Source: Bacteroidia bacterium
Lineage (GTDB): Bacteria; Bacteroidota; Bacteroidia; 2-12-FULL-35-15
Length of the DNA stretch: 64,000 nt
Assembly: GCA_046594925.1 (NCBI GenBank)
Contig: JBKJQG010000357.1
Span: 3,475 to 67,474, forward strand
Direction: 5' to 3'
In this document: positions 1 through 64,000 of the stretch, one piece after another
How the letters are laid out: each line of letters opens with the position of its first letter
How positions within the stretch are numbered: position 1 is the stretch's first letter
Program-made: the position numbers and the translations under genes
The notes under the pieces: model-generated
The model's input: only the letters and a program-made list of their open reading frames with translations
Databases searched by the model: none
What the model was told of the DNA's origin: nothing

Positions 1-3000
1 ATGGATCCCTTCAACCTAGACCTGCCGGTGGCGGATCGTTTGAATTCAGGGGAACTTTATTTCGACATCGGAAATATTTCGGAAGATGTGCTGAGAGACG
101 GATATAAGAGTGCAGAGAATGTGTTGCCCGCTCCGAGCACAGCAGCACAGAACAACGGAAACAACTTGCCGACCGATACAACCAATTGGGGAATCATGGG
201 TCTGGTTCAGCCTCTGGTAAATGCATTTAATAGTGATGAGGGTGACAGAACTTCCCAGGACATTGGTCTCGACGGAATGAACAATTCGCAGGAGCAGGCG
301 TATTTTAATGCTTACTTAGCCGATGCTGGTTTAGTTGTGACTGCACCCGGAGCAATGACAACCATTTCGAATGACCCGTCGGCAGATGACTACAAGTATT
401 TCAGAGATAGCGAATACGATGGAGCCGATGCAAAAACAGTAGCCCGTTACAAAAAATACAACGGATTGGAAGGCAATTCACCAATTACATCCGGGTCGTT
501 TCCGACACAATCTGCCAACAGTTTGCCCAACGTAGAAGACATCAACCGTGACAACAACTTAAGTACGATCGAAAGCTATTACCAATACAAGATCGGTTTG
601 AAACCAAGTGACATTTGTCCCACTTGTATCGGAACCAACTACATCACCAACGTTTATCAGACCACCGGACAGAACATCAAAGACGGAAGCAGCAAGCCCA
701 TCACCTGGTATCAGTTCAAAATTCCTATCAAGGATCCGAATGCCTTGCGTGTGGGAACCATCGAAAATTTTCAGTCCATCCGATTCATCCGTATGTTCTT
801 AAAAGGATGCGACAAACCCGTGACGCTACGTTTTGCAAAACTGGAATTGGTGCGTAACGACTGGAGAAGATATGCTTATGACCTATTACTGCCAGGATTG
901 TATCAACCTAACGACGACGCAAATACTTTGTTTGACATAGGTGCGGTGAACATTGAAGAAGATGGAAGCAAGCAGCCGGTGAATTATGTATTGCCTCCAA
1001 ACATTGAACGGGAGATCAATACGGGTTCGGCGAATTTAACGGCTTTGAACGAACAAGCCATGTCGATGACCATTTGTAACCTGGAAGACGGAAGTTCACG
1101 TGCCGCTTACAAAACCACAGAGCTGGATGTGCGCTCTTACAAAAAATTGAAAATGTACATTCATGCTGAAGCATCTACTAACACGGCTGATCCATTGAAT
1201 AACGATGACCTTTATGTATTTGTCCGTTTGGGATCCGACTACACCGACAATTATTATGAATATGCCATTCCATTGAAAGTAACCCCTCCAGGTTATTACA
1301 ATGGCAGCGATACCGATGATCAATACAAGGTTTGGCCGGAAGCTAACGAAATGGTTCTTGAATTTGAAAAGCTTCAGGCAGCAAAACAAAAAAGGAACAT
1401 CGACATGTTTAATGGCGGAGCCGTGACGCTGACGAGTGAATATCAGATTCCTGATGGATCGCGTTTGATTACCGTAAAAGGAAATCCGAATTTAAGTTCT
1501 GTGAAGATGCTCATGATCGGAGTCAGAAATCCTAATGATGACGGGCAGCCGAAATGCGGACAGGTCTGGGTGAACGAATTGCGCCTAAGTGATTTTGATG
1601 AAAAAGGCGGATGGGCGGCGACTGCCAGAGTAACAGCCAAGCTCGCCGATTTCGGTAACGTGTCCGTTTCCGGAAACATGTATACTCCGGGATTCGGAAG
1701 CATTGAGAACAAGATCACCGAGCGAAAGAGAGCAACGTTGAAACAATACGATGCCTCTTCGAGTCTGGAGTTGGGTAAATTTCTTCCTGAAGAATACAAC
1801 ATTCGCATTCCTATGTATGTCGGATATTCTGAATCATTCTTAACACCCCAATACAATCCATTGGATCCGGATATTTTGCTGGCTCCTGCTTTGAGAGATG
1901 AGACCGTTCCTAAAAGCGTACGCGATTCCTTGAAACACGTGACACAGGATTATACCAAACGCAGAAGCATTAACTTCACGAATGTGAAGAAAGATAAAGG
2001 TAAGAATGCCAAGAAGAGTCGCATCTATGACATCGAGAACTGGGCAGCAACCTATTCTTATAATGAGCAGTACAAACGCGATGTGAACATCGAGTACAAT
2101 ACACAACGCAATTACCGCGGCGGACTGGTCTACAGTTTTGCACCACAGCCAAAAAATTACAAGCCTTTTGCAAAAACGAAAATTTTCCAGAGCAAATACC
2201 TGCAGCTTATTAAGGACGTGAACTTCTATTTGTTGCCAAGCAAGATCGGTTTCGGAACCGACATTGATAGGGATTTCAGCACCTCCAAGAACAGGAATAC
2301 TACCGGCGGAGACCTTATCATCATTCCAACATTCAACAAACGATTCAGCATGTCGCGCAATTATGAATTGAAATACGACATCACCAAAGGATTGAAATTG
2401 GATTACACGGCCACCAACGAAGCGCGCATTCTGGAGCCGGCGGGAGAAATTGACACCGGCGAGAAAAAAGATACGCTTTGGGATAACTTCCTCAGAAATC
2501 AAAAAACAACTCAGTTCAATCAACAGCTGGGCGTGAATTACACGATTCCGATCAACAAGATACCTTTATTGGATTTTACTTCTGCATCGGTGAGATACGG
2601 TGGAACATACGGATGGGAACGCGCTCCATTGAATGCCGATTCTTTGGGAAATACATTGAGGAATTCAGAGTCTATAAATTGGAATGGACAGCTGAACATG
2701 GTGACGCTTTATAACAAAATCCCATACTTCAAGAAGATCAACCAGAAGAAAAACAATGCGGCAAACAAGGGAGGAAAAGCAAGTGCCATCTCGAAGCCGG
2801 GCGTTCCTAAAACTCCGACGGAGATCGCTGATTCGACTAAAAAAGCAAAAGAAGAAAAATTAGAGATCCTGGAATACGTGGCTCGGATTATTATGTCTGT
2901 TAAGACGGTCACGGTCACCTACGGTACGACCAAAGGGACCATTCTTCCTGGATACGGACATTCCACGAACATGATAGGGATGGACAAAAATTTTGAGGGT

Positions 3001-4260
3001 CCGACTGCGGGATTTGTGTTCGGTAGTCAGAGAGATATCCGAGATGAGGCGGTCGACAAAGATTGGCTGGTCAAGCTGGCTTCGCTAAACACACCTACCA
3101 CAAAAACGGAAAGTAAGAATCTGAACATACGTGCAAACTTAGAGCCTTTGCCAGATCTGAAAATAGAATTGACGGCAACACGGACGCAGGCGAAAAGCCA
3201 TTCCGAATTATTTCGCTGGACCCACGATACTTTACCCAATGGTGCCCAATTTGATCGTTTCAGGGGATCACTTCCTTCGGAGACGGGAAATTTTAGCATG
3301 TCTTTCTTGTCTTACAAAACCTCTTTCGTAAAAGACGGAGGAGTGACTTTCCAAAAATTCCTGGATGCAAGAGCCAGCATTTCTGCACGCAGAGGAGAGA
3401 ATCCGGCATCTGGGGGAACCGTCAACGGGTTTGCCGAAGGATACAATGCCACTTCTCAGGATGTACTGATCCCGGCCTTCATCGCTGCTTATGGCGGAAC
3501 GAATCCGAACAATGTTACTTTGGATAATTTCCCTAAAATTCCTAAACCGAACTGGCGCATCACTTACGACGGATTGTCCAAAATGGAAAAGATCAAAAAA
3601 TATTTTAAATCATTTACCCTGAGTCACGCTTACCGTTCTTCCTACAATGTTGGAGGATATACGACCAACTTGTTGTGGATCGATGATGGTATTGTGGGTG
3701 ACGACTTCACGAGCATCAGAGAGGCAGTATCTTCCGTTCCCGGGAATGCCAACTTCCTGTCAAGGGATTTGATCAGTTCTGTTTCAATCTCAGAGCAATG
3801 GAGTCCACTAATTAAACTGGACATGACCTTGAAGAACAGCATTCTTGTAAGTTTCGAATTCAAGAAAGACCGGAACCTTTCACTCGGCTTGACGAGCAAG
3901 ACCATTACGGAAGTGGCTGGACAAGAGATCGTGGGAGGATTGGGCTACCGCATCCCGAATTTAAAACTCGGCAATGCACAGATCAAAGGCAAGCCGGTGA
4001 AGAGCGATCTGAACTTAAAACTCGACCTTTCCTTCCGCAGGAATGAGACCGTGATCAGAAGGATCGTTGAAGAAGTGAGTCAGTCCACGGCTGGGACGAA
4101 CATCATCTCCATTAAGGTGGCCGCGGATTACGTGATCAGCGAGAAAATCAACATCCGCTTGTTCTACGACCGCATTATCAACCGTCCGGTATTGTCCAAC
4201 TCTTTCCCGACTGCTAACACCAACGCGGGTATCAGCCTGAGGTTGACATTGGCTAATTAA
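1..4260 (+). CDS. sprA: C-terminal ~1,400 aa of a very large cell-surface / T9SS-associated protein (SprA-like); 5' end lies outside the window
   Basis: ORF runs from base 1 and is far larger than any other gene in the window. The SprA call rests on its size and on synteny with the downstream gcvH and VanZ-like gene, an arrangement I recall from Bacteroidetes. No motif-level confirmation was possible. Confidence 0.5.
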   Translation: MDPFNLDLPVADRLNSGELYFDIGNISEDVLRDGYKSAENVLPAPSTAAQNNGNNLPTDTTNWGIMGLVQPLVNAFNSDEGDRTSQDIGLDGMNNSQEQAYFNAYLADAGLVVTAPGAMTTISNDPSADDYKYFRDSEYDGADAKTVARYKKYNGLEGNSPITSGSFPTQSANSLPNVEDINRDNNLSTIESYYQYKIGLKPSDICPTCIGTNYITNVYQTTGQNIKDGSSKPITWYQFKIPIKDPNALRVGTIENFQSIRFIRMFLKGCDKPVTLRFAKLELVRNDWRRYAYDLLLPGLYQPNDDANTLFDIGAVNIEEDGSKQPVNYVLPPNIEREINTGSANLTALNEQAMSMTICNLEDGSSRAAYKTTELDVRSYKKLKMYIHAEASTNTADPLNNDDLYVFVRLGSDYTDNYYEYAIPLKVTPPGYYNGSDTDDQYKVWPEANEMVLEFEKLQAAKQKRNIDMFNGGAVTLTSEYQIPDGSRLITVKGNPNLSSVKMLMIGVRNPNDDGQPKCGQVWVNELRLSDFDEKGGWAATARVTAKLADFGNVSVSGNMYTPGFGSIENKITERKRATLKQYDASSSLELGKFLPEEYNIRIPMYVGYSESFLTPQYNPLDPDILLAPALRDETVPKSVRDSLKHVTQDYTKRRSINFTNVKKDKGKNAKKSRIYDIENWAATYSYNEQYKRDVNIEYNTQRNYRGGLVYSFAPQPKNYKPFAKTKIFQSKYLQLIKDVNFYLLPSKIGFGTDIDRDFSTSKNRNTTGGDLIIIPTFNKRFSMSRNYELKYDITKGLKLDYTATNEARILEPAGEIDTGEKKDTLWDNFLRNQKTTQFNQQLGVNYTIPINKIPLLDFTSASVRYGGTYGWERAPLNADSLGNTLRNSESINWNGQLNMVTLYNKIPYFKKINQKKNNAANKGGKASAISKPGVPKTPTEIADSTKKAKEEKLEILEYVARIIMSVKTVTVTYGTTKGTILPGYGHSTNMIGMDKNFEGPTAGFVFGSQRDIRDEAVDKDWLVKLASLNTPTTKTESKNLNIRANLEPLPDLKIELTATRTQAKSHSELFRWTHDTLPNGAQFDRFRGSLPSETGNFSMSFLSYKTSFVKDGGVTFQKFLDARASISARRGENPASGGTVNGFAEGYNATSQDVLIPAFIAAYGGTNPNNVTLDNFPKIPKPNWRITYDGLSKMEKIKKYFKSFTLSHAYRSSYNVGGYTTNLLWIDDGIVGDDFTSIREAVSSVPGNANFLSRDLISSVSISEQWSPLIKLDMTLKNSILVSFEFKKDRNLSLGLTSKTITEVAGQEIVGGLGYRIPNLKLGNAQIKGKPVKSDLNLKLDLSFRRNETVIRRIVEEVSQSTAGTNIISIKVAADYVISEKINIRLFYDRIINRPVLSNSFPTANTNAGISLRLTLAN

Positions 4261-4448
4261 GCCTGTAAATTCATACTATACTTCTACGGAGCAGCTCAAA
4301 AGCCTCTCGCTTGTCTCGGTTTTCTTCATAAATAAATCGGCGAAAAACATTCAGACTTATCGAATTAACTATAAATTTGTGCATCATTAATTAACCGTGC
4401 CTTCGTTTCATCCTTCAGAGTTTTTTACCACCGAGAAGGACTAAAGCT

Positions 4449-4853
4449 ATGGCAGATAAAAAAGATAGAAAAATGAATTTTCCTGAAAATTTAAAATACA
4501 CCAAAGATCACGAGTGGGTTCTTGTGGAAGGCAATGTAGCAACAATCGGAATCACTGAATTTGCTCAGGGTGAATTGGGTGACATTGTATATGTGGACAT
4601 TACAACAGAAGGTGAAGAGCTGGCTCACGAAGAAATTTTCGGAACGGTAGAAGCAGTAAAGACAGTATCAGATCTTTTTATGCCTGTTTCAGGAAGAGTA
4701 GCAGAAGTTAACAAAGGCTTGGATACCAATCCGGAGTCGGTGAACAAAGACCCTTATGGTGCAGGGTGGATGATAAAAGTGGAAATGAAAGATGCTGCTG
4801 AAGCAAACGCTTTGATGAGTGCAGCTGATTACAAAGCTCTGACAGGCCACTAG
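4449..4853 (+). CDS. gcvH: glycine cleavage system H protein
   Basis: Translation [16 protein letters not shown]...[14 protein letters not shown]...VEAVK(T/A)VSDL is a canonical lipoyl-lysine GcvH, about 126-134 aa. The start may be the internal MNFPE ATG at 4473. Confidence 0.9.
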
Positions 4854-4854
4854 G

Positions 4855-5250
4855 ATGTTTCTAAAGAACATGAGATGGGCAATGCTTTGGGCATTACTCA
4901 TTCTGATAGTATGCGGGATCCCCGGAAGGGACATTCCGCATATTTCTTTTCTGGAAATGTTGAGTTTCGATAAGTTTGTGCACGCGGGCATTTTCTTTGT
5001 TTTGCTGATTTTATCGATAAAGGGATTTGCGGGGCAAACAGCATTTGATGTTGTGAAAGACCATCCCAAAGCCACAGCACTTCTGATCTGTATCACCTAC
5101 GGAGGCTTATTGGAAGTGATGCAGGGGACGGTGTTTGAAGAGCGAAGTGCTGATGTATATGATTTTATTGCCAACAGTTTCGGCTGCATGCTGGGAGCTT
5201 TATTGTATACTTGGATAGAGAAAAAAGGACTGATCAGGTTTCTGAAATGA
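4855..5250 (+). CDS. VanZ-like family membrane protein
   Basis: 131-aa protein with 4 predicted TM helices, typical VanZ-like size and hydropathy, immediately downstream of gcvH with a 1-nt gap. Confidence 0.55.
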   Translation: MFLKNMRWAMLWALLILIVCGIPGRDIPHISFLEMLSFDKFVHAGIFFVLLILSIKGFAGQTAFDVVKDHPKATALLICITYGGLLEVMQGTVFEERSADVYDFIANSFGCMLGALLYTWIEKKGLIRFLK

Positions 5251-5702
5251 ACATACGCTGGGACATAAAAAAATTTGAAGAATTAAGCGTGCAGGAGTTG
5301 TACGTGATCATGCAGCTGCGCCTGGAAGTGTTTTCAGTCGAGCAGAATTGTGCCTACCAGGATGCCGACGGCAAAGACCCTAACTGTTTTCACCTTTGCG
5401 GTTTCAATGAGAAGAATGAACTGATCGTCTATTCCCGGATTGTTCCTCCGGGCATTTCATTTGCTGAAGTATCCATCGGTCGTGTGATTAGTTCGCAAAA
5501 AGCAAGAGGTACAGGTGCTGGAAAGGAATTGATGAAGCGATCCATGGCATTCATTCTCGAGCATTACGGAAATACCCCGATCCGGATCGGCGCCCAATGT
5601 TACCTTATTAAGTTTTATTCCGGTTTTGAATTTGAGGTTTCCGGTACAGAATACCTGGAAGACAATATCCCTCACATTGAGATGCTTTACACTCCTCATT
5701 GA
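5247..5702 (+). CDS. GNAT family N-acetyltransferase (ElaA-like)
   Basis: Has the acetyl-CoA binding motif region (R/Q)xxGxG/A (QKARGTGAG) and ElaA-like size. Start taken at MNIRWD, which overlaps the upstream stop by 4 nt. Confidence 0.75.
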   Translation: MNIRWDIKKFEELSVQELYVIMQLRLEVFSVEQNCAYQDADGKDPNCFHLCGFNEKNELIVYSRIVPPGISFAEVSIGRVISSQKARGTGAGKELMKRSMAFILEHYGNTPIRIGAQCYLIKFYSGFEFEVSGTEYLEDNIPHIEMLYTPH

Positions 5703-5799
5703 TCTGATTCTCATTTCTTTATTATCCAACATTCCTAAGGCGGGGTGGTGCTTTTTTGCCTGAAAAGCAGTATTTTTGCAAAAACAAGTATCTACTCCA

Positions 5800-8700
5800 A
5801 TGATCAAAAAAATCGCTTTTATTTTTATAGTCGCTCTCTTGGGCTTCCGAGTTGCAAACGCACAACACATTCCGCAACTTTGGGGGCTTACTTCGGGTGG
5901 TAGTACTTCGGACCTGGGGACCATCTTTCATTATACCCCTTCCACCAATGCACATACGCTAGACTATTCTTTTCAGAATGTTGCTCCGGGTGCCAATCCC
6001 CAAATGACCGACCTTACGGATGGAGGGAATGGAAAACTTTATGGAATGACCTACAGCGGAGGTGCCGCTTTTTCTGGAGTTATTTTTGAATACGATACTT
6101 TATCAGGTGTTTATACAAAGAAAGTAGACCTGACCTCCTCTACCGGGAATTTCCCGAGAGGATCTCTGACCCTGTATGCAGGAAAATTATACGGAATGAC
6201 AAGTCTTGGAGGTGTAAATAATAAAGGAACCATCTTTGAGTGGGATCCGGCTACAAATATTTTCACAAAAAAAATTGATCTGAGCACAACCATCGGATCC
6301 AGTCCCGCGGGTTCTCTTGCTTTGGCGGGAACCAAATTATATGGGATGACTTATCAAGGAGGAACGGCTAACAAAGGAGTGATCTTTGAATGGGACCCAG
6401 CAACCAACATCTACACGAAAAAAATTGATCTTACAACCGCCAACGGTGCAAATCCATACGGAACTTTGGAATTGAATGGCGGTTTATTTTATGGATTAGC
6501 ATACACAGGTGGCGCCGCCAGCGGAGGCGTAATCTTTGAATGGGATCCGTCTACCAATATCTACACGAAAAAAATTGATCTGTCGACTGCCACCGGAAAG
6601 AACCCCTACGGTAAATTAACATACAGCTCAGGTAAATTTTATGGGTTGACCAACCTGGGCGGGACGGGCAGTCGGGGAGTGATCTTTGAATGGAATCCGA
6701 TCACGAACACTTACACCAAGAAAATTGATTTCAGCGCGATCAACGGAACCTATCCTCAGGGGTCTTTGACAATAAATGGAAGTAAATTATATGGCTTAAC
6801 CAAAGGCGGTGGAACCAGCGACTTGGGAGTGATCTTCGAGTGGGATCCTTCAACCAATATCTATATTAAGAAAATCGAGCTGACAACAACCGGAGGAAAA
6901 AATCCACTCGCTTCATTAGTGAATGTGAACGGAATGTTTTACGGATTAACAAATTTGGGTGGCTTATCGGCCAGCGGGGTTGTATTCCAGTGGAATCCTT
7001 CGTCTAATAGCTACTCTAAAAAAGTTGATCTCAGCAGCACCAATGGAAACATGTCTAAGGGCTCACTGGTGTTTAACGGCGGGAAATATTACGGGATGAG
7101 TAGCATGGGAGGGGTTAATAATTACGGGGTCATTTTTGAGTGGGATCCTTCAACAGGGGTCTACACAAAAAAACATGATTTCGATAGCATCAACGGTGGA
7201 AGACCTAATGGTTCCCTGCTGATCTATGCCGGTAAATTTTACGGATTAACAACAATTGGCGGGACAAATGGAGTGGGTGTTATTTTCGAATGGGATGTTG
7301 TAACAAATGCCTACACAAAAAAAATTGATCTCTCCATTCCGAATGGTTCTACCCCTTTTGGATCTCTTCAGGTGAATGGAACCAAGCTATACGGAATGAC
7401 CAATCTGGGAGGTGCAACCGGAGCGGGTGTGATCTTTGAATGGGACCCGGCTTCCAATGTGTATACAAAAAAAATTGACCTGACTGTTGCAGGCGGCAGT
7501 AATCCTTATGGCTCACTTGTATTTAACGGAACTAACTTTTACGGATTAACATACAACGGGGGAACAAATGGTTTTGGGGTGATCTTTGAGTGGAGTCCTT
7601 CTACGAATATCTACGCCAAGAGATATGACCTTATTGATTCGCTGGGCAGCAGGCCGACGGGCTCATTGCTATTCAACTCAGGATTGTTCTATGGATTGAC
7701 AAAATACGGCGGGATAGCCAGTGGCGGTGTGTTGTTTTCATGGAATCCAACTTCAAATGCCTATCTTAAAAAGTTTGATTATGATTATCCTGACGGTGTT
7801 TTTCCGGGAGGAGCTTTGACATTGTCTAGCTCCGGAAAAATTTATGGATTGACAGGAGAAGGTGGCGTATTTGGCACGGGGACTTTATTTGAATGGAATG
7901 TAACAACAAGTACACTTACCACGAAAGTTCATTTTAGCGGAACCAGTGGAACGGGAATGGGAAGCTATCCTATTTATACTCAACTGATCGAACAGCTCTC
8001 CAACATTGTTCCCGTATTCTCCATGAACGCACCGGTAATGAACATGTGTATGAACAGCACTTCTTCTAATCCATTTACGGTGACTGATGCAGATCTGGAT
8101 GCCATCACTTTCACAGTGAACAGCAGCAACACTGTTTTATTGCCAAATGCAAGCATAAGTGTTAGTAATATCAGTGGAAGCAATTACCAGGCTACCTATA
8201 CACCGGCTGCCGGACAGACAGGAAGTACCACGATCACCATTACTGCAAATGACGGATTTGGTGGCAGCACGATTTATACCTTTGTTTTAAATGTGACGAC
8301 TGGTCCTGTGGTCACGGCAAGTACCACAGCGACGACGATCTGTCAGGGACAACCTGTTACACTTACTGGCGGCGGAGCAACGACATACACCTGGACAGGT
8401 GGGGCGGTTAACGGCATTGCTTTTTCTCCCACCGGGACTACCACTTATACGGTGACCGGAACGATTGCTGGCTGCGGAACAAATACGGCCACACAAACCA
8501 TCGTTGTGAATCCGATCCCGTCAGTTACAGCCAATGCAAGCAGTCCTTCCGTTTGTTCAGGACAATCATTAACACTTAATGGAGGCGGAGCAAGTTCTTA
8601 TGCATGGACCGGTGGTATATCCAACGGAGTTGCATTTGTTCCTTTTTCAACAGGTACTTATACGGTCACCGGAACAGCTTCTGGTTGTTCAAATACGGCA

Positions 8701-9825
8701 ACCGTCACCGTTTCAGTGAATGCATCTCCGACCGTCAGCGTCTCGGCAAGTTCAACGACCATCTGTAACGGTCAGCCGGTAACGCTTACCGGAAGCGGAA
8801 CAGGAAGTTCTTATTCATGGAGCGGCGGAATTACAAATGGTGTCGCGTTCAATCCTGCATCCACAACAACTTATACGGTTACCGGAACATTGGGCACTTG
8901 TACCAACACTGCTACACAAGTTATAACGGTGAATCCACTTCCGTCGGTAACAGCAAATACAACCAGTACAGGAATATGTACCGGACAATCAGTGACACTG
9001 ACGGGTGGCGGAGCAACAAGCTACAGCTGGAGTTCAGGAGTTACAAACGGAATCTCATTTTCTCCGTCTTCGACGTTGACCTACACGGTAACCGGAACCA
9101 CCGGGAGCTGCACAAATACGGCAACACAAACCATCACGGTGAGCTCACCTCCAACAGTTACTGCAAACGCAACAAGCACAAACGTGTGTAACGGACAACC
9201 TGTTACTCTTACTGGTGGCGGTGCTTCCACTTATACCTGGACCGGAGGCGCAAGCGATGGAGTTGCCTTTGTTCCTGCAACGACGACTACATATACAGTG
9301 ACCGGAGCCGTAATGGGATGTACCAATACAGCTGTAACAACAATTACGGTCGCCCTTCCGGTAGATGTTGCGGTGATGCAAAGCGGAAACATTTTAACCG
9401 CCAACAGTGCTTCCGGAACTTTTCAGTGGGTGGACTGCAACAATTCATACGCATTGATTCCGGGGGAGACCAATGCCGTTTACACTCCGCTTTTGGATGG
9501 CAACTATGCTGTGATAGTAAATGAAGGAGGATGTCTGGATACTTCAACTTGTTTTATCGTCATCACGACCGCCATAGCAGCTCATGGCAATGTGATGATG
9601 GTGGCTTATCCGAACCCTACAAATGGAATTGTTTATTTTGATTTGGGAAACAAGACTTCAGCAATGGTTGAGGTGTACAATGCATTCGGGCAGCTAGTTC
9701 TTTCAAAAGAAATTAACGCTTCGCAGAATTCAACAACATTGTCGGATGAACACAACGGTGTTTACTTAATAAAAATCATTGCCGGCGAAGAGGTGATGTT
9801 GACAAGAATGATACTTGTGAAATAA
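5800..9825 (+). CDS. giant secreted repeat protein, T9SS cargo with C-terminal type-A sorting domain
   Basis: Signal peptide MIKKIAFIFIVALLGFRVANAQ. 14 consecutive 47-aa repeats (GVIFEWDPxTNIYTKKIDL...G..YGLT..GG...). About 7 Ig-like/PKD-like ~75-aa repeats (TICxGQxVTLTGGGAxxYxWTGG...YTVTGT..GC.NTAT). C-terminus (YPNPTNGIVYFDL...GVYLIKI...) resembles the Por/T9SS sorting domain. Possibly the 'choice-of-anchor tandem repeat' class. Confidence 0.85.
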   Translation: MIKKIAFIFIVALLGFRVANAQHIPQLWGLTSGGSTSDLGTIFHYTPSTNAHTLDYSFQNVAPGANPQMTDLTDGGNGKLYGMTYSGGAAFSGVIFEYDTLSGVYTKKVDLTSSTGNFPRGSLTLYAGKLYGMTSLGGVNNKGTIFEWDPATNIFTKKIDLSTTIGSSPAGSLALAGTKLYGMTYQGGTANKGVIFEWDPATNIYTKKIDLTTANGANPYGTLELNGGLFYGLAYTGGAASGGVIFEWDPSTNIYTKKIDLSTATGKNPYGKLTYSSGKFYGLTNLGGTGSRGVIFEWNPITNTYTKKIDFSAINGTYPQGSLTINGSKLYGLTKGGGTSDLGVIFEWDPSTNIYIKKIELTTTGGKNPLASLVNVNGMFYGLTNLGGLSASGVVFQWNPSSNSYSKKVDLSSTNGNMSKGSLVFNGGKYYGMSSMGGVNNYGVIFEWDPSTGVYTKKHDFDSINGGRPNGSLLIYAGKFYGLTTIGGTNGVGVIFEWDVVTNAYTKKIDLSIPNGSTPFGSLQVNGTKLYGMTNLGGATGAGVIFEWDPASNVYTKKIDLTVAGGSNPYGSLVFNGTNFYGLTYNGGTNGFGVIFEWSPSTNIYAKRYDLIDSLGSRPTGSLLFNSGLFYGLTKYGGIASGGVLFSWNPTSNAYLKKFDYDYPDGVFPGGALTLSSSGKIYGLTGEGGVFGTGTLFEWNVTTSTLTTKVHFSGTSGTGMGSYPIYTQLIEQLSNIVPVFSMNAPVMNMCMNSTSSNPFTVTDADLDAITFTVNSSNTVLLPNASISVSNISGSNYQATYTPAAGQTGSTTITITANDGFGGSTIYTFVLNVTTGPVVTASTTATTICQGQPVTLTGGGATTYTWTGGAVNGIAFSPTGTTTYTVTGTIAGCGTNTATQTIVVNPIPSVTANASSPSVCSGQSLTLNGGGASSYAWTGGISNGVAFVPFSTGTYTVTGTASGCSNTATVTVSVNASPTVSVSASSTTICNGQPVTLTGSGTGSSYSWSGGITNGVAFNPASTTTYTVTGTLGTCTNTATQVITVNPLPSVTANTTSTGICTGQSVTLTGGGATSYSWSSGVTNGISFSPSSTLTYTVTGTTGSCTNTATQTITVSSPPTVTANATSTNVCNGQPVTLTGGGASTYTWTGGASDGVAFVPATTTTYTVTGAVMGCTNTAVTTITVALPVDVAVMQSGNILTANSASGTFQWVDCNNSYALIPGETNAVYTPLLDGNYAVIVNEGGCLDTSTCFIVITTAIAAHGNVMMVAYPNPTNGIVYFDLGNKTSAMVEVYNAFGQLVLSKEINASQNSTTLSDEHNGVYLIKIIAGEEVMLTRMILVK
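5911..7980 (+). repeat. 141-bp-period coding tandem repeat array (14 units) inside the adhesin gene
   Basis: Blocks such as ggagtgatctttgaatgggatcc...acaaaaaaaattgatct recur every 141 nt, with high identity in the central units. Confidence 0.85.
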
Positions 9826-9844
9826 GATCATGCTGTTGAAAAGG

Positions 9845-9879
9845 AAAGCCCCAGGCATTTAGCTTGGGGCTTTTTTATT
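9845..9879. terminator. hairpin plus T-run between convergent genes (adhesin / cysN)
   Basis: aaagccccagg...cttggggcttttttatt, a GC stem followed by a T-tract, sitting between two stop codons. Confidence 0.55.
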
Positions 9880-11152
9880 AGATGATCATTCCGGCGCCAA
9901 CCGTGACATTGGTGGCTTCGTCCACTAGGATAATGCTTCCCGTATTCCGGTTCCTGCTGTATTTATCAACGGCAATCGGCGCAGTGGTTTTTAGCGTGAT
10001 GCGGGCGATGTCGTTAAGAGCAATGTTTTTGTCGTCTTCAATTTTCTCCAAGGTGTTGATGTTCACTTTGTATTGAATGTCTTTTACCACACAGCGAACG
10101 TCTTTGGAAGAATGTTTCAACGCATATTTTCCGTTTGCTTGTAATTGTTTTTCTGCCAGCCAGCAGATCATCACCTCAATATCCTGCGTCACCTCCGGTT
10201 GGTTGTCGGTTTTAACAATCATGTCGCCGCGCGAAATATCGATTTCGTTTTCAAGAGTAAGTGTTACACTCATCGGAGCAAATGCTTCTTCCAGAGATTC
10301 ATCCAACAAGTCGATTGATTTTATTTTGGATGTATGTCCGCTTGGCAAAACGGTAACGGCATCTCCCTTTTTGAAAACGCCTCCAGCAATTCTTCCGGCA
10401 TAACCTCTGTAGTCGTGATGTTCAGTGCTCATCGGCCGGATGACATACTGAACCGGAAAACGGGCATCACTGTGATTGATGTCGTTGCTGATCTGAATGT
10501 TTTCCAGCAGATACATTAGCGTATTTCCCTTGTACCAATCCATGTTCTTGGATGCGTCTACTACATTATCCCCTTTTAGCGCACTGATCGGTAAAAAGTG
10601 AACATCATTGATCTCTAATTTTGTTGCGAATGCCGTATACTCTTTTTTAATGGTTTCAAAAACAGCTTCATTAAAATCGACAAGGTCCATTTTGTTTACG
10701 CAGACGATCACATGAGGAATTCTCAATAAAGACGCAATGTATGTATGGCGCATGGTTTGCTCGATCACGCCTTTGCGTGCATCTATCAGAATGATGGCTG
10801 CGTTTGCCGTGGAAGCTCCGGTTACCATGTTGCGGGTGTACTGAATGTGCCCTGGAGTATCTGCTATGATGAATTTTCTTTTCGGGGTCGCGAAGTAACG
10901 GTAGGCCACGTCAATGGTAATTCCTTGTTCACGCTCTGCTCTTAGTCCGTCAGTTAGCAATGCAAGGTTTACATATTCTTCCCCGCGTTTTTCGCTGGTT
11001 GCCTTAATTGCTTCGTATTGATCTTCAAAAATAGATTTTGAATCGTAAAGCAATCTTCCGATGAGTGTGCTCTTTCCGTCATCCACACTTCCTGCTGTCG
11101 TGAAACGTAAAAGATCCATTGTTAAATATCCTGCTGTCGTAAAGTCTGTCAT
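9878..11152 (-). CDS. cysN: sulfate adenylyltransferase subunit 1 (GTPase)
   Basis: LLRFTTAGSVDDGKSTLIGRLL, DTPGH and NKMDL GTPase motifs, with strong similarity to E. coli CysN. Start chosen at MTDFTT..., 13 nt downstream of the cysD stop; the track ORF extends further 5'. Confidence 0.9.
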   Translation of the reverse strand: MTDFTTAGYLTMDLLRFTTAGSVDDGKSTLIGRLLYDSKSIFEDQYEAIKATSEKRGEEYVNLALLTDGLRAEREQGITIDVAYRYFATPKRKFIIADTPGHIQYTRNMVTGASTANAAIILIDARKGVIEQTMRHTYIASLLRIPHVIVCVNKMDLVDFNEAVFETIKKEYTAFATKLEINDVHFLPISALKGDNVVDASKNMDWYKGNTLMYLLENIQISNDINHSDARFPVQYVIRPMSTEHHDYRGYAGRIAGGVFKKGDAVTVLPSGHTSKIKSIDLLDESLEEAFAPMSVTLTLENEIDISRGDMIVKTDNQPEVTQDIEVMICWLAEKQLQANGKYALKHSSKDVRCVVKDIQYKVNINTLEKIEDDKNIALNDIARITLKTTAPIAVDKYSRNRNTGSIILVDEATNVTVGAGMII

Positions 11153-11165
11153 AATAAAGTTGTTT

Positions 11166-12071
11166 CTAAAAATAGCCTGCTTTTTTTCTGTCTTCCATCG
11201 CTGCTTCGGAGCGTTTGTCATCAATCCGGCTTCCTCGTTCTGTAACTCTTGTTGCCGCGACTTCTTCCACAATTTCTTCCAATGAATTTGCTTTTGAAAG
11301 TACGGCTCCGGTACAGCTGATGTCACCGATCGTTCTGAAACGCACCTGCATTTTCTCAACTTTCTCTGTCGGTTTTAGCGGGATGACATTAGAGTGCGCA
11401 TAGATCACACCGTCACGCATGAAACATTCTCGCTCGTGCGTAAAATAGATGCTGGGAATTTCGATGTTCTCTTGTAAGATGTATTGCCAAACGTCCATTT
11501 CCGTCCAGTTGCTGATTGGAAACACTCTGAAGTGCTCTCCCACGGCCTTTTTTCCATTGAACAGATTCCAGAGTTCCGGTCTTTGGTTTTTGGGATCCCA
11601 TTGTCCGAATTCATCCCGGTGCGAAAAGAAGCGTTCTTTCGCTCTTGCTTTTTCCTCGTCTCTTCTCGCTCCTCCAACCAAAGCGTCGAATTTATATTTT
11701 TCAATCGTTTCCAAAAGGGTAACCGTCTGTAAAACATTTCTGCTCGCACTGAATCCTTTTTCTTCCACGGCCCTTCCTTCATCGATGCTTTGTTGAACGG
11801 AACCAACAATGAGCTGAGCATTGTATTTTTTTGCGAGGTCGTCACGGAACGTGATCGTCTCTTGGAAATTATGTCCGGTATCCACATGCACCAAAGGGAA
11901 AGGGATCTTAGCCGGAGCAAAAGCTTTGCGAGCCAAGTGAAAACAAACGATGGAATCTTTTCCTCCTGAAAAAAGCAAGGCAGGCTTTTCAAATTGTGCC
12001 GCCAATTCACGCAGCACGTAGATGCTCTCGCTTTCCAATTCTTTTAAATGGGTTAGGTTGTAGTTTTTCAT
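11166..12071 (-). CDS. cysD: sulfate adenylyltransferase subunit 2
   Basis: PAPS-reductase-like fold motifs (LFSGGKDS, HVDTGHNF..., full-length CysD-like). Overlaps cysC by 4 nt. Confidence 0.9.
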   Translation of the reverse strand: MKNYNLTHLKELESESIYVLRELAAQFEKPALLFSGGKDSIVCFHLARKAFAPAKIPFPLVHVDTGHNFQETITFRDDLAKKYNAQLIVGSVQQSIDEGRAVEEKGFSASRNVLQTVTLLETIEKYKFDALVGGARRDEEKARAKERFFSHRDEFGQWDPKNQRPELWNLFNGKKAVGEHFRVFPISNWTEMDVWQYILQENIEIPSIYFTHERECFMRDGVIYAHSNVIPLKPTEKVEKMQVRFRTIGDISCTGAVLSKANSLEEIVEEVAATRVTERGSRIDDKRSEAAMEDRKKAGYF

Positions 12072-12643
12072 GCTTTAAGTTTATCCAATATCTTTTTTAC
12101 ACTTTCTTCAATACTAATGGAATCCGTCAGAATAATTTCTGGAGCTGTCGGCGCCTCGAACGGAGCTGTTATTCCTGTAAAATCCTTGATCTCTCCTTTT
12201 CTTGCTTTCGCGTACAAGCCTTTTACATCCCGTTTTTCACATACTTCCAGGGGAGTGTTCACAAAGACTTCAATGAAATCCGCGTCGCCGATAATTGTTC
12301 TGGCCTTGTTCCGAATCTCTTCGGTGGGACTTACAAAACAACAGATGGTGATGATTCCGGAGTTTACAAAAAGTTTCGTTACTTCTGCTATCCTGCGGAT
12401 GTTCTCGGTTCTGTCCTCTTCGCTGAATCCAAGGTTATTGTTGATTCCTGTCCGGATGTTATCGCCGTCCAGGATCTGGGTCAGCAAGCCCTTTGCGTGC
12501 AACTCTTTTTCCAGCGCAATGGCAATGGTGGTTTTTCCCGAACCACTTAAGCCGGTGAACCAGACCGCAATGCCTTTTTGCTTCAAGAGCTGTTCTTTCT
12601 CAGCCCTTTGCAAGATTTTATCTGTTGGGAAAATGTTGTTCAT
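12068..12643 (-). CDS. cysC: adenylyl-sulfate (APS) kinase
   Basis: P-loop GLSGSGKTT, characteristic APS kinase motifs DGDNIR...LGFS..DR.ENIRR, about 190 aa. Confidence 0.9.
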   Translation of the reverse strand: MNNIFPTDKILQRAEKEQLLKQKGIAVWFTGLSGSGKTTIAIALEKELHAKGLLTQILDGDNIRTGINNNLGFSEEDRTENIRRIAEVTKLFVNSGIITICCFVSPTEEIRNKARTIIGDADFIEVFVNTPLEVCEKRDVKGLYAKARKGEIKDFTGITAPFEAPTAPEIILTDSISIEESVKKILDKLKA

Positions 12644-12683
12644 TAAATGCCGGTTTTAGGCTGTGATTCAATTCAAATATACG

Positions 12684-12719
12684 ATAAAAAAAGGTCTCTC
12701 CTGTGGGGAAAGACCTTTG
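12684..12719 (-). terminator. terminator-like hairpin plus U7 in the 5' leader of cysC-cysD-cysN (possible attenuator)
   Basis: Minus-strand sequence aaaggtctttcccc-acag-gagagacctttttttat. There is no upstream minus-strand gene to terminate, so it lies in a 270-nt leader. Confidence 0.4.
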
Positions 12720-12915
12720 AAATTTGTTCAAAATAAGTATCAGAGTCTTCCCGTAAAACTAAATGCAGCAAAGCATACAGCACATTATGGCACCGATGCA
12801 GCTCACTGTTTTATGGAAAGGGTTTGTTTTCATTTTAGAATGCAAATGTAGCCCCTTTTTTTAAATCACAAAGGATTTTTTTGAATACCTTTGCCAGACG
12901 CTTAAAAAAGAAGGA

Positions 12916-13827
12916 ATGAGTATAAAAATCAGTTTGCCAGACTTCAGAAATACCCCGGTTGTAGATCAAGTGGGCATCGAAGAGCGCGTGGCGAGATTCA
13001 CCACCAGAAGCATTAAGAAAGAATCCAAGATGGAGGGCATGAAGATGGTTCTGAGCATGATCGATCTTACGACGTTGGAAGGGAAGGATACAGAAGGGAA
13101 AGTAAAACAGATGTGCTACAAAGCGGCCCATCCCCACGACTTAATCCCCGGCCTTCCCACAGTGGCTGCGGTTTGTGTGTATCCCTCCATGGTCAGCACT
13201 GCAAAAACAGCTTTGCTTGGGACCGGCGTGAAGGTTGGTTCCGTGTCCACCGCTTTCCCGAGTGGACAATCCACCCGCGAGATCAAGATCTCCGATACAA
13301 AGTTTGCTGTTGACAATGGTGCTGATGAGATTGATATGGTTATTTCCCGAGGAGAGTTCCTGAAAGGAAATTACAATTTTGTGTTCGACGAGATAGCCGC
13401 CATAAAAGAAGCTTGTGGAAAAGCAAGGTTAAAAGTAATCTTTGAAACGGGAGAGCTTTCCACCTTGGACAATGTGAGAAAAGTCAGTGGAATAGCCATG
13501 TATGCAGGTGCCGATTTCATAAAGACATCTACCGGGAAAATTTCCCCGGCTGCTACCATGCCGGTGACGCTGGTGATGCTGGAAGCGATCCGAGATTATT
13601 ATTACGCGACAGGTCGAATGGTGGGAATGAAACCCGCTGGAGGAATTTCAACGTCTAAACTGGCTCTTCAGTATTTAATAATGGTGAATGAAACACTGGG
13701 CGCCGATTGGTTGAGCAACGAATGGTTCCGGTTCGGAGCGAGCAGTCTGGCTAATGATGTTCTTATGCAGATCGCAAAACATACTACCGGAGTTTATCAA
13801 AGTTCGGATTACTTTTCAAAGGATTAG
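12916..13827 (+). CDS. deoC: deoxyribose-phosphate aldolase (long, DERA-like form)
   Basis: MIDLTTLEG...CYKAAHP...AAVCVYP...K(T)STGK closely matches eukaryote-type DERA/DeoC. Confidence 0.88.
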   Translation: MSIKISLPDFRNTPVVDQVGIEERVARFTTRSIKKESKMEGMKMVLSMIDLTTLEGKDTEGKVKQMCYKAAHPHDLIPGLPTVAAVCVYPSMVSTAKTALLGTGVKVGSVSTAFPSGQSTREIKISDTKFAVDNGADEIDMVISRGEFLKGNYNFVFDEIAAIKEACGKARLKVIFETGELSTLDNVRKVSGIAMYAGADFIKTSTGKISPAATMPVTLVMLEAIRDYYYATGRMVGMKPAGGISTSKLALQYLIMVNETLGADWLSNEWFRFGASSLANDVLMQIAKHTTGVYQSSDYFSKD

Positions 13828-13859
13828 CGGCTGAAATTGTTAAGGATAATACAACTAAC

Positions 13860-15326
13860 ATGAGCATAAAAAAAGAAATCAAATTAAAGTTCAATGCGGC
13901 CTGGGATTTAGCCCCCGCTCCGGAGGACAGTAAACATGTTTCCATCAAGAAGCAGTACGACTTGTTCATAAATGGAGAGTTTGTAAAGCCCAACAGCAAA
14001 AAATATTTTGCAACTTATAATCCGGCAACAGAAGAGAAGATAGCGGAGGTGGCCGATGCAGATGAAAAGGATGTGGACAAAGCAGTAAAGGCAGCCCGTG
14101 CCGCTTTTGGAAAATGGAGCAAGCTGTCGGGCAAAGAAAGAGGGAAATACATTTACCGTATTGCCAGGTTGATGCAGGAACGAGCACGAGAGTTTGCTGT
14201 TATTGAAACTATGGACGGAGGAAAGCCTATCCGTGAAAGCCGCGACATTGATGTGCCTTTGGCGGCGAATCACTTTTTTTATTATGCCGGCTGGGCCGAC
14301 AAATTAGAATATGCTTTTCCGAATAAGAACCCTAAGCCGCTGGGTGTTGCCGGACAAATCATTCCCTGGAATTTTCCTTTGTTAATGGCCGCCTGGAAAA
14401 TAGCACCCGCTTTAGCAGCCGGAAATACGGTGGTGTTAAAACCAGCTGAAACTACTCCTTTGACAGCACTGAAACTGGCTGAGCTCATTCGCGACAGTGG
14501 GCTACCCAAAGGTGTGGTGAACATCATTACCGGTGCGGGAAAAACCGGCGCCGCGATTGTGAATCATCCGGACATCAATAAAATTGCTTTCACCGGTTCA
14601 ACCAATGTCGGAAAATGGATCCAGAAATCGATTGCAGGCACCGATAAAAAGTGCACTTTGGAATTGGGTGGGAAAGCAGCAAATATTATTTTCGAAGATG
14701 CGCCGTTGGATCAGGCTGTAGAAGGGATTATCAACGGAATTTTCTTTAATCAGGGGCATGTGTGCTGTGCAGGATCGCGTTTGTTTATTCAGGAAAGTGT
14801 TGCCGATACCGTGATCCGTAAACTGAAAGACAGGATGGAAACTTTGCGCGTGGGTGATCCAATGGATAAAAATACAGATGTCGGAGCGATCAATTCGAAG
14901 CAGCAACTTTTGAAAATTCAGGATTATATTACAATAGGAAAAAATGAGGGAGGCGAAATTCACCAGTCCTCCTGCAAAATTCCTACGAAAGGCTATTTCT
15001 GCAAACCGACCATTTTTTTAAATGTTTCTCAATCGCATAGAATTGTTCAGGAAGAGATCTTCGGGCCGGTTCTGGCTATTCAGACGTTCAGGACTATAGA
15101 GGAGGTGATCGAGAAAGCGAATAACATTCCTTATGGTTTGTCGGCCGGTGTGTGGACCGACAAAGGGTCAAAGATCTTCAACCTTACTTCCAAATTGAAA
15201 GCGGGAGTAATCTGGGCGAATACTTATAACAAGTTCGATCCTACTTCGCCCTTTGGCGGATACAAGGAAAGTGGATTCGGAAGAGAAGGCGGACTGCATG
15301 GGTTGTCGGCATACCTACAATTTTAA
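13860..15326 (+). CDS. NAD(P)+-dependent aldehyde dehydrogenase
   Basis: Full ALDH signature: PWNFP, VLKPAE, ELGGK and catalytic FNQGHVCCAGSR; 488 aa. Confidence 0.9.
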   Translation: MSIKKEIKLKFNAAWDLAPAPEDSKHVSIKKQYDLFINGEFVKPNSKKYFATYNPATEEKIAEVADADEKDVDKAVKAARAAFGKWSKLSGKERGKYIYRIARLMQERAREFAVIETMDGGKPIRESRDIDVPLAANHFFYYAGWADKLEYAFPNKNPKPLGVAGQIIPWNFPLLMAAWKIAPALAAGNTVVLKPAETTPLTALKLAELIRDSGLPKGVVNIITGAGKTGAAIVNHPDINKIAFTGSTNVGKWIQKSIAGTDKKCTLELGGKAANIIFEDAPLDQAVEGIINGIFFNQGHVCCAGSRLFIQESVADTVIRKLKDRMETLRVGDPMDKNTDVGAINSKQQLLKIQDYITIGKNEGGEIHQSSCKIPTKGYFCKPTIFLNVSQSHRIVQEEIFGPVLAIQTFRTIEEVIEKANNIPYGLSAGVWTDKGSKIFNLTSKLKAGVIWANTYNKFDPTSPFGGYKESGFGREGGLHGLSAYLQF

Positions 15327-15336
15327 TTTTTGAGAC

Positions 15337-16221
15337 ATGGCAAGAATCGAAATACAAAAGACTTACAAGATTTACATCGGCGGGCAATTCCCGAGAACGG
15401 AATCAGGAAGGTATTATCCTTTGAAAAATAAAAAAGGCGAAGTGCTTGCAAACATTTGTTTGTCTTCCCGCAAAGATTTCAGGAACGCAGAAGTCGCGGC
15501 CCGTGGAGCACAATCAGGTTGGGGTTCAAGAGCAGCATTTAACCGCGCTCAGATCTTATACCGGATTGCGGAAATGCTGGAAGGAAGAAAAGAGCAATTC
15601 ATTTCCGAATTGGTTTTGCAAGGTTCTTCTTCGGCAGCAGCAAAACAGGAAGTTGAACTATCGATAGACCGTATGGTATATTATTCCGGATGGTGTGATA
15701 AATTTCAACAGATCTTCAGTTCTGTAAATCCAGTTGCTTCTTCGCATTTTAATTTTTCGGTTCCCGAGCCGACGGGAGTAGTAGCAATAATAGCCGATGA
15801 AAACACTTCTTTGCTGGGCTTAGTCACGGCCATTGCACCGGTGATTGCCGGAGGAAACGCTTGCATAGTTTTGGCATCCGAAAGCAAACCTTTGTGCGCC
15901 GTTACATTTGCAGAAGTGTTGAATTCATCTGATCTTCCCGGTGGCGTTGTAAATATTCTTACTGGAACTTCAGCCGAATTGCACGAGCATTTCTCCAGTC
16001 ACATGGATGTGAATGCTGTGATCTATTGCAGAAGCAACAAAACAGAAATAAAAGCAATAAAAGAAAATGCTTCTTTAAATGTAAAACGGGTTTTTGTTTA
16101 CAATAAAATAAATATCGCTTCTGATAGAGCGCAAAGTCCGTACTTCATTTTTGACACACAAGAAATAAAGACAACCTGGCATCCGATCGAAAACATTGGG
16201 ACTTCAAAGGCAGGATACTAG
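15337..16221 (+). CDS. truncated ALDH-family paralog (N-terminal/NAD-binding-like region only, catalytic domain absent)
   Basis: Aligns to the first ~300 residues of the upstream ALDH (IYIGGQF..., ...GGNACIVLASE..., LPGGVVNILTG...). It lacks PWNFP, the ELGG motif and the catalytic Cys region. The ORF is intact and starts 10 nt after the ALDH stop. Confidence 0.65.
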   Translation: MARIEIQKTYKIYIGGQFPRTESGRYYPLKNKKGEVLANICLSSRKDFRNAEVAARGAQSGWGSRAAFNRAQILYRIAEMLEGRKEQFISELVLQGSSSAAAKQEVELSIDRMVYYSGWCDKFQQIFSSVNPVASSHFNFSVPEPTGVVAIIADENTSLLGLVTAIAPVIAGGNACIVLASESKPLCAVTFAEVLNSSDLPGGVVNILTGTSAELHEHFSSHMDVNAVIYCRSNKTEIKAIKENASLNVKRVFVYNKINIASDRAQSPYFIFDTQEIKTTWHPIENIGTSKAGY

Positions 16222-16225
16222 AAAA

Positions 16226-17035
16226 ATGGAAAATGGAAAATGGGAAATGGAGGAATTGCTGTTCGAAGCGATTCGAGCGTCTTTAAAAGCAGGAGATGAA
16301 ATCTTAAAAGTGTACGAATCTGATTTTGCAGTGGAGCATAAGGAGGACCGTTCACCTTTGACACTGGCCGACAAAAATGCGCACGCCGTCATTTGCGAAA
16401 CACTAAAAGGCAAGGACATTCCTGTTTTGAGTGAAGAAGGAAGATCAACGGACTATTCAGAAAGAAGTAGATGGGATTATTTTTGGATGGTTGATCCATT
16501 GGATGGAACCAAAGAATTCATAAAGCGCAACGGTGAGTTTACGGTGAACATTGCACTCATTCACAAACAACGGTCCATCCTTGGGGTGATATATGTTCCT
16601 GTTACGAAGATGCTTTATTTTGCTGCAGAAGGAGTCGGCAGCTTCCGGTTTGAGATTACGGACATGATTGCTGATAACATGCATGGAATCCTTTTGCAAT
16701 CAACAAGACTGCCACTTCCGGCCGTAACTAAAAATTTCAGAGTGGTCGCCAGCCGTTCTCACTTGTCGGAAGAAACCCAAATGTTCATAGATGGTTTAAA
16801 GACGGTTCACAAAGAGGTCGAATTCATCTCCTCCGGCAGTTCCATCAAGCTGTGCCTGGTTGCTGAAGGCAGCGCCAATGTTTATCCTCGGTTTGCTCCG
16901 ACGATGGAGTGGGACACTGCTGCAGGGCAGGCAATATGCGAGATTGCTGGAAAAAAGGTAATAGATTATACCACCAATCAAACACTTCTCTACAACAAGG
17001 AAAGCCTCCTGAACAATTGGTTCATTGTTCAATAA
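16226..17035 (+). CDS. cysQ: 3'(2'),5'-bisphosphate nucleotidase (inositol monophosphatase family)
   Basis: IMPase motifs EEG, WMVDPLDGTKEF and the ...DT... region, CysQ-like, about 265 aa. Start chosen at MENGKW. Confidence 0.8.
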   Translation: MENGKWEMEELLFEAIRASLKAGDEILKVYESDFAVEHKEDRSPLTLADKNAHAVICETLKGKDIPVLSEEGRSTDYSERSRWDYFWMVDPLDGTKEFIKRNGEFTVNIALIHKQRSILGVIYVPVTKMLYFAAEGVGSFRFEITDMIADNMHGILLQSTRLPLPAVTKNFRVVASRSHLSEETQMFIDGLKTVHKEVEFISSGSSIKLCLVAEGSANVYPRFAPTMEWDTAAGQAICEIAGKKVIDYTTNQTLLYNKESLLNNWFIVQ

Positions 17036-17135
17036 TTGTTCAATTTTTAATAAATTAGATATCCAAAAGATGTCTTTTTTTAGTATTTTTGATTTCCTTA
17101 TTTATTAAACTATAACTTAAAATCCATACACCTAC

Positions 17136-18617
17136 ATGAAAAAACATTTACTACTTGCATCTATGCTTTTGGTTGGATCAGCGTCCATGGCACAAAGCTC
17201 ATTGAATTTGGGCAATCGTAAGCCTGTCCCTGCTGTTGAAACCTCTTTTGCTAAAAAGGCGGAAGGAGCATTAAAGTCAACAACAACCTGTGCAAACGAC
17301 ACCGCTTTCTATACCTATCTGAAAGAAACAACAGAAGGAACAAACCAATTTTGGGGGTATACAGCCGATGCTGTTATCACCGAGTGGGCTCAGACATTTT
17401 TAAACACCGGATCACTTACCGTAAAAGGAATTTCTTTCTGGGGTGGTGTTCAAGACGCCGTAAACCTTGCTCAAACCTTAACAGCGACCGTTGTTTTGTA
17501 TAACGTTGATGGAACAAATACTCCGACAACTCAAATTGCTAGTCAGACTATTTTGCTGACCACTGCTGTTGGCTTTAAAAACGTAATGTTTGCAACTCCT
17601 CAAACAGTTACAGGAAATTATGCTGTAGCGATCAAAAACACAAGTACTACTGATACAATTTCGATCGTCACGAACAACGCAACGACTACTACTTACTCGG
17701 AAGGGTTGTCTCACATCAATGCTCCAGGATTTGGGGGTTGGTATTTAGTATCTGCGGTGGCCACTCCACCGGATGCGCCTGAAGCCATCATTGCTCCGAT
17801 TGTGAGTTATACGGTAACAACAAATTATACCATGAGCCCTACTGCTACAACAATGTGTCTGGGAACTGCTTTGACGTTTACAAATACAACTACGCCAACC
17901 GCTATCTTGAACAACAGAATGTATTGCTATGGTGCTTACAATGCATATTGGAATTCGGTTCCGGATTCTATCTATGCTTGGGATATGGGCAATGGGTCTC
18001 CTCTTCAGTGGAGCACAAATGCTGCATACACTTATCCTGCGGCCGGCCTCGATACCGTTACTTTGTATACATTAAGTGGCTTGTTCAATACATGTATTGA
18101 CACAAAAGAAACATACCTGAACATTACTCCGAATGCCGCAGCATCTTATACTCAGAATGCCACAGCTTCTCCGTTGATCGCATTCACGAGCACCTCTACC
18201 GGGGCAGTGACTTATTCATGGGATTTCGGTGATGGATCACCGTTGGACAATACAGCGAATCCATCTCATACTTTCGCGGTAGGGACTTGGAATGTTACGT
18301 TGACAGTGACTTCTGCAGGTGGCTGCAACACGAACTCGACTACTCAGGTGGTGACCATCTTGCCAACCGGAATTGCTTCCAGTACACAGAACGGATTCAA
18401 TATTTATCCAAACCCGTCTTCTACTGGGGTTTTCAATGTGGAAATGACCGGAACAGACATGACCATCGAAGTGTATAACACACTTGGTGAAATGGTTCAT
18501 ACTTCCGTAATCACTTCTACTTCGCTTGACTTGTCAGGCCTTGGAGCCGGTATTTATTCGATGAAAGTAGTTTCAGAAGGTAAAAATTCAATGAAACAAA
18601 TTGTGATCACAAAATAA
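17136..18617 (+). CDS. secreted PKD-domain protein with T9SS C-terminal sorting domain
   Basis: Signal peptide MKKHLLLASMLLVGSASMAQ. PKD domain (WDFGDGSP...NPSHTF...G.W.VTLTVT). C-terminal YPNPS..GVFNVE...GIYSMKV matches the type-A T9SS sorting domain. Confidence 0.8.
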   Translation: MKKHLLLASMLLVGSASMAQSSLNLGNRKPVPAVETSFAKKAEGALKSTTTCANDTAFYTYLKETTEGTNQFWGYTADAVITEWAQTFLNTGSLTVKGISFWGGVQDAVNLAQTLTATVVLYNVDGTNTPTTQIASQTILLTTAVGFKNVMFATPQTVTGNYAVAIKNTSTTDTISIVTNNATTTTYSEGLSHINAPGFGGWYLVSAVATPPDAPEAIIAPIVSYTVTTNYTMSPTATTMCLGTALTFTNTTTPTAILNNRMYCYGAYNAYWNSVPDSIYAWDMGNGSPLQWSTNAAYTYPAAGLDTVTLYTLSGLFNTCIDTKETYLNITPNAAASYTQNATASPLIAFTSTSTGAVTYSWDFGDGSPLDNTANPSHTFAVGTWNVTLTVTSAGGCNTNSTTQVVTILPTGIASSTQNGFNIYPNPSSTGVFNVEMTGTDMTIEVYNTLGEMVHTSVITSTSLDLSGLGAGIYSMKVVSEGKNSMKQIVITK

Positions 18618-18639
18618 GCATTTGCTCAATTTGAGATGA

Positions 18640-18672
18640 GAAAGCCCTTCCTTAAACGGAGGGGCTTTTTTG
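18640..18672 (+). terminator. rho-independent terminator
   Basis: gaaagcccttcc-ttaaac-ggaggggcttttttg, immediately after the stop codon. Confidence 0.7.
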
Positions 18673-18725
18673 CTTAGTTGACGCAATTATTTCGTAATAT
18701 TGCATATAATTTTAACAGTATTAAA

Positions 18726-19814
18726 ATGGGTAAAGTTGCATTAATAACAGGAGTTACAGGACAAGACGGTGCTTATTTGGCTGAATTGCTGCTGAGTAAA
18801 GGCTACACGGTCCACGGGATCAAGCGCAGAAGTTCAATGTTCAATACAGGGCGTATCGACCATCTTTATAAGGATCAGCATGAGAAGAAAGTGAATTTCT
18901 TTCTGCACTATGGTGATCTGACGGATTCTACGAACCTGATCCGCATCATCCAGGAAACACAGCCGGATGAGATCTACAACCTGGCAGCCCAATCCCATGT
19001 AAAAGTATCCTTTGATTCCCCTGAATATACGGCCAATGCAGATGCGATAGGAACACTCCGCATCCTGGAGGCCATCCGCATCCTGAAACTGGAGAAGAAG
19101 ACCCGTTTTTATCAGGCTTCTACTTCCGAGATGTACGGTTATGTGCAAGAGATCCCTCAGAAAGAAACAACTCCGTTCTATCCCCGCTCTCCTTATGGCG
19201 TTGCAAAAGTATACGGGTTCTGGATCACCAAGAATTACCGCGAAGCTTATGGCATGTATACTTGTAACGGGATCCTCTTTAATCATGAAAGTCCTTTGCG
19301 CGGTGAAACATTCGTAACCCGTAAGATCACCCGTGCTGTTGCTAAAATTCATTTGAAGATGCAGGATAAATTGTATCTAGGAAATCTGGATGCAGAGCGC
19401 GATTGGGGACATGCAAAAGATTACGTGGAAGGCATGTGGATGATGATGCAGCAAAAAGAAGGTGATGATTTTGTCTTGGCAACAGGAGTGAAGATCACTG
19501 TTCGTAAATTTGTGGACCTGGCTTTTGCAGAAGTGGGTGTAAAGATCAGATGGGAAGGCAAAGGCGTAGAAGAAAAAGGATTCAACTCAGAGACCGGAGC
19601 ATTGGTGGTAGAAGTAGATCCTAAATATTTCAGACCGACGGAAGTGGAATTGTTGATAGGTGATGCTTCCAAAGCAAAAAAAGTATTGGGCTGGGAACCG
19701 AAACATACCCTGCAACAATTGGTAAGTGAGATGGTGGCTTGCGATGTGAAGTTATTTGAGAGAGACCGCTATTTGTTGGATGGTGGACATGATGTAATGA
19801 ATTTCCACGAGTAG
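18726..19814 (+). CDS. gmd: GDP-mannose 4,6-dehydratase
   Basis: [35 protein letters not shown]...YGDLTD......YNLAAQSHV is canonical Gmd. Confidence 0.92.
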
Positions 19815-19817
19815 AAC

Positions 19818-19855
19818 ACCTCCCCTTTATGCCCTCCCCAAATGGAGAGGAGCGG
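19818..19855. repeat. GC-rich REP-like palindromic element (intergenic copy)
   Basis: cacctcccctttatgccctccccaaatggagaggagcgg. Same CCCCTC(T/C)CC...GGAG(A/C)GGGG family as the elements at 42907, 43301 and 49657. Confidence 0.5.
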
Positions 19856-19872
19856 AATATTTTTTAAATGAA

Positions 19873-20799
19873 ATGGATAAGAACAGTAAGATATACATAG
19901 CCGGACACCGTGGGATGGTGGGGTCTGCAATCATCAGACGCTTAGAGAAGGACGGCTTTTCAAACATAATCACCCGCGCTTCGGGCGAATTGGACCTTAG
20001 AAATCAGCAAGCAGTTGCTGATTTTTTTGCAAAGGAGAAACCGGAATTTGTCTTTCTCGCTGCTGCAAAAGTAGGCGGCATTGTCGCCAACAATACTTAC
20101 CGCGCCGATTTCATTTATGAGAACATGATGATCGAGGCCAATGTCATTCATTCTTGCTATGTGAACGCAGTAAAAAAATTAATGTTTTTAGGGTCTTCCT
20201 GCATTTATCCTAAACTGGCTCCTCAGCCTTTGAAGGAAGATTACCTGCTCACCGGTTTGCTGGAGGAAACCAACGAGCCTTATGCGATCGCAAAAATCGC
20301 AGGCATAAAAATGTGTGATGCTTATCGCGCTCAATACGGTTGTAATTTCATTTCGGTGATGCCGACAAACTTGTACGGACCAAACGATAATTACGATTTG
20401 AAAAATTCTCATGTGCTGCCTGCACTAATCCGGAAATTCCACAATGCAAAAAATGAAAATGCAGCTAGTGTCGAGATTTGGGGAACCGGTTCACCGATGC
20501 GTGAATTTTTACACGCGGATGATCTGGCCGATGCTTGTTTTTATTTGATGCAGAATTACAATGAAGCTGGCTTGGTAAACATTGGTGTAGGAGAAGATAT
20601 TACCATTAAAGATTTAGCACTGATGGTTAAAAAAATAGTTGGATTCTCCGGAGAACTAAGATTCGATAGTTCTAAGCCTGATGGCACTCCGCGCAAATTG
20701 ATGGATGTAAGTAAATTGCATTCTTTTGGATGGAAACACAAGATCAACCTGGAAGAAGGGATCAAAAGCGTTTATACGGAAGTAAAAGATAAGTTATAA
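19873..20799 (+). CDS. fcl: GDP-L-fucose synthase (GDP-4-keto-6-deoxymannose 3,5-epimerase/4-reductase)
   Basis: [16 protein letters not shown]...G, SSCIYP and YAIAK motifs; 308 aa, immediately after gmd. Confidence 0.92.
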
Positions 20800-20880
20800 A
20801 TAGAGTGCGGCATTGCGTTGCCCCATTTGCGGGAGAAGTAATTTACTGTTTTAATCTGTTTTGACTTTGTTGCAAATAAA

Positions 20881-22536
20881 ATGAAAAAAATTTTCTACAT
20901 ATTTTTTCTTTTGCCAATTCTACTGTCAGCACAGCAGAAAAATATTTCTTTAAACAGGGAGTGGACACTTTTTGCCGAACAGTTTTGTTTAAGAGATTCG
21001 AGCGTTCATTATACATCAATGAGGCCCATGATAGAGGGTGATAAGTTGACGGTTGCATACCTGAATAGCCACAACTCCAAAGAAGTGCGTCTTTATACCT
21101 ATGGGAATGGCCCATTGCTCTATCGTAAATTAAAAAAAGAAAGTCTTTTGATTGTCCGGGATACTGCTGATAAATTTCACCTGACCATCGATCCGCTCTT
21201 TAATTTTGAAGGAGGCAAGGATATGGCGGATACCAGTGGAGAAAAATTGTATAAGAACACAAGAGGCTTTTTGGTACGCGGCGATATTGGGAAAAAGGTT
21301 TCATTTGAATCTTCTTTTTATGAGAATCAAGCGACGTATGCCAGGTACATCGATAATTATATTGCAAGCACAAACAAATTGTTTCCTCAGTCTGCGACTT
21401 ATCAGTATGATGTCATTCCGGGACAAGGTCGGGCAAAAAAATTCAAAGTAAATGGATATGATTATGCGATGGCTTCGGGTTATGTTTCTTACTCGCCGAT
21501 AAAAATGTTCAACATTCAGGTCGGACACGGGAAACACTTTGTCGGCGACGGTTACCGGTCTTTGCTTTTATCGGACAATGCTTTCAATTATCCATACGCA
21601 AGAATTACAACCACTTATAAAAACATTCAGTACACGAATTTATACACGTCTTTCATGAACCTTACCGATGGTGGAGTGACGACTCCGGACAATGTAGAGC
21701 GGTTGTTTCAAAAAAAGATCGGAAGCTTTCAATTTTTAAGTGCCAATTTATTTCACCGCCTCCAATTGGGATTATTTCAGGGAATGATTTGGCAGGCGGC
21801 TGATTCAAGCAACCGCATGCGTACCAATTTTCATACTTACGATCCAGTGATCGGAGTGAGTGCGTTGACTTATGGATTGCATAATGAGAATAACGTTTTG
21901 ATGGGAGCAACCTTCAAGCTGAAAGTTACTAAGTCCATTTCTCTATACGGACAATACATGCTGGATGATGTCTATTCCGAAAAAGGGCGGGGAGACATCC
22001 GCAAGAAATACGGCTATCAAGTCGGGTTCAAATATTTCGATCTTTTCACTGTAAAAAACTTGCACATTCAGGCGGAATATAATACCGTGAGGCCATATGC
22101 TTATGCTGCTGAAAACGCCTATCAAAGTTATACCCATTACAACCAGGCGCTTGCCCATCCGCTTGGTGCAAATTTTTATGAGCTGGTTGGATTTGTAAAT
22201 TACAGAGTGAAAGATTTTTTCATTCAGTTAAAAGCGAATTATGCGGTGAAGGGGAACGACAGCCTTAAAAATAATTTTGGCGGAAATGTTTTTAAGCCCG
22301 ACAACTCTTTTCCGATCACGCAGAAATTGGAAAACATTGAAACTACACAAGGCTTGAAGACAACCATCATGTATCAGGACATTCACATTGGTTACCTGGT
22401 GAATCCATCTACTAATCTGAACATCGTGCTGGGCTTTACCAACCGGCTTGAAAAGACCGACAGAACATCAAGTTCCACACAATTTGTATATTTAGGCATC
22501 AGAACATCGCTTTCGAATTTTTATTATGATTTTTAA
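20881..22536 (+). CDS. predicted outer-membrane beta-barrel protein (possibly Wzi-like capsule assembly family)
   Basis: Signal peptide, conserved blocks YVSYSP.K.FN.Q.G..KHF.GDGYRSL.LSD and LAHPLGANF, C-terminal aromatic residue (..YYDF). Paralog of the gene at 23725. Confidence 0.55.
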   Translation: MKKIFYIFFLLPILLSAQQKNISLNREWTLFAEQFCLRDSSVHYTSMRPMIEGDKLTVAYLNSHNSKEVRLYTYGNGPLLYRKLKKESLLIVRDTADKFHLTIDPLFNFEGGKDMADTSGEKLYKNTRGFLVRGDIGKKVSFESSFYENQATYARYIDNYIASTNKLFPQSATYQYDVIPGQGRAKKFKVNGYDYAMASGYVSYSPIKMFNIQVGHGKHFVGDGYRSLLLSDNAFNYPYARITTTYKNIQYTNLYTSFMNLTDGGVTTPDNVERLFQKKIGSFQFLSANLFHRLQLGLFQGMIWQAADSSNRMRTNFHTYDPVIGVSALTYGLHNENNVLMGATFKLKVTKSISLYGQYMLDDVYSEKGRGDIRKKYGYQVGFKYFDLFTVKNLHIQAEYNTVRPYAYAAENAYQSYTHYNQALAHPLGANFYELVGFVNYRVKDFFIQLKANYAVKGNDSLKNNFGGNVFKPDNSFPITQKLENIETTQGLKTTIMYQDIHIGYLVNPSTNLNIVLGFTNRLEKTDRTSSSTQFVYLGIRTSLSNFYYDF

Positions 22537-22546
22537 CGATTAAATT

Positions 22547-22589
22547 TGACTGGCACTTCGACTACGCTCAGTGTGACGTCAGTCTCAGC
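22547..22589. repeat. inverted-repeat element, CTTCGACTACGC family
   Basis: cttcgactacgctcag-tgtgacgtcagt-ctcagcgtagtcgaag: 15/16-bp arms, with a tgacgtca palindrome in the loop. Confidence 0.7.
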
Positions 22590-22628
22590 GTAGTCGAAGA
22601 CTAGTCCACACGAATTAAAAAAGTACAT

Positions 22629-23732
22629 ATGGAATTTTTAGTGCTCGTTTTCATAACTTCTTTTTTTGTCGTGCTCTTATCAACGCCATCGTTGATAAAA
22701 GTAGCGATCCTCAAACGTTTGTTTGATGCACCCGGCGACACGCGCAAGCTTCATACGCGAATGATCCCGACAATCGGTGGGATTATCATCTTTGCCGGAA
22801 CCCTTTTTGCGTATTCGATTTGGTTCCCCGATAAACAGATTCACGACCTTCCGCAACTGGAAAGAAGTTTGAGCGATTATAAATTCATCGTCGCTACTTT
22901 ATTGGTCATGTTCTTTGTCGGAGTGAAAGATGACATTATCGGAACGGCACCTGTAAAAAAATTGGTTGCCCACGTACTGGTTGGAATGGTATTGGTGCTT
23001 ATGGCTGACATCCGGATCATAAGCATGCATGGGCTTTTTGGAATTGAGATCCTTCCTTTGTGGACCAGCGTATTTTTGTCTTTGTTCACCTACATCGTTG
23101 TTGTAAATGCATTCAATTTAATTGATGGTGTGGATGGTTTAGCCGGAGGTGTTGGATTCATCGCGTCTTCTGCTTTTGGCTGCTGGTTTACTCTCGCCGG
23201 CGATCCCGCAATGGCCTGTCTGGCTTTTGCATTATCGGGATCACTTTTTGCATTTTTGTTTTTTAATTTTTCTCCGGCAAAAATTTTTATGGGCGATTCC
23301 GGATCATTGACGATCGGACTCATCATTTGCATTCTGGCTATCAAGGTGATCGGCTACGACGTGAGTGCAATTGAAAACAAAACCATTCTGAATGTTTCTA
23401 AACCCCTCTTTGCGATGGCCGTATTAGTATATCCTCTGGTCGATACCTTACGTATTTTTATTTATCGTGCAGTGCAGGGTGTATCACCTTTTTCTGCTGA
23501 CAGAAATCACTTGCACCACCGCTTGCTGGATATTGGACTGAGCCACAAAGGAACAGTGATGACTGTTTACTTTTTTAACATCCTTGTAATCGGATTAACG
23601 GTGGGACTTGCTTTGTCGAGCATGAATCCCAATTATTCCCTTATGATCGTTGCATCCGTTTCTCTTACAATTGCACAAATTCCTTTTTTTATTAAGAAAA
23701 AGAAAAACAGAACAGCAAAGGACAATGACTAA
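22629..23732 (+). CDS. glycosyltransferase family 4: undecaprenyl-phosphate sugar-1-phosphate transferase (WecA/MraY family)
   Basis: About 11 TM helices. MraY/WecA motifs NLIDGVDGLA and FMGDSGS, plus a His-rich C-terminal HLHHRL. Confidence 0.8.
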   Translation: MEFLVLVFITSFFVVLLSTPSLIKVAILKRLFDAPGDTRKLHTRMIPTIGGIIIFAGTLFAYSIWFPDKQIHDLPQLERSLSDYKFIVATLLVMFFVGVKDDIIGTAPVKKLVAHVLVGMVLVLMADIRIISMHGLFGIEILPLWTSVFLSLFTYIVVVNAFNLIDGVDGLAGGVGFIASSAFGCWFTLAGDPAMACLAFALSGSLFAFLFFNFSPAKIFMGDSGSLTIGLIICILAIKVIGYDVSAIENKTILNVSKPLFAMAVLVYPLVDTLRIFIYRAVQGVSPFSADRNHLHHRLLDIGLSHKGTVMTVYFFNILVIGLTVGLALSSMNPNYSLMIVASVSLTIAQIPFFIKKKKNRTAKDND

Positions 23733-25347
23733 GAAAAAGCAACTCTCTTTTTTGATCCCCGTTTTTTTATTGCTGACAGAGCTTGCTTTTTCTCAGCAAT
23801 GGAATTACACACTCAACCGAGATTTTTTGTGGGGGATCGACAATTATTATAACAGCAAAGAGGAGAATGCTGCCACTTTTGTGAAGCCATACCGCTTACA
23901 GGACATCAATCGCATCAAAGATTCAACGGCGATTTTCCCCCGGTTGCTCGCAGGAACCAAGGCCGAAGAGAAAGACAAAAAAGCTAAAGGCCAGATCGAA
24001 ATATATCCTTTGCTGCTGGCAGGCGGCGGTCTCGATTTGTCTTCGACCAACTCCCACACTACAAGTGATCTCGGAATAGGCGGAAATCTCCTGATTTTTT
24101 GGAAAGATAAATTCGCCTTGAATTTTAAAGGCTTCGGCGGAAAAAGCGTTTTCAATTCGCACCTGGATTCCATCATCCGTGAAAGTCGCGTTGTTCCGGG
24201 AATGGGTTATGCTTATGTTTCTAAGGATGATTCCCTTCATCCTCAATATGCTTACCAGTATTTTTCAGGATACGTTTCCTATTCACCCAATAAGATCTTT
24301 AATTTTCAAGCCGGTCAAGACAAACATTTTTGGGGTGACGGTTACCGTTCACTTTTTTTGTCGGATGTTGCAGCACCCTATCCGTATTTAAAGATCACTA
24401 CCAATGTCTGGAAGATCAGTTATGTTAATTTGTTTACGGTGATGAAGGATGCAACACATCCGTCGGGTTTTAAAAAAGACTGGCTGAAAAAATATGCAAC
24501 GTTTCATCATTTGAGCTGGAACGCGACCAGACGATTGAACATTGGTCTCTTTGAATCCATTGTCTGGCAAGGCTCCGACAGCACCCGTCACCGCGGTTAC
24601 GATGTTAATTATCTCAATCCTATCATGTTCTTCCGGCCAACGGAATATTCATTGGGTTCCAGCGATAACGCATTTGTTGGATTCAATTTCAAGATCAAGG
24701 CGTTCAAGAAGCAGCAGTTTTACGGACAGCTTTTGCTCGATGAATTTTTGCTGAAAGAAGTGAAGGCGGATTTGAAGCATGCTGCAACAGGTGATACGAC
24801 AGCTAAGTGGGGCTGGTGGGCGAACAAACAAGCATTTCAACTTGGGTTCAAGAGCTTCGATCTTTTTAAGATCAGACATCTTAATTTTCAGACCGAGTTT
24901 AATTATGTCCGACCATTCACCTATGCACATGGAAGCGTGCAACAAAATTACAGTCACATGAACCAGCCTCTGGCTCATCCGCTTGGTGCCAACTTCATAG
25001 AGTCTGCCACATTCCTGAACTTTCGCCACAAACGGATTTTTGTTGAAGCAAAATATACCTATGCTGTTTATGGTGCCGACAGCGCGGGAACAGATTTTGG
25101 CAAAAACATTTTTGTTTCTTACACAAAGCGTGCGGGTGATTATGATCACTTTACCACTCAGGGGTTTCAAACAAGCCTGATGACGGTTTCTCTTCGTGGC
25201 GCTTACATGCTGGATACACGGATGAATTTAAAAATTGAACTGGGATTTGCCGATAGAATTGAGCGCAGGCCTTATTCTACAAAACAAATTCCTTTTGTTT
25301 TTGTCGGCATAAAGACCGACCTCTCCAATCTATACGACGATTATTGA
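23725..25347 (+). CDS. predicted outer-membrane beta-barrel protein, paralog of the 20881 gene
   Basis: Same conserved blocks (YVSYSPNKIFNFQAGQDKHFWGDGYRSLFLSD; LAHPLGANF) and a C-terminal ...YDDY. Start chosen at MTKKKQLSFLIPVFLLL. Confidence 0.55.
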   Translation: MTKKKQLSFLIPVFLLLTELAFSQQWNYTLNRDFLWGIDNYYNSKEENAATFVKPYRLQDINRIKDSTAIFPRLLAGTKAEEKDKKAKGQIEIYPLLLAGGGLDLSSTNSHTTSDLGIGGNLLIFWKDKFALNFKGFGGKSVFNSHLDSIIRESRVVPGMGYAYVSKDDSLHPQYAYQYFSGYVSYSPNKIFNFQAGQDKHFWGDGYRSLFLSDVAAPYPYLKITTNVWKISYVNLFTVMKDATHPSGFKKDWLKKYATFHHLSWNATRRLNIGLFESIVWQGSDSTRHRGYDVNYLNPIMFFRPTEYSLGSSDNAFVGFNFKIKAFKKQQFYGQLLLDEFLLKEVKADLKHAATGDTTAKWGWWANKQAFQLGFKSFDLFKIRHLNFQTEFNYVRPFTYAHGSVQQNYSHMNQPLAHPLGANFIESATFLNFRHKRIFVEAKYTYAVYGADSAGTDFGKNIFVSYTKRAGDYDHFTTQGFQTSLMTVSLRGAYMLDTRMNLKIELGFADRIERRPYSTKQIPFVFVGIKTDLSNLYDDY

Positions 25348-25464
25348 ATAATTTCAATTTTCATCCCCCTCAATTCTGAAATGGTCTAATTTCTCACTTT
25401 TCCCTTTCAGATTCCCCTAATAATTGGTAAAATTGCACTACTTTTTAAAAAACGCATTCATTTT

Positions 25465-26370
25465 GTGATTTTGCAGACCGAAAACATCAATACCATCGAA
25501 AAATCAGCCTTGACACCAAGCAGATTGCGTGATTATGCCATGCTGATGAAGTTCCGCCTGGCTTCCCTGGTAGTGATTTCCGCGGCCATTGCCTTTGCAG
25601 CTGCTTCCAAGGAAGTGGACTGGGTGAAAATGGGGTGGCTGGTCCTCGGAGGGTTCTTAGTAACAGGGTCTTCCAATGCCTTCAATCAGATCATAGAACG
25701 GGACCTCGATAAATTAATGAACCGCACTCAGAACCGCCCTTTGCCGCAGGAACGTTTGGGTGTGGCTGAGGCATTTGGCCTTGCTGCTCTTTGCGGAATT
25801 GCCGGCATTTCCATTCTATGGATTTTTATGAACCCCTTGAGCGGTATCCTCGGATTGCTGGCCTTGCTCTTGTACACCATTGTTTATACCCCTTTGAAGC
25901 GCATCACGCCTTTTGCCGTTTTTGTAGGGGCTTTTCCCGGAGCAATACCCCCGCTTTTAGGCTGTGTTGCTGCAACTCAAGGGTTCGGCTCCATTCCGCT
26001 GATCGGCTGGATCCTTTTCGCAGGGCAGTTCATGTGGCAGTTTCCTCATTTCTGGGCCATTGCCTGGGTGTTGGATGACGATTACAAAAAAGCGGGTTTC
26101 AAGATGCTGCCTTCACCCGGCGGACGTGATAAAGGCAGCGCTTTTCAGGTGGTGGTTTATACTTTGTTCTTGTATCCAATCAGCCTGATGCCAGTGATGT
26201 TCCACTATTCCGGGCTGGCCTCCTCCCTGATCATCTCTTTCTGCAGTATTTATTTTTTATACCAATCTTACATCTTATATAAGGAATGTACTGTGGACGC
26301 AGCACGCAAGCTGATGTTCGGCTCCTTTTTTTATTTACCTGCAATTCAATTAGCTGTACTTTATGGATAA
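25465..26370 (+). CDS. ctaB: protoheme IX farnesyltransferase (heme O synthase)
   Basis: UbiA-family prenyltransferase motifs N..I.RD.D..M.RT..RPLP and D...D...G, 8-9 TM helices. GTG start per the ORF track. Confidence 0.85.
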   Translation: MILQTENINTIEKSALTPSRLRDYAMLMKFRLASLVVISAAIAFAAASKEVDWVKMGWLVLGGFLVTGSSNAFNQIIERDLDKLMNRTQNRPLPQERLGVAEAFGLAALCGIAGISILWIFMNPLSGILGLLALLLYTIVYTPLKRITPFAVFVGAFPGAIPPLLGCVAATQGFGSIPLIGWILFAGQFMWQFPHFWAIAWVLDDDYKKAGFKMLPSPGGRDKGSAFQVVVYTLFLYPISLMPVMFHYSGLASSLIISFCSIYFLYQSYILYKECTVDAARKLMFGSFFYLPAIQLAVLYG

Positions 26371-26968
26371 TATCATACCAATGGAAACCGAACTATCCCC
26401 AGCTGACGAACAGCGTCAGACCAGAGAAAAAGTAGCCATCCCCTTGCTTTGGGTAGCGATGGTGTCGATGGTGATGCTTTTCGGAGCTTGTACCAGTGCT
26501 TACATCGTCAGCCGCGGTGCAGGAACCTGGATACATTTTGAGCTGCCTCAATTATTTTACATAAGTACGGCTATTATCATAATTAGCAGTGTTTCAATGA
26601 ATTGGACATTATCTGCGGCTCGGAAAAACGATTACAAAGGCATGAAACTTTCCTCCCTTATCACGTTCCTCTTGGGGGTATCCTTTTTTGTATTTCAGTT
26701 CAAAGCTTGGGGAACTTTGGTGGATCAGAAAGTCTTCTTTGCGGGTAGCGACAGCAATGCCGCAGGCTCCTTCATATACATCCTGACGGGACTGCACCTG
26801 GCTCATTTGGTGTTCGGAGTAGGGTCTGTTTTTGTAGTTTGGAATAAATCCAGATTACAGAGGTATGACTCAGAAAACCTTTTAGGCATAAGGCTTTGCG
26901 CGATTTTCTGGCATTTCCTTGATGTTTTGTGGGTATTTTTGTTTTTATTTTTGTTATTCCTGCGTTGA
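26363..26968 (+). CDS. cytochrome c oxidase subunit III family protein (short form)
   Basis: Polytopic membrane protein ending WHFLDVLWVFLFLFL, the COX3 C-terminal signature. Adjacent to ctaB. Confidence 0.65.
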   Translation: MDNIIPMETELSPADEQRQTREKVAIPLLWVAMVSMVMLFGACTSAYIVSRGAGTWIHFELPQLFYISTAIIIISSVSMNWTLSAARKNDYKGMKLSSLITFLLGVSFFVFQFKAWGTLVDQKVFFAGSDSNAAGSFIYILTGLHLAHLVFGVGSVFVVWNKSRLQRYDSENLLGIRLCAIFWHFLDVLWVFLFLFLLFLR

Positions 26969-27053
26969 GAATTAAAGGAATATTTTGCATATTAGCACCC
27001 GAAATAAGTTTTAACCTTCCTGTCTTTATCAGGAATCATAATCAGTAAAATAT

Positions 27054-27779
27054 ATGTCAAGTCACGCAGTAACAGAAACAGATTCAAGCTCCGATTGGAG
27101 TGGAGGTAAATCCCCGTTTGGCGTTAGTTACGGAAAAATGTTCATGTGGTTTTTCCTGGTGTCGGATGCTTTAACATTCTCCGGTTTATTATGTGCATAT
27201 GGTTTTATGCGCCATAAACACCCTGAAGTTTGGCCGAATCCGGGCGATGTGTTCACGCATTTTCCAGGCTATAGCGGACACATTCCCTTAGCCTATGTAG
27301 GTTTGATGACTTTGATCCTCATCATGTCTTCTGTAACAATGGTGTTAGCTGTAGAAGCCGGACATCGTAATGATAAAAAGAAAGTAACGTTCTGGTTGTT
27401 CTTAACCATTATTGGTGGTGCTATGTTCGTAGGTTCTCAAGCTTGGGAGTGGTATCACTTCATCGTTGGAACAGATCATGGTGCTATTCGTAATTTCGTA
27501 AGAGATGGGGAATGGGTTACAGATACTTTCTACGGAGCCAACATGCAAACCAATGAGTACGGATTGCCTGTATTTGCGAATTTCTTTTTCTTTATCACAG
27601 GGTTCCACGGATTCCACGTATTCAGCGGTGTAATCATCAACATTGTGATCTTTATCAACGTATTGGCCGGAACTTATGAAAGACGCGGACACTATGAGAT
27701 GATCGAAAAAACAGGATTGTACTGGCACTTTGTGGATTTGGTTTGGGTATTCGTATTTACCTTCTTCTACTTATTGTAA
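27054..27779 (+). CDS. cytochrome c oxidase subunit III
   Basis: FF.ITGFHGFHV and WHFVDLVWVFVF signatures of heme-copper oxidase subunit III. Confidence 0.75.
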   Translation: MSSHAVTETDSSSDWSGGKSPFGVSYGKMFMWFFLVSDALTFSGLLCAYGFMRHKHPEVWPNPGDVFTHFPGYSGHIPLAYVGLMTLILIMSSVTMVLAVEAGHRNDKKKVTFWLFLTIIGGAMFVGSQAWEWYHFIVGTDHGAIRNFVRDGEWVTDTFYGANMQTNEYGLPVFANFFFFITGFHGFHVFSGVIINIVIFINVLAGTYERRGHYEMIEKTGLYWHFVDLVWVFVFTFFYLL

Positions 27780-27799
27780 CAGAAAAATTTCGGGCTTTC

Positions 27800-27830
27800 C
27801 CTTCGACTACGCAGTCAAGGTGACGGCGAG
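27800..27830. repeat. CTTCGACTACGC-family element (half-site copy)
   Basis: cccttcgactacgcagtcaaggtgacggcgag shares the cttcgactRcgc...ggtSaSg core with the copies at 22547 and 32189. Confidence 0.5.
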
Positions 27831-27869
27831 TTTGGAATTTAAAATTTAGAAAATCTAAAATTATATTTT

Positions 27870-28409
27870 ATGTCAGAATTTCACGATGATTACCCACAGT
27901 ATGAGTTCATGGCTCATCACAGCGAAGAAGAAGGAAAGAAAAAGCGTAGAAAGCTTTGGAATGTTTTCTGGATCATGCTGGCTGTTACAATTGTAGAATT
28001 GATCATTGGTTTCAAAGCTGCTGATTTAGGACTGCTTAGTGACACCGGTGATAGAACTTCCGGTGTAACGTTGAAGTTCATTTTCATCGGATTGACTATT
28101 TTTAAAGCATTTTTCATCGTTATGAGTTTCATGCACTTGGGTGATGAGAAAAAAGCAATGAAATGGACCATTCTGGCTCCTTACACAACATTCATCCTTT
28201 ATTTGATCTGGCTCTGCGTGACAGAATCAACTTACGCTAAAGTCCACAAACATCCAATGGATAACATTATCGTTCAGCAAAAGATCCATTTGAATGAAGC
28301 TGCAAAAAACGGACACGGACACGATGAACATCACGATGCAAAAACCGAAGAACACGGAGCGGAAAAGCATGAAGAAGGCGCTAAACCAGCTGAAAGCGGA
28401 CATCACTAA
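27870..28409 (+). CDS. cytochrome c oxidase subunit IV-like small membrane protein
   Basis: 3 TM helices and a His/Glu-rich C-terminus. Position within the cox accessory cluster is typical. Confidence 0.45.
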   Translation: MSEFHDDYPQYEFMAHHSEEEGKKKRRKLWNVFWIMLAVTIVELIIGFKAADLGLLSDTGDRTSGVTLKFIFIGLTIFKAFFIVMSFMHLGDEKKAMKWTILAPYTTFILYLIWLCVTESTYAKVHKHPMDNIIVQQKIHLNEAAKNGHGHDEHHDAKTEEHGAEKHEEGAKPAESGHH

Positions 28410-28448
28410 GAACTAATAAACACATTACAGAATGGTCTCACAAGGTTT

Positions 28449-29204
28449 GTGAGACCATTTTTTTGTTCGTACTTTTGTGCCATGAATACAGCCCATGTGC
28501 CTTTTTATAAAAACAAGAAAAAGCTGCTGATCCTCGTTTTTCTGCTTTCTTTTCCTTCTTTGCTTTACGTTTTTTTATCGATCGGAAAAACCAATTTCAT
28601 CCGCCTGCCGTACATTGGTGAAAGATCCCTCGCGGCTAACGGAAAGGATACCATTTATCATTCCATAGCTCCCTTCAGCTTCACGAACCAAGATGGTGTC
28701 ACCGTCACTGATAGAGATTATGATGGAAAGATTTATGTCGTGGATTATTTTTTTACCACCTGTAAAACCATTTGTCCTAAAATGACAACAGAACTGATTC
28801 GGGTTCAGCAGAAGTTTGCTCATACCAAAGGATTAGTTCAGATCCTTTCTCATACAGTGGATCCTGAAAATGATTCGGTTCCGGTTCTGAAAGCGTATTC
28901 GGAAATGGTGCATGCAGATACCAAGACCTGGAATTTTGTGACGGGAGATAAAAAAAAGCTTTATGAAATGGCCCGCCAAAGTTATTTGCTCAATGCAGTA
29001 GAAGGCGATGGTGGTCCGGATGATTTTGTCCACAGTGAATTATTCATCTTGGTAGACAAGGAAAAACATATCCGCGGGATTTATGACGGAACCGACATAA
29101 AGGCTGTGACAAATTTGATTGACGATATTAAAGTGCTGATGGCGGAATACATGATCCACGTCAAGAGAGATGAAATAGTGAGCGAACCTTCTAAAAAGAA
29201 ATAA
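28449..29204 (+). CDS. SCO1/SenC family copper chaperone (thioredoxin-like)
   Basis: N-terminal TM anchor, CxxxC metal-binding motif (CKTICP) and a conserved downstream His (HTVDPE). Confidence 0.8.
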   Translation: MRPFFCSYFCAMNTAHVPFYKNKKKLLILVFLLSFPSLLYVFLSIGKTNFIRLPYIGERSLAANGKDTIYHSIAPFSFTNQDGVTVTDRDYDGKIYVVDYFFTTCKTICPKMTTELIRVQQKFAHTKGLVQILSHTVDPENDSVPVLKAYSEMVHADTKTWNFVTGDKKKLYEMARQSYLLNAVEGDGGPDDFVHSELFILVDKEKHIRGIYDGTDIKAVTNLIDDIKVLMAEYMIHVKRDEIVSEPSKKK

Positions 29205-29205
29205 G

Positions 29206-29757
29206 ATGAACGACAAAGCAGTATTCAGATTGGTAATGGGCATTTCCATTTTTGTTTTTGTAGCCGTAGTGGTCCTGAACCGAAAAATCCTGCCGGTTCC
29301 CGAAATGATCCCCGACTTTGTTTACAAGCTTCCTAAACTGAATGCGTTCATCAATGGTACCTGTACCTTGCTTTTGCTTTTATCCTTATACATGATTAAA
29401 CAGAAGAACATTGCGGTTCACAAAAAGTTGAACACCGTTGCATTTATTCTGTCTTCTCTTTTTTTGGTTTCTTACATCACCTATCATTGGATGGCTCAAG
29501 AAACTAGTTACCCCGCAGGATCACCAGGGCGGAGCACTTACCTGATTATACTCATCAGCCACATTATTCTGGCGGCTTTGGTGTTGCCATTGATTCTGCT
29601 TTCTTTCTATTACGGATTAAAGAGTCAACAAGAGGGAGGAGTGCACTATGTTAAGAAACACAAACAACTAACCCGCTGGAGCTATCCGGTATGGTTATAC
29701 GTTACCATCACTGGAGTTGTTGTTTATGCGATGATCTCTCCTTTTTATACGCATTAA
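29206..29757 (+). CDS. DUF420-family membrane protein (cox-cluster associated)
   Basis: 4 TM helices; size and position after SCO1 are typical of DUF420. Confidence 0.55.
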   Translation: MNDKAVFRLVMGISIFVFVAVVVLNRKILPVPEMIPDFVYKLPKLNAFINGTCTLLLLLSLYMIKQKNIAVHKKLNTVAFILSSLFLVSYITYHWMAQETSYPAGSPGRSTYLIILISHIILAALVLPLILLSFYYGLKSQQEGGVHYVKKHKQLTRWSYPVWLYVTITGVVVYAMISPFYTH

Positions 29758-29775
29758 TTTTGTACCTTTAATTAA

Positions 29776-30057
29776 ATGAAATTTAGAACGAACATTGCGA
29801 AGAGCATTTTATTCCTGTTGCTGCTACTTTCAGCTGCTTCAACATCTGCCCAATGTGCTATGTGTAAGTCTTCCGTTGAAAGCAATATCAACAGCGGAGG
29901 TTCGGTCGGTAAGGACCTGAATACGGGGATTTTATACCTGATGGCTATTCCATACATCATCCTGATGCTGGGCGGTTATTTTTTTTTCAAGAAACAGATT
30001 GATGCTAAAGTGATCGGATGGAAGAACAAGCATTTTCCGCTTAAGCAGACTCCATAA
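29776..30057 (+). CDS. small membrane protein (signal peptide, CAMC motif, one C-terminal TM helix)
   Basis: Intact ORF, co-oriented with and tightly spaced to the cox cluster. Confidence 0.4.
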   Translation: MKFRTNIAKSILFLLLLLSAASTSAQCAMCKSSVESNINSGGSVGKDLNTGILYLMAIPYIILMLGGYFFFKKQIDAKVIGWKNKHFPLKQTP

Positions 30058-30058
30058 T

Positions 30059-32155
30059 TCAGACTTTCAAACCTATTACCACCACGTCATCTACCTGCTC
30101 TAATTCTTTTTTCCAATTATCGAATTCGCTTTCAATTGCAGATTTCTGATCGCTTATCGGATCCGCCGCTATTTGCACAAGTAGTTCCTTAAGCTTCTTA
30201 TACTTGAATTTTTTTCCATGAGGACCGCCAAACTGATCTGCATATCCGTCGCTGAAAAGATAAACGCAATCCCCCTTTTTCAGCTGCACCAAATGATTCT
30301 GGTATTCATCTACTTTGCCGTCAAGGTTCACACCGATAGGGAATTTGTCCGCTTTGATCTCTTGAAGTTGTCCGTCACTGACATAATACAAGGAATTAAA
30401 AGCGCCTGCATATTGAAGTTCAAATGTTCGCAGATTGAAGGAACACAGTGAAAGGTCCATGCCGTCCTTCACGCCTTGGCCTGTTTCAGATTGCCGAAGT
30501 GTTTTTGTCACGCCCGCATCTAGGTGCTTTAATATATCGGAAGGTTTTGTCAGGCCGACTTCATTTACAGCCTGAGTCAATAAGTTGAAACCAACCACGC
30601 TCATCAGAGCTCCGGGAACTCCATGTCCTGTGCAGTCCACCGCCGCGAAACAAACCACATCATTCTTTTGTTCTATCCAATAAAAATCACCACTGACAAT
30701 GTCTTTCGGCCGATAAAAAATGAAACTGTCGGACAAGATTTTTTTCCAATGATCCACTGGAGGTAGAATGGATTCCTGGATGCGCTTGGCGTAGTTGATG
30801 CTGTCCGTGATCTCTTTTTTCTGTAAAGTAATTTCTACGTTCCGTTGTTCCAACAGATCATTCGCTTTCTGCTTGAGTTTGTAGCGATTGAACAGCAATG
30901 CCGACAACAGGAGTACGATCAGGATCGCCGTAAGCATCACCACCATCCACAGTTTGTTCTTGTTGAGCTGCAGGTCGCGGATCTCGCCGTCTTTCGTAAG
31001 AAGCGCAATTTCTTTTTCTTTCTTTTCACTTTCGTATTTTGTCTGAAGCTCATTCATCTGCCTGCTGGATTCTAAGTTGAAAATGGAATCTTTTACCCCC
31101 ATCAGCAGCCCTTGGTATTCATAGGCTTTCTCAAACTTTTTTTGTGCCTGGTAGGCGTAAGCGATCGATTCGTAGCCGCGTTTTAGAAGATCGTTGGATC
31201 CGATCTCTTTGCTGATCTGAAGAGCCTGTTGATAATATTCGAACCCTTTTTCATATTGCTTTCGGCTGCAATAGTTAGAACCCATGCTAAACAATGAGAT
31301 CGCCAATCCGTATTTGTCTTTCAGCTTCTTACGGATCTCTAAGGACTGTTCAAAATAATCGAATGCTTTTTCGAACTGGCTTTGGGATTCGTATACACTG
31401 CCAATGTTGTTCAACGTAAGCGCAGTGCCATTGTCATCGTTGTTTTCTTTTCTGACCGTTAGGGCCATAAAATAATATTCTAAACTTTTTTCGTAATCTC
31501 CTTGCAGCTTGTAAACCAAACCTATATTGTGCAAGGAGCTGCCGACTCCTTTCTTATTGCCGACCTCTTTTTTAACAGCCCATGAACGGTTGTGAAATTC
31601 CAAAGCCTCCTTGTATTTTCCCTGGCCTTGATAGATCAAAGCAATGTTGTTAAGTGTTCCACCCAGCTGCCATTTTCCAACATCTGAATTTTCAACAAGG
31701 GATAAGGATTGCATGTAGTATTTCAGCGCTTTGCTGTAGTCGGATTTGTCGTCATAGATCAGTCCGATGTTGTTTAGTGCAACCGCTAATTTTGCTTTAT
31801 CGTTAAGCCTTAGAGCAAGCTCATGAGCAGCCTCGTGGTGTTTTAACGCTTCGTCATAATTGCTGCTGTAATAGAGTACAAGGCCCAACACATTGTGGGC
31901 ATTCATTTCCCCCTGGAGATAACCTGCTTTTTTTGCCAATGCCAATGCATTAGTGGCATATTGAGTCGCCTGGGCGGAATCATCGGCTACAAATTCATAA
32001 CCAATCTCGTTCCAGATCCTTACTTTCAAAGTATCTACGGGATTTTTCGATAGCTCTGCTTGCAAACTGTCGACCATCTTTTTTGATCTTTGTGCAACGG
32101 AACTTGCACTCAAGGACAATGAAAGACAAAAAAGAAGCAGTTTATTCTTGTTCAT
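30059..32155 (-). CDS. TPR-repeat sensor with TM helix and C-terminal SpoIIE/PP2C-type Ser/Thr phosphatase domain
   Basis: Signal peptide, about 9 TPR units (NIG.VY...G.Y.KAL.Y...SL), a single TM helix (LWMVVMLTAILIVLLLSALLF), a coiled coil, then a PP2C domain (VSGDFYW...AVDCTGHGVPGALMS...DGYADQ). Confidence 0.85.
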   Translation of the reverse strand: MNKNKLLLFCLSLSLSASSVAQRSKKMVDSLQAELSKNPVDTLKVRIWNEIGYEFVADDSAQATQYATNALALAKKAGYLQGEMNAHNVLGLVLYYSSNYDEALKHHEAAHELALRLNDKAKLAVALNNIGLIYDDKSDYSKALKYYMQSLSLVENSDVGKWQLGGTLNNIALIYQGQGKYKEALEFHNRSWAVKKEVGNKKGVGSSLHNIGLVYKLQGDYEKSLEYYFMALTVRKENNDDNGTALTLNNIGSVYESQSQFEKAFDYFEQSLEIRKKLKDKYGLAISLFSMGSNYCSRKQYEKGFEYYQQALQISKEIGSNDLLKRGYESIAYAYQAQKKFEKAYEYQGLLMGVKDSIFNLESSRQMNELQTKYESEKKEKEIALLTKDGEIRDLQLNKNKLWMVVMLTAILIVLLLSALLFNRYKLKQKANDLLEQRNVEITLQKKEITDSINYAKRIQESILPPVDHWKKILSDSFIFYRPKDIVSGDFYWIEQKNDVVCFAAVDCTGHGVPGALMSVVGFNLLTQAVNEVGLTKPSDILKHLDAGVTKTLRQSETGQGVKDGMDLSLCSFNLRTFELQYAGAFNSLYYVSDGQLQEIKADKFPIGVNLDGKVDEYQNHLVQLKKGDCVYLFSDGYADQFGGPHGKKFKYKKLKELLVQIAADPISDQKSAIESEFDNWKKELEQVDDVVVIGLKV

Positions 32156-32188
32156 AGACTCTATATTTTTATTTCAATAATCAAACAT

Positions 32189-32218
32189 CCCTTCGACTGC
32201 GCTCGGGTCAGGCTGACT
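32189..32218. repeat. CTTCGACTGCGC-family element
   Basis: cccttcgactgcgctcgggtcaggctgac lies between the two convergent/adjacent TPR-phosphatase genes. Confidence 0.5.
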
Positions 32219-32226
32219 CATTTTCA

Positions 32227-34191
32227 TTATAGTCTAACACCAATAATGCAAACATCGTCCACTTGCTCCAAGGAGGATCTCCAGTTTTTGAAGGTCACTT
32301 CCAGTTCTTCTTTTTGCTTTTCCGATGAAAGGTCGGAAATTCTCAGCAAAAGTTCCTGCATGGGTTTGTATTTAAATTTTTTCCCCTTCTCGCCCCCGAA
32401 CTGATCGGCAAAACCGTCGGTGAACAAAAAAATACTGTCGCCCTTTTCCAGCTCAACGGTATGTGTCGTAAAAGGCAGCGGATTCTCGGTCTTGCCGATA
32501 GGCTGTTTGTTGGCCTTGATCTCCTTCAGCTCTTTCTGCTGGATGAACCAAAGCGGATTGTTTGCTCCGGCCCATTTTAATTCGACCTTGTTTTCATCCT
32601 TTGATCTCCTGATGGAACAAAGTGAAATGTCCATTCCATCTTTTACTTCCTGGCTTCCCTTAGAAAAGGTATCCAGCACCAATTCTCGGGTCTTATCGAG
32701 GATCTTTCCCGGATCGGTGATGCCAAATTCCAAAACAGTTCTGTTCAATGCATTGGAGCAGACCACAGAAACAATGGCGCCCGGAACTCCGTGCCCGGTA
32801 CAGTCCGCAGCTGCCAGAAAAAGTGTATCATCTTTTTGCTCTAGCCAGTAAAAATCACCGGCGACAATGTCTTTCGGCTGATAAAAGATAAAACTTTCGG
32901 GGAGCACCTTTTTAACCATGTGATCAGGCGGAAGGATAGCTTCCTGTAACCTTTTCGCATATGTAATGGAATCGAGGATCTCTTTCTGTTTTTCATCGAC
33001 GATGTTCTTCTGTTCTTCGATAATGCTTTTTTGTTTTCTGGTAATGCGTAGACGGTTAAAGACAAAAACAGAGAACAGCATCACTAGAAAAAGCCCACTC
33101 ACTGTGGCATACAGAATGATTTTTTGCTTTTGCTTTTGTTCGGCTGCAATTGCGGTTTCTTTTTCGTGTTCTTTTTCATCCAGCGCTTTTTGTTTTTCGT
33201 AAGCATACTGCATTTCGTGTTTCATGACTTCTTTTTGACTGTTTGCACTTTTCATGCTGTCATTCATCTGGTTATACAATTCATACATTGCAAGAGATTC
33301 TTTGTATCGGCCAGCTTTCTTATAACATTTGAACAAAGCGAGACTCAGGTAATTCAAATGAAGCACCGCACCTGAAGCTTCGGCGAGCACTAATCCTTTC
33401 TCATAAGAAGCGATGGCTGTTTTCAAATCTCCGGCGTTGTCATAGGTGCTGCCGATGTTGTAATGCGACATCGCCAGTCCCCTTTTGTCGCCCAACTGTT
33501 CGCGTATGATTAGAGACTTGTTGAAATAATATCTTGCTTTATCAATATCATTAAGGTTCACATAAATGGTTCCCATATTATTATACGCTGTGCCAATCCC
33601 GATTTTGTCATCGATCTCTTCTCTCAGTTTTAAACTGCGGGTATAGTATTCTATGGCAAGAGTGTTTTCTTTTTTTTGTGCATAAATAGCTCCTATATTA
33701 TTATAAGATGCAGCCATTCCGTCTTTCTCTCCAAGTTCTTCGCGTATTTTTAGACTTCTTTTATAGCACTCAAGCGCTTTGTCCGATTCTTCCTGATCTG
33801 TATAAATAGCACCCATGTTGTTGATGCAGGAAGCCTCACCTCTTTTATCGCCGATTTCCACACGGAGCTTTAAGCTTTTTGTAAAAAGATCAATGGCTCT
33901 TGCATAATCACCTTTAAAATAGTAAGTGGTGCCTTGTGTGTTGAGTGCTTGTCCCTGGTGCTTCTTGCTTCCGACTTTTGTTGCCAGGTCGTACTGAAGC
34001 TGCGCAAAATAATATGAACTGTCGGGGTTGGAATAAATATACCCGTCGAAGCTTATGTAAGTCATGGCATCTAGTCGCGCAGTATCCGGCTGTTTCGGAT
34101 CGTTCCAAATTTTCCATAAGCTGTCGAGGTTTACCTGCGCAATGCCTTGCAGACTGATAAAAAAAAGGAAGGTCGATGTGATCCGTTTCAT
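32227..34191 (-). CDS. TPR-repeat sensor with TM helix and C-terminal SpoIIE/PP2C phosphatase domain (paralog)
   Basis: Same architecture as the 30059 gene: conserved N-terminal DSLWKIWNDPKQPDTARL, TPR repeats, TM helix, then ...YAKRLQEAILPP...VAGDFYW...AADCTGHGVPGAIVS. Confidence 0.85.
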   Translation of the reverse strand: MKRITSTFLFFISLQGIAQVNLDSLWKIWNDPKQPDTARLDAMTYISFDGYIYSNPDSSYYFAQLQYDLATKVGSKKHQGQALNTQGTTYYFKGDYARAIDLFTKSLKLRVEIGDKRGEASCINNMGAIYTDQEESDKALECYKRSLKIREELGEKDGMAASYNNIGAIYAQKKENTLAIEYYTRSLKLREEIDDKIGIGTAYNNMGTIYVNLNDIDKARYYFNKSLIIREQLGDKRGLAMSHYNIGSTYDNAGDLKTAIASYEKGLVLAEASGAVLHLNYLSLALFKCYKKAGRYKESLAMYELYNQMNDSMKSANSQKEVMKHEMQYAYEKQKALDEKEHEKETAIAAEQKQKQKIILYATVSGLFLVMLFSVFVFNRLRITRKQKSIIEEQKNIVDEKQKEILDSITYAKRLQEAILPPDHMVKKVLPESFIFYQPKDIVAGDFYWLEQKDDTLFLAAADCTGHGVPGAIVSVVCSNALNRTVLEFGITDPGKILDKTRELVLDTFSKGSQEVKDGMDISLCSIRRSKDENKVELKWAGANNPLWFIQQKELKEIKANKQPIGKTENPLPFTTHTVELEKGDSIFLFTDGFADQFGGEKGKKFKYKPMQELLLRISDLSSEKQKEELEVTFKNWRSSLEQVDDVCIIGVRL

Positions 34192-34316
34192 GGTAGATGT
34201 TGTATCAAATATACTAATACTGAGGCTTATGACAACAATTCCGGCTAGCTAAATACATTAAAAAAAAATACCATATATTTGATTGTATATTCGATATAAC
34301 CGTTAAACTCTTTCCC

Positions 34317-35219
34317 ATGGTAATGAACTCAATCTATAAGTACACGCTGAAAGGCGCTGTTGTTGTGTCGGCCCTGCTATTATTCAGTTGTGGTTCCGAA
34401 GGCTCGGATGAAGCTAAAGGAGGAAATGATACCATTCCTATGCTTGATTCCATTCCGCATCATTCTGAGAATGCTTTTTATTCTATCCCTTCGCCTATTC
34501 AGCTGGGACAAATGCTGCAGCGTGCCGGAGCAGGCTATGATAAAAAAGTGCTGAACCCGGCGGAGAATGCTGCAAAGTATTCCAATACGAACAGTAAAGC
34601 CCTGAACCTGGGTGTTTTTGGTGCCGACTTAAGTTATTCTGCTGTATTCAACCAGCCTCAGGAAGTGATGATCTATTTGAAAAGCTCTAAACAGCTTGCA
34701 GAGGAACTGGGCATCACCACGAGTTTTTCTGCTTCCGTAATGGAACGCATGGAAAAAAATACTGGCAACCGCGATTCATTATTATACATCATCTCTGAAT
34801 TATTTCTGAGCTCCAATGAAGCACTTAAGGAAAATGACCAGTCCAACATTTCGGTACTGGTCTTGGCCGGCGGCTATATCGAAGGATTGTATGTGGGAAC
34901 ACAGGTAGCGAAAGAGGTCAAGAACAATAAGGCCATCTATGCACGCATAGGCGAATTTAGAGGCTCTTTGAGCAACATCATCATGCTGGTAAGCACCGTG
35001 AATGGAACAGATGGTTACGACATATTGAAGGACCTGAAAAGTATCAAAGCGGTCTACGACGAGAGTGCAGTTACTGAGGAAAGTCCTATAACCAGTGTTG
35101 ATACAACGAAAAAAATAATGACCATCGGCGGAAAGTCAAACTACACGTTGTCAAAGGAGCAGATCGAAAAGATCACGACTTTGGTTGCAACGATTAGAGC
35201 AAAAATTATTAAACCATAA
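34317..35219 (+). CDS. lipoprotein of unknown function
   Basis: Lipobox LLFSCGS; intact 300-aa ORF with no recognisable catalytic motifs. Confidence 0.55.
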   Translation: MVMNSIYKYTLKGAVVVSALLLFSCGSEGSDEAKGGNDTIPMLDSIPHHSENAFYSIPSPIQLGQMLQRAGAGYDKKVLNPAENAAKYSNTNSKALNLGVFGADLSYSAVFNQPQEVMIYLKSSKQLAEELGITTSFSASVMERMEKNTGNRDSLLYIISELFLSSNEALKENDQSNISVLVLAGGYIEGLYVGTQVAKEVKNNKAIYARIGEFRGSLSNIIMLVSTVNGTDGYDILKDLKSIKAVYDESAVTEESPITSVDTTKKIMTIGGKSNYTLSKEQIEKITTLVATIRAKIIKP

Positions 35220-35231
35220 ATCCGGACAGAT

Positions 35232-35651
35232 ATGAAAACTATCATAAGAATACTAGTTTTAGTTTTAGTTTGCAACACAACTGGCTTTGCGCAATGCACA
35301 GGTTTTGCGAAAAAAAGCATTTCCAGGCTAAAACCATATTTGAATACCCAGCAGGTCTTCGGCACCGTTCTTTTGAATGGCGACAAGACACAGGTTTCTT
35401 CCACTTTTTATTTCGGTGACGAATACCGTTTGCTCATCAGTGCCGATGAAAAATTAGGAAAGATTCAGCTGAACGTAAAGGATGCAGAAGGGAAAGTGGT
35501 TTATTCCACAAAAGCTTACGGTTCCATCATGTGGGATTTTAACGTGGAATCCACCCAAGATCTCACTCTGGAAGTGTTGACGCCTCCAGGATCTGAGGCG
35601 CAGTTAGAGGACAAAAGCGGTTGTGTGGCCATCATCGTCGGGTTCAAGTAG
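35232..35651 (+). CDS. small secreted protein of unknown function
   Basis: Signal peptide MKTIIRILVLVLVCNTTGFAQC; 139 aa. Confidence 0.5.
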   Translation: MKTIIRILVLVLVCNTTGFAQCTGFAKKSISRLKPYLNTQQVFGTVLLNGDKTQVSSTFYFGDEYRLLISADEKLGKIQLNVKDAEGKVVYSTKAYGSIMWDFNVESTQDLTLEVLTPPGSEAQLEDKSGCVAIIVGFK

Positions 35652-35668
35652 ACCTCAGAAAACATCGC

Positions 35669-35702
35669 AAATCCCTGTGCCACCGGTATGGGGATTTTTT
35701 TT
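35669..35702 (+). terminator. rho-independent terminator
   Basis: aaatccctgtgccaccggtatggggatttttttt. Confidence 0.6.
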
Positions 35703-35744
35703 GCAGATAATTGAATATTAAGTATCTTTACACCAGTTCTTTAA

Positions 35745-35914
35745 CACTTATCAAGAAAGGCGGAGGGACAGACCCTTAGATGCCTTAGCAACCCTGATAG
35801 TCAGGAGAGTGGAGTACAGAGTCAGGAGAATTTCTCCGAACTCCATTCTTCCAACTCCCTACTCAAAAGAAGGTGCTAATTCCTGTCTCGCATTTATGCG
35901 CGAACAGATAAGTC
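35745..35914 (+). promoter_or_regulatory. SAM-I riboswitch aptamer with an expanded P3 arm
   Basis: Near-consensus blocks CUUAUCAAGAaAGGCGGAGGGAcaGaCCC..GAUGcC...GCAACC and GGUGCUAAUUCCUG, a P4 hairpin cgcau-uu-augcg, and a P1 closing ACAGAUAAG. About 75 nt is inserted in P3. Confidence 0.8.
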
Positions 35915-35951
35915 AGAGTATATTTTTGAAATTATAAAAACAAAACCATAT

Positions 35952-35994
35952 AACTCCTCTGACTTTAAAAAGTGAGAGGAGTTTTTATTTTTTT
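35952..35994 (+). terminator. riboswitch expression-platform terminator
   Basis: aactcctctga-ctttaaaaag-tgagaggagtttttattttttt. Confidence 0.65.
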
Positions 35995-36012
35995 AAAAAT
36001 TCCTTCCGATTG

Positions 36013-36047
36013 CCTTCTCCTTCCGATAGCTATCGGGAAGGAGAAGG
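36013..36047. repeat. 35-bp near-perfect palindrome sharing the CCGATAGCTATCGG core with the element at 57214
   Basis: ccttctccttccgatagctatcgggaaggagaagg. Confidence 0.8.
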
Positions 36048-36069
36048 TGTTCGAAGGACGGATGAGGGC

Positions 36070-36828
36070 ATGGATGCACTAAACAGATTCAGCGATCGTG
36101 TAGACTACTACATAAAATTCCGGCCGGATTACCCGTCGGAAGTGTTGACGTTCTTAAAAGAGAAAGGATTTTTTAAGAAGGACAGCGTGATCGCAGACAT
36201 TGGTTCTGGAACCGGCATTTCCTCCGAGCTGTTTTTGAAAGACGGAAATGTGGTATATGGGGTGGAGCCGAACAAAGAAATGCGCGACGCTGCCGAAAGA
36301 TTGATGAAAGGGCAGGCCACATTTTGCAGTACAAATGGAACCGCAGAGCACACACAGTTGGCTACAGGAAGCATTGATCTTGTTGTGGCGGGGCAAGCTT
36401 TTCATTGGTTTGACAAAGAAAAGTGCAAGGAAGAGTTCAAGCGGATTCTGAAAAAGGACGGGGCCGTGTTGTTGATGTGGAACGATAGACGGACCGACAC
36501 AAGTCAGTTCTTACAGGCTTATGAGGATTTTATTAAAATGTTTGCAACAGATTACTTACAGGTAAACCACAAGAATATAGATGAAAAGATATTTGACGAT
36601 TTTTTTGGTGAAGGCCATTACAAAATGGAATTGTTTCTGAATTATCAGCATTTCGATTTAGAAGGATTAAAGGGACGAATTCTGTCTTCATCCTACATGC
36701 CCGCAAAAGGGCACAAAGATTTTGATTTCATGATGAGTGTGCTGAAAAAGACATTCACGCGCTTCGCAGAAGAGGGAAAGGTGACGATAGAATACGATAC
36801 GAAAATTTATTACGGGAAATTGAAATGA
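36070..36828 (+). CDS. class I SAM-dependent methyltransferase
   Basis: Motif I VIADIGSGTGISS, motif II-like DLVVAGQAFHWF and post-motif VLLMWN. Start taken at MDALNRF; the ORF track also allows an upstream start at 36010. Confidence 0.75.
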   Translation: MDALNRFSDRVDYYIKFRPDYPSEVLTFLKEKGFFKKDSVIADIGSGTGISSELFLKDGNVVYGVEPNKEMRDAAERLMKGQATFCSTNGTAEHTQLATGSIDLVVAGQAFHWFDKEKCKEEFKRILKKDGAVLLMWNDRRTDTSQFLQAYEDFIKMFATDYLQVNHKNIDEKIFDDFFGEGHYKMELFLNYQHFDLEGLKGRILSSSYMPAKGHKDFDFMMSVLKKTFTRFAEEGKVTIEYDTKIYYGKLK

Positions 36829-38258
36829 GGATTCGGCTGTTCCTTTTATTCTTGTTTATTTCTGTCAGCGGCTTTTCTCAAAAAAGCTACCTGGATTCGC
36901 TGTGGCATGTTTGGTCGGATGAAAAACAGCCCGATACCAGCCGCTTAAATGCTATTTATGATTTTGCCTGGGAGGGCTATCTTTCCAACCAGCCAGATAG
37001 CGCCTATTATTTTTCAAAGGCAATGCTCAGCTTTTCGAAAAAGAAAGGGTTGAAGAAGTACGAAGCGAAAGCAAACAATCTGCAGGGAACTTACTTTTAT
37101 AATACGGGCGATTACACCAGATCAATGGAATCGAACATAAAGAGTCTGGATCTCATGAAAGAGATAAATGATAAGAAAGGAATTGCGGCAGCACTGTCAA
37201 ACATAGGAGTTCTTTATAAGATCCAGGGTGATCTCACAAAAGCGATTGATTTCTATTCACAAAGCTTAAAAATAAAAGAGGAGCTCGGTGATCAGAAAGG
37301 CATTGGCGTATCCTATAATAATATTGGAAGCATCTACAATAGCCTCGGAGATTGCACACGTGCACTTTATTACTTCAACGAGGGTTTGAAGATCTGGGAA
37401 AAGCTGGGGGATAAAAAAGGAATAGCCGGAATACTAAATAATATTGGCATGGCCCAATTGGCGCAGAAGGATTACGTAAAAGCCCTGGAGAGTTATGACA
37501 GGAGTTTAAAGTTGCGACAAGAGATAGACGATAAGCCGGGAATTGCTAAAGCATTCGGCAGTATAGGCTCCCTTTATTTTTCGCAGAAAGAATATGAAAA
37601 AGCAATCGATTATTGTAACAGGTGCTTGGAGTTAAACATTGAAGTGCAGGACAAACAAGGTCAGGCGATAGCCTATGTGAATCTAGGGAGCATTTATCTT
37701 GCGCAAAAAGATTATCCCAAAGCGATCCTATACCTAAATAGAGGATTGAAGCTCTCTCAGGATATTGGTGCGGTGATGGAAACTCAGTCGGCGAGTGACA
37801 ATCTCTACAGCGTTTACAAGCTCATTGGGAAGAATAAAGAAGCACTTGAGATGCATGAACTCTTCGTTCTTATGCGTGATAGCATCAGTAGTGACCAGTC
37901 AAAAAAGGAGATTGTTCGGCAGGAATTCAAATATCAATATGAAAAAAAGGCGGCTGCTGATAGCGTAAAAGCAACAGAAGAAAAGAAGGTGGTGGAAGCG
38001 CAATTCAAGCAAGAGCAAACACAGAGGTATGTTCTATATGGCGGTGTGGCTCTTATGATAGTATTTGCAGGATTTATGTTCAACCGCTTCAGGGTCACCC
38101 AGAGGCAGAAAGAGCTCATAGAACTGCAAAAGCAAATTGTGGAACAAAAACAAAAAGAAGTATTGGATAGTATTTACTATGCAAAGCGAATACAACAGTC
38201 TTTACTTCCGACTGAAAAATATATTTATAAAAGCATGACAAGGCTAAAGAAATCATAA
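36825..38258 (+). CDS. TPR-repeat membrane protein, a paralog of the TPR-PP2C sensors that ends where the phosphatase domain would begin
   Basis: N-terminal YLDSLWHVWSDEKQPDTSRL, about 8 TPR units, a TM helix, and a C-terminus ...EVLDSIYYAKRIQQSLLP followed by a stop. Start overlaps the upstream gene (ATGA). Confidence 0.8.
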   Translation: MRIRLFLLFLFISVSGFSQKSYLDSLWHVWSDEKQPDTSRLNAIYDFAWEGYLSNQPDSAYYFSKAMLSFSKKKGLKKYEAKANNLQGTYFYNTGDYTRSMESNIKSLDLMKEINDKKGIAAALSNIGVLYKIQGDLTKAIDFYSQSLKIKEELGDQKGIGVSYNNIGSIYNSLGDCTRALYYFNEGLKIWEKLGDKKGIAGILNNIGMAQLAQKDYVKALESYDRSLKLRQEIDDKPGIAKAFGSIGSLYFSQKEYEKAIDYCNRCLELNIEVQDKQGQAIAYVNLGSIYLAQKDYPKAILYLNRGLKLSQDIGAVMETQSASDNLYSVYKLIGKNKEALEMHELFVLMRDSISSDQSKKEIVRQEFKYQYEKKAAADSVKATEEKKVVEAQFKQEQTQRYVLYGGVALMIVFAGFMFNRFRVTQRQKELIELQKQIVEQKQKEVLDSIYYAKRIQQSLLPTEKYIYKSMTRLKKS

Positions 38259-39710
38259 ATGAAGGTCCGGCTGCTCATAGTATTCGTTTTGATCTCATTA
38301 AGTGGCTTTTCACAAAAAGCTTACTTGGATTCCCTTTGGAGAGTTTGGGCCGATGTAAAACAGCCTGATACTGCAAGGCTTGCTGCAATGTATGATTTTG
38401 CTTGGGATGGCTATCTCTTCACCCAGCCCGACAGCAGTTATTACTTCAGTAAAATGATGATGGAATTCGCCAGGAAAAAAGGGTTGAAGGAATTTCAGGC
38501 AAAAGCGAGAAACCTTCAGTTTAGTTATTTTTTTGGTATAGGAGATATAGCAAAAGCGGAAAAAGCCAATAACGAAGCAATGATCCTGTGGCAGGCAATT
38601 GATAATAAGCTGGGACTTGCTGCAAGCTGTACCAACTTTGGGATCCTTTATCAGGTGCAGGGCAATTACCCCAAAGCGATCGATTATTACACACTCAGCC
38701 TAAAATACAACGAAGAGATAAAAAACAATAGCGGTATCGGCACTTCGCTTCATAACATCGGACATGTGTATGAGGATCAATCCGACAATAAAAAGGCTGT
38801 TGATTACTATCTGCGGAGTCTTAAGATCCGGGAGAAAGAAGGTGAAAAAGCAAGGATAGCGGAATCCGAAGTGAACCTTGGTTCAGTTTACCTGAGCCTT
38901 CATGACTATGAGAAGGCGATGAAGAGTATTGAACGAAGTTTGAAGTTATTTATCGAAGTGGATAATAAGGGTGGAGAGGCAGCCGCGTTGGGGAATATGG
39001 GAATGCTGTACACTGATAAAAAAGAATATGATAAAGCGATCGATTATTATTCCCGAAGCTTGAAATTGCAACAGGACATAGGTGACAAGATCGCTATTGC
39101 AATTTCCGATGTAAACATCGGCAGAGTATACCTCGCGGAAGAACAATATGAAAAAGCGATCCCTCTTTTAAAAGAAGGGCTTGCCATTAGCAAGGAAGTT
39201 GGCGATGCGTCGGGATTAAAACAAGCAAGCGGAAGCCTGTCAGAGGCATTTAAAAAAACAGGAAATTACCGGGAAGCTCTTGAAATGCATGAGTTGTTCC
39301 TTACAATGTGGGACAGTATAAACAGTGAAGAATCTAAAAAAGAGCTTGTGCGGCAGGAGTTTAAATATGAATATGAAAAAAAGACAACGGCTGACAGCGT
39401 TCGGACAACCGCTGAAAAAAAAGTAGTCGCGGCACAGTTCCGGCAAGAGCAAACAGCGCGCTATGCCCTGTATGCAGGATTAGGGCTTCTGCTGGTATTC
39501 GGAACCTTCATGTACAATCGTTTTCGAAAATCGCAAAGGCAAAAGAACATTATCGAAGAGCAAAAGCTGATTGTGGAAATGAAGCAAAGGGAAGTTCTGG
39601 ACAGCATCCATTATGCAAAACGAATTCAACAATCCCTTTTGCCAAATGAGAAATACATTGATAAACAATTGAAGCGTTTATCAAACAAGGATAAAAATAG
39701 TTTGAACTAA
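38259..39710 (+). CDS. TPR-repeat membrane protein, second truncated paralog lacking the PP2C domain
   Basis: Same architecture; ends ...EVLDSIHYAKRIQQSLLPNEKY... and then stops. The start abuts the previous stop (TAAATG). Confidence 0.8.
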   Translation: MKVRLLIVFVLISLSGFSQKAYLDSLWRVWADVKQPDTARLAAMYDFAWDGYLFTQPDSSYYFSKMMMEFARKKGLKEFQAKARNLQFSYFFGIGDIAKAEKANNEAMILWQAIDNKLGLAASCTNFGILYQVQGNYPKAIDYYTLSLKYNEEIKNNSGIGTSLHNIGHVYEDQSDNKKAVDYYLRSLKIREKEGEKARIAESEVNLGSVYLSLHDYEKAMKSIERSLKLFIEVDNKGGEAAALGNMGMLYTDKKEYDKAIDYYSRSLKLQQDIGDKIAIAISDVNIGRVYLAEEQYEKAIPLLKEGLAISKEVGDASGLKQASGSLSEAFKKTGNYREALEMHELFLTMWDSINSEESKKELVRQEFKYEYEKKTTADSVRTTAEKKVVAAQFRQEQTARYALYAGLGLLLVFGTFMYNRFRKSQRQKNIIEEQKLIVEMKQREVLDSIHYAKRIQQSLLPNEKYIDKQLKRLSNKDKNSLN

Positions 39711-39732
39711 CGGTTAAGCAAGAGATATATTT

Positions 39733-42700
39733 ATGAGTGATATACGGACAGAATTAGAAAGGCGGATACTGGTGATCGATGGTGCAATGGGCACCATGAT
39801 TCAGCAATACAAATTAGAGGAAAAGGATTTTCGTACCAAGCGCTTTGCCGATTGGCACAAAGATCTGAAAGGGAACAATGATCTTTTGTCGATCACTCAA
39901 CCGCACATCATTAAGGCCATTCACAAAGAATACCTGAAAGCGGGAGCCGACATCATTGAGACGAATACCTTCAGTGCCACCACCATCGCCATGGCGGATT
40001 ACGACATGCAGGAATTTGCTTACGAGCTGAATTACGAATCAGCCAAGATTGCCAAAGAGGCAGTATTGGAATATCAAAAAGAGAGCGGAGACACAACCCC
40101 GAAATTTGTAGCAGGCGCTTTTGGCCCGACCAACAGAACACTTTCCCTGTCCCCCAATGTGAACGATCCCGGATTCCGGGCTACCACTTTTGATGAATTG
40201 GTTGTTGCTTATTCCGAACAAGCAAAAGGCTTGATCGAAGGAGGCTGCGACTTACTTTTGGTAGAAACCATTTTTGATACACTTAACGCGAAAGCTGCTT
40301 TGTTCGCCATTCAGAATGTTTGCAAGGAGGAGAACATAAAAATGCCAGTAATGGTTTCCGGAACAATTACGGATGCCAGCGGAAGAACTTTGTCGGGACA
40401 AACCACCGAAGCATTTCTGAACTCCATTTCGCACGTTGATCTTTTGAGTGTTGGTTTGAACTGCGCCTTGGGAGCAAAGGACATGCGTCCTTATTTGGAG
40501 GAACTTTCAGACAAAGCACCGTTTTACGTGAGTGCTTATCCGAATGCCGGTTTGCCCAATCAGTTTGGGGAGTACGATCAGGATGCTCATGAGATGGGAC
40601 ATCAGATAGAAGATTTTTTGCGTGCCGGATTCCTGAACATTGTCGGAGGCTGCTGCGGAACAACTCCAGCTCACATCAAACGCATTGCAGAGTTGGCAAA
40701 AGTTTCCAAGCCGAGGAAGAGACCTGTGGCGGACACGCTGATGCATTTGAGCGGACTGGAACCCTTGACCCTACGTCCTGAAAGTAATTTCATGAACGTG
40801 GGTGAACGAACAAATGTAACAGGTTCTAAAAAGTTCCTGCGATTGATCAATGAAGGAAATTACGAAGAAGCTTTGTCGATTGCCAAAGATCAAGTGGATG
40901 GAGGAGCACAAGTGATTGATGTGAACATGGATGAAGGGATGTTGGATAGTGAAGCCGCCATGACGAAGTTTTTGAATCTTATCGCTTCCGAGCCAGACAT
41001 CAGCAAAGTGCCCATCATGATAGACTCTTCGAAGTGGAGCGTGATCGAGGCGGGATTGAAATGCGTGCAAGGAAAAGCGATCGTGAATTCCATTTCTTTG
41101 AAAGAAGGGGAAGAGAAATTCATTGAGCACGCCAACAAGATAAAACAATACGGCGCGGCTGTAATCGTCATGGCTTTCGACGAGCAAGGCCAGGCGGATA
41201 CTTTGCAACGCAGGATCGACATTTGCAAACGGGCTTACGATGTGCTTGTCGAGAAAGTGAATTTCCCTCCGCAGGATATAATATTCGATCCGAATATTTT
41301 TCCGGTTGCGACCGGAATGGAAGAACACCGCTTGAATGCCCTGGATTTTTTCAATGCAACAAAATGGATCAAAGAAAATCTTCCGCACGCAAAAGTGAGC
41401 GGTGGTGTGAGTAATGTTTCATTTTCTTTCCGTGGGAACGACCACGTGAGAGAGGCGATTCATAGTTCTTTCTTGTACCACGCCGTTAAGAACGGAATGG
41501 ACATGGGAATTGTAAATCCAGCACAGCTACAGGTTTATGACGACATTGAAAAGACTTTGCTGGAGTTGGTAGAAGATGTCTTGCTGAACAGAAGGGATGA
41601 TGCAACGGAAAGATTAGTGGAACATGCAGAATCTTTAAAAGGTGTTACGCGGGAAAAAACTGAAAAGGACGAGGCTTGGAGAAAAGGAACCGTGGAAGAA
41701 AGATTGAGCTATGCTTTGGTAAAAGGATTAGTGGAATACATTGATGTCGATACAGAAGAAGCCAGATTGAAATTGGGCCGACCCTTGCATGTGATCGAAG
41801 GTCCTTTGATGGACGGGATGAATGTGGTGGGTGATTTGTTCGGAAGTGGTAAAATGTTTTTGCCGCAGGTGGTGAAGAGTGCGCGTGTGATGAAGAAGGC
41901 AGTTGCTTATTTGGAACCTTATCTTCAGGCAGAAAAAGAAGCAAACAAATTGGCGGGAATTGTTGGTAACGGAAGAACCAATGCTGGAAAGATCCTGATG
42001 GCGACTGTTAAAGGCGATGTACACGACATCGGTAAGAACATAGTCGGCGTAGTATTGGCCTGTAACAATTATGAAATCATCGATTTGGGTGTAATGGTCT
42101 CTGCAGATAAGATCCTCGAAGAAGCAAAAAAGCAGGAGGTCGACATCATCGGCCTGAGCGGCTTGATCACTCCTTCCTTGGATGAAATGGTGCACGTTGC
42201 CAAGGAAATGGAACGTTTGGGATTTAAAACCCCTTTGCTCATTGGCGGTGCTACCACTTCGAAAGTGCATACTGCCGTAAAGATAGCGCAGAATTATTCC
42301 GGTCCTGTCGTACATGTGAATGATGCAAGTAAGTCCGTTCCCGTTGCCAGCAGCCTGATCTCGGATGAATTGCGTGATGCTTTCATGGCCGATATTACAA
42401 AAGACTATGAGCGTGTTCGTGAGCAAAACAAGAATGCTCAGTCGCAGAATAAATACATTTCCATCGCTGAGGCCCGTGAAAATAAATTTCCGGTCGATTG
42501 GACAAAACGGGAAATCGTAAAACCCAGTTTCATTGGGACTAAAGTCATTACCGATTATCCGATCAATGAGATCGCTGAGTACATTGACTGGACACCGTTT
42601 TTCATTTCCTGGGAGATGAAAGGTTCTTACCCGAAGATCCTGAAAGACCCGACAAGAGGTGAGGAAGCTAGAAAACTTTTTGACGATGCGCAAGCGATGC

Positions 42701-43854
42701 TGAAGAAGATCATTGCTGAAAAATGGTTGCAGGCAAATGCTGTGATCGGAATTTATCCTGCGAAAGCAGTGGGAGATGACATTGAAGTGTATGAGGATGA
42801 AAGCTGCAAAAAATTGGAAACTACATTTCACACTTTGCGTCAACAAACTAAAAAACCAGCAGGCCAATACAATGTAGCACTGTCCGACTTTATGCTTCCC
42901 AAAGACCTCGCCCCCAGCCCCTCTCCGAAGGAGCGGGGAGGCGCTCCGAGATATCATACAACGGATTCAAAGAATTGGAGTCGAAATTTGATTCACGCAA
43001 AGAGTATGCGTAAAGAACCAACCCCTGCTGAGGAAAAATTATGGCATGAGTTACGCAATAGAAAGTTGGAGTCGAAATTCAGAAGACAACATCCAATCGG
43101 ACAATTCATTGCAGATTTTGTTTGCATAGAGCAGAAACTGATCATTGAAGTAGATGGAGAGATACACGATCATCAGAAGGAATATGATGATGGAAGAACG
43201 TATATGCTGGAAGACATAGGATACAGAGTCATTCGCTTTTCCAATGAATCGGTGTTAAAATCGTTTGACGAAGTAATTGCAAAAATCAACGAAGAACTCA
43301 CACCCCTCTCTTTCGGAGAGCGGCCGGGGGTGAGGTCCGAGTGCGACTATATTGGTGCGTTTGCACTAGCAACAGGCTTCGGTATCGACGAACATGTGGC
43401 CCGTTTCGAGAAAGACCACGATGATTATTCAGCCATCATGTTGAAAGCACTTGCCGATCGCTTGGCGGAAGCTTTTGCGGAATTGATGCATAAGAAAGTG
43501 AGAACCGAATTCTGGGGATATGCTAAAGATGAAAATCTTAAAAACGAAGAATTGATCAAAGAGGAATATGCAGGGATTCGTCCCGCTCCAGGCTATCCGG
43601 CCCAACCTGATCATACCGAAAAACCCATTATCTGGAAATTGCTGGATGTGGAGAAGAATACCGGGATGATCTTAACTGAAAGCATGGCCATGGTTCCGAC
43701 GGCTGCTGTAAGTGGCTTGTATTTTGCAAATCCGGCTTCGCATTATTTTGGAATTGGGAAAATTAAGAGGGACCAAGTAGAAGAGTATTCAAAAAGAAAA
43801 GGAATGAGTTTGGATAAAGCTGAACGCTGGTTAGGTCCTAATTTGGCGTACTAA
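39733..43854 (+). CDS. metH: B12-dependent methionine synthase carrying an in-frame ~145-aa DUF559 endonuclease-like insertion in the reactivation domain
   Basis: All four MetH modules are recognisable: Hcy-binding, pterin-binding, the B12 cap/binding DxHxxG-like region ([11 protein letters not shown]), and the AdoMet activation domain (...[15 protein letters not shown]...). The 1,373-aa length compares with about 1,227 aa for canonical MetH. Confidence 0.9.
42907..43333 (+). mobile_element. inserted cassette within metH: REP-like direct repeat, DUF559 (Vsr-like PD-(D/E)XK) module, REP-like direct repeat
   Basis: DUF559 hallmarks: [44 protein letters not shown]......D..R...[14 protein letters not shown]. 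Flanks gcccctctccgaaggagcgggg...ctccgag and acccctctctttcggagagcggccggggg...gtccgag encode SPSPKERGG and PLSFGERPG. Interior GC content is lower than the flanks. The cassette interrupts the segment aligned to E. coli MetH DFVAPKLSGKADYIGAFA. Confidence 0.55.
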
Positions 43855-43875
43855 TATTTTTTATAAATTTGACGA

Positions 43876-44307
43876 ATGAAATTAGTTGCTAAATATTTTT
43901 TCTTACTACTTGCTTTCTTGTTTGTAGCGAATGATTCATTCGCACAAAAGGGAAAAGCAAAACCGAAATCATCCAAATACGATTTTCAGGGACCCTACTT
44001 TGAAGGACTCGCACGTGTGAAGACAAATCACAAATGGGGATTCATAGACACGACAGGAAATGTGGTCATCCCACCGAAATACAACGAGGTCACTAATTTT
44101 GATGGCGGAGTTGCAAAAGTAAGAGTTGGAACAAAGTGGGGTTTGGTGGATAATAAAGGAACGGTTCTGCGTAAACCGACTTTTGATTCTATTGGGGAAT
44201 TTGTTAACGGAGTGGCAAAGACACTGCTGGAGGGGGAGGAGTATTACATGAACAAAGAAGGCATGCGGGTGGATAAAAATGGGAAGCACATTGTTAATGG
44301 TGAATAG
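43876..44307 (+). CDS. secreted WG-repeat (KWG) protein
   Basis: Signal peptide and repeated motifs ...KWGFIDTTGNVVIPPKYNEV, ...KWGLVDNKGTVL and ...GMRVDKNGK. Confidence 0.65.
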   Translation: MKLVAKYFFLLLAFLFVANDSFAQKGKAKPKSSKYDFQGPYFEGLARVKTNHKWGFIDTTGNVVIPPKYNEVTNFDGGVAKVRVGTKWGLVDNKGTVLRKPTFDSIGEFVNGVAKTLLEGEEYYMNKEGMRVDKNGKHIVNGE

Positions 44308-44573
44308 GAGTAAATACCTAACTCTAACGAAGCAATAAGGCGCTACGAATTTATGTTCTGTTTTTCAAATCCTTCTTAATCCCTTTTTTATTTTGTGCTG
44401 CTGAATATGCATTTGTTTGAGGCGTTTCAGCACTTAATAATTGAAGTATCTTTTGATACTTAAATCTAAGAAGGAGGGTTAACAAGAATTTTCTTTTCCT
44501 TAACTGCAGTTGCTGAAATTCACTGTTGCTTTATACCTAACTTTTTATTAGACTTGTACTCTACTCCAAGAAG

Positions 44574-46166
44574 ATGAACTTTATTGTAAATAATTGGAAT
44601 TTGCTTTCTTTGGTCGGAATAACGGAAAACAGCAGCGTTTCCGACATGAAACGGATCAAACTCACCAACCGGTTTGGTGTGATCGCGGTCTTTTTTACTC
44701 TTCCCTATATTTTGGGTTTTTATTCATACGGTTTTGAAAGGCTTAGCCTTTTACTTTGTTTTATTTCTGTTCTTTATTTATCCACCATCTATTTCAATTA
44801 TCTGAAATTTTACAATGTTGCGAAGCTTATTTTATATTGTTCGGTGCTGGTGCATCAGTTCATCGTGGCTTCTGTGTTTGGTGAAGCGGCAGAGGTGCAT
44901 CTGATGTACATGGCGCTGATACTTTTGCCCATTGTATTGTATGATTATAAAAAGCAAGCATCATGGATTTTGTTTTACATTACCATCACTGCTATGGCTA
45001 TTGTTTTATTGTACGCGACTGATTTTTCTTTATTTGCCATACAAGTTCCTGATTCTGTGATAAGGCTGCTGAACATCGCATATAAGATCAGCACGCTTGC
45101 GGGAGTAATCGTGATTCTCTGTTCGATTACGGTCGTTTCCAATAAAACAGAAAGAACGCTTGATGCCGACAAGCTTCTACTTGAGTATCAGCTGAAAGTG
45201 CTTTTTGATAATTCATTTGATGCATTATTCCTGGTGGATGCAAAGGCAGGAAAGATCATCAAAGCAAACATGCGTGCCGTTGAATTGTTTGAGATGGAAA
45301 AAGAAAGTGATTTTAAGGGGCAACTCGGAGCGGATTTTCACATGGAGCCGCTTTCGGGCGAGGCAGCCCATAGTATCCGACTGCAGCTGATCAATGCAGG
45401 AAAGTACGAATCGGAAGTTTTGTACAAAACACGCAAAGGAAACGAGTTTTGGGGAGCATTGGCAATAAGGATGATTAACATAAATGGAAAGCCTTATCAG
45501 TCTGTTCGGGTAACCGATATCTCTGCGCAGAAAAAAGTAGAAAAACAGACTCAGGCATCTTTGAATGAAAAGGAAATTCTTCTTGCGGAAATTCATCACC
45601 GTGTAAAAAATAATCTTGCTGTCATCAGCGGTTTGTTGGGTTTGCAGGCCTCTTATTTGGAAGATGAAAAAGCAAAAAAATTGTTTGAAGAAAGTCGCGA
45701 TAGAATCCAGTCCATGGCCTTGATCCATGATAAGCTCTATCAGCATGAAACAATGGCGAAGATAAATTTTGGTTCGTACATCACCGATCTTGTGGATCAT
45801 ATCAAAAAGTCCTATCCATTTGGAACCGCGACCATTCAATTTTCTGTGGTCTGCAATGATATTTTTTTAGATATCAAAGATGCTGTTCCCTGCGGATTGA
45901 TACTGAATGAGCTGATATCAAATTCATGCAAACATGCATTTAAAGGGAAAGCAAATGGAGAGATCAAGATCGTCTGCACAAAAATGGCGGAAAGGTTTAC
46001 GATGGCTGTCACTGACAATGGGATTGGGTTTGACGCTGCAAAAGCATTGGAGAATCAACAAACACTTGGATTAACACTTGTATATGCTCTGTCGGATCAA
46101 GTGAGCGGACGTGTAAAAACAACTTCCGGGGACGGAACAGCTTTCTATGTATCGTTTGAAGTATAG
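44574..46166 (+). CDS. sensor histidine kinase (multi-TM sensor, PAS, HisKA_2 and HATPase domains)
   Basis: About 6 N-terminal TM helices, a PAS-like region, H-box EIHHRVKNNLAVISGLL (HisKA_2/HWE-type), and N/G-boxes LNELISNSCKHAF and VTDNGIGF. No adjacent response regulator. Confidence 0.8.
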   Translation: MNFIVNNWNLLSLVGITENSSVSDMKRIKLTNRFGVIAVFFTLPYILGFYSYGFERLSLLLCFISVLYLSTIYFNYLKFYNVAKLILYCSVLVHQFIVASVFGEAAEVHLMYMALILLPIVLYDYKKQASWILFYITITAMAIVLLYATDFSLFAIQVPDSVIRLLNIAYKISTLAGVIVILCSITVVSNKTERTLDADKLLLEYQLKVLFDNSFDALFLVDAKAGKIIKANMRAVELFEMEKESDFKGQLGADFHMEPLSGEAAHSIRLQLINAGKYESEVLYKTRKGNEFWGALAIRMININGKPYQSVRVTDISAQKKVEKQTQASLNEKEILLAEIHHRVKNNLAVISGLLGLQASYLEDEKAKKLFEESRDRIQSMALIHDKLYQHETMAKINFGSYITDLVDHIKKSYPFGTATIQFSVVCNDIFLDIKDAVPCGLILNELISNSCKHAFKGKANGEIKIVCTKMAERFTMAVTDNGIGFDAAKALENQQTLGLTLVYALSDQVSGRVKTTSGDGTAFYVSFEV

Positions 46167-46182
46167 AAAATAAGTGTTAGCG

Positions 46183-48108
46183 ATGGAGCCAGATTTCGAA
46201 AGATTGCAGCAATTAAGGAAGCTTCTAAAAATAGAGCGGGACGAAGATTTTGCTCACTACAAGCAGCATTTTTCACGTAACAACATCAACCATCGCAGGC
46301 AGAATGGCGTGACCTGGTATCCGATCGTCATTACCAATACCGAAATTGGTTTAGGCGAATACATTGCCATCGACATTGAAAGAACAACCAATCACAATGA
46401 ACCTCATCAGTTCTCCGGAGGCAAAGTAGCTTCGCTGTTTTCCAACAACAGCAATGAAGAAGGAACACTCAACGGAACAATCAAAGTCCTCGGGCCTAAC
46501 AAACTCCGTCTTTCTCTGAATGTGGATGACCTTCCGGAATGGTGTGATGATGGCAAGCTTGGTATCAATTTATTGTTTGATGAAACGAGTTATAAGGAAA
46601 TGGACATTGCTTTGGAAAAAGTGATTTCTGCCTCCAATAATCGTCTCGCACAGCTGAGAGACGTAATGTATCAGATCAAGCTCCCTGCTTTTGAGAAGTC
46701 CGATGAATCCTTTCACATCACCGGATTGAATCAGTCACAGAACAATGCTGTTCGAAAGATCCTTTCAGCAAAGGATATCGCAATCATTCACGGTCCTCCA
46801 GGGACCGGTAAAACCACCACTTTGGTTCAGGCGATCAGGCAAACTTTGTTTACCGAAAAACAAGTATTGGTCTGCAGTCCCAGCAATACTGCCGTCGATC
46901 TGTTGACTGAAAAATTGCACAGAGAAGGTATCACGGTTTTGCGTTTGGGAAACCCGGCAAGGATCTCAGAAGAAGTCCTGATGAATACGCTCGATGCCAA
47001 AGTGGCTGCACACGAATCCTACAAGGACCTGAAGAGTTACCGCAAGACAGCTGACGAGTATTTTCGCATGGCCGGGAAATACAGGCGCACTTTTGGAAAG
47101 GAAGAACGGGAACAGCGACAATTGCTTTATCAGGAAGCCAGAAAGATTTTGCACGAAGCAAGAGCATTGGAAGATTACATCATCAGTGAACAGTTTGAAA
47201 AATCACAAGTGATTGCTTGTACACCAGTTGTTTCATCAGGACGGATGATGCGCGACAGACAGTTCTCCACGGTATTCATTGATGAGGCGGCGCAGGCTTT
47301 AGAGCCCATGTGCTGGATTCCCATTTCCAGAAGCAACCGCGTGGTTTTTGCCGGAGATCATTTTCAGTTGCCTCCCACGGTAAAGTCGAAAACAGCAGAA
47401 GCCCAGGGGTTGAAAGAAACGTTGTTTGAGCGTTGCATGCAAATAGAGAACGTTTCGGTGATGTTGAACACACAATACCGCATGCACGAACACATCATGA
47501 ATTTTTCCAATCAGAAATTCTATGATGGAAATCTGAAAGCTGATGTTTCCGTGAAAGAGACACTTTTGGATACGCAGGACCTTCTGCTGAACACAGCACT
47601 AGATTTCATCGACACGGCAGGCTGTGGCTACAGTGAGATCGTCAACCCCGAGAGCCTAAGCATTGCCAACCCCGAAGAAGCGCAATTGCTTTTGAAACAT
47701 TTGAAAATGGTCCTGGAACAATACGCCCAATCAAAAGAAGCTACCAAAAGGATCAGCATCGGGATCATTTCTCCCTATAAGGAACAAGTTCAATATCTGA
47801 CGGCGCAGATTGCTGGCGATGAGGAGCTCGAAAAATTCAAGTCGCAGATCGCCGTTAAAACAGTAGATGGATTTCAAGGGCAGGAACGGGATATCATCTA
47901 CATCAGCATGGTAAGAAGCAACGACCAAAGGGAAATCGGATTTTTGAGCGATACCCGCAGAATGAACGTGGCGCTCACCAGAGCTAAGAAAAAACTGGTT
48001 GTGATTGGCGACAGTGCTACCATTGCTAATCATCCATTTTACAAGCATTTTTTGGATTATGCAGAGTCGGTGGGCGCATACAAATCGGCTTGGGAGTTCA
48101 TCTCCTAG
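46183..48108 (+). CDS. SF1 DNA/RNA helicase, Upf1/Dna2/IGHMBP2-like (AAA_11/AAA_12)
   Basis: Walker A HGPPGTGKTTT, motif II FIDEAAQALE, and C-terminal VDGFQGQERDIIYISMVRSN...GFL.D.RR.NVALTRAK. Confidence 0.8.
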   Translation: MEPDFERLQQLRKLLKIERDEDFAHYKQHFSRNNINHRRQNGVTWYPIVITNTEIGLGEYIAIDIERTTNHNEPHQFSGGKVASLFSNNSNEEGTLNGTIKVLGPNKLRLSLNVDDLPEWCDDGKLGINLLFDETSYKEMDIALEKVISASNNRLAQLRDVMYQIKLPAFEKSDESFHITGLNQSQNNAVRKILSAKDIAIIHGPPGTGKTTTLVQAIRQTLFTEKQVLVCSPSNTAVDLLTEKLHREGITVLRLGNPARISEEVLMNTLDAKVAAHESYKDLKSYRKTADEYFRMAGKYRRTFGKEEREQRQLLYQEARKILHEARALEDYIISEQFEKSQVIACTPVVSSGRMMRDRQFSTVFIDEAAQALEPMCWIPISRSNRVVFAGDHFQLPPTVKSKTAEAQGLKETLFERCMQIENVSVMLNTQYRMHEHIMNFSNQKFYDGNLKADVSVKETLLDTQDLLLNTALDFIDTAGCGYSEIVNPESLSIANPEEAQLLLKHLKMVLEQYAQSKEATKRISIGIISPYKEQVQYLTAQIAGDEELEKFKSQIAVKTVDGFQGQERDIIYISMVRSNDQREIGFLSDTRRMNVALTRAKKKLVVIGDSATIANHPFYKHFLDYAESVGAYKSAWEFIS

Positions 48109-48197
48109 GGCCTTTAAGCTTGTTTTAGCCCTCTTTTCTTATTTCCCCCTTTTTCCCCGAAATATCAAATTCTATTTTTAAATTTGTAGCTCATTAT

Positions 48198-49655
48198 ATG
48201 GAAATGAACAGTCTCAAAAATCAGTTTATTTTAACTTCGGTTCTGGCACTCTTTTGTGCTTCTGAAACAGTTGCCCAAACACCGATGGCGAATCAGACAA
48301 TGACCTTGGAACAATGCATTGATTACGCATTGAAAAACAATATCCAGATCAAACAATCGGAGTTGAATACGGAATTGTCGAAAGTCACCCTCACCCAAAG
48401 TAAAGCTGAACTTTTACCTTCCTTGAATGCAAATGCTTCTCATACTTATAACATCGGGCGGACGGTAGATAGGTTTACCAATCAGTTTGCCGATGCACAA
48501 GTGCTGTCACAGAATTTCGGACTGAGTACCGATGTGAACCTGTTCAGCGGATTTCAAAACATCAACAGCATTCAGCAGAATAAGTTCGCTTACCTGGCCG
48601 GGAAATACGACGTTGAGAAAATGAAGAACGATGTTTCCCTGAACATTGCAACGGCCTACCTTCAGATCTTGTACAGCATGGAGTTGGTTGACAATGCAAA
48701 GAATCAAATGGGCATCACCTCCGCGCAGGCAGACAGAACGAAAATATTGGTTGAAGCAGGATCCATAGCAAGAGGGATGCTCTTAGACATACAATCACAA
48801 TTGGCTTTGGAAGAACTGACTGTAACCAATGCACAGAATCAACTCGATATCGCCTATCTGAACTTAGCGCAGTTGTTGAACATGCCTTCCGCAGAAGGCC
48901 TGACGATAGTGAAACCGGAACTGAATGTCGGCACAGATGCTTTGCTTACCGCCACTCCAACACAGATCTATAATGCAGCCGTTAGCAATCTGCCTGAAAT
49001 AAAAAGTGCTGAATTTAAAGTGAAGAGTGCAGAAAAATCTGTTGATGTTGCCTGGGGTGGAGTGAGTCCACGGTTATCTTTCAGCGCTTCCTATGGAACA
49101 GGGTATTCAGGTGCTAGTCAGCGTTTTCTTACGCCTCCTACGTTTCAGGGATATTCACCGAATGGCGACATCACGTCTTCCGGCGATACGGTTTATTCTC
49201 CAATTTTTTCTTCCGGGACGCTGGAGAAAATTCCTTTTTTTGATCAGTACAACGACAACGTGAACAAATCCTTCGGGTTCTTTTTGACCGTTCCGATCTT
49301 TAACCGCTTACAAACCAAAACAGCGATCGACCGTGCACGCATTCAAAAAATGAATGCAGATCTGACCGTTGAGTCTACGAAATTACAAGTACAGAAAAAT
49401 GTGCAACAGGCCTATGCCGATGCCAGTGCGGGATTGAAAAAATACAATGCTTCTCTGAAAGCAATCGAAGCCATGCAGGAATCTTTTAAATACACGGAGC
49501 AGAAATTCAATGTCGGATTGCTGAACACCAACGATTACAACGATGCCAAGAACAAGCTGATCAAAACACAAAGCGATCTCTTGCAAGCAAAATACGAATA
49601 CGTTTTCAAAACAAAAGTGCTTGATTTTTATCAAGGAAAACCATTGAAATTCTGA
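48198..49655 (+). CDS. TolC-family outer membrane efflux protein
   Basis: Signal peptide, about 480 aa, with two repeated coiled-coil/beta-barrel halves bearing the typical TolC LTLEQCIDYALKNN N-terminal motif. Confidence 0.8.
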   Translation: MEMNSLKNQFILTSVLALFCASETVAQTPMANQTMTLEQCIDYALKNNIQIKQSELNTELSKVTLTQSKAELLPSLNANASHTYNIGRTVDRFTNQFADAQVLSQNFGLSTDVNLFSGFQNINSIQQNKFAYLAGKYDVEKMKNDVSLNIATAYLQILYSMELVDNAKNQMGITSAQADRTKILVEAGSIARGMLLDIQSQLALEELTVTNAQNQLDIAYLNLAQLLNMPSAEGLTIVKPELNVGTDALLTATPTQIYNAAVSNLPEIKSAEFKVKSAEKSVDVAWGGVSPRLSFSASYGTGYSGASQRFLTPPTFQGYSPNGDITSSGDTVYSPIFSSGTLEKIPFFDQYNDNVNKSFGFFLTVPIFNRLQTKTAIDRARIQKMNADLTVESTKLQVQKNVQQAYADASAGLKKYNASLKAIEAMQESFKYTEQKFNVGLLNTNDYNDAKNKLIKTQSDLLQAKYEYVFKTKVLDFYQGKPLKF

Positions 49656-49656
49656 C

Positions 49657-49690
49657 CTCACCCCTAACCCCTCTCTAATGGATAGCGGGA
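49657..49690. repeat. REP-like GC-rich element (intergenic copy)
   Basis: ctcacccctaacccctctctaatggatagcggg shares the CCCCTCTC...AGCGGG motif. Confidence 0.45.
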
Positions 49691-49712
49691 AAGATGTAAA
49701 CTAAAAAATAAA

Positions 49713-51083
49713 ATGAAAAAAATAATCTGGATCATTGTCGCGGGACTTGTCTTCTTGGTAGCCATCATGATGATGAAGAACTGCTCTGGCAATAAATCAA
49801 TAAAAATTGCTATTGAAAAGGCCGGCAAAAGAAATGTCACTGAATCTGTTTCCGCGAACGGAAAAATTCAGCCAGAAGTGGAAGTGAAGATCAGCTCGGA
49901 TGTATCAGGTGAAATCGTAGAACTTTTTGTGAAAGAAGGTGACCAAGTGAAAAAGGGTGATTTGCTTTGTCGCATCAACCCTTTGATCTATGAGTCCAAT
50001 TCCAGCAGAATGGTGGCAACACTGAACGGAGCGAAAGCCAACCTGGCAAATTCAAAGGCTCGTCTGGAACAAGTGAAAGCAGGGTTTGCAAATTTGGAAG
50101 CCTCCTTCAATAGGAACAAAAAATTATTTGATCAAGGGGCCATTTCTCAATCTGATTTTGACGCAGCCAAAGCTTCTTACGAAGGAGCCAAAGCGGATGT
50201 CAAAGGAGCAGAAGACAATGTGGACGCTTCTGAATACAATGTTAAGAGTACAGAAGCTTCCCTGAAAGAAGCAAATGATAATTTGGCCAAAACAGCTATT
50301 TATTCTCCGGTGAACGGAACGGTTTCCAAATTGAACAAAGAAAAAGGGGAACGCGTTGTGGGGACAGCACAGATGGAAGGAACTGAGATCATGCGCCTGG
50401 CGAATCTTAACGAAATGGAAGTAAGCGTAGAGGTGAATGAGAACGACATTGTCCGCGTACACACCGGTGATACTTCGACGATCGAAGTGGATGCTTACTT
50501 GGGTAGAAAATTCAAAGGCATTGTTACTGAAATTGCAAACTCTGCGAATACTACCGGCGTGACGGCTGAACAAGTGACTAATTTCGTGGTGAAGATCCGC
50601 ATCCTTCAGGAATCTTACATGGATCTTTTAACGGCTAATAATAATGTTGCTCCTTTCCGTCCTGGAATGAGTGCTACAGTGGATGTGCAGACCAAGAAGG
50701 TCTTGAATGTCATCACGGTTCCGATCCAGTCGGTGACTACACGTAACGACAGTACCGAGTACAATCTGGCGAACGGAGGGAAAGAAAAGAAGGATGATGA
50801 AGAAATAGAAGTAAAGAATGACAATGAGAAAAAGGTAAACAACGATGACCTGATCAAGATCCAGGAATGTGTTTTTGTTTTCAGTGCTGCCGACAATAAA
50901 GTAAAGATGGTGAAAGTAAAGACGGGTATTCAGGATAACAATTATATCGAGATTCTTTCCGGCGTGAAAGATGGCGATGAGATTGTGTCGGCTCCCTACA
51001 GCGCGATTGCTAAGGAGTTGAAAGACGGTGACGTGGTGAACAAAGTGGACAAAACGGAATTGTTTTCGACTCCTAAAAAGTAA
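49713..51083 (+). CDS. efflux transporter periplasmic adaptor (HlyD/membrane-fusion protein family)
   Basis: N-terminal TM anchor, coiled-coil hairpin, lipoyl/beta-barrel motifs. There is a K/E/D-rich low-complexity insert (GGKEKKDDEEIEVKNDNEKKVNND) near the C-terminal domain. Confidence 0.75.
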   Translation: MKKIIWIIVAGLVFLVAIMMMKNCSGNKSIKIAIEKAGKRNVTESVSANGKIQPEVEVKISSDVSGEIVELFVKEGDQVKKGDLLCRINPLIYESNSSRMVATLNGAKANLANSKARLEQVKAGFANLEASFNRNKKLFDQGAISQSDFDAAKASYEGAKADVKGAEDNVDASEYNVKSTEASLKEANDNLAKTAIYSPVNGTVSKLNKEKGERVVGTAQMEGTEIMRLANLNEMEVSVEVNENDIVRVHTGDTSTIEVDAYLGRKFKGIVTEIANSANTTGVTAEQVTNFVVKIRILQESYMDLLTANNNVAPFRPGMSATVDVQTKKVLNVITVPIQSVTTRNDSTEYNLANGGKEKKDDEEIEVKNDNEKKVNNDDLIKIQECVFVFSAADNKVKMVKVKTGIQDNNYIEILSGVKDGDEIVSAPYSAIAKELKDGDVVNKVDKTELFSTPKK

Positions 51084-51091
51084 GACGAAAC

Positions 51092-51907
51092 ATGGCTCTC
51101 ATCTTAAATATCGAAACAGCAACTACTGTTTGCAGTGTTTCTCTGGCACGAGATGGCGAGCTACTTTCTTTTAAAGAACAGAATGGGGACTATTCTCATG
51201 CTGAAAATCTGACCCTGTTTATTGAAGACGTTTGCAAACGAGCAAACATTTCTCTCAAAGATGTTGATGCAATTGCTGTGAGCAAAGGCCCGGGTTCATA
51301 TACAGGATTGCGGATTGGAGTGAGTACTGCGAAAGGACTGTGTTATTCTCTCGATAAGCCTTTGATTGCGATTAACACTTTAAAACACCTCGCGTTATCG
51401 GTTCTCCCAATTCTCCCAACTCTCACCACTCCCGACTCCCAACTCCCGACTCCCGACTCCCAACTCCCCACTCCCCACTCCCCACTCCCGACTCCCGACT
51501 CCCAACTCCCAACTCCCAACTCCCAACTCCCGACTCCCAACTCCCCACTCCCCACTCATTTGTGTCCCATGCTCGATGCAAGACGGATGGAAGTGTACTG
51601 TGCAGTTTATGATTCCAAAGGAAATGAAGTGAGAGCGACTGCCGCCGAAATCATTGATGAAAATTCTTTTGGGGAGATTTTCAAAACAAGCAAAATTGTT
51701 TTTTTTGGTGATGGCGCTGCTAAATGCAAAGGAGTTCTTTCACACAACATTAATGCTGTTTTTCTGGATGACATTGTTCCTTCTGCTAAAGACATGATTA
51801 AACTTGCTGAGGAGGCTTTTAATGCAAAAACTTTTGAGGATGTAGCTTACTTTGAACCGTTCTACCTGAAAGATTTTGTGGCTGGAAAAAAGAAAGGGGA
51901 AGCCTAG
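51092..51907 (+). CDS. tsaB: tRNA threonylcarbamoyladenosine biosynthesis protein TsaB (YeaZ) with an in-frame low-complexity insertion
   Basis: N-terminal LILNIETATTVCSVSLARDGELL...AVSKGPGSYTGLRIGVSTAKGL..S...PLIAINTL and C-terminal ..LDARRMEVY are typical TsaB. An about 45-aa PTPDSQLPTPDSQL... tract is inserted between them. Confidence 0.8.
   Translation: MALILNIETATTVCSVSLARDGELLSFKEQNGDYSHAENLTLFIEDVCKRANISLKDVDAIAVSKGPGSYTGLRIGVSTAKGLCYSLDKPLIAINTLKHLALSVLPILPTLTTPDSQLPTPDSQLPTPHSPLPTPDSQLPTPNSQLPTPNSPLPTHLCPMLDARRMEVYCAVYDSKGNEVRATAAEIIDENSFGEIFKTSKIVFFGDGAAKCKGVLSHNINAVFLDDIVPSAKDMIKLAEEAFNAKTFEDVAYFEPFYLKDFVAGKKKGEA
51403..51556 (+). repeat. heptanucleotide microsatellite (ACTCCCN)~22 inside tsaB
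   Basis: actcccg/actccca/actcccc units in perfect tandem. Every three units (21 nt) encode a 7-aa (D/N/H)S(Q/P)LPTP peptide repeat. Confidence 0.9.
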
Positions 51908-52260
51908 TTCAGCTCTCCCGAAAAAATAGATCCGAAGAGTATTCCGAAAAAAATTAGAAATGCGAGAACAAGCATTAGGTTTAATATAAAAGCATGTGTT
52001 TTGTTTTCCTTGTGCTTTACCTTCCACCAACCAAAAATGTATAAGGTTCCCTTAGCTTTGTGATGCAGGCCATCTTCCTTTTGCAAATTATTTTCGCGGC
52101 TTTCCAACCACATTCCTATAGGAATCCTGAGAAAGATCAAGCTGCAGGTCACCACAATTATCGAAACATGGTAGTCCTCAATAAATTGTCCGAATATAGT
52201 TTTTGGCGAGTAGGTGTCTGCCACTATCATGCTTGATAAAAGGACATTGAGTAGAGCCAT
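51904..52260 (-). CDS. small membrane protein, unknown function
   Basis: Intact 118-aa ORF with 2-3 TM helices; its stop overlaps the stop of the convergent tsaB. Confidence 0.35.
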   Translation of the reverse strand: MALLNVLLSSMIVADTYSPKTIFGQFIEDYHVSIIVVTCSLIFLRIPIGMWLESRENNLQKEDGLHHKAKGTLYIFGWWKVKHKENKTHAFILNLMLVLAFLIFFGILFGSIFSGELN

Positions 52261-53241
52261 CTAATAAAAACTATATCCGAATTTCACAATCCCGATTGAG
52301 TTGTTCTTATGATCGCGGTTGATCTTCGATTTTAGAATGGTATTCGTCTCGTCATATAAATAACTGGTCTCTCCAACCAAAGCGTCGTTCTTGAATTTTT
52401 TTTCTTCGAGAAGAACTCCGCTGGCATCGTATTTATAAACGGTATATTCTTTTACATTCCCACTTTCATTGCTTGTATAAGTCTTTTCAGTCAGGAACTC
52501 TTTGTTGTCGTATTGATAAACGTTTTCCTGACGCATCCAGCTTACTATGAATTCATAGCTCTCCGAAAGTTTATTTCCCTTCTCATCGTAATTGATGATG
52601 GCTTTTTTGTATTCACGCCCCTCGTCATTCAGACAACGCTTCTTGACTTGAGTCGGGGTCATTTGAACGTATTCGAATGTTTCGCTGGAGAGAATGTTCT
52701 GCACACCAAGTTTGAACAGCTTCTTATCCTCACTGATGTTTGTTTCGCGGAAGTGCAGTTCTTTTATGATCTGATCCTTGTTGTTGTATTCATAATAATA
52801 AGAATTATAGTAAGCACCCATTTTCACCCGCTTCGCAATGATCCTGCTCTTTTGATCGTAATAGATGTCAGCAAATATGGTGTCGTTGAAGTATTTTGTC
52901 ACCGTCTTGTTCGTAGCGGCCTGTACGAGCTTTCCTTTTCTTCTGATCTCGGGAACATCTACAACTTCATTCTCAGCGAAATTCAAAATGGTGTAATAAT
53001 AGCGGATGGTCCTGCCGAGACTGTCGAATTCATAACCCTGACTTGCGCCTTTGTCAATGATGATCTCTCCGTCGGGCTTGTCCACGATCACCACATCGAT
53101 CTTGCGGATCTTGTTCTTTTTGATGGTCTTGGCATTGAAGGAAGATGGACCTATGCCGATTTCCGTCGGAGCAGTGCTAATCAGTTGGCCAAACGCGGCT
53201 AGCTGGAGTGTTAAAAGGAGAAGGGTAGTCAGTAATTTCAT
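52261..53241 (-). CDS. secreted protein of unknown function with internal YxYD-type repeats
   Basis: Signal peptide [19 protein letters not shown] and repeated ..[19 protein letters not shown].. / ..[13 protein letters not shown].. segments. Confidence 0.6.
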
Positions 53242-55262
53242 TCAAGCTGCATTTGTTTCAGGGCTTCGTCCATTTCTTTTACCGGTGCCGAACAGGTGTT
53301 GTTGCGGCAGACATAGATCAGAGTTTCTTCTCTTTTTTGTCGGTTCAGCAGCAAAGGTAAAGAGCTTTCAGAAGCACTTCCTGCAAATATCTTATTTGGA
53401 ATGTAATGTTTATGGAGGCTTTTCCTTTTTTCATCAACAGCTTTACCAACAATTGCCAATTCGTGGAAGGGCGCGGTAAAATAGAGCATTAGAATCGCCC
53501 AGTTGCTGTATCCCGCACCATATTGCTCCAGTTCGCCGAGTACGTTGTTTAGCATTTTGCTGCTCATAGTAATATAGTCTGGCAGCCCGAAATGATGGCC
53601 GAGCAAGAACAACGATTTGGCGATGCCTGAATTCGACGCAGGGATCACATTGTCCGAAAGTTCCATTTTCCGGCTGATCAGAGCTTTGTCTTGGTCGGAT
53701 GTGAAATAGAACATGCCGGAGTTTTCGTCTTTGAAATGTTCCAGGACGTACAGCATCAAATCATTGGCCTTATATAGGTGGCTTTCATCGAAGGAGATTT
53801 CGTACAATGCAATGAAGGCTTCAATGGTCCAGGCGTAATCTTCTAAGAATCCATTTACCGCACCCGTATTCAGGTGGAAGAGCTTTCCTTTTTCATCCTG
53901 ACAATTCTTTATGAGATAGTCTCCATTCTTCAAGGCAATTTCCTTAAAATAATTTTCATCAAACACGGTATACGCGTCTGCATAAGCTTTTATCATCAGA
54001 GCATTCCAGGATGTGATGATCTTGTTGTCGAGACCCGGACGGATGCGCTGCTCTCTGACTTTCAGCAATTGTTTTTTGCTTTCTCGGATGAATTTCTGTA
54101 ATTCTTCCGTACTGATATTGTTGCGCTTTGCAATTGTTTCCTCCTCCTCGTGACGCAGGAGAATGTAGTTTTCGTGTTCCCAGAAGCCTCTTTGATTGAC
54201 ATTATAGTAATCGGCAAAAAGATCGAATTTTTCTTTGAGAAGTTCTTGCAATTCGAATCTTGTCCAGACATAATATTTCCCTTCTTCGCCTTCCGAATCA
54301 GCATCTAGGGCAGCATAGAAACCGCCATCAGGGGAAGTGAGTTCCCTCTCGACAAATGCAAGTATTTCATAAACAATTTGTTTGTAAAGCGGATCTTTTG
54401 TTTTCTGATAGGCTTCACAATACAAGGTGACCAGTTGTGCATTGTCATAAAGCATCTTTTCGAAATGTGGCACCTTCCAGAGGTGATCCACCGAATAACG
54501 GGAAAAGCCCCCGCCGATCTGATCGTAGATCCCGCCGTAAGCCATTTTCTTCAAGGTCAGCTGAATGTGGTCTAGGAGTTCTTCGTCCTTGGTATGATGT
54601 GCATACCTTAGTAAGAATTGATAATTGTTGGGCAACGGAAATTTGGGTGCTTTGTCCGGACCGCCATCTACTTTATCTAATCTCGTTTTCCAGGTCTTCA
54701 CACTTTTATGCAGCGTTTCTATTTTGAATGAAGCTTCCTCGGGGTTTGTTTTCACCAGTTCTGCTAATCTCACGCCTTCGGTCAGCTGTTTAGCATAATC
54801 AATAGCTTTTTCGGGTTCCTGCTGATAGAGGTCCGCCAAATTCAGAAGGATGTTCATCCAATTGCTTTTGGGAAAATAGGTTCCGCCGTAAATCGGTCTT
54901 CCGTCCGGCAAGGCGAAACAATTCAATGGCCAACCTCCCTGGCCCGTCATCAGTTGCACTCCCAGCATGTATACCTGATCGATGTCAGGCCTTTCTTCAC
55001 GGTCGACTTTTATGCAGATGAAATGATCGTTCATCAGTTTTGCAACGTTCTCGTCTTCGAAACTTTCGTGCTCCATCACGTGGCACCAGTGGCAAGCAGA
55101 GTAGCCCACACTGATCAGGATGAGCTTGTTCTCTGTTTTTGCTTTCTCCAATGAGGCTTCGTTCCATGCCAGCCAATTCACAGGATTGTGCGCGTGCTGC
55201 AACAAATAGGGGCTGGTTTCGTGGATGAGTGCATTCGTATGTTTGTGTGGATGAGAATTCAT
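53238..55262 (-). CDS. thioredoxin-domain protein, DUF255 / YyaL (SSP411-like) with a six-hairpin glycosidase-like domain
   Basis: N-terminal [15 protein letters not shown]..........[22 protein letters not shown] is the DUF255 thioredoxin-like signature; 674 aa. Confidence 0.85.
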
Positions 55263-55320
55263 TTTGTAAAAATACGGACTAATAATTTTTATTTACCGAT
55301 AATAATTTTTAATTTCATAC

Positions 55321-56634
55321 GTGCCTTATAATCTGCTCAAGCAAAAAAACACTTATTTCAAAAATCTTTCTCCGGATGCACAGGAAGTTTTTGTCGACCG
55401 CCTGTTCAAATTCATGGAAGACAAAAAATTCATCGGCAGGGAGGGGTTGGTGATCACCGACGAGATTAAAGTGCTGATTTCTGCGGCTGCCATTCAATTG
55501 ACTTTCGGTTTGAAAGATTACATGATCTCTCACCTTTATGCGATCAATGTTTTTCCGCGAATTTTCTTTTCCAAATATTTGAACACCAACCTGAAGGGTC
55601 TCAATACCCAGAGTGGAGTGCTCTCGCTTTCCTGGAACGACTTCAAGGAAGGGTATGCCGTGGACGATGACAAAGTGAACCTGGGTCTGCACGAACTGGC
55701 CCACGCCCTTTACATCGACCTCGATGAAGAGGGAAATTATGACGAACATTTTTCGGCCTATCTCGAAAAGTGGGAAGATGTGGCGATGAAAGATTATCTA
55801 GAGTTGAAAGAAAAGAAAGTGACCTTCCTGCGGGAGTATGGTGGGACCAATATGCACGAGTTTTTTGCTGTCTGCGTGGAGCATTTCTTTGAAGCACCCA
55901 AAGAATTCAAAAAGAAGCTGCCGCATTTATACAACTACATTGTGCTGATGCTGAATCAAGATCCGGACAATGTGAAGGGTGATTATCGGGTACGCGTGTA
56001 TGCCGAAAAGGCTGTGGCGGTGATGGAAGTAGTGGCGGATAGCAGCAACAATCAAGACAAACTAAACAAACTCATTCTCGATAATTCCCATATCGATGAA
56101 CGGTATTCTTTGTTTCAAACAACGATACAGCGCAATGGAATATACGTGGCTATGATCGCTACGTTCGTCGGATTGTTTGTCGGCATACCTGTGCTCATCT
56201 GGTTTTGGTCGACCACGGTCATCAGTATCGGAGCGGTCTTCATTCTGCTTTTTATTTGCGGAAGCCTGGGTTTCATCCAATGGAAATATGTGAAGGACTA
56301 TCTCGACATGGAATATCACCAGTTTGCGATGTATGCTTTTTCAGGGTTCGGGATGTGCCTGATCAACATTCTTTTTTGTCTGAATACCTTCATTCCCGTA
56401 AAAACGACCACGACCACTTATGAAGTGCTTGCTTTCAGAAGCGGAAGCCAGGGCCTGGAGGTTAGTCTGCAGGGGGAAGGCAACAGTGCTTCCCTCGAAC
56501 GAAATGTGGCTGCCTTCGTGATAGAACATTTTGAAAATTACGAGGACGCTGAAAAAATTGAAGTGACTACCACAACTGGTTTGTTGGGACTCGACAGAGT
56601 TGAAGCTTGTCGGTTACGCAGTATGAAAAATTAA
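55321..56634 (+). CDS. zinc-dependent peptidase, M90 (MtfA-like) family with a C-terminal membrane domain
   Basis: HExxH motif LHELAHAL within an MtfA-like N-terminal about 210 aa, followed by 3-4 TM helices. Confidence 0.65.
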   Translation: MPYNLLKQKNTYFKNLSPDAQEVFVDRLFKFMEDKKFIGREGLVITDEIKVLISAAAIQLTFGLKDYMISHLYAINVFPRIFFSKYLNTNLKGLNTQSGVLSLSWNDFKEGYAVDDDKVNLGLHELAHALYIDLDEEGNYDEHFSAYLEKWEDVAMKDYLELKEKKVTFLREYGGTNMHEFFAVCVEHFFEAPKEFKKKLPHLYNYIVLMLNQDPDNVKGDYRVRVYAEKAVAVMEVVADSSNNQDKLNKLILDNSHIDERYSLFQTTIQRNGIYVAMIATFVGLFVGIPVLIWFWSTTVISIGAVFILLFICGSLGFIQWKYVKDYLDMEYHQFAMYAFSGFGMCLINILFCLNTFIPVKTTTTTYEVLAFRSGSQGLEVSLQGEGNSASLERNVAAFVIEHFENYEDAEKIEVTTTTGLLGLDRVEACRLRSMKN

Positions 56635-57089
56635 TTCAGCCCTACGGGAACACTTTCGCTCAGCTCTACCGGATAATTTTTTTTCAAAAGCAATTTCCCG
56701 ACTTTCAGATTGCCTTTCAACCCAATGCGGATGCTTTTACTGCTTGCGAGCGACATTAATTTAGGAAGATCCGACAAGCTAATGGATGAGAAATCCGATT
56801 TGATCTTGAAAGTATAGGATTGTTCTGAGTTAGCCTTGATCTTTACATTGTCCGCCAAACTTGCCTTCCCGCCCGTGATCCCGTTCAACGTCACGTCAAA
56901 ATCCGATTTATATATTTTAAATGCGGTCTTATTCGGGTTCTTTATTTTGATCACCATTTCTGCTTCAGCACCCTGCTGGGAAATTTTTGTCAGCTTCATG
57001 CTTTCTATCCCACTGAAGGTTACTTCCTTAAATTCTCCGCAGGAAGAAAGGAGGAATGAACACAAAATAATGGCAAGAATGTTTTTCAT
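56631..57089 (-). CDS. lipoprotein, probable LEA_2 / NDR1-like beta-sandwich family
   Basis: Lipobox LLSSCGE; 152 aa with an alternating beta-strand pattern. Confidence 0.45.
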   Translation of the reverse strand: MKNILAIILCSFLLSSCGEFKEVTFSGIESMKLTKISQQGAEAEMVIKIKNPNKTAFKIYKSDFDVTLNGITGGKASLADNVKIKANSEQSYTFKIKSDFSSISLSDLPKLMSLASSKSIRIGLKGNLKVGKLLLKKNYPVELSESVPVGLN

Positions 57090-57117
57090 AAAAAGGAATG
57101 TTTAAAAATTAATACAT

Positions 57118-57197
57118 CTCCGAAGCGTCATTGAGGGCAAAAGCAATCTCTCACAAATGGCTCCAGTTGTCCCCGTCGAAATGACGACCCTGACACA
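57118..57197. repeat. intergenic repeat element (GTCATTGAGGGC...GACGACCCTGACAC)
   Basis: cgaagcgtcattgagggc...cgtcgaaatgacgaccctgacac resembles short dispersed repeats common in Bacteroidetes intergenic regions. Confidence 0.4.
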
Positions 57198-57213
57198 TCA
57201 TAGACAGATTCGA

Positions 57214-57241
57214 AATCCCGATAGCTATCGGGATCGTTTTT
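57214..57241 (+). terminator. palindrome plus T-run (atcccgatagctatcgggat-cgtttttt)
   Basis: 20-bp perfect palindrome with the same CCGATAGCTATCGG core as the element at 36013, followed by T6. Confidence 0.6.
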
Positions 57242-57253
57242 TCGTAATTCGTA

Positions 57254-58648
57254 TTATTTACTTAAGTCAGCGAAATTTTTAAAGAAATAAGGAATCGTCT
57301 CAATGCCTTTGAAGTAATTGAAAACACCGTAATGTTCGTTAGGTGAGTGAATGGCATCGGAATCCAGACCAAAGCCCATCAACACGGAATCTAATCCCAG
57401 TTCTGATTTAAACATCGCAACGATCGGAATGCTTCCTCCGCTACGGACCGGTACTGGCTTTTTTCCAAAGGTCGTTTCCATCGCCATGCTTGCTGCTTTG
57501 TAAGCTACCGAAGTGCTCGGTGTTACAACCGGCTCTCCTCCGTGGTGAGGCGTTACTTTTACGCTGACAGATTTCGGAGCGATGCTTTTGAAATAGTCCG
57601 TGAAGATCTTCATGATCTTTTCGCTGTCCTGATGAGGAACCAAGCGCATGGAAATTTTTGCATATGCTTTTGATGCGATCACCGTTTTGGCTCCTTCACC
57701 CTGATAACCGCCCCAGATACCATTCACATCCAGGGTCGGACGGATCGAATTGCGTTCGTTGGTGCTGAATCCTTCTTCTCCGTGAATGTCGGAAAGGTTC
57801 AAGGATTTTTTATATTCGTCCAGACTGAATGGAGCTTTTGCCATTTCAGCACGCTCTTCAGCAGTTAAAATTTCAACATCATCATAGAATCCAGGAATGG
57901 TGATGTGGTTCTTGTCGTCTTTCATTTTTGCAATCATTTCGCAAAGAATGTTGATCGGATTGGCAACAGCGCCTCCATAAAGTCCGGAATGTAAGTCGCG
58001 GTTAGGGCCTGTCACTTCTACTTCTACATAAGCCAGACCTCTCAGTCCGACGGTGATGGAAGGAATGTCGTTTGCAATGATTCCCGTATCAGAGATCACA
58101 ATCACATCCGCTTTTAATTTTTCCTTGTTCTGTTTTACAAATGTGCCCAGGTTATTGGAACCAACTTCTTCTTCTCCTTCGATCATGAATTTCACGTTGC
58201 AGGGAAGCGAGTTCGTCTGCACCATCAATTCAAATGCTTTCACGTGCATATACATTTGTCCTTTATCATCACAGGATCCTCTTGCGAAGATCGCTCCCTG
58301 CGGATGCAAGTCTGTTTTTTTGATCACCGGCTCGAATGGTCCGGATGTCCATAATTCAAGGGGATCAGCGGGCTGAACATCGTAATGTCCGTAGACCAGT
58401 ACCGTCGGTAAATTTTTATCTATGATCTTTTCTCCGTATACGATCGGGTATCCTGCTGTTTCGCAAATCTCCACGTTCTCTGCCCCGGCTGCAATCAATT
58501 TGTCTTTTATCAGCGCTGCCGTTTTCACTACATCCTCTTTGTACTTGGGATCTGCACTTACGGAAGGAATGCGGAGAATCTCAAAAAGTTCATTCAAAAA
58601 ACGGTCTTTGTTTTTTTCTATATAAGAGTTGATCGCTGGATTTGTCAT
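57254..58648 (-). CDS. M20-family dipeptidase
   Basis: M20 motifs: HYDVQP (metal-binding His), GSCDDKG, EGEEE(VG) and a dimerisation domain; 464 aa. Confidence 0.85.
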   Translation of the reverse strand: MTNPAINSYIEKNKDRFLNELFEILRIPSVSADPKYKEDVVKTAALIKDKLIAAGAENVEICETAGYPIVYGEKIIDKNLPTVLVYGHYDVQPADPLELWTSGPFEPVIKKTDLHPQGAIFARGSCDDKGQMYMHVKAFELMVQTNSLPCNVKFMIEGEEEVGSNNLGTFVKQNKEKLKADVIVISDTGIIANDIPSITVGLRGLAYVEVEVTGPNRDLHSGLYGGAVANPINILCEMIAKMKDDKNHITIPGFYDDVEILTAEERAEMAKAPFSLDEYKKSLNLSDIHGEEGFSTNERNSIRPTLDVNGIWGGYQGEGAKTVIASKAYAKISMRLVPHQDSEKIMKIFTDYFKSIAPKSVSVKVTPHHGGEPVVTPSTSVAYKAASMAMETTFGKKPVPVRSGGSIPIVAMFKSELGLDSVLMGFGLDSDAIHSPNEHYGVFNYFKGIETIPYFFKNFADLSK

Positions 58649-59116
58649 TTATACTTAGTATTAAGTTAGAATTCTGCTTGGAGATTTTGTGCCGACAAAT
58701 TTGCAATTATTATCGACACCAGCCTTTTTTTGTTAAAAAATTAAGCGGGCTCCGGTTCCGCTTGAAAACTAAGTTGGTCAAAGCCCGGTAGTTTTCAAAT
58801 TCTTCATAAATAAAGACCATTAGGACTTAAAATGGGCATTTTTTTGTGGTTTTTTCTCAAAATAGCGCCTTCAAAGCATAAGAATTGTCAAAAACACATT
58901 TTCAGGAGCCCTCAAAAATGTAGTAATTGTGTTGAAATATTAAGTTCTGCCTGCAACTATCTGGCTGAAAACCTCATCTGATGATATGTTGGAAGGCAAT
59001 AAGCTGGTTAAAAGCGACAATTTTTGTTCGATGAACTTGTAATAAGAACAGTTTAATCATATATTTTTAACGACTTTTTGATATATTTGCTTGATAGCCA
59101 GATTACAATAAAAAAA

Positions 59117-61282
59117 ATGCATTTCATCCTACACAGGTTTAAAACTATCTTTTTTTCCCTTACTGCCTTGGTCATACCAAGTCTGCTGGATGCCCAGTTG
59201 ACGGTAAGCACTTTGCCTGCTCCGACGTTCATGGTGCAGAACGTGCTTTTAGGTGGCGGTTTGACAGCCAGCGGGATCACTTACACCGGCAGCCCCGGAG
59301 CAAGAGGAACTTTCAATGGAGTGGCTTCCAATATTGGTTTCGCATCGGGGGTGATCCTCACCACGGGCGACCTGAACAATGCGATCGGGCCGAACAACAT
59401 GTCCGGAGCATCATTGAGCAATCTGCTTCCGGGAGACCCGGATCTGAACATCATCATGTCACCGGTAGTGAGTTTTGATGCTACTATCCTCGAGTTTGAT
59501 TTTACAGCAACTTCCGATACTCTGAAATTCAATTATGTTTTTGGCTCCGAAGAATACATGGAGTTTGTCAGTTCAACTCCCGGCGGCATCAATGACGGAT
59601 TCGGTTTCTTCATCAGCGGCCCGGGTATCAGCGGTCCGTTCAGCGGAGGTGCCGAAAACATTGCACTCATCCCAGGAACGGCTTTACCCGTTACCATGTT
59701 CAACCTCAACCTGAATGTGAACTCGGCGTATTATTTCGACAATGGTGACGGATTCGGATCGGGTACGGCTCCTGACGGGCTGAGTGTTCAGTATGACGGA
59801 TTCACGGTGCCTTTGACGGCTACCGCCATTTTGCAATGCGGACAAACATACCACATCAAGCTCGCGATCGCTGATGGCGGAGATGACCAGTTGGATTCAG
59901 GAGTTTTCATTGAGGAAGGAAGTTTTGTCAGTACTGGAAATGTTTTCATGTCTTCCGCTACTAGTTTTGGTGGTGCGGCTACAGGAAACGATACCACCAT
60001 CTATGAAGGCTGCGGCTTCGCTTCGATCTTGTTCGACCGCGGAACAAACAATTTGGCTGTTGCAGATACTTTTTATTTTACGCTTGCCGGAACGGCCATC
60101 AACGGTTCAGATTATTCCCCTATCATCGATAGTGTTTTTTTTCCGATAGGACAAGATACAGCATACGTCACCATCAATTCAATAGCTGATGCACTGGTCG
60201 AAGGAACCGAAACGGTGATACTGACGGTTTACGCCAGCACTCCTTGCGGAAACGATACCGCTTCACTCACGTTGCTCATCGTTGATTCGCCTCCTCTTAC
60301 AGTAAGTGTTAACAACGATAGTATCCTTGCTTGTCCTTTCATCAGTATTCCTCTGACTGCTGTCGCCGCTGGTGGCGTGGGCATCGGAAATTATAATTAT
60401 ACCTGGACGAACAGCTCCAGCACTGCCGCCGTGGCGAATGTAAGTCCGGCAATAACAACAACGTATGTGGTTACAGTGACCGACAGCTGCGGAAATACAG
60501 CCAGTGACAACGTCACCATCACCGTTGTTCCATACACACCTTTGCAAATGACCCTGAGTAACGATACTAGTATTTGCAGTGGCATCAGCGTCTTGCTCGA
60601 CGCCAACCCAAGCCTCGGGCTTCCCGATTATGTTTACAATTGGTCGCCTTCTATTTCCATCATTGATTCAGCAACGGTAGCTCCTGCTGTTTCCACCAGT
60701 TACACCGTGACCGTGACAGATGCTTGCGGGCTAACCATCACGGACATTGTGGATGTTATCGTTTTTCCTATTCATGCGGAGTTCGGACAAGACTTTGTGA
60801 CGAATCAAAGCATTCAGTTTTATGATCAATCCACCGGTGCTGTTTCATACTATTGGAATTTCGGTGACGGCTCTGAAGATTCTGTTTCGACGTTGCAGAA
60901 TCCTTCACACAATTACTTGCAGGAAGGAACTTATACGGTAATGCTGGTGACAACCAACGTGGAAGGCTGTAAGGACACAACTTATCAGGTCCTAAATGTC
61001 CTGCCTGATTTTTATTTTTATTTCCCTAATGCTTTTTCTCCGAATGGAAACGGCAGGAACGATGTATTCATGGGATACGGCGCAGGAATTAAAAAATACA
61101 GCATGAGAATTTATGACCGTTGGGGAGAACTGGTTTTTTCAACAGAGGACATCGATACAGGATGGGATGGAACTTTCAAAGGAAGTCAATCTCCCTCCGC
61201 AGTGTATGCCGTCATATTTGATCTGGAGGGGTATCATGATGAAGTCAAAAGATATTTAGGAAGTGTCACATTAGTTAAATAG
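59117..61282 (+). CDS. secreted adhesin-like protein: N-terminal choice-of-anchor-L-like domain, PKD domain, C-terminal CHU_C / T9SS type-B sorting domain
   Basis: Signal peptide MHFILHRFKTIFFSLTALVIPSLLDAQ. PKD (YWNFGDGS...NPSHNY...GTYTV.LV). C-terminus FPNAFSPNGNGRNDVF..........RIYDRWGELVF........WDG is the gliding-motility-associated C-terminal domain. Confidence 0.8.
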   Translation: MHFILHRFKTIFFSLTALVIPSLLDAQLTVSTLPAPTFMVQNVLLGGGLTASGITYTGSPGARGTFNGVASNIGFASGVILTTGDLNNAIGPNNMSGASLSNLLPGDPDLNIIMSPVVSFDATILEFDFTATSDTLKFNYVFGSEEYMEFVSSTPGGINDGFGFFISGPGISGPFSGGAENIALIPGTALPVTMFNLNLNVNSAYYFDNGDGFGSGTAPDGLSVQYDGFTVPLTATAILQCGQTYHIKLAIADGGDDQLDSGVFIEEGSFVSTGNVFMSSATSFGGAATGNDTTIYEGCGFASILFDRGTNNLAVADTFYFTLAGTAINGSDYSPIIDSVFFPIGQDTAYVTINSIADALVEGTETVILTVYASTPCGNDTASLTLLIVDSPPLTVSVNNDSILACPFISIPLTAVAAGGVGIGNYNYTWTNSSSTAAVANVSPAITTTYVVTVTDSCGNTASDNVTITVVPYTPLQMTLSNDTSICSGISVLLDANPSLGLPDYVYNWSPSISIIDSATVAPAVSTSYTVTVTDACGLTITDIVDVIVFPIHAEFGQDFVTNQSIQFYDQSTGAVSYYWNFGDGSEDSVSTLQNPSHNYLQEGTYTVMLVTTNVEGCKDTTYQVLNVLPDFYFYFPNAFSPNGNGRNDVFMGYGAGIKKYSMRIYDRWGELVFSTEDIDTGWDGTFKGSQSPSAVYAVIFDLEGYHDEVKRYLGSVTLVK

Positions 61283-61299
61283 CAAAAAATCAAATCCGA

Positions 61300-64000
61300 A
61301 TGAAATCAGTCATTACAAAAATTACAACAGGAATTGCCACAGTACTTTTCTTTAATACGGCTTCGGCTCAATTAGTTGTCGCAGCTGCCACTCCGGCTCA
61401 ACTGGTTGATACACTATTGGGGACAGGGATTACTGTAAGTGGGATCACATATACGGGAGCGGTGAATGCCCGTGGTACCTTCGGTGGTGTATCTAATATA
61501 GGTTTTCCTTCGGGAGTACTTTTGACTTCGGGAAACATTATTAATGCAGTCGGGCCAAACAACACTTCCGGTGCTTCTTTAAGTAATGGGCTTGTGGGCG
61601 ATCCGGATTTGGATATCATCATGTCTCCAACCATGAGTTTCGATGCTACGATTTTAGAATTCGATTTTATTCCGACGTCTGATACGGTTAAATTTAATTA
61701 TGTTTTTGCTTCTGAAGAATACATGGAGTTTGTTAGCACAACTCCGGGAGGGATCAATGATGGATTTGGATTTTTTATCAGCGGCCCCGGTATTTCCGGT
61801 CCATTCAGCGGCGGTGCAGAAAATATTGCAATTATTCCCGGAACAACGTTGCCTGTGACAATGTTCAATTTGAATTTGTACAGTTACTCAGCATACTATT
61901 TTGACAATGGTGATGGCTTTGGAAGTGGTACGGCGCCAGATGGTGCTACCATTCAATACGACGGGTTCACCGTGCCTCTCACAGCAACCGCTGCTGTTCT
62001 ATGCGGACAAACATATCACATTAAACTTGCAGTTGGAGACGGTGGCGATCATGTCCTCGATTCCGGAGTGTTTTTGGAAGAGGGAAGTTTCACCAGCCAA
62101 GGTGTTCAGATCATTCCTGAAATTTCTTACGGTGGTCCGAATGACTCTGTTTTGTATGAAGGATGTGGATTGGCATGTATCTATTTCGTACGTTCTTCAA
62201 ATCTCGCAAATGCCGACACGGTAAATTTAACCATCGCGGGATCTGCTGTTAATGGAGTGGATTACAATACAGGAGCTCTCGGCGTTCCCTTGCCTTCCGT
62301 ATTGATTTTTGCACCGGGACAAGATTCTATTTCTTATTGCATCAATGCTGTACCGGATGGAGTTTTGGAAGGACTAGACACAATCGATTTGACAATTTTT
62401 CTGACTGGGATATGTGGTGGAACGACTACTAACGCGACAGTTTACCTGAATGAATTTGATTCACTCTCTGTGATTATGAGCACAGATACAAGTATTTGCA
62501 GTGGTTCTGGCGCGGCAACGATAACAGGACTGGTCACCGGTGGGGTTGCTCCTTACACGTATTCATGGTCGGGTGGGGCTGGCAGCGCTTCTTCGGTCGC
62601 AGTAACTCCGGTTGCTACTACAACGTATACTTTAACAGTGAGCGATGCCTGCACGAATTCGGTCGACCCTACACCAAACGTGTCGGATAGCGTTTTGGTA
62701 ACTGCGATTCCTGCACCCGTCATGATCATAAATACTCAGGTTGCAGCAGTGAATGATTCAACGATGTTCGAAGGATGCGTGGGCTCCACCTGTTTTCATT
62801 TTATAAGAACATCTACTCTTACTGTAGCCGATACCTTTAACATCACCATTGGCGGAACCGCTACAAACGGAATCGATTATAGTGTTACGCCTGGCGCTAC
62901 TGCTTTGCCAAATCAAATCATTTTCCCTATCGGAGTGGATTCTGTTCAATATTGCATTGATGCAGGAATCGATGCTGTTGAAGGCGTTGAAACTATCTTG
63001 TTGAGTGTAATTCAAGGAGCTGTCTGCCCTCAGCCAATCAGTTTCGCCAATTTATATATTCAGGACGTAAGCCCAATGACAATTGTCACCAGCGGAGATA
63101 CATCTTATTGCGGTTCGGGTACAGCTACAATTAGCGGTGTTATCACGGGAGGCGTACTTCCATATACCTATTCCTGGTCGGGTGGAGCCGGATCTGCAGC
63201 TACGGTTGCGGTGAGCCCGGGCGCTGGTAACACAACCTATTACCTGACAGTAGGTGACGCCTGTACAAACACCGTTGATCCGACACCAAGTGTAATGGAT
63301 AGTGTTTTGGTAACTGTATTTCCTGCGCCGGTAATGACCATCAGTACGCAAATTGCAGCGGTGAACGATTCTACTTTGTTTGAAGGCTGTACACCTGCAT
63401 GCTTTTATTTTATCAGAACTTCTCCGCTTACAGTCGCAGATACTTTTAACATCAGCATAGGAGGAACGGCAACGAACGGAACAGATTATAGCGTTAGTCC
63501 AGGAAGTTTACCATTGCCCAACCAGATCATCTTTCCGATAGGTGTGGATTCTGTTCAATATTGTATCAGCGCAGGAATCGATGGCGTTGAAGGAATTGAG
63601 ACCATCGTTCTGAATGTCATTCAAGGCGCGGTATGTCCTCAGCCGATCAGCATTGCCAACTTATATGTCCAAGATGTAACACCGATGTCAATTGCTGTTA
63701 GCGGAGACACAACATTTTGTAGTTTTGGCGGTGTAGCACCTTTGGGTGTCATGGTAACAGGCGGACTTCAGCCCTATACGTACACATGGAGCGGAGGTTT
63801 ACCGTCCACTCCAAATCCCAGCCCTACTGTAACAACAACGACTACTTATACTGTTACGGTTGCTGATGCTTGTCCCACTTCAACTCCTTCCGTTACCAAT
63901 TCTGTAACAGTAACTGTAATAACTTTTGCTTCTATGGTAGCAACAGCAGGCTCCGATATGCTCGTTTGCCCTGGCGATCTTGTCGCGCTGAACGGACAAA
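61300..64000 (+). CDS. paralogous adhesin-like protein (5' portion; continues beyond the window)
   Basis: My own translation from the ATG at 61300: MKSVITKITTGIATVLFFNTASAQLVVAAATPAQLVDTLLGTGITVSGITYTG..., about 70% identical to the N-terminus of the 59117 gene. No stop before 64000. Confidence 0.8.
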   Translation, partial: MKSVITKITTGIATVLFFNTASAQLVVAAATPAQLVDTLLGTGITVSGITYTGAVNARGTFGGVSNIGFPSGVLLTSGNIINAVGPNNTSGASLSNGLVGDPDLDIIMSPTMSFDATILEFDFIPTSDTVKFNYVFASEEYMEFVSTTPGGINDGFGFFISGPGISGPFSGGAENIAIIPGTTLPVTMFNLNLYSYSAYYFDNGDGFGSGTAPDGATIQYDGFTVPLTATAAVLCGQTYHIKLAVGDGGDHVLDSGVFLEEGSFTSQGVQIIPEISYGGPNDSVLYEGCGLACIYFVRSSNLANADTVNLTIAGSAVNGVDYNTGALGVPLPSVLIFAPGQDSISYCINAVPDGVLEGLDTIDLTIFLTGICGGTTTNATVYLNEFDSLSVIMSTDTSICSGSGAATITGLVTGGVAPYTYSWSGGAGSASSVAVTPVATTTYTLTVSDACTNSVDPTPNVSDSVLVTAIPAPVMIINTQVAAVNDSTMFEGCVGSTCFHFIRTSTLTVADTFNITIGGTATNGIDYSVTPGATALPNQIIFPIGVDSVQYCIDAGIDAVEGVETILLSVIQGAVCPQPISFANLYIQDVSPMTIVTSGDTSYCGSGTATISGVITGGVLPYTYSWSGGAGSAATVAVSPGAGNTTYYLTVGDACTNTVDPTPSVMDSVLVTVFPAPVMTISTQIAAVNDSTLFEGCTPACFYFIRTSPLTVADTFNISIGGTATNGTDYSVSPGSLPLPNQIIFPIGVDSVQYCISAGIDGVEGIETIVLNVIQGAVCPQPISIANLYVQDVTPMSIAVSGDTTFCSFGGVAPLGVMVTGGLQPYTYTWSGGLPSTPNPSPTVTTTTTYTVTVADACPTSTPSVTNSVTVTVITFASMVATAGSDMLVCPGDLVALNGQ
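62160..63960 (+). repeat. about 600-bp tandem coding repeats (3 copies, about 80% identity) inside the 61300 gene
   Basis: 62461-62760 aligns with 63061-63360, and 62761-63060 aligns with 63361-63660, for example ...gttttggtaactg(c/t)(g/a)(a)ttcctgc(a/g)cc(c/g)gt(c/a)atga(t/c)cat... Confidence 0.8.

What the first reader, a model, noticed from the sequence alone, without database searches (positions are those of the whole stretch)
35745..36069. SAM-I riboswitch with a giant P3 arm heading an apparent methyltransferase-TPR-TPR-metH operon
The aptamer has the conserved SAM-I cores (CUUAUCAAGAnAGGCGGAGGGA, GCAACC, GGUGCUAAUUCCUG, P4 hairpin, P1 closing GAUAAG), but carries about 75 extra nucleotides in P3. 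It is followed by a strong intrinsic terminator at 35952-35994, and then by a 35-bp palindrome directly in front of the first ORF.

The four downstream genes are co-oriented with overlapping or abutting stops and starts (ATGA at 36825, TAAATG at 38258, a 22-nt gap before metH). The SAM signal therefore probably reaches metH through a class I SAM-dependent methyltransferase and two PP2C-less TPR membrane proteins. SAM control of metH is established in other phyla. The interposed SAM-consuming methyltransferase and the sensor-like proteins are not a described arrangement.
Basis: partly seen in the sequence, partly recalled or inferred. Interest (0 to 1): 0.6.

Follow-up and report, generated by a model that had tools for sequence, protein, structure and literature searches.

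The report
SAM riboswitch with oversized P3 arm
This is a genuine SAM-sensing riboswitch controlling a methionine-synthase operon in an uncultured Bacteroidota bacterium; its oversized side arm and the methyltransferase next to it are normal for this bacterial group, so it is a variant of a known switch and not a new kind.

Summary
Rfam scores 35745-35914 as SAM-I (74.6 bits, cut-off 44.4), with a 72-nt insert at the tip of P3. An antiterminator/terminator pair follows, then a strong palindrome, then four tightly packed co-oriented genes ending in metH.

1. The giant P3 is not unique. Among relatives, 32 of 58 metH leaders and 50 further metagenomic leaders carry 60-100-nt P3 hairpins. The sequences are unalignable and the arms are built from ~7-nt repeats. 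This fits the known category of 'variable insertion'.
2. SAM-I -> methyltransferase -> metH is a conserved unit in this clade. The two TPR genes are a later insertion seen in only four genomes. They are truncated, PP2C-less paralogs of the neighbouring SpoIIE sensor phosphatases.
3. The palindrome is a copy of a dispersed hairpin element and is not part of the switch.
4. Co-transcription through metH fits the sequence (no terminators, no promoter boxes at 15 junctions) but is untested.

It recurs at two sites in relatives.

Verdict: a new variant of a known kind, of modest interest.

The parts
35669..35703 (+). Intrinsic terminator of the upstream gene (35232-35651). It marks the 5' boundary of the leader unit.
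   Evidence: Terminator-like site with 13 pairs followed by a T-run.
35700..35730 (+). Candidate Bacteroidota-type promoter: TTTG (35700-35703), 19 nt, TATCTTTA (35723-35730; one mismatch to TAnnTTTG). It would place the transcription start just before P1.
   Evidence: Read directly from the sequence. The consensus is from my own knowledge of Bacteroidetes promoters. Not tested.
35745..35914 (+). SAM-I (S-box) aptamer with P1-P4 and all conserved core nucleotides. The P2-loop ACAG (35768-35771) can pair with J3/4 CUGU (35883-35886) to form the class's pseudoknot.
   Evidence: RF00162 at 74.6 bits, gathering 44.4; own model R1 at 94.8 bits. The pseudoknot was read from the sequence; it reads CACG/CGUG in the L005 group.
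35796..35867 (+). P3 extension: a 72-nt insert at the tip of P3 forming one long imperfect hairpin, with a purine/G-rich 5' arm and a C-rich 3' arm.
   Evidence: Insert shown by cmscan; fold; no other copy in 1.24 Mb; relatives carry 60-100-nt equivalents.
35910..35918 (+). 5' strand of the antiterminator (AAGUCAGAG). It overlaps the 3' strand of P1 (35907-35913).
   Evidence: Pairs with CUCUGACUU at 35957-35965. The forced antiterminator fold is -71.5 against -79.3 kcal/mol for the terminator fold. The pairing covaries in relatives.
35952..35996 (+). Intrinsic terminator of the riboswitch (hairpin 35952-35983 plus T-tract). Its 5' arm is the antiterminator's partner.
   Evidence: I4; -18 kcal/mol, z -6.1; conserved in relatives.
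36002..36057 (+). Strong palindrome/hairpin (core 36013-36047) between the terminator and the methyltransferase start. It is a copy of the dispersed TCCCGATAGCTATCGGGA-type element and is probably an insertion.
   Evidence: -35.3 kcal/mol, z -5.6. The core motif occurs at 10 sites with at most 1 mismatch in 1.24 Mb, against about 0.4 hits expected, including window 57218 and L005's P4 tip. In L004, L005 and L040 the ATG follows the T-run directly.
36070..36828 (+). Class I SAM-dependent methyltransferase (252 aa; Methyltransf_11; Tmt1/HvrF-like; substrate unknown). It is the conserved partner of metH behind SAM-I. The public annotation (P0001, 272 aa) starts at the TTG at 36010 inside the palindrome, which is probably wrong.
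   Evidence: Pfam; NCBIfam hits all below cut-off; PDB best 9e72 HvrF at 49 bits; orthologs start MDxLNRF; always adjacent to metH.
36825..38258 (+). TPR protein 1 (477 aa): signal peptide, TPR array, one TM helix, short tail ending just after 'AKRIQQSLLP'. PP2C-less.
   Evidence: 38% identical to the upstream SpoIIE paralog up to the start of the phosphatase domain.
38259..39710 (+). TPR protein 2 (483 aa), a tandem paralog of TPR1 (55% identity).
   Evidence: orthologous pairs in L003 and L081/L082, a single copy in L085.
39733..43854 (+). metH, cobalamin-dependent methionine synthase, 1373 aa with all five canonical domains.
   Evidence: Pfam; NCBIfam NF007024 at 2098 bits.
42904..43341 (+). 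In-frame DUF559 (Vsr-like PD-(D/E)XK endonuclease) module inside the MetH activation domain (about aa 1059-1203), bounded by 35-nt inverted repeats (42904-42938 and 43303-43337).
   Evidence: PF04480 E 2.9e-35 at aa 1087-1189; TIRs 86% complementary; absent from L001, L003 and L005 at the same loop.

Best explanation
This is a working SAM-I (S-box) OFF riboswitch in the leader of a metH operon of an uncultured Bacteroidota bacterium.

Transcription probably starts around 35737-35744.
- When SAM is abundant, it binds the four-way-junction aptamer and locks P1. The segment AAGUCAGAG cannot pair downstream, so the terminator hairpin (35952-35983) forms and RNA polymerase stops at the T-tract.
- When SAM is scarce, P1 opens and AAGUCAGAG pairs with CUCUGACUU, the terminator's 5' arm. 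Transcription then reads through into the methyltransferase, the two TPR genes and metH, most likely as a single mRNA.

The other features are add-ons.
- The 72-nt P3 extension is a self-contained hairpin on the solvent-exposed tip of P3. It is a tolerated 'variable insertion' of a type that is the rule in this clade and is built from short (~7-nt) repeat units mirrored on both arms.
- The palindrome in front of the first gene is an inserted copy of a dispersed hairpin element.
- The methyltransferase is an old, conserved partner of metH.
- The PP2C-less TPR genes were inserted later between the two.

Shown: aptamer identity, the alternative pairings and their covariation, and the comparative gene order. 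Inferred: SAM binding, termination in vivo, and co-transcription.
For: Aptamer: RF00162 at 74.6 bits across the full model. Core helices P1, P2 and P4 show compensatory changes in relatives, and the P3 base flips from G-C to C-G in a whole subclade.

Expression platform: terminator and antiterminator. The pair covaries: AAGUCAGAG/CUCUGACUU here, AAGCCGGAG/CUUCCGGU in L005-L008, AAGUCGGAA/UUCCGAC in others.

Context: 58 of 80 metH loci from related genomes carry a SAM-I aptamer on the same strand upstream.

P3:
- 32 of 58 have P3 interiors of at least 40 nt, and nearly all fold as a single hairpin with negative z-scores.
- 50 further metagenomic leaders (nearly all 163-199 nt) are followed by metH or MT-metH in 45 of 45 classifiable cases.
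- The arms show 7-8-nt periodicity in 22 of 28.
- Paired positions change less than unpaired ones, 12% against 31%.
- The three other genomes that carry the TPR insertion have short P3s (L003, L081, L085), so P3 length is independent of operon content.
- Literature: long non-conserved stem-loop insertions at fixed sites are a known property of riboswitches (PMC2258182).

Operon:
- ATGA overlap, abutting stop/start and a 22-nt gap.
- No plus-strand terminator-like site between 35996 and 43700.
- No TAnnTT[T/A]G box in 15 junctions upstream of metH.
- The only strict Bacteroidota promoter pattern nearby lies before the next gene (43842-43871).

MT-metH adjacency holds in every context examined, amid otherwise unrelated neighbours.
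Against: - No experimental data. SAM binding, termination and read-through are all inferred.
- The P3 extension keeps a similar size (about 70-100 nt) across many lineages while its sequence turns over completely. That could mean it is selected for a function and not merely tolerated.
- Strictly compensatory double changes between close pairs are rare: 3, against 36 broken pairs. Base-pair-level conservation is therefore weak, and the window's own arms show no significant periodicity (p 0.35 and 0.08).
- A -35 kcal/mol hairpin 12 nt before the start codon could affect translation or mRNA stability, so calling it a passive insertion may understate it.
- Promoter scans are consensus-based and cannot exclude an internal promoter inside the TPR genes.
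Confidence: 0.8

Rival explanations
1. The long P3 arm is a selected functional module of these metH leaders and not a passive insertion. It might tune co-transcriptional folding and the decision time of the switch, offer a double-strand entry site for RNase III-type turnover of the terminated leader, or dock a protein.
For: Length is kept at about 70-100 nt in more than 80 leaders although the sequences are unalignable. Hairpin formation is preserved with z-scores mostly between -2 and -6. Paired positions evolve more slowly than unpaired ones. The 7-8-nt modular periodicity is consistent across lineages. All classifiable long-P3 leaders are metH or MT-metH leaders.
Against: Close relatives with near-identical cores work with 13-15-nt P3 tips (L002, L004, L025, L081, L083). 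There is no conserved loop or bulge motif. Few compensatory changes are seen. The metagenome pattern was derived from metH leaders, so the apparent metH specificity is partly circular. Any large insert at this position has to fold on itself just to keep the aptamer intact, which explains the hairpin conservation without any extra function.
Confidence: 0.2
2. The riboswitch controls only the methyltransferase (and perhaps the TPR genes). metH is transcribed mainly from an internal promoter created when the TPR genes were inserted.
For: The TPR pair is a secondary insertion that moved metH 2.9 kb away from the leader. A sigma-70-like match lies at 39702-39731, and Bacteroidota promoters are hard to recognise.
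Against: The sigma-70-like hits are no more frequent than in shuffles (17 against 15.7) and are not the relevant promoter type. No TAnnTT[T/A]G box lies before metH in the window or in 14 other junctions. The gaps are 0-22 nt with overlapping codons. No terminator lies between the genes. In relatives without TPR genes, metH sits 10-140 nt behind MT or directly behind the leader.
Confidence: 0.12
3. The P3 extension, like the palindrome, is a mobile palindromic (MITE/REP-like) element that landed in the P3 loop.
For: These genomes carry many small hairpin elements. The TCCCGATAGCTATCGGGA palindrome sits in L005's P4 tip and before the window's first gene. Related hairpins lie in spacers and in frame in MetH. 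L003 has an enlarged P4 instead of P3.
Against: No second copy of either arm of the window's P3 insert was found in the window or in 1.24 Mb of related loci at up to 3 mismatches; the only hit is a heptamer array at 51.4 kb. Each lineage has its own arm sequence made of its own short repeats. That points to in-place growth by slippage and not to transposition of a defined element.
Confidence: 0.12
4. The aptamer is a decaying relic disabled by the insertion, and the terminator acts constitutively or not at all.
For: None directly, other than the unusual size.
Against: The full-length model match is well above threshold with every conserved core position intact. The pseudoknot and the antiterminator pairing are preserved. 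The same architecture is maintained in dozens of species.
Confidence: 0.03

Closest known systems
SAM-I / S-box riboswitch (Rfam RF00162), e.g. Bacillus subtilis yitJ and Thermoanaerobacter tengcongensis metF leaders
   Same: Four-way junction with the conserved core, P2-loop/J3-4 pseudoknot, P1 3' strand shared with an antiterminator, intrinsic terminator, SAM-OFF logic, and control of methionine biosynthesis genes including metH.
   Different: A 72-nt extension on P3; a Bacteroidota host using a terminator platform; the regulated unit contains an uncharacterised methyltransferase and two TPR membrane proteins ahead of metH.
'Variable insertions' in peripheral riboswitch helices (Barrick & Breaker 2007, PMC2258182)
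   Same: A long, non-conserved, self-folding stem-loop at a fixed permissive site that leaves the aptamer core intact.
   Different: Here the insertion is kept at about 70-100 nt through a whole clade, is built from ~7-nt repeat units mirrored on both arms, and coexists with close relatives that lack it.
Clostridium acetobutylicum ubiG-mccBA operon (S-box, T-box and antisense control; PMC2566862, listed, abstract only)
   Same: Precedent for an S-box riboswitch associated with a sulfur amino-acid operon whose first gene, ubiG, is a SAM-dependent methyltransferase (that function is from my own knowledge).
   Different: There the S-box lies downstream and convergent to the operon (abstract), and the operon converts methionine to cysteine. 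Here the leader is in sense, the partner is metH, and the methyltransferase would be made when SAM is low.
TPR-TM-SpoIIE/PP2C sensor phosphatases of Bacteroidota (the window's own 30059-32155 and 32227-34191 genes); TPR sensor kinase FimS
   Same: The operon's TPR proteins share the signal peptide, TPR array, TM helix and juxtamembrane coiled segment.
   Different: They end at the first helix of the phosphatase domain and have no output domain. This truncated form is conserved at 477-483 aa in four genomes.
Inteins and homing-endonuclease genes; Rickettsia palindromic elements that insert in frame into genes (own knowledge)
   Same: For the DUF559 module: an endonuclease ORF or palindromic element sitting in frame in surface loops of a conserved enzyme, recurring at the same sites in different species.
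   Different: No Hint/splicing motifs, a Vsr-like PD-(D/E)XK nuclease, and 35-nt inverted-repeat hairpin ends. It is presumably retained in the mature protein.

Membership tests
SAM-I riboswitch (RF00162) | Sequence and secondary-structure match to the family covariance model above the curated gathering score | tested here: met
   74.6 bits against 44.4, model positions 1-108 of 108.
SAM-I riboswitch (RF00162) | Pseudoknot between the P2 terminal loop and J3/4 | tested here: met
   ACAG (35768-35771) can pair with CUGU (35883-35886), read. The L005 group has CACG/CGUG at the same places. The family model does not cover this feature.
SAM-I riboswitch (RF00162) | Expression platform in which the 3' strand of P1 is shared with an antiterminator that competes with an intrinsic terminator | tested here: met
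   35910-35918 pairs with 35957-65. Energies are -71.5 (antiterminator) against -79.3 kcal/mol (terminator). The pairing covaries across relatives.
SAM-I riboswitch (RF00162) | Located upstream of methionine/SAM metabolism genes | tested here: met
   metH lies downstream here, and in 58 of 80 related loci and 45 of 45 classifiable metagenomic leaders.
SAM-I riboswitch (RF00162) | Selective binding of S-adenosylmethionine and SAM-dependent termination | not testable with these tools
   Needs in-line probing, ITC or in vitro transcription.
Riboswitch 'variable insertion' | A non-conserved sequence at a fixed peripheral site that folds into its own stem-loop | tested here: met
   The insert sits at the P3 tip and forms a single hairpin in the window and in nearly all of 32 relatives. 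It cannot be aligned between lineages.
Single SAM-regulated operon MT-TPR-TPR-metH | Co-orientation, minimal spacing, no internal terminator or promoter | tested here: inconclusive
   Spacing and scans fit, but only transcript mapping can show co-transcription.
Dispersed palindromic (REP/MITE-like) element, for the 36002-36057 palindrome | Multiple copies of the same palindrome at unrelated loci, with presence/absence polymorphism at orthologous sites | tested here: met
   10 sites with at most 1 mismatch to the 14-nt core in 1.24 Mb, about 0.4 hits expected, including window 57218. Orthologous leaders L004, L005 and L040 lack it.
Intein, for the DUF559 insert in MetH | Hint-domain splicing motifs: N-terminal Cys/Ser/Thr, C-terminal His-Asn followed by Cys/Ser/Thr | tested here: not met
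   The insert begins [11 protein letters not shown] and ends GVRSE|CDYIG. There is no His-Asn and no Hint-domain hit.
Mobile/homing endonuclease module, for the DUF559 insert | Endonuclease ORF with intact catalytic motif, defined ends, and presence/absence at identical sites in orthologs | tested here: met
   PF04480 E 2.9e-35 with the D...E.D..H block conserved in all copies. 35-nt TIRs. Present at two sites in 11 loci and absent from the others. Nuclease activity and mobility were not tested.

The most novel reading that the evidence does not exclude
The heptamer-built P3 arm may be a selected add-on that changes how SAM-I makes its decision in this Bacteroidota clade, for example as a folding timer or an RNase/protein docking helix. 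The methyltransferase always co-regulated with metH may be an unrecognised component of cobalamin-dependent methionine synthesis. Together with the in-frame, apparently non-splicing DUF559 endonuclease modules that recur at two sites in MetH, the locus would then show selfish hairpin DNA colonising both an RNA sensor and its enzyme without disabling either.
Probability: 0.15. Interest if true: 0.65.

Novelty: new variant of a known kind. Interest (0 to 1): 0.38.

Why it matters
As a riboswitch, this adds little in kind: SAM-I control of metH by termination is established. Three things are useful.
1. It documents that a large uncultured Bacteroidota clade keeps a 70-100-nt repeat-built hairpin on P3. 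That is a natural test set for asking whether peripheral extensions affect riboswitch kinetics, and a caution for size-limited riboswitch searches.
2. It gives a strong guilt-by-association lead for an uncharacterised class I methyltransferase family that sits between a SAM-I leader and metH in every instance examined.
3. The side observation of endonuclease-plus-hairpin modules inserted in frame at two recurrent sites of MetH is not described in any paper I could find and can be tested directly.

Tried and rejected
- A strict regex for the SAM-I core found nothing, not even the window's own aptamer, which has AGAA where I required AGAG. I replaced it with a looser regex and then a covariance model.
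- RNAalifold on 14 long-P3 leaders recovered the core helices but nothing in the extension, because the extensions cannot be aligned by column. I used per-sequence folding and close-pair comparison instead.
- I tested whether the two AGUCAGGAGA repeats in the P3 insert act as decoy antiterminators for the terminator's 5' arm. The forced folds are 19-26 kcal/mol worse than the MFE. Rejected.
- I tested whether the P3 insert is a copy of a dispersed repeat. No second copy turned up at up to 3 mismatches. Rejected for P3, accepted for the palindrome.
- Rfam at E<=1 over 35600-36200 gave nothing for the palindrome beyond sub-threshold generic hairpin hits.
- NCBIfam and PDB searches for the methyltransferase gave only generic class I hits, all below cut-off. 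The best is HvrF at 49 bits, so no substrate can be assigned.
- Literature searches for long-P3 SAM-I, for SAM-I/metH/methyltransferase in Bacteroidetes, and for DUF559 in MetH found no specific description.
- A homolog search with the insert alone returned only free-standing DUF559 proteins. MetH-embedded copies appeared only when flanking MetH sequence was included.
- I did not run structure prediction. It would not bear on the riboswitch question.

Full report
**Observation**

A scan of the whole window against Rfam finds one family above its curated threshold. It is SAM-I (RF00162) at 35745-35914 on the plus strand, 74.6 bits against a gathering score of 44.4. It covers all 108 model positions and has 72 unmodelled nucleotides (35796-35867) at the tip of P3 (same result).
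- The aptamer folds as expected, with the extra nucleotides forming one long imperfect hairpin that continues P3 (z -3.9).
- The P2 loop ACAG (35768-35771) can pair with CUGU in J3/4 (35883-35886), which is the class's pseudoknot (read).
- Downstream, AAGUCAGAG (35910-35918, overlapping the 3' strand of P1) is complementary to CUCUGACUU (35957-35965), the 5' arm of a terminator hairpin (35952-35983). A T-tract follows.
- A palindrome at 36002-57 folds at -35.3 kcal/mol.
They encode a class I methyltransferase, two TPR proteins and MetH.

**Source and relatives**

The methyltransferase is 100% identical to an NCBI protein on a 68.7-kb contig. The MetH N-terminal domain retrieves 80 loci, almost all from uncultured Bacteroidota MAGs, with the best at 95% identity. 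I built a covariance model from ten short-P3 leaders and searched all loci. 58 of the 80 have a SAM-I aptamer upstream of metH on the same strand.

**The giant P3 is clade-typical**

- Of the 58 aptamers, 32 have a P3 interior of at least 40 nt, mostly 71-100 nt. Nearly all of these fold into a single long hairpin with negative z-scores.
- A subclade with MetH 80-89% identical has a compensatory flip at the P3 base (GCAACC...GGUGC becomes CCAACC...GGUGG), and almost all of its members carry the long arm.
- Searching metagenomes for that base with a 66-96-nt gap returned 80 loci, and 50 pass the covariance model (nearly all 163-199 nt). All 45 with enough downstream sequence are followed by metH (34) or by the methyltransferase, with metH after it where the contig extends far enough (11). 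The pattern came from metH leaders, so this shows how widespread the architecture is. It does not show that the architecture is exclusive to metH.
- The extensions cannot be aligned between lineages.
- Their arms are periodic with a best period of 7-8 nt in 22 of 28 cases. They are therefore inverted pairs of short tandem arrays. The window's own arms show the same best period without reaching significance.
- Between close pairs, paired positions change less than unpaired ones (12% against 31%), but true compensatory doubles are rare.
- The window's nearest aptamer relatives (L002, L004, L081, L083) have 13-15-nt P3 tips. L003 has a short P3 and an enlarged P4.

Barrick & Breaker (PMC2258182) describe such long, non-conserved, self-folding insertions at fixed sites as a general property of riboswitches. 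My reading is a tolerated, fast-evolving variable insertion that must stay a hairpin to keep P3 closed. A dedicated function is not excluded.

**Expression platform**

The antiterminator/terminator pairing covaries across relatives: AAGUCAGAG/CUCUGACUU, AAGCCGGAG/CUUCCGGU and AAGUCGGAA/UUCCGAC. That is good comparative support for a SAM-OFF termination switch. Alternative pairings between the P3 insert and the terminator arm are energetically poor.

The upstream gene has its own terminator (35669-35703). A Bacteroidota-like TTTG-N19-TATCTTTA element precedes P1 (sequence reading; the consensus is from my own knowledge).

**The palindrome**

Its core, CCGATAGCTATCGG, belongs to a dispersed palindrome (TCCCGATAGCTATCGGGA). 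There are 10 sites with at most one mismatch in 1.24 Mb, against about 0.4 hits expected. They include a second window copy at 57218 and the tip of P4 in L005.

In L004, L005 and L040 the start codon follows the terminator's T-run almost directly, so the window's extra ~70 nt is an insertion. Other relatives carry different small GC-rich hairpins at the same place. Rfam has nothing for it. It is not an integral part of the riboswitch, and any effect on translation is untested.

The public gene model for the methyltransferase starts inside this palindrome (TTG at 36010; P0001 is 272 aa). Orthologs begin at the ATG at 36070.

**Operon content**

- The methyltransferase lies between the leader and metH in L003, L004, L005, L006, L008, L012, L013, L019, L040 and L047.
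- Six further orthologs at 61-78% identity, looked up independently, are all immediately upstream of metH among otherwise unrelated neighbours. All five of those loci for which DNA was available have SAM-I leaders.
- L004 has the window's upstream genes, then leader, MT and metH, without TPR genes.
- The TPR genes appear only in the window, L003 and L081/L082 (two copies each) and in L085 (one copy).
- The two TPR genes are 55% identical to each other. They are 38% identical to the upstream 654-aa signal-peptide-TPR-TM-SpoIIE protein and end at the first helix of its phosphatase domain. The 'PP2C-less' label is therefore correct.

The history is an old SAM-I-MT-metH unit into which truncated sensor paralogs were later inserted.

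The methyltransferase has only generic matches. All NCBIfam hits are below cut-off and the best PDB match is HvrF at 49 bits. Its substrate is unknown.

Co-transcription fits the evidence: overlapping or abutting codons, no plus-strand terminators within the unit, no Bacteroidota -7 box at 15 junctions before metH, and a strict promoter pattern only before the next gene. It remains an inference.

**Side finding**

MetH is 1373 aa because a 145-codon DUF559 (Vsr-like) module is inserted in frame in a loop of the activation domain (about 42904-43341). It is bounded by 35-nt inverted repeats that are 86% complementary.
- The same site is occupied in L002, L009, L013, L025 and L083.
- A second site, the linker before the B12-binding Rossmann domain, is occupied in L020, L022, L031, L051 and L167.
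- L020 has a bare hairpin footprint at the first site.
- All 11 copies in 1.9 Mb of fetched DNA are inside metH.
- The repeat ends resemble a solo hairpin in L004's MT-metH spacer.
- There are no intein motifs.
- At least 35 of the best 120 MetH C-terminal hits carry PF04480, including Flavobacterium species.
- The nearest free-standing relatives are ~120-160-aa DUF559 proteins.
- I found no paper describing this.

**Verdict**

This is a real SAM-I riboswitch with a clade-typical oversized P3, controlling a conserved methyltransferase-metH unit that here also carries inserted TPR genes. It is a new variant of a known kind and of modest interest. The methyltransferase link and the DUF559 modules are the leads most worth following.

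Noticed in passing
window 42904-43341 (inside metH 39733-43854); also L002, L009, L013, L025, L083 (same site) and L020, L022, L031, L051, L167 (second site): An in-frame 145-codon DUF559 (Vsr-like endonuclease) module with 35-nt inverted-repeat hairpin ends sits in a loop of the MetH activation domain. It recurs at two distinct MetH sites in relatives, always with the catalytic block intact. There are no intein motifs. All 11 copies in 1.9 Mb of fetched DNA are inside metH. At least 35 of the best 120 MetH C-terminal database hits carry it. I found no literature on it.
   Followed up: partly
window 51413-51557, inside ORF 51092-51907 (+): About 20 tandem copies of the heptamer CTCCCAA (21-nt super-period) lie in frame inside a TsaD/TsaB-family gene; Pfam matches only the first ~104 residues. 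The units resemble the 3' arm of the riboswitch's P3 extension.
   Followed up: partly
window 57218-57235; also L005 9006, L008 17550, L015 3288, L024 20056, L037 (two sites), L046 316, L069 2056: The perfect palindrome TCCCGATAGCTATCGGGA is dispersed across distantly related Bacteroidota genomes at unrelated loci: 10 sites with at most 1 mismatch to the 14-nt core, against about 0.4 hits expected. Its function is unknown; it could be a terminator, a protein-binding site or a mobile hairpin.
   Followed up: partly
L004 9945-9998; L002 about 1860-1900; L003 2078-2230; L006, L013, L014, L015, L019, L025 and L031 spacers: A family of ~40-nt GC-rich hairpin elements (CCCCTCTCC...GGAGAGGGG...GGGGGTGAGGTC and variants) occupies spacers between terminator and start codon or between MT and metH. 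The same elements form the ends of the DUF559 module and occur as in-frame footprints in MetH (L020, L051).
   Followed up: partly
window 36010-36069: The public gene model for the methyltransferase (272 aa, identical to P0001) starts at a TTG inside the palindrome. Orthologs start at the ATG at 36070 (MDxLNRF), so the annotated N-terminus is probably wrong.
   Followed up: yes
window 30059-32155 (-) and 32227-34191 (-): Two full-length signal-peptide-TPR-TM-SpoIIE (PP2C) sensor phosphatases lie just upstream on the opposite strand. With the two truncated copies in the operon, the window holds four paralogs. Relatives (L005, L006, L012) also have several near metH.
   Followed up: partly
L047 8968-10917 compared with L008 (same MAG, JADJMM01): One MAG carries two copies of the leader-MT-metH region with identical aptamers. 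In L047 the methyltransferase and MetH matches are partial, which may mean a degraded duplicate or an assembly artefact.
   Followed up: no
L003 1849-1996: In the relative that shares the TPR pair, the SAM-I aptamer has a normal P3 but a P4 enlarged by about 35 nt. Both peripheral hairpin tips therefore accept insertions in this clade.
   Followed up: partly

Follow-up and report, generated by a model that had tools for sequence, protein, structure and literature searches.

Inteins with homing endonucleases are selfish elements inserted in frame in conserved and frequently essential proteins; they include an endonuclease domain, have a sporadic distribution among close orthologs, and repeatedly occupy the same site. 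REPs are extragenic and are associated with a Y1 (HUH) RAYT transposase. Rickettsia palindromic elements (RPEs) are short palindromic mobile elements that lie in frame in unrelated housekeeping genes, where their translation adds peptide segments that the fold of the host protein accommodates (PMC10969869). Vsr-like endonucleases also sit within the genes of conserved enzymes, as described for the 'fractured genes' of Dassa et al. 2009 (PMC2677866). These endonucleases, like the Vsr-like (EDxHD) homing endonuclease I-Bth0305I, are encoded by free-standing ORFs located in group I introns or between the halves of a split intein; they break the host gene in two, are mostly from phages, and have a large separate DNA-binding region. 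Free-standing DUF559 proteins are encoded by independent genes for about 105-165 aa of unknown function (e.g. N. gonorrhoeae NGO0050, 3hrl, 104 residues). Here, we compare these systems with an endonuclease cassette inserted in metH of a Bacteroidia bacterium; the window analyzed is a 64,000-nt stretch of contig JBKJQG010000357.1, and its features are listed in Table 1.

The metH product is a full MetH, with 2098 bits to NF007024 (cut-off 1497), which makes it an equivalog, and 1756 bits to TIGR02082 (cut-off 1011). All the MetH modules were found by profile search (S-methyl_trans, Pterin_bind, B12-binding_2, B12-binding, and Met_synt_B12), and the MetH profile match is broken in two solely by the insert; in Pfam, the DUF559 match divides Met_synt_B12 into two stretches. 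In agreement with an earlier note on this DNA, which described an uninterrupted metH ORF with about 145 extra codons, we found 1,373 aa with zero internal stops and an insert of 145 codons. The limits of the cassette were set by DNA alignment with one filled ortholog (L001) and two empty orthologs (L002 and L003), and its length is 145 codons in both the window and L001. The earlier note placed the insert at 42907-43333, which holds to within a few bases, as the alignment gives 42904-43338.

Based on alignment to E. coli MetH (3bul and 1msk), host MetH breaks off at ...DFMLPK and restarts at (E)CDYIGAFA, and E. coli MetH reads DFVAPK-LSGKA-DYIGAFA at the insertion point. The first residues of the cassette are Asp-Leu and the last are Arg-Ser, followed by the host Glu. 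Within the MetH reactivation domain, this site is a beta-hairpin loop that is hypervariable, with lengths of 6 to 38 aa in empty MetH orthologs, which supports the surface-loop landing site proposed earlier. Also as proposed, the segment is an insertion and not family-wide MetH sequence: it is absent from 108 of 122 close MetH orthologs, which are empty at this loop. The interior was said to be AT-richer than its flanks; it is, but modestly (GC of 0.39 for the interior vs 0.452 for host metH and 0.74 for the repeats).

The segment is open and in frame both here and in independent assemblies, as the earlier reading required. An assembly or sequencing artefact (i.e. metH and a DUF559 gene joined into a chimera) has virtually no likelihood, and we rejected misassembly, as the same loop has the same in-frame architecture in independent JGI, ENA, and NCBI assemblies (P0121/L001, P0128, P0122, L004, and L005), and the divergence among those assemblies is typical of orthologs.

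Table 1. Features of the metH cassette and of related repeat units in the window.
Feature	Coordinates	Strand	Description
metH (cobalamin-dependent methionine synthase)	39733..43854	+	1,373-codon ORF, uninterrupted, insert-bearing
Inserted cassette	42904..43338	+	435 nt, codons 1058-1202; from filled/empty ortholog DNA alignment and E. coli MetH alignment
Left terminal inverted repeat unit	42904..42938	+	outer GACCTCGCCCC, spacer, inner hairpin CCCCTCTCC-GAA-GGAGCGGGG; encodes linker
N-terminal extension of endonuclease	42939..42990	+	kept in embedded relatives, outside the Pfam DUF559 model
DUF559 / Vsr-like PD-(D/E)XK endonuclease domain	42991..43299	+	FRRQH...ADF...EVDGEIHD...D..R...RFSN; Pfam PF04480
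Right terminal inverted repeat unit	43303..43337	+	inner hairpin CCCCTCTC-TTTC-GGAGAGCGG, spacer, outer GGGGTGAGGTC; encodes linker
Solo repeat unit	49654..49689	+	GACCTCACCCC-TAA-CCCCTCTC-TAAT-GGATAGCGGG; intergenic; outer segment plus inner hairpin
Degenerate solo repeat unit	19818..19855	+	ACCTCCCC...GCCCTCCCC-AAAT-GGAGAGG; intergenic, directly after stop codon

The segment scores as DUF559, as predicted from its residue pattern: PF04480 matches MetH aa 1087-1189 (E 2.9e-35, 120.9 bits vs a cut-off of 20.6), and the match spans positions 5-108 of the 109 in the model. Profile matches to PDB structures were obtained for 3hrl (E 4.5e-30), which is 42% identical to the inserted domain, and for I-Bth0305I (3r3p, E 2.3e-5). 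Foldseek of the predicted domain gave a TMt of 0.86 to 3hrl and 0.74 to 3r3p. The catalytic-type residues D, E, D, H, D, and R are kept in 85-86 of 86 embedded copies, and the E, D, and H of EVDGEIHD, which is present in the cassette, are invariant; conservation of FRRQH and EVDG is partly built in, since the loci of the relatives were fetched by patterns that include these motifs. In the N-terminal extension, Y17 and T19 are invariant in the alignment of embedded relatives, and a helical segment is predicted (model residues 190-205). DUF559 is the only ORF in the cassette, to which Pfam adds a sub-threshold MTES_1575 match, and Pfam found no transposase family there. PADLOC defence families gave 0 matches at E up to 0.01, and the PHROGs matches of the segment are to families of unknown function only. 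At E up to 1e-3, 23,802 cluster representatives match the DUF559 family.

Like I-Bth0305I, the cassette has the homologous catalytic domain with the E-x-D...H-D motif (EVDGEIHD). Unlike the I-Bth0305I group, it is chromosomal, fused in frame on both sides, bounded by inverted repeats, and without an intron or intein. It belongs to the same Pfam family as the free-standing DUF559 proteins but lacks their separate start and stop codons, being encoded as a portion of MetH. Free-standing DUF559 relatives in Hymenobacter are flanked by the same repeats as the cassette. A phage origin was rejected, as viral contigs have only 49 distant relatives (at most 49% identity), which are mostly free-standing.

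The cassette is bounded by a 35-nt terminal inverted repeat with arms that are 86% complementary, and these GC-rich flanks had 0 matches in shuffles. The earlier note described the flanks as GC-rich, palindromic direct repeats. They do exist and are internally palindromic, but their arrangement is inverted and the direct likeness (71-76%) is secondary, arising because each arm is internally palindromic. The general plan of a unit is ACCTCACCCC, a short spacer, and the hairpin CCCTCTCC-N3-4-GGAGAGGG, for a total of about 35 GC-rich nt. Read in one orientation, the conserved parts of the unit are stop-free in every frame; read in the opposite orientation, they are stop-free in two of the three. 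The units translate to Pro/Ser/Gly/Glu-rich peptides.

Relatives of the repeats were reported in intergenic DNA at 49657 and 19818. The former is a good solo copy, and it begins by overlapping the TGA stop codon of the gene upstream; the latter is weaker, as only its inner hairpin matches and its outer segment is degenerate. In the RNA fold of the cassette, long-range pairing of both arms is predicted (z -3.6), and this is the sole signal that stands out, since single-unit hairpins are no better than shuffles of equal GC-rich composition (z about -0.5).

We found at least 574 relatives of the cassette in species-representative genomes. Of the best 80 of these, 67 are embedded, in that the open frame extends for more than 80 aa in both directions; hence, the insertion behaviour suspected from the single metH copy extends to other genes. 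The hosts confirmed by Pfam are LeuRS (two sites), IleRS, UvrD-like helicase, RecG, chorismate synthase, Type ISP R-M enzyme, PurQ, TsaB, and MurF-Alr, and MetH itself has at least three distinct insertion sites. Among the best 150 cluster representatives (from 1.84 billion proteins), about 59 are at least 230 aa long with DUF559 internal. In records from Bacteroidota, CPR, and cyanobacteria, the nuclease family and the repeats occur together.

The ends ACCTCACCCC...GGGGTGAGGT are shared by 27 elements in different host genes, and the same ends are present at the 25 embedded loci where ends could be located. A census of 680 kb gave 129 units vs 1 in shuffles. Full elements number 38 and solo units 41, and L+R pairs lacking cargo also occur. 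Of these, 35 of the 38 full elements and 38 of the 41 solo units lie within open frames that are 200 aa or longer; examples of units or pairs in frame are found in L006, L008, and L031. The arms are more alike within one element (0.875) than between elements (0.81). We also observed that the LeuRS of L035 is seemingly broken inside its right repeat by a one-base shift in a G run; this is probably a sequencing error, and the contig name (tig...) suggests a long-read assembly.

Taken with the confirmed insertion, the same architecture in many unrelated genes supports the small mobile repeat-DUF559-repeat module that had been proposed for the MetH loop. Hence, the segment is probably one copy of a widespread family of mobile endonuclease cassettes that is read through as a protein domain.

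The cassette resembles inteins with homing endonucleases in that it is in frame, has an endonuclease domain, is patchy among close orthologs, and has a site that is re-occupied. In contrast to inteins, it has no Hint domain and no splice residues, and it has terminal inverted repeats at the nucleotide level, which inteins do not have. We rejected an intein, as Pfam found no Hint/intein domain in the metH product at E up to 0.01 and as the junction (K|D...S|E) is without Cys/Ser/Thr and His-Asn; thus, the earlier observation that splicing motifs are absent was correct. A group I or II intron or other structured RNA was also rejected, as there is no Rfam match at E up to 1 for 42500-43700. With neither a Hint domain nor splice-junction residues, the segment is expected to remain in the mature protein. 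Its removal before the mature enzyme is formed, by an intein, an intron, or ribosomal bypass aided by the repeat stem, is highly improbable. The predicted pairing of the repeats in the mRNA, which would loop out the whole insert, fits such a bypass, but nothing would then hold the insert in an open frame with its host, yet 67 of the 80 relatives are open.

In the AlphaFold model, both folds are intact, with pLDDT above 90 in the host and nuclease domains, and superposition of the host part on the MetH reactivation domain gives a TMt of 0.93. Low pLDDT is confined to the repeat-encoded linkers (below 50 at model residues 174-181 and 304-311). These predictions agree with the earlier proposal that the insert is tolerated as a translated domain, here with flexible linkers at the repeat-encoded peptides. 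From the conservation of the reading frame, we infer that MetH is made as a fusion protein, and the fused MetH presumably stays active.

Like RPEs and intragenic MITEs, the repeats are found in frame within LeuRS and MurF-Alr, as single units and as pairs. However, RPEs provide only a short peptide and no enzyme, whereas the repeats of the cassette bracket a complete, conserved endonuclease domain; in addition, RPEs are from Rickettsia, whereas the units of the cassette are about 35 nt, GC-rich, and found in Bacteroidota and others. The units also resemble REP/BIME sequences, as they are GC-rich and palindromic, occur singly or as inverted pairs, and have many copies; unlike REPs, most of them lie within ORFs, and the enzyme that accompanies them is a PD-(D/E)XK nuclease. 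As for TIR transposons and MITEs, there are terminal inverted repeats and multiple dispersed copies, including non-autonomous derivatives. Unlike a TIR transposon, the cassette has no recognised transposase, and no target-site duplication was found, in that 27 well-defined elements have no consistent direct repeat outside their ends. Hence, classical cut-and-paste transposition is unsupported.

These similarities raise the question of whether the DUF559 ORF is passive cargo, with the units being a MITE/REP-like family moved by an unlinked transposase or a RAYT-like protein. Solo units and L+R pairs without DUF559 exist, including three cargo-less 125-nt MITEs in L055 and a pair within the MurF-Alr ORF of L031, and the units are better conserved as DNA than the nuclease ORF (0.81 vs 0.62, with 0.41 at third positions of the ORF), although conservation of the outer 10-mer is partly built in, since the repeat comparison was preselected on it. 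Moreover, no transposase is known to be made of a DUF559 domain alone. Yet cargo with no role would not keep its catalytic-type residues in nearly every embedded copy, nor would a pN/pS of about 0.1 across saturated divergence be expected of it. One nuclease family accompanies the same repeats across Bacteroidota, CPR, and cyanobacterial records, and an unsystematic look beside the elements revealed no candidate transposase. We consider passive cargo unlikely.

The earlier note suggested checking whether the insertion is strain-specific, and we found that it is neither strain-specific nor recent. The MetH ortholog nearest to this one, at 92% aa identity, has no insert in the loop, and carriers are interspersed among empties in the MetH host tree (neighbour-joining on 294 columns, without support values). 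No fewer than four DUF559 lineages have taken up the same MetH loop. Inserts that are only 47% identical are found in LeuRS hosts with 92% identity; conversely, one LeuRS from Paceibacterota is 46% identical to those of Bacteroidota, and its insert is 52-59% identical. The patchy distribution and the uncoupling of insert similarity from host similarity are signals of mobility, and for homing they are indirect evidence.

In six of six carrier pairs, the pN/pS of the DUF559 core is 0.08-0.12 vs 0.07-0.21 for MetH, with all the compared copies saturated or nearly so at synonymous sites. The insert diverged in step with its host gene (nt identity of 0.76-0.82 vs 0.73-0.81). Judged from these alignments, the insert is old, has co-diverged with its host in several lineages, and is under purifying selection as strong as that on MetH (pN/pS about 0.1). 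This selection might reflect a benefit to the host or the need of the inserted domain to fold in a way that spares MetH. We found no recent mobility event among the compared copies, and no fresh jump was caught, since the most similar inserts in different host genes have only about 70% protein identity.

The in-step divergence, as read from the aligned genes, also fits long vertical inheritance plus losses. Hence, we considered whether the domain is domesticated; i.e. it arrived once as a mobile element, is now immobile, and is kept for a benefit to the cell (e.g. DNA repair or defence), with vertical inheritance and repeated loss. Insert and host diverged in step in four lineages, selection on the insert matches that on MetH, and the right repeat of L004 has lost its outer segment (...SFGEGLG|SDYIG), as expected of an immobilised copy. 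However, the hosts are functionally unrelated (aaRS, MetH, AroC, TsaB, MurF, and helicases), which argues against a host-specific role, and differing DUF559 lineages are found in the same loop of closely related hosts. PADLOC gave no defence-family match, and there are free-standing copies with the same repeats (L038 and L060). Domestication is also unlikely as the explanation of these cassettes.

For a mobile cassette family, which we prefer, the following steps can be proposed. The cassette consists of a DUF559 ORF (Vsr-like, EDxHD-type PD-(D/E)XK) between two inverted GC-rich units of about 35 nt, and it would land in a tolerant surface loop. Given the right orientation and frame, it would be read straight through because the units are mostly stop-free, and the host protein would gain a separately folded nuclease domain on two flexible linkers. 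The nuclease, expressed within the host protein, may then drive the spread of its own element. We infer two candidate modes of movement. By homing, the nuclease would cut empty alleles or the palindromic unit pair, and repair would proceed from the filled copy; alternatively, the nuclease may act on its own inverted repeats. Location in an essential gene would shield the element from imprecise deletion, as argued for inteins.

Extending this proposal, it is possible, and we advance it only tentatively, that DUF559 with GC-rich inverted repeats constitutes an unrecognised class of mobile element, 'non-splicing inteins'. In such an element, the nuclease would itself be the enzyme of mobility, would be produced chiefly as a domain within a housekeeping protein, and would recognise the palindrome of the unit pair or the empty allele; the repeats would have evolved to act both as cis-acting DNA sites and as the code for stop-free linkers. 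Searchable literature, with subscription-only papers outside its scope, contained no description of these elements. If our reading is right, the combination of RPE-like survival in essential genes through translatability with a nuclease of its own and without splicing is not described in that literature.

The cassettes have consequences for annotation, since DUF559-only proteins are named 'methionine synthase' (P0059 and P0113) and MetH fragments are named 'DUF559 domain-containing protein' (P0125, P0195, and P0227). They also point to loops at which many essential enzymes tolerate an insertion, information that is of use in protein engineering. Culturable carriers include Cellulophaga baltica DSM 24729, Gillisia mitskevichiae DSM 19839, Flavobacterium glaciei DSM 19728, and Hymenobacter gummosus KCTC 52166, and these are systems for testing homing or transposition of a minimal nuclease element. 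If the mobile cassette family is real, MetH, LeuRS, RecG, and chorismate synthase are among the enzymes that keep a nuclease attached, and the large, uncharacterised DUF559 family gains a testable role. If, further, the nuclease is the mobility enzyme, a large part of the DUF559 family would have a function, and dozens of essential Bacteroidota enzymes would carry an active DNA endonuclease.

An earlier note had read this metH gene as an uninterrupted frame that carries an in-frame DUF559 cassette without intein splicing motifs, and on each of these points the searches agree. We found that the ORF encodes a complete cobalamin-dependent methionine synthase (NCBIfam NF007024, 2098 bits with a cut-off of 1497) in which Pfam detects all MetH modules, and that residues 1087-1189 of the product match DUF559 (PF04480, a Vsr-like endonuclease domain; E 2.9e-35), with this match cutting Met_synt_B12, the reactivation domain, into two stretches. 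Pfam found no intein domain in the metH product, no Rfam family matched at the insert, and removal of the segment by splicing or bypass is very improbable. In the alignment with E. coli MetH structures, the host sequence halts at ...DFMLPK and restarts at (E)CDYIGAFA, and E. coli MetH reads DFVAPK-LSGKA-DYIGAFA at the same point. Nucleotide alignment with one filled ortholog (L001, with the insert) and two empty ones (L002 and L003, without it) confirmed an extra segment of 435 nt (145 codons), equal in length to that of L001; the insert can hardly be an artefact. It is the only DUF559 copy in the window.

Features of the metH cassette and of the repeat units in the window
Feature	Position	Strand	Remark
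metH ORF	39733-43854	+	1,373 codons, stop-free
Inserted cassette	42904-43338	+	from alignment of filled and empty orthologs
Left arm	42904-42938		35-nt terminal inverted repeat
Right arm	43303-43337		35-nt terminal inverted repeat
Good solo unit	49654-49689		just downstream of stop codon
Degenerate unit	19818-19855		just downstream of stop codon

The flanks of the cassette had been described as GC-rich direct repeats. They are GC-rich, and the left-arm 21-mer (up to 3 mismatches) matches the window at the two arms only and has 0 matches in shuffles, but their orientation is best described as an inverted repeat whose arms are 86% complementary. Each arm consists of the outer segment GACCTCGCCCC, a 3-nt spacer and the internal hairpin CCCCTCTCC-GAA-GGAGCGGGG, and because of this internal palindrome the arms also resemble direct repeats. 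The interior is AT-richer, as proposed (GC 0.39 vs 0.74 in the arms and 0.452 in the remainder of metH). The mRNA fold prediction has the two arms base-paired and the insert looped out (z -3.6); single units are predicted to be no more stable than shuffles of equal composition. Of the two further repeat relatives that the earlier note placed at 49657 and 19818, the first is a good copy and the second only a degenerate one. The good unit starts inside the TGA stop of the upstream gene (...PLKF-TGA, then CCTCACCCC) and, at 49650-49689, may supply or overlap that stop. The degenerate unit (19810-19855) lies directly after a TAG stop, about 16 nt before the start of the next gene, and may be a decayed copy.

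A protein search with the C-terminal 484 residues of MetH retrieved numerous MetH fragments whose corresponding loop holds DUF559, and a far larger number that lack it there. Among 122 close orthologs with adequate coverage, the loop is empty in 108, holds the insert lineage of the window in 8 and holds other DUF559 lineages in 5. The nearest ortholog (P0129, host part 92% identical) is empty, and a neighbour-joining tree built on the host part (without support values) has carriers interspersed with empties and an empty sister to the window MetH. The loop of empty orthologs spans 6 to 38 residues. The loop has been occupied by at least four DUF559 lineages whose flanking peptides differ, and MetH has two additional insertion sites, a linker and a site before F-x-T-L-R-Q-Q; Flavobacterium-type fragments P0189 and P0190 have two inserts per MetH, at the linker and before FLTLRQQ in the reactivation domain.

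Two further observations concern these MetH proteins. The fragment P0128 has a full element and a solo left-end copy (DLTPNPSPKERGTAP, residues ~72-100) at the second reactivation-domain site, directly before FHTLRQQ; the match of this copy runs a few residues beyond the repeat into element sequence, suggesting that full elements have left some of the solo units behind. The 'empty' loops of P0154, P0176 and P0184 read ...MSPEVLEG(L/R)GAT..., faintly like a decayed repeat-encoded peptide (SPSPLE.GLG.E), and may be footprints of lost elements.

We compared the four MetH carriers with available DNA (window, L001, L004 and L005; six pairs). Their synonymous sites are at or near saturation (pS 0.5-0.9), the nucleotide identity of the insert follows that of the host gene (0.76-0.82 vs 0.73-0.81), and pN/pS is 0.08-0.12 for the DUF559 core in all six pairs and 0.07-0.21 for MetH. 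Taken together, these sequence comparisons indicate that the insertion is old in this carrier group and that its protein sequence is strongly constrained. The residues that match the nuclease active-site region (D of ADF, E and D of EVDG, the next H, and a later D and R) are kept in 85-86 of 86 embedded copies; FRRQH and EVDG were parts of the retrieval patterns and so preselected, the remaining conserved residues not.

The AlphaFold2 model of residues 890-1373 has a mean pLDDT of 86.9, with values >90 for the reactivation domain and for the insert. Segments with pLDDT <50 fall inside the repeat-encoded peptides (model residues 174-181 and 304-311) and, beyond the insert, in the reactivation domain of the host (396-401). 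The host part of the model superposes on the E. coli reactivation domain (TMt 0.93), and the insert on 3hrl, a DUF559 structure (TMt 0.86, rmsd 2.2 A), and on the catalytic domain of I-Bth0305I, a homing endonuclease (TMt 0.74). The insert profile likewise matches 3hrl (E 4.5e-30) and 3r3p, the entry for I-Bth0305I (E 2.3e-5); the insert matched no defence-system family.

When one genome per species was scanned with a nine-insert alignment, at least 574 relatives turned up. In 67 of the best 80 loci, the frame is open for >80 codons on both sides, which argues that the fusion protein is made and functional; 6 are open on one side only and 7 are free-standing. Pfam-confirmed hosts are LeuRS (two sites), IleRS, UvrD-like helicase, RecG, chorismate synthase, a Type ISP restriction-modification enzyme, PurQ, TsaB and MurF-Alr, with LeuRS and IleRS forming the largest cluster (48 of the best 80). 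An exhaustive search through 1.84 billion cluster representatives yielded 23,802 relatives (E up to 1e-3), and about 59 of the best 150 have at least 230 aa with DUF559 internal. Overall, the evidence supports the proposal of the earlier note that a small mobile cassette has settled in metH, where it is tolerated as a translated domain.

The distribution of the element is not simply vertical. At the principal LeuRS site, inserts 47% identical sit in hosts that are 92% identical, and the LeuRS of L017 (Paceibacterota) is ~46% identical to Bacteroidota LeuRS and its insert 52-59% identical to theirs. The nearest relative of an insert is usually at the same host site; cross-site pairs reach ~70% identity within Flavobacteriia and 76% within Hymenobacter.

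Several individual loci add detail. The LeuRS ORF of a Bacteroidota MAG (L006:3137-6649) holds a full element and three in-frame solo units (TPPSPLEKGLGDEA, LTPALSKGEGDV and SPSPLERARGEA). In a Flavobacterium MAG (L035:4380-4520) the LeuRS frame shifts one base in the G run of the right repeat, leaving DUF559 and downstream LeuRS out of frame; judging by its name (tig...), the contig seems to come from a long-read assembly, so a homopolymer error is the probable cause, the alternative being a truly split LeuRS. Besides L017, CPR-labelled records with relatives are L043 (Saccharibacteria) and L032 (Peribacteria). A further relative is in a betaproteobacterium-labelled record (L063, Limnohabitans), whose RecG clusters with Flavobacteriia and may have been binned wrongly. 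P0241 (377 aa) is three DUF559 domains in tandem, and P0242 (1,214 aa) has DUF559 between tandem arrays of repeat-encoded peptides (RGLGDHALRE... and SPREGVGEGSGVRAEL...). The best 'viral' relative (L084, an IMG/VR contig end) lies inside a long ORF, with 239 aa upstream and 700 aa downstream, that resembles a class I aminoacyl-tRNA synthetase, and probably represents host DNA from a provirus boundary, not a phage gene.

Nearly all embedded copies have an N-terminal junction like (L)TPxPSPxERG or LSPALSKGEG and a C-terminal junction like SPLSFGEGxGVR or SPSPLERGxGGEV, and the ends ACCTCACCCC...GGGGTGAGGT recur, each with no more than one mismatch, in 27 elements in different host genes. In one orientation, all three frames of the conserved parts of the unit are open (readings LTP, PHP and TSP seen); in the other, two of three are (GVR, GEV), the third having TGA. 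In the window and 680 kb of fetched loci we found 129 units vs 1 in shuffles; they comprise 38 full elements (35 of them in ORFs of 200 aa or more), 41 solo units (38 in such ORFs) and cargo-less left+right pairs, including L031 and L055. At the DNA level, units are conserved at 0.81 vs 0.62 for the nuclease ORF overall and 0.41 at its third positions, a difference partly built in by preselection of elements on the outer 10-mer; the two arms within one element are 0.875 alike vs 0.81 between elements. No consistent target-site duplication flanks the elements.

The L031 pair (1773-1865) is in frame in a MurF-Alr ORF, has only 9 nt between its units and lacks DUF559 (PPAPSERGGVLSPLLRRGLGEAG). 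It resembles a MITE-like derivative without cargo, or may be a homing target. At L055:3489-4470 (Carboxylicivirga marina), a free-standing DUF559 gene is surrounded by three 125-nt MITE-like elements that have the inverted ends of the family and interiors of 61 nt related to one another.

We infer that the nuclease drives the mobility of the element, and a DUF559 domain that is passive cargo of an unlinked transposase seems rather unlikely. Domestication of the insert is also unlikely. Two mechanisms fit. In homing, the empty allele would be cut and then repaired from the filled allele, which would explain why the same sites are occupied repeatedly, why target duplications are lacking and why the nuclease is homologous to a proven homing endonuclease. 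Alternatively, the nuclease would act on the repeats, the inverted unit pair being a palindromic site split by the inserted ORF, which would explain the cargo-less pairs and the same ends with very different nucleases and hosts.

There are three closest analogues. Rickettsia palindromic elements are likewise in-frame and translated but lack an enzyme (PMC10969869). Inteins with homing endonucleases are in-frame and selfish but splice. Vsr-like homing endonucleases of fractured genes and group I introns have a homologous nuclease but are free-standing and gene-breaking (PMC2677866). Searches of the literature open without subscription gave no description of in-frame DUF559 cassettes with inverted repeats. 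DUF559 fusions are already in databases, but mis-annotated, and the spill-over runs both ways: P0059 and P0113 (132-138 aa, sole Pfam domain DUF559) have the JGI name 5-methyltetrahydrofolate--homocysteine methyltransferase, and the MetH fragments P0125, P0195 and P0227 have the NCBI name 'DUF559 domain-containing protein'. The new point is scale, that of a large family whose members are mostly in housekeeping genes and whose repeat ends double as linker-coding sequence.

Follow-up and report, generated by a model that had tools for sequence, protein, structure and literature searches.

The tsaB gene in the window (the whole 64,000-nucleotide stretch of DNA that was analysed) contains a tract of perfect ACTCCCN units. 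The tract is a prokaryotic heptamer SSR that is unusually long and in frame, and it is translated as part of the linker between the two subdomains of TsaB. Short heptamer arrays are found at the same site in related Bacteroidota. It is likely that the tract is a genuine microsatellite which was expanded by slippage in a permissive linker, and that it is tolerated there and does not act as a regulatory device. The features of the locus are collected in Table 1.

Table 1. Features of the tsaB locus in the window and heptamer arrays at the orthologous site in relatives.
Feature	Position	Strand	Description	Basis
Efflux-pump periplasmic adaptor gene	49713-51083	+	Upstream neighbour; tsaB starts 9 nt past its stop	ORF list
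tsaB ORF	51092-51907	+	271 aa including the tract; stop codon 51905-51907	ORF list, TIGR03725, PF00814, AF2, Foldseek
N-terminal ASKHA subdomain	51092-51424	+	Residues 1-111, ending in helix 96-111	phmmer against PDB, AF2
Degenerate leading units	51402-51427	+	TTCTCCCAA twice, then CTCTCACC	TRF, unit parsing
Perfect units	51428-51553	+	18 perfect ACTCCCN units; minus strand (GGGAGTN)n	Unit-by-unit parsing, TRF, pattern search
Partial 19th unit	51554-51557	+	ACTC, leading into the ...CATTTGTGTCCCATG junction	
C-terminal subdomain and tail	51554-51904	+	Residues 155-271	phmmer against PDB
Array in L241 (P0038)			Unit AACTCTC, 5.0 copies	
Array in L239 (P0063)			Unit CAAATCT, 4.1 copies	
Array in L240 (P0003)			Unit RTTTCAA, 5.3 copies	
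Array in L246			Unit TCCAGGT, 8.6 copies, perfect, in frame (CCAGGTT lineage)	

TRF reports a tandem array with a period of 7 nt at positions 51413-51557 (20.4 copies, score 188). The two-unit pattern ACTCCCNACTCCC, allowing at most one mismatch, gives 17 overlapping matches, all of which lie in 51428-51552; the number expected from dinucleotide-preserving shuffles is 0.11, so the array is far above chance. An earlier note on this DNA had described about 22 perfect units. The array is real, but the count is lower: 18 units are perfect, a partial ACTC follows them and about three degenerate units lie upstream. Counting the partial ACTC, the total array is 18.6 units. In the register of the array CTCTCACC reads as a 9-nt unit, ACTCTCACC (51419-51427), which is a heptamer plus 2 nt, and TRF assigns a period of 9 with 2.6 copies to the leading segment at 51402-51424. 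The leading units are homologous to the S-I-L-P-K-L-P-T of the closest relative, P0002.

The first six positions of the unit are identical in 18 of the 18 units, and the synonymous sites among them never vary. The seventh base is G in six units, A in seven, C in five and T in none; a search of its pattern for 21-nt or block order found nothing beyond a single internal repeat of 32 nt. The GC content of the tract is 66%, against 43% for the window, and its GC skew is strongly negative. Residues 113-154 (42 aa) are specified by the perfect units and read as TP[DNH]S[QP]LP six times over. The tract is thus translated in frame as a Pro/Thr/Ser/Gln-rich linker, in agreement with the Pro/Thr-rich linker that had been claimed before. 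A search with the repeat pattern finds a single ACTCCCN array in the 64-kb window, and an Rfam search gave no match at the tract locus.

TIGR03725 describes TsaB/YeaZ, the type 1 dimerization subunit of the t6A TsaBDE complex. The ORF scores 165.3 bits against this profile HMM (cut-off 69.3; 1.8e-48), and all 212 positions of the profile (1-212) are matched as one stretch over residues 4-260. The ORF also matches PF00814. The sequence GPGSYTGLRIG, which corresponds to the TsaB motif GPGxxTGxR, is invariant in homolog alignments. In a phmmer search against the PDB, residues 1-101 align with residues 7-106 of P. aeruginosa YeaZ and residues 158-268 align with 119-230, the P. aeruginosa protein spans the gap between the same two elements with 12 residues. 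An AF2 model built from 71 homologs has a mean pLDDT of 82.8, with 168 residues at a pLDDT of at least 90. In the model, residues 112-154 form a low-confidence coil (block-mean pLDDT 46-58 over approximately residues 111-150), which joins helix 96-111 to the first strand of the C-terminal subdomain (155-162). Foldseek finds its best matches in the solved YeaZ/TsaB chains 4y0w, 5br9, 1okj, 4ydu and 6s84, with target-normalised TM scores of 0.74-0.83.

The gene product is predicted to have an intact two-subdomain ASKHA-like fold of the TsaB/YeaZ type, with the tract as a disordered coil. The full-length profile match and the structural matches to YeaZ/TsaB uphold the earlier naming of the gene as tsaB. 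The tract had also been placed between the conserved halves of TsaB, and modelling of the insert had been proposed as a check; in the AF2 model the tract is a predicted coil that separates the N- and C-terminal subdomains. TsaB's C-terminal tail contributes to the interface with TsaD (PMC9654439). This TsaB may still be active in a complex with TsaD and TsaE despite the insert; the one indirect indication is that relatives tolerate 15-199 aa at the site. The order of the adaptor gene and tsaB is the same in the relatives' loci L002, L242 and L246. A second tsaB or yeaZ that might buffer frameshifts had been suggested as something to look for, the 64-kb window contains no second copy and the answer applies to the window only.

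The linker that holds the tract is hypervariable in relatives. We compared the best 120 homologs, all of which are from uncultured Bacteroidota, and defined the loop as the segment between K-P-L-I-A-I-N-T-L and C-P-M-L-D-A-R. In these proteins the loop is usually 21-22 aa long, with a range of 15-199 aa, and the loop of the window protein is 38 aa above the modal loop of its relatives. The lengths show no clear 7-aa lattice among the homologs. Some loops contain Gln/Asn-rich runs, and some contain a GC-rich hairpin which is read as L-S-E-G-E-G. In the loops of P0010-P0012 a REP-like element, translated as V-T-L-S-G-V-E-G, is present once or twice (the DNA is found in L242). The loops of P0040, P0054 and P0103 include a complete DUF559 / MTES_1575 endonuclease domain. 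Since the loop varies so widely in length, and since REP-like elements or a whole DUF559 domain are found inside it, this site clearly tolerates insertions.

Heptamer arrays are present at the orthologous site in many of these proteins. The closest relative (P0002, locus L001), whose identity outside the loop is about 80%, carries (ACTCCCA)3 followed by ACTCCCG at the orthologous position, and P0008 (L002) has (ACTCCCA)3. Both arrays directly precede the codons for L-x-C-P-M-L-D-A-R. The units vary by species and include AACTCCC, AACTCTC, AAATCTC, RTTTCAA, CCAGGTT and others. Loop peptides suggested several of the other heptamers, in these cases the DNA was predicted from the peptide first and then retrieved, and the predicted heptamers were confirmed in L239, L240 and L241. 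The relatives' arrays have 3-5 copies, and 8.6 in one lineage. The arrays of the relatives stop 9-15 nt short of TGYCCNATG. Fragments of tsaB provide the further loop units ATTCGCA, TCGGTAC and ATCAACG.

The same periodicity can be followed at the protein level, by looking in the 120 homologs for runs of at least six residues that are compatible with translation of a perfect heptamer repeat. Such runs are present in 38 of the 120 proteins and always lie inside the TsaB loop. Counted as hexapeptides, 108 of 2080 in the loop are encodable in this way, against 0 of 21,889 in the remaining protein; the homologs are phylogenetically related, which inflates the nominal p-value, the units nonetheless differ by lineage. 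In an unselected metagenome sample of distant TsaB proteins (45-61% identity), period-7 runs are found in the loops of L160, L163 and L206, and by eye in that of L161, while in the loop of L235 an 8-mer array precedes a 7-mer array. Exact tandem runs have period 7 in three of these loci and period 8 in one, and the flanking tsaB sequence of distant relatives (36,288 nt) has none. In 284 kb of gathered Bacteroidota DNA, eight of the ten exact arrays with a period of 4-12 have period 7 and six of the ten lie in the TsaB loop, an enrichment that is biased upward because five of those six loci had been picked from loop hints.

Homologs that are equally near to the window protein (about 81-83% core identity) carry different types of unit, so turnover of the arrays outpaces divergence of the protein. 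The earlier note had treated the tract as an insert in a conserved gene. This does not fit the relatives, in which an array is already present at the site; the tract expands such an array within a hypervariable linker. The comparison with related strains which that note had recommended thus gave short heptamer arrays of 3-9 copies at the site, and it gave no length variant.

We propose that a short array of 3-5 units would already have been present at the TsaB linker in this Bacteroidota lineage. Replication slippage would then have expanded it approximately four-fold, from about 4 to about 18.6 units. The relatives carry homologous short arrays at the site, which argues that the tract came from the local array and is not foreign. 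Viral contigs were considered as a source and rejected: 36 of them contain 4-8 units, for the most part ACTCCCT on GC-rich contigs, and they are unrelated. In a permissive linker the array would merely be translated as about 40 aa of extra disordered peptide (the TP[DNH]S[QP]LP repeats), and purifying selection on tsaB would retain only those alleles that, over their total length, stay in frame. The loop of the window protein is longer than that of P0002 by 38 codons (114 nt); 16 units account for 112 nt of this, and the surplus in the 9-nt unit ACTCTCACC for the other 2 nt. This arithmetic fits a history in which unit changes outside multiples of three may have been compensated by small indels.

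The expansion would be a by-product of slippage, probably neutral or slightly costly, and the cost would be that some progeny are frameshifted and their TsaB truncated. According to Mrazek 2007, as cited in PMC4679880 and PMC4692102, heptamers are the most abundant class of long SSR in prokaryotes; polymerase slippage has been proposed to generate them, and the preference for this length possibly comes from polymerase-DNA contacts. One observation speaks against simple neutrality. The short arrays are near-perfect within a species and the unit differs between species, which implies ongoing turnover; this is hard to square with neutrality, as each single-unit step is a frameshift. The restriction of variation to the seventh base is a further point against the proposed history.

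The tract might instead be an artefact, in which the assembled length or frame is wrong because repeats were collapsed or expanded, or in which the metagenome-assembled contig is chimeric. We regard this as quite improbable. The exact protein is found in only one NCBI contig (68,667 nt), the assemblies L243, L244 and L245 break in the TsaB loop (that of L245, which belongs to the CCAGGTT lineage, inside its heptamer array), and a Bacteroidales contig, L101, ends within an array of the ACTCCCN unit. Against these points, the assembled length is in frame, for which the prior is 1 in 3, and both junctions of the tract match relatives. Because the seventh base varies, no exact internal repeat exceeds 32 nt, and k-mers or reads beyond that length resolve the tract; relatives with the ACTCCCN unit at the orthologous site indicate that the locus is real. 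The tract is probably not an artefact, and its copy number rests on one metagenome-type contig. A different origin was implied by the earlier note, which likened the unit to GC-rich, REP-like sequences at 42907 and 43301. Those sequences lie, GC-rich and in inverted orientation, on either side of a DUF559 domain that is inserted in frame in metH; they share no sequence with the tract and there is no ACTCCC repeat at either site. That the tract is a member or a remnant of this REP-like or mobile family, inserted into tsaB, is extremely improbable, even though the tract is GC-rich against its surroundings and P0040, P0054 and P0103 carry such an element, with the DUF559 domain, in this very loop. 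The tract has no inverted repeat or hairpin (plus-strand MFE -2.3 kcal/mol), all matches of the repeat pattern lie within 51428-51552, and the homologous short arrays of the relatives account for its origin. From these sequence comparisons, membership of the family appears effectively refuted. The only link, an indirect one, is that a DUF559 element of the 42907/43301 kind occupies the TsaB loop in some relatives. It has also to be asked whether the tract acts as a nucleic acid, with the (GGGAGTN)n template strand forming G-quadruplexes that modulate transcription or replication of tsaB, as in Xanthomonas and Nostoc. The sequence follows the G3+N1-7 rule, having a heptamer unit with a G3 run and at least four units, which puts the unit formally in one class with the G-rich heptamers known from those two genera (PMC4692102). 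Its minus strand has 20 G3 runs with 4-nt spacers and at least four non-overlapping canonical motifs, and the plus strand has 0 such runs; the ViennaRNA fold is -44 kcal/mol with a G-quadruplex and -17 kcal/mol without. Related G3N4 heptamers fold into G-quadruplexes in vitro (PMC4692102), and arrays of at least four ACTCCCV units are common in filamentous cyanobacteria, Lysobacterales and Acidobacteriota among the loci listed (at least 120). However, the relatives' arrays at the site (AACTCTC, CAAATCT, RTTTCAA) are without G or C runs, G-quadruplex potential is therefore not a conserved property of the site. The published class of G-rich heptamers is mainly intergenic and favours four units (PMC4692102), and the window has a single ACTCCCN array. 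We hold this role for the tract to be very improbable.

The earlier note had further suggested that the tract is contingency-locus material. In such a scheme, slippage in the 18-unit array would often toggle tsaB ON and OFF and would create subpopulations with low or no t6A, for example slow-growing, stress-tolerant cells. This is unlikely, although one part of the argument is sound. In simulations, a gain or loss of one or two units brings a stop 15-30 codons past the tract, so that the product is 168-184 aa long and misses the C-terminal subdomain entirely, and a change of three units keeps the frame; the claim that a single-unit change would frameshift and truncate TsaB is confirmed to this extent. 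The array is long, its unit is outside multiples of three and it lies inside an ORF, the shifted frames end the protein ahead of the C-terminal domain, and an ATG (M160) right behind the tract might in principle allow the C-terminal half to be made on its own. Phase variation is known for heptamer arrays of comparable length in H. influenzae (PMC8262952), and since those of 13-24 heptamers show it in Haemophilus, the window array may be unstable. On the other hand, tsaB is a housekeeping gene, it is part of the universal t6A pathway and has no dispensable environment-facing function, and the model bacteria studied do not survive depletion of the pathway genes tsaC and tsaD (PMC9654439). The tract sits in the middle of the gene, and the mixed seventh base argues against recent homogenisation of the array. 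In the species cluster of P0002 (at least 90% identical), six of six members share an identical 4-unit tract, and the two assemblies of the CCAGGTT lineage (L245 and L246) are compatible with one another. No OFF alleles or length variants were seen among the sequences of relatives that were searched. No sequence of the same species was found: the next-best match in the full-length protein search is about 80% identical outside the tract, the best match in a search with the C-terminal half for fragments or OFF alleles has 75% identity, the best among the matches listed in a metagenome scan (at least 600) has 61%, and an exact-protein look-up of contigs gave no same-species allele. Apparently split TsaB genes were examined as possible real frameshifts and rejected: in L243 the split is an N-gap among REP-like repeats, and in L244 and L245 it is the end of the contig. 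The search with the C-terminal half returned many C-terminal-only TsaB entries, and those checked have an N-gap or a contig end in the loop. The contingency-locus claim is not sustained for a mid-gene tract in a housekeeping gene for which no polymorphic or out-of-frame allele was seen. In a wider version, the linker of the clade would be a persistent, fast-turnover heptamer microsatellite in which the period is kept and the unit is not, and the 18-unit allele would be a high-frequency ON/OFF or split-gene switch of t6A, with bet-hedging by way of translational fidelity or growth rate; this too is decidedly unlikely.

Slippage expansion in a tolerant loop, the reading that we prefer, can be set beside known heptamer systems. 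The tract resembles the prokaryotic heptamer SSRs surveyed by Mrazek 2007 (as cited in PMC4679880 and PMC4692102) in its head-to-tail heptamers, which are the commonest size of long SSR, and in its presumed origin by slippage. As far as those surveys are reported in PMC4679880 and PMC4692102, coding regions are poor in units whose length is not divisible by three, whereas the tsaB array is in frame in a core gene. A further difference from the surveyed arrays is that, throughout a clade, a heptamer array recurs at the orthologous position.

The G-rich heptamers of Xanthomonas and Nostoc (Rehm et al. 2015, PMC4692102) have G3N4 on one strand, as does the tsaB array, and they are of similar sizes (2-26 units). 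In Nostoc 32% of these arrays are intragenic (PMC4692102), as is the tsaB array. The likeness to the cyanobacterial STRR heptamers is that the ACTCCCV unit itself is frequent in filamentous cyanobacteria. The arrays of these three groups have other units, are dispersed through the genome, are mostly intergenic and are usually uniform between units. In contrast, the tsaB array is the only one in 64 kb, its seventh base is mixed and the relatives' arrays at the site are not G-rich. The unit GGGAGTN/ACTCCCN is distinct from the published GGGNATC, GGGGA(C/T)T and cyanobacterial STRR units (PMC4692102). Arrays of four or more ACTCCCV units are rare in Bacteroidota among the loci listed (at least 120). 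A sample of 146 such arrays from species-representative genomes consists mostly of arrays with 4 units, and the maximum is 19. A Bacteroidales MAG (L101) has an intergenic ACTCCCN array with a similar mixture of G and A at the seventh base.

In H. influenzae the (ATCTTTC)n arrays of hmw1A and hmw2A are also heptamer arrays, comprise 13-24 units and change length by slippage (PMC8262952). These arrays are in promoters, where they tune transcription of surface adhesins, and their polymorphism is documented (PMC8262952), whereas the tsaB array is in a housekeeping ORF. The tetranucleotide loci in LPS and restriction-modification genes of H. influenzae (PMC2651432) share with tsaB a frame-shifting unit inside an ORF. 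Typical intragenic contingency loci lie near the 5' end of dispensable surface or restriction-modification genes and have ON/OFF strain alleles (PMC2651432); none of these features is seen in tsaB. The TAACTGA repeats of Beggiatoaceae, Cyanobacteria and a few Bacteroidetes (PMC4679880) are a further case of heptamer arrays in Bacteroidetes, with up to 43 copies. They differ from ACTCCCN in sequence, contain stop codons when read forward and lie mostly just upstream of start codons (PMC4679880).

On the likeliest reading the tract arose by ordinary slippage expansion within a loop that tolerates it, and it is among the longest in-frame arrays of the ACTCCCN unit (maximum 19 units in the 146 arrays sampled). 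Such tracts break assemblies and yield 'partial' or 'split' tsaB calls, which should be treated with caution. The recurrence of heptamers with different units at one codon position of a core gene provides a natural system for the birth and homogenisation of arrays. The same system bears on how frame is retained under strong purifying selection and on the preference of prokaryotes for a period of 7 nt. If the array is unstable in vivo, it would be a rare example of a universal tRNA-modification pathway that switches stochastically. If the reading of clade-wide turnover is true, these Bacteroidota would have a core translation-fidelity gene with a built-in frameshift-prone site.

The loop of TsaB that holds the heptamer array in the window is occupied by inserts of several kinds in its Bacteroidota relatives. 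Another lineage (L246) carries a heptamer array of a different unit at the equivalent loop position. In several relatives (proteins P0010-P0012 and P0014) the loop contains a REP-like GC-rich element, present once or twice, whose DNA, GTCACCCTGAGC...GGAGTCGAAGGG, encodes the peptide V-T-L-S-G-V-E-G. The tsaB gene of one relative is falsely 'split' because a scaffold N-gap falls within this element.

Features of the window and of loci from other genomes
Feature	Location	Details
(AAAATGG) x about 4	window 16223-16251	second heptamer array of the window
SAM riboswitch (RF00162, 74.6 bits)	window 35745-35914	plus strand
metH ORF	window 39733-43854	1373 aa; insert at about 42900-43340
(TCCAGGT)8.6	L246 620-690	TsaB loop, position matching the window array; perfect, in frame; protein P0255, 249 aa
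(TCCAGGT) array, second assembly of the L246 species	L245 1-53	assembly ends within array
REP-like element	within L242 1001-1762	TsaB loop
REP-like element	within L243 1300-1480	TsaB loop
~20 (ACTCCCR) units	L101 2280-2393	Bacteroidales MAG DAOORA010000099.1; 7th base mixed G/A
ATTTTCA x4.4, exact	L199 1465-1495	tsaB locus of distant relative, outside loop
TCTAAAA x3.9, exact	L232 2154-2180	tsaB locus of distant relative, outside loop
AATTTTC x3.6, exact	L200 3359-3383	tsaB locus of distant relative, outside loop, about 1.2 kb downstream of tsaB match

Heptamer arrays are also found away from the loop. The Bacteroidales array lies, as judged by eye, outside the neighbouring gene, and its contig terminates within the repeat; the ACTCCC-type unit therefore builds long arrays elsewhere in Bacteroidota too, breaking assemblies. 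Of the arrays in L199 and L232, one immediately precedes the tsaB match and the other lies at its 3' end. The AAAATGG array of the window begins immediately downstream of the stop codon that closes the preceding ORF, where a 279-aa ORF (16196-17035) starts, and the ATG in every unit offers possible start codons in all three frames.

In the window, 9 nt separate the stop codon of a gene for an efflux-pump periplasmic adaptor from the start of tsaB (49713-51907 for the pair). This gene order is kept in relatives (L002, L242 and L246), in L002 with an outer-membrane factor gene also upstream. The short spacing and the conserved order suggest that tsaB is co-transcribed with an efflux operon.

The SAM riboswitch is the only Rfam match within the 64-kb window.

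The metH gene of the window contains, in frame, a DUF559 / MTES_1575 endonuclease domain (PF04480, 2.9e-35, residues 1087-1189), which splits the B12 activation domain and has GC-rich imperfect inverted repeats on both sides (~42907 and ~43301). An in-frame insert of the same kind is present in the TsaB loop of three relatives (P0040, P0054 and P0103). The element shows no obvious intein or intron features and resembles a mobile endonuclease module whose coding sequence is read through within the host protein.
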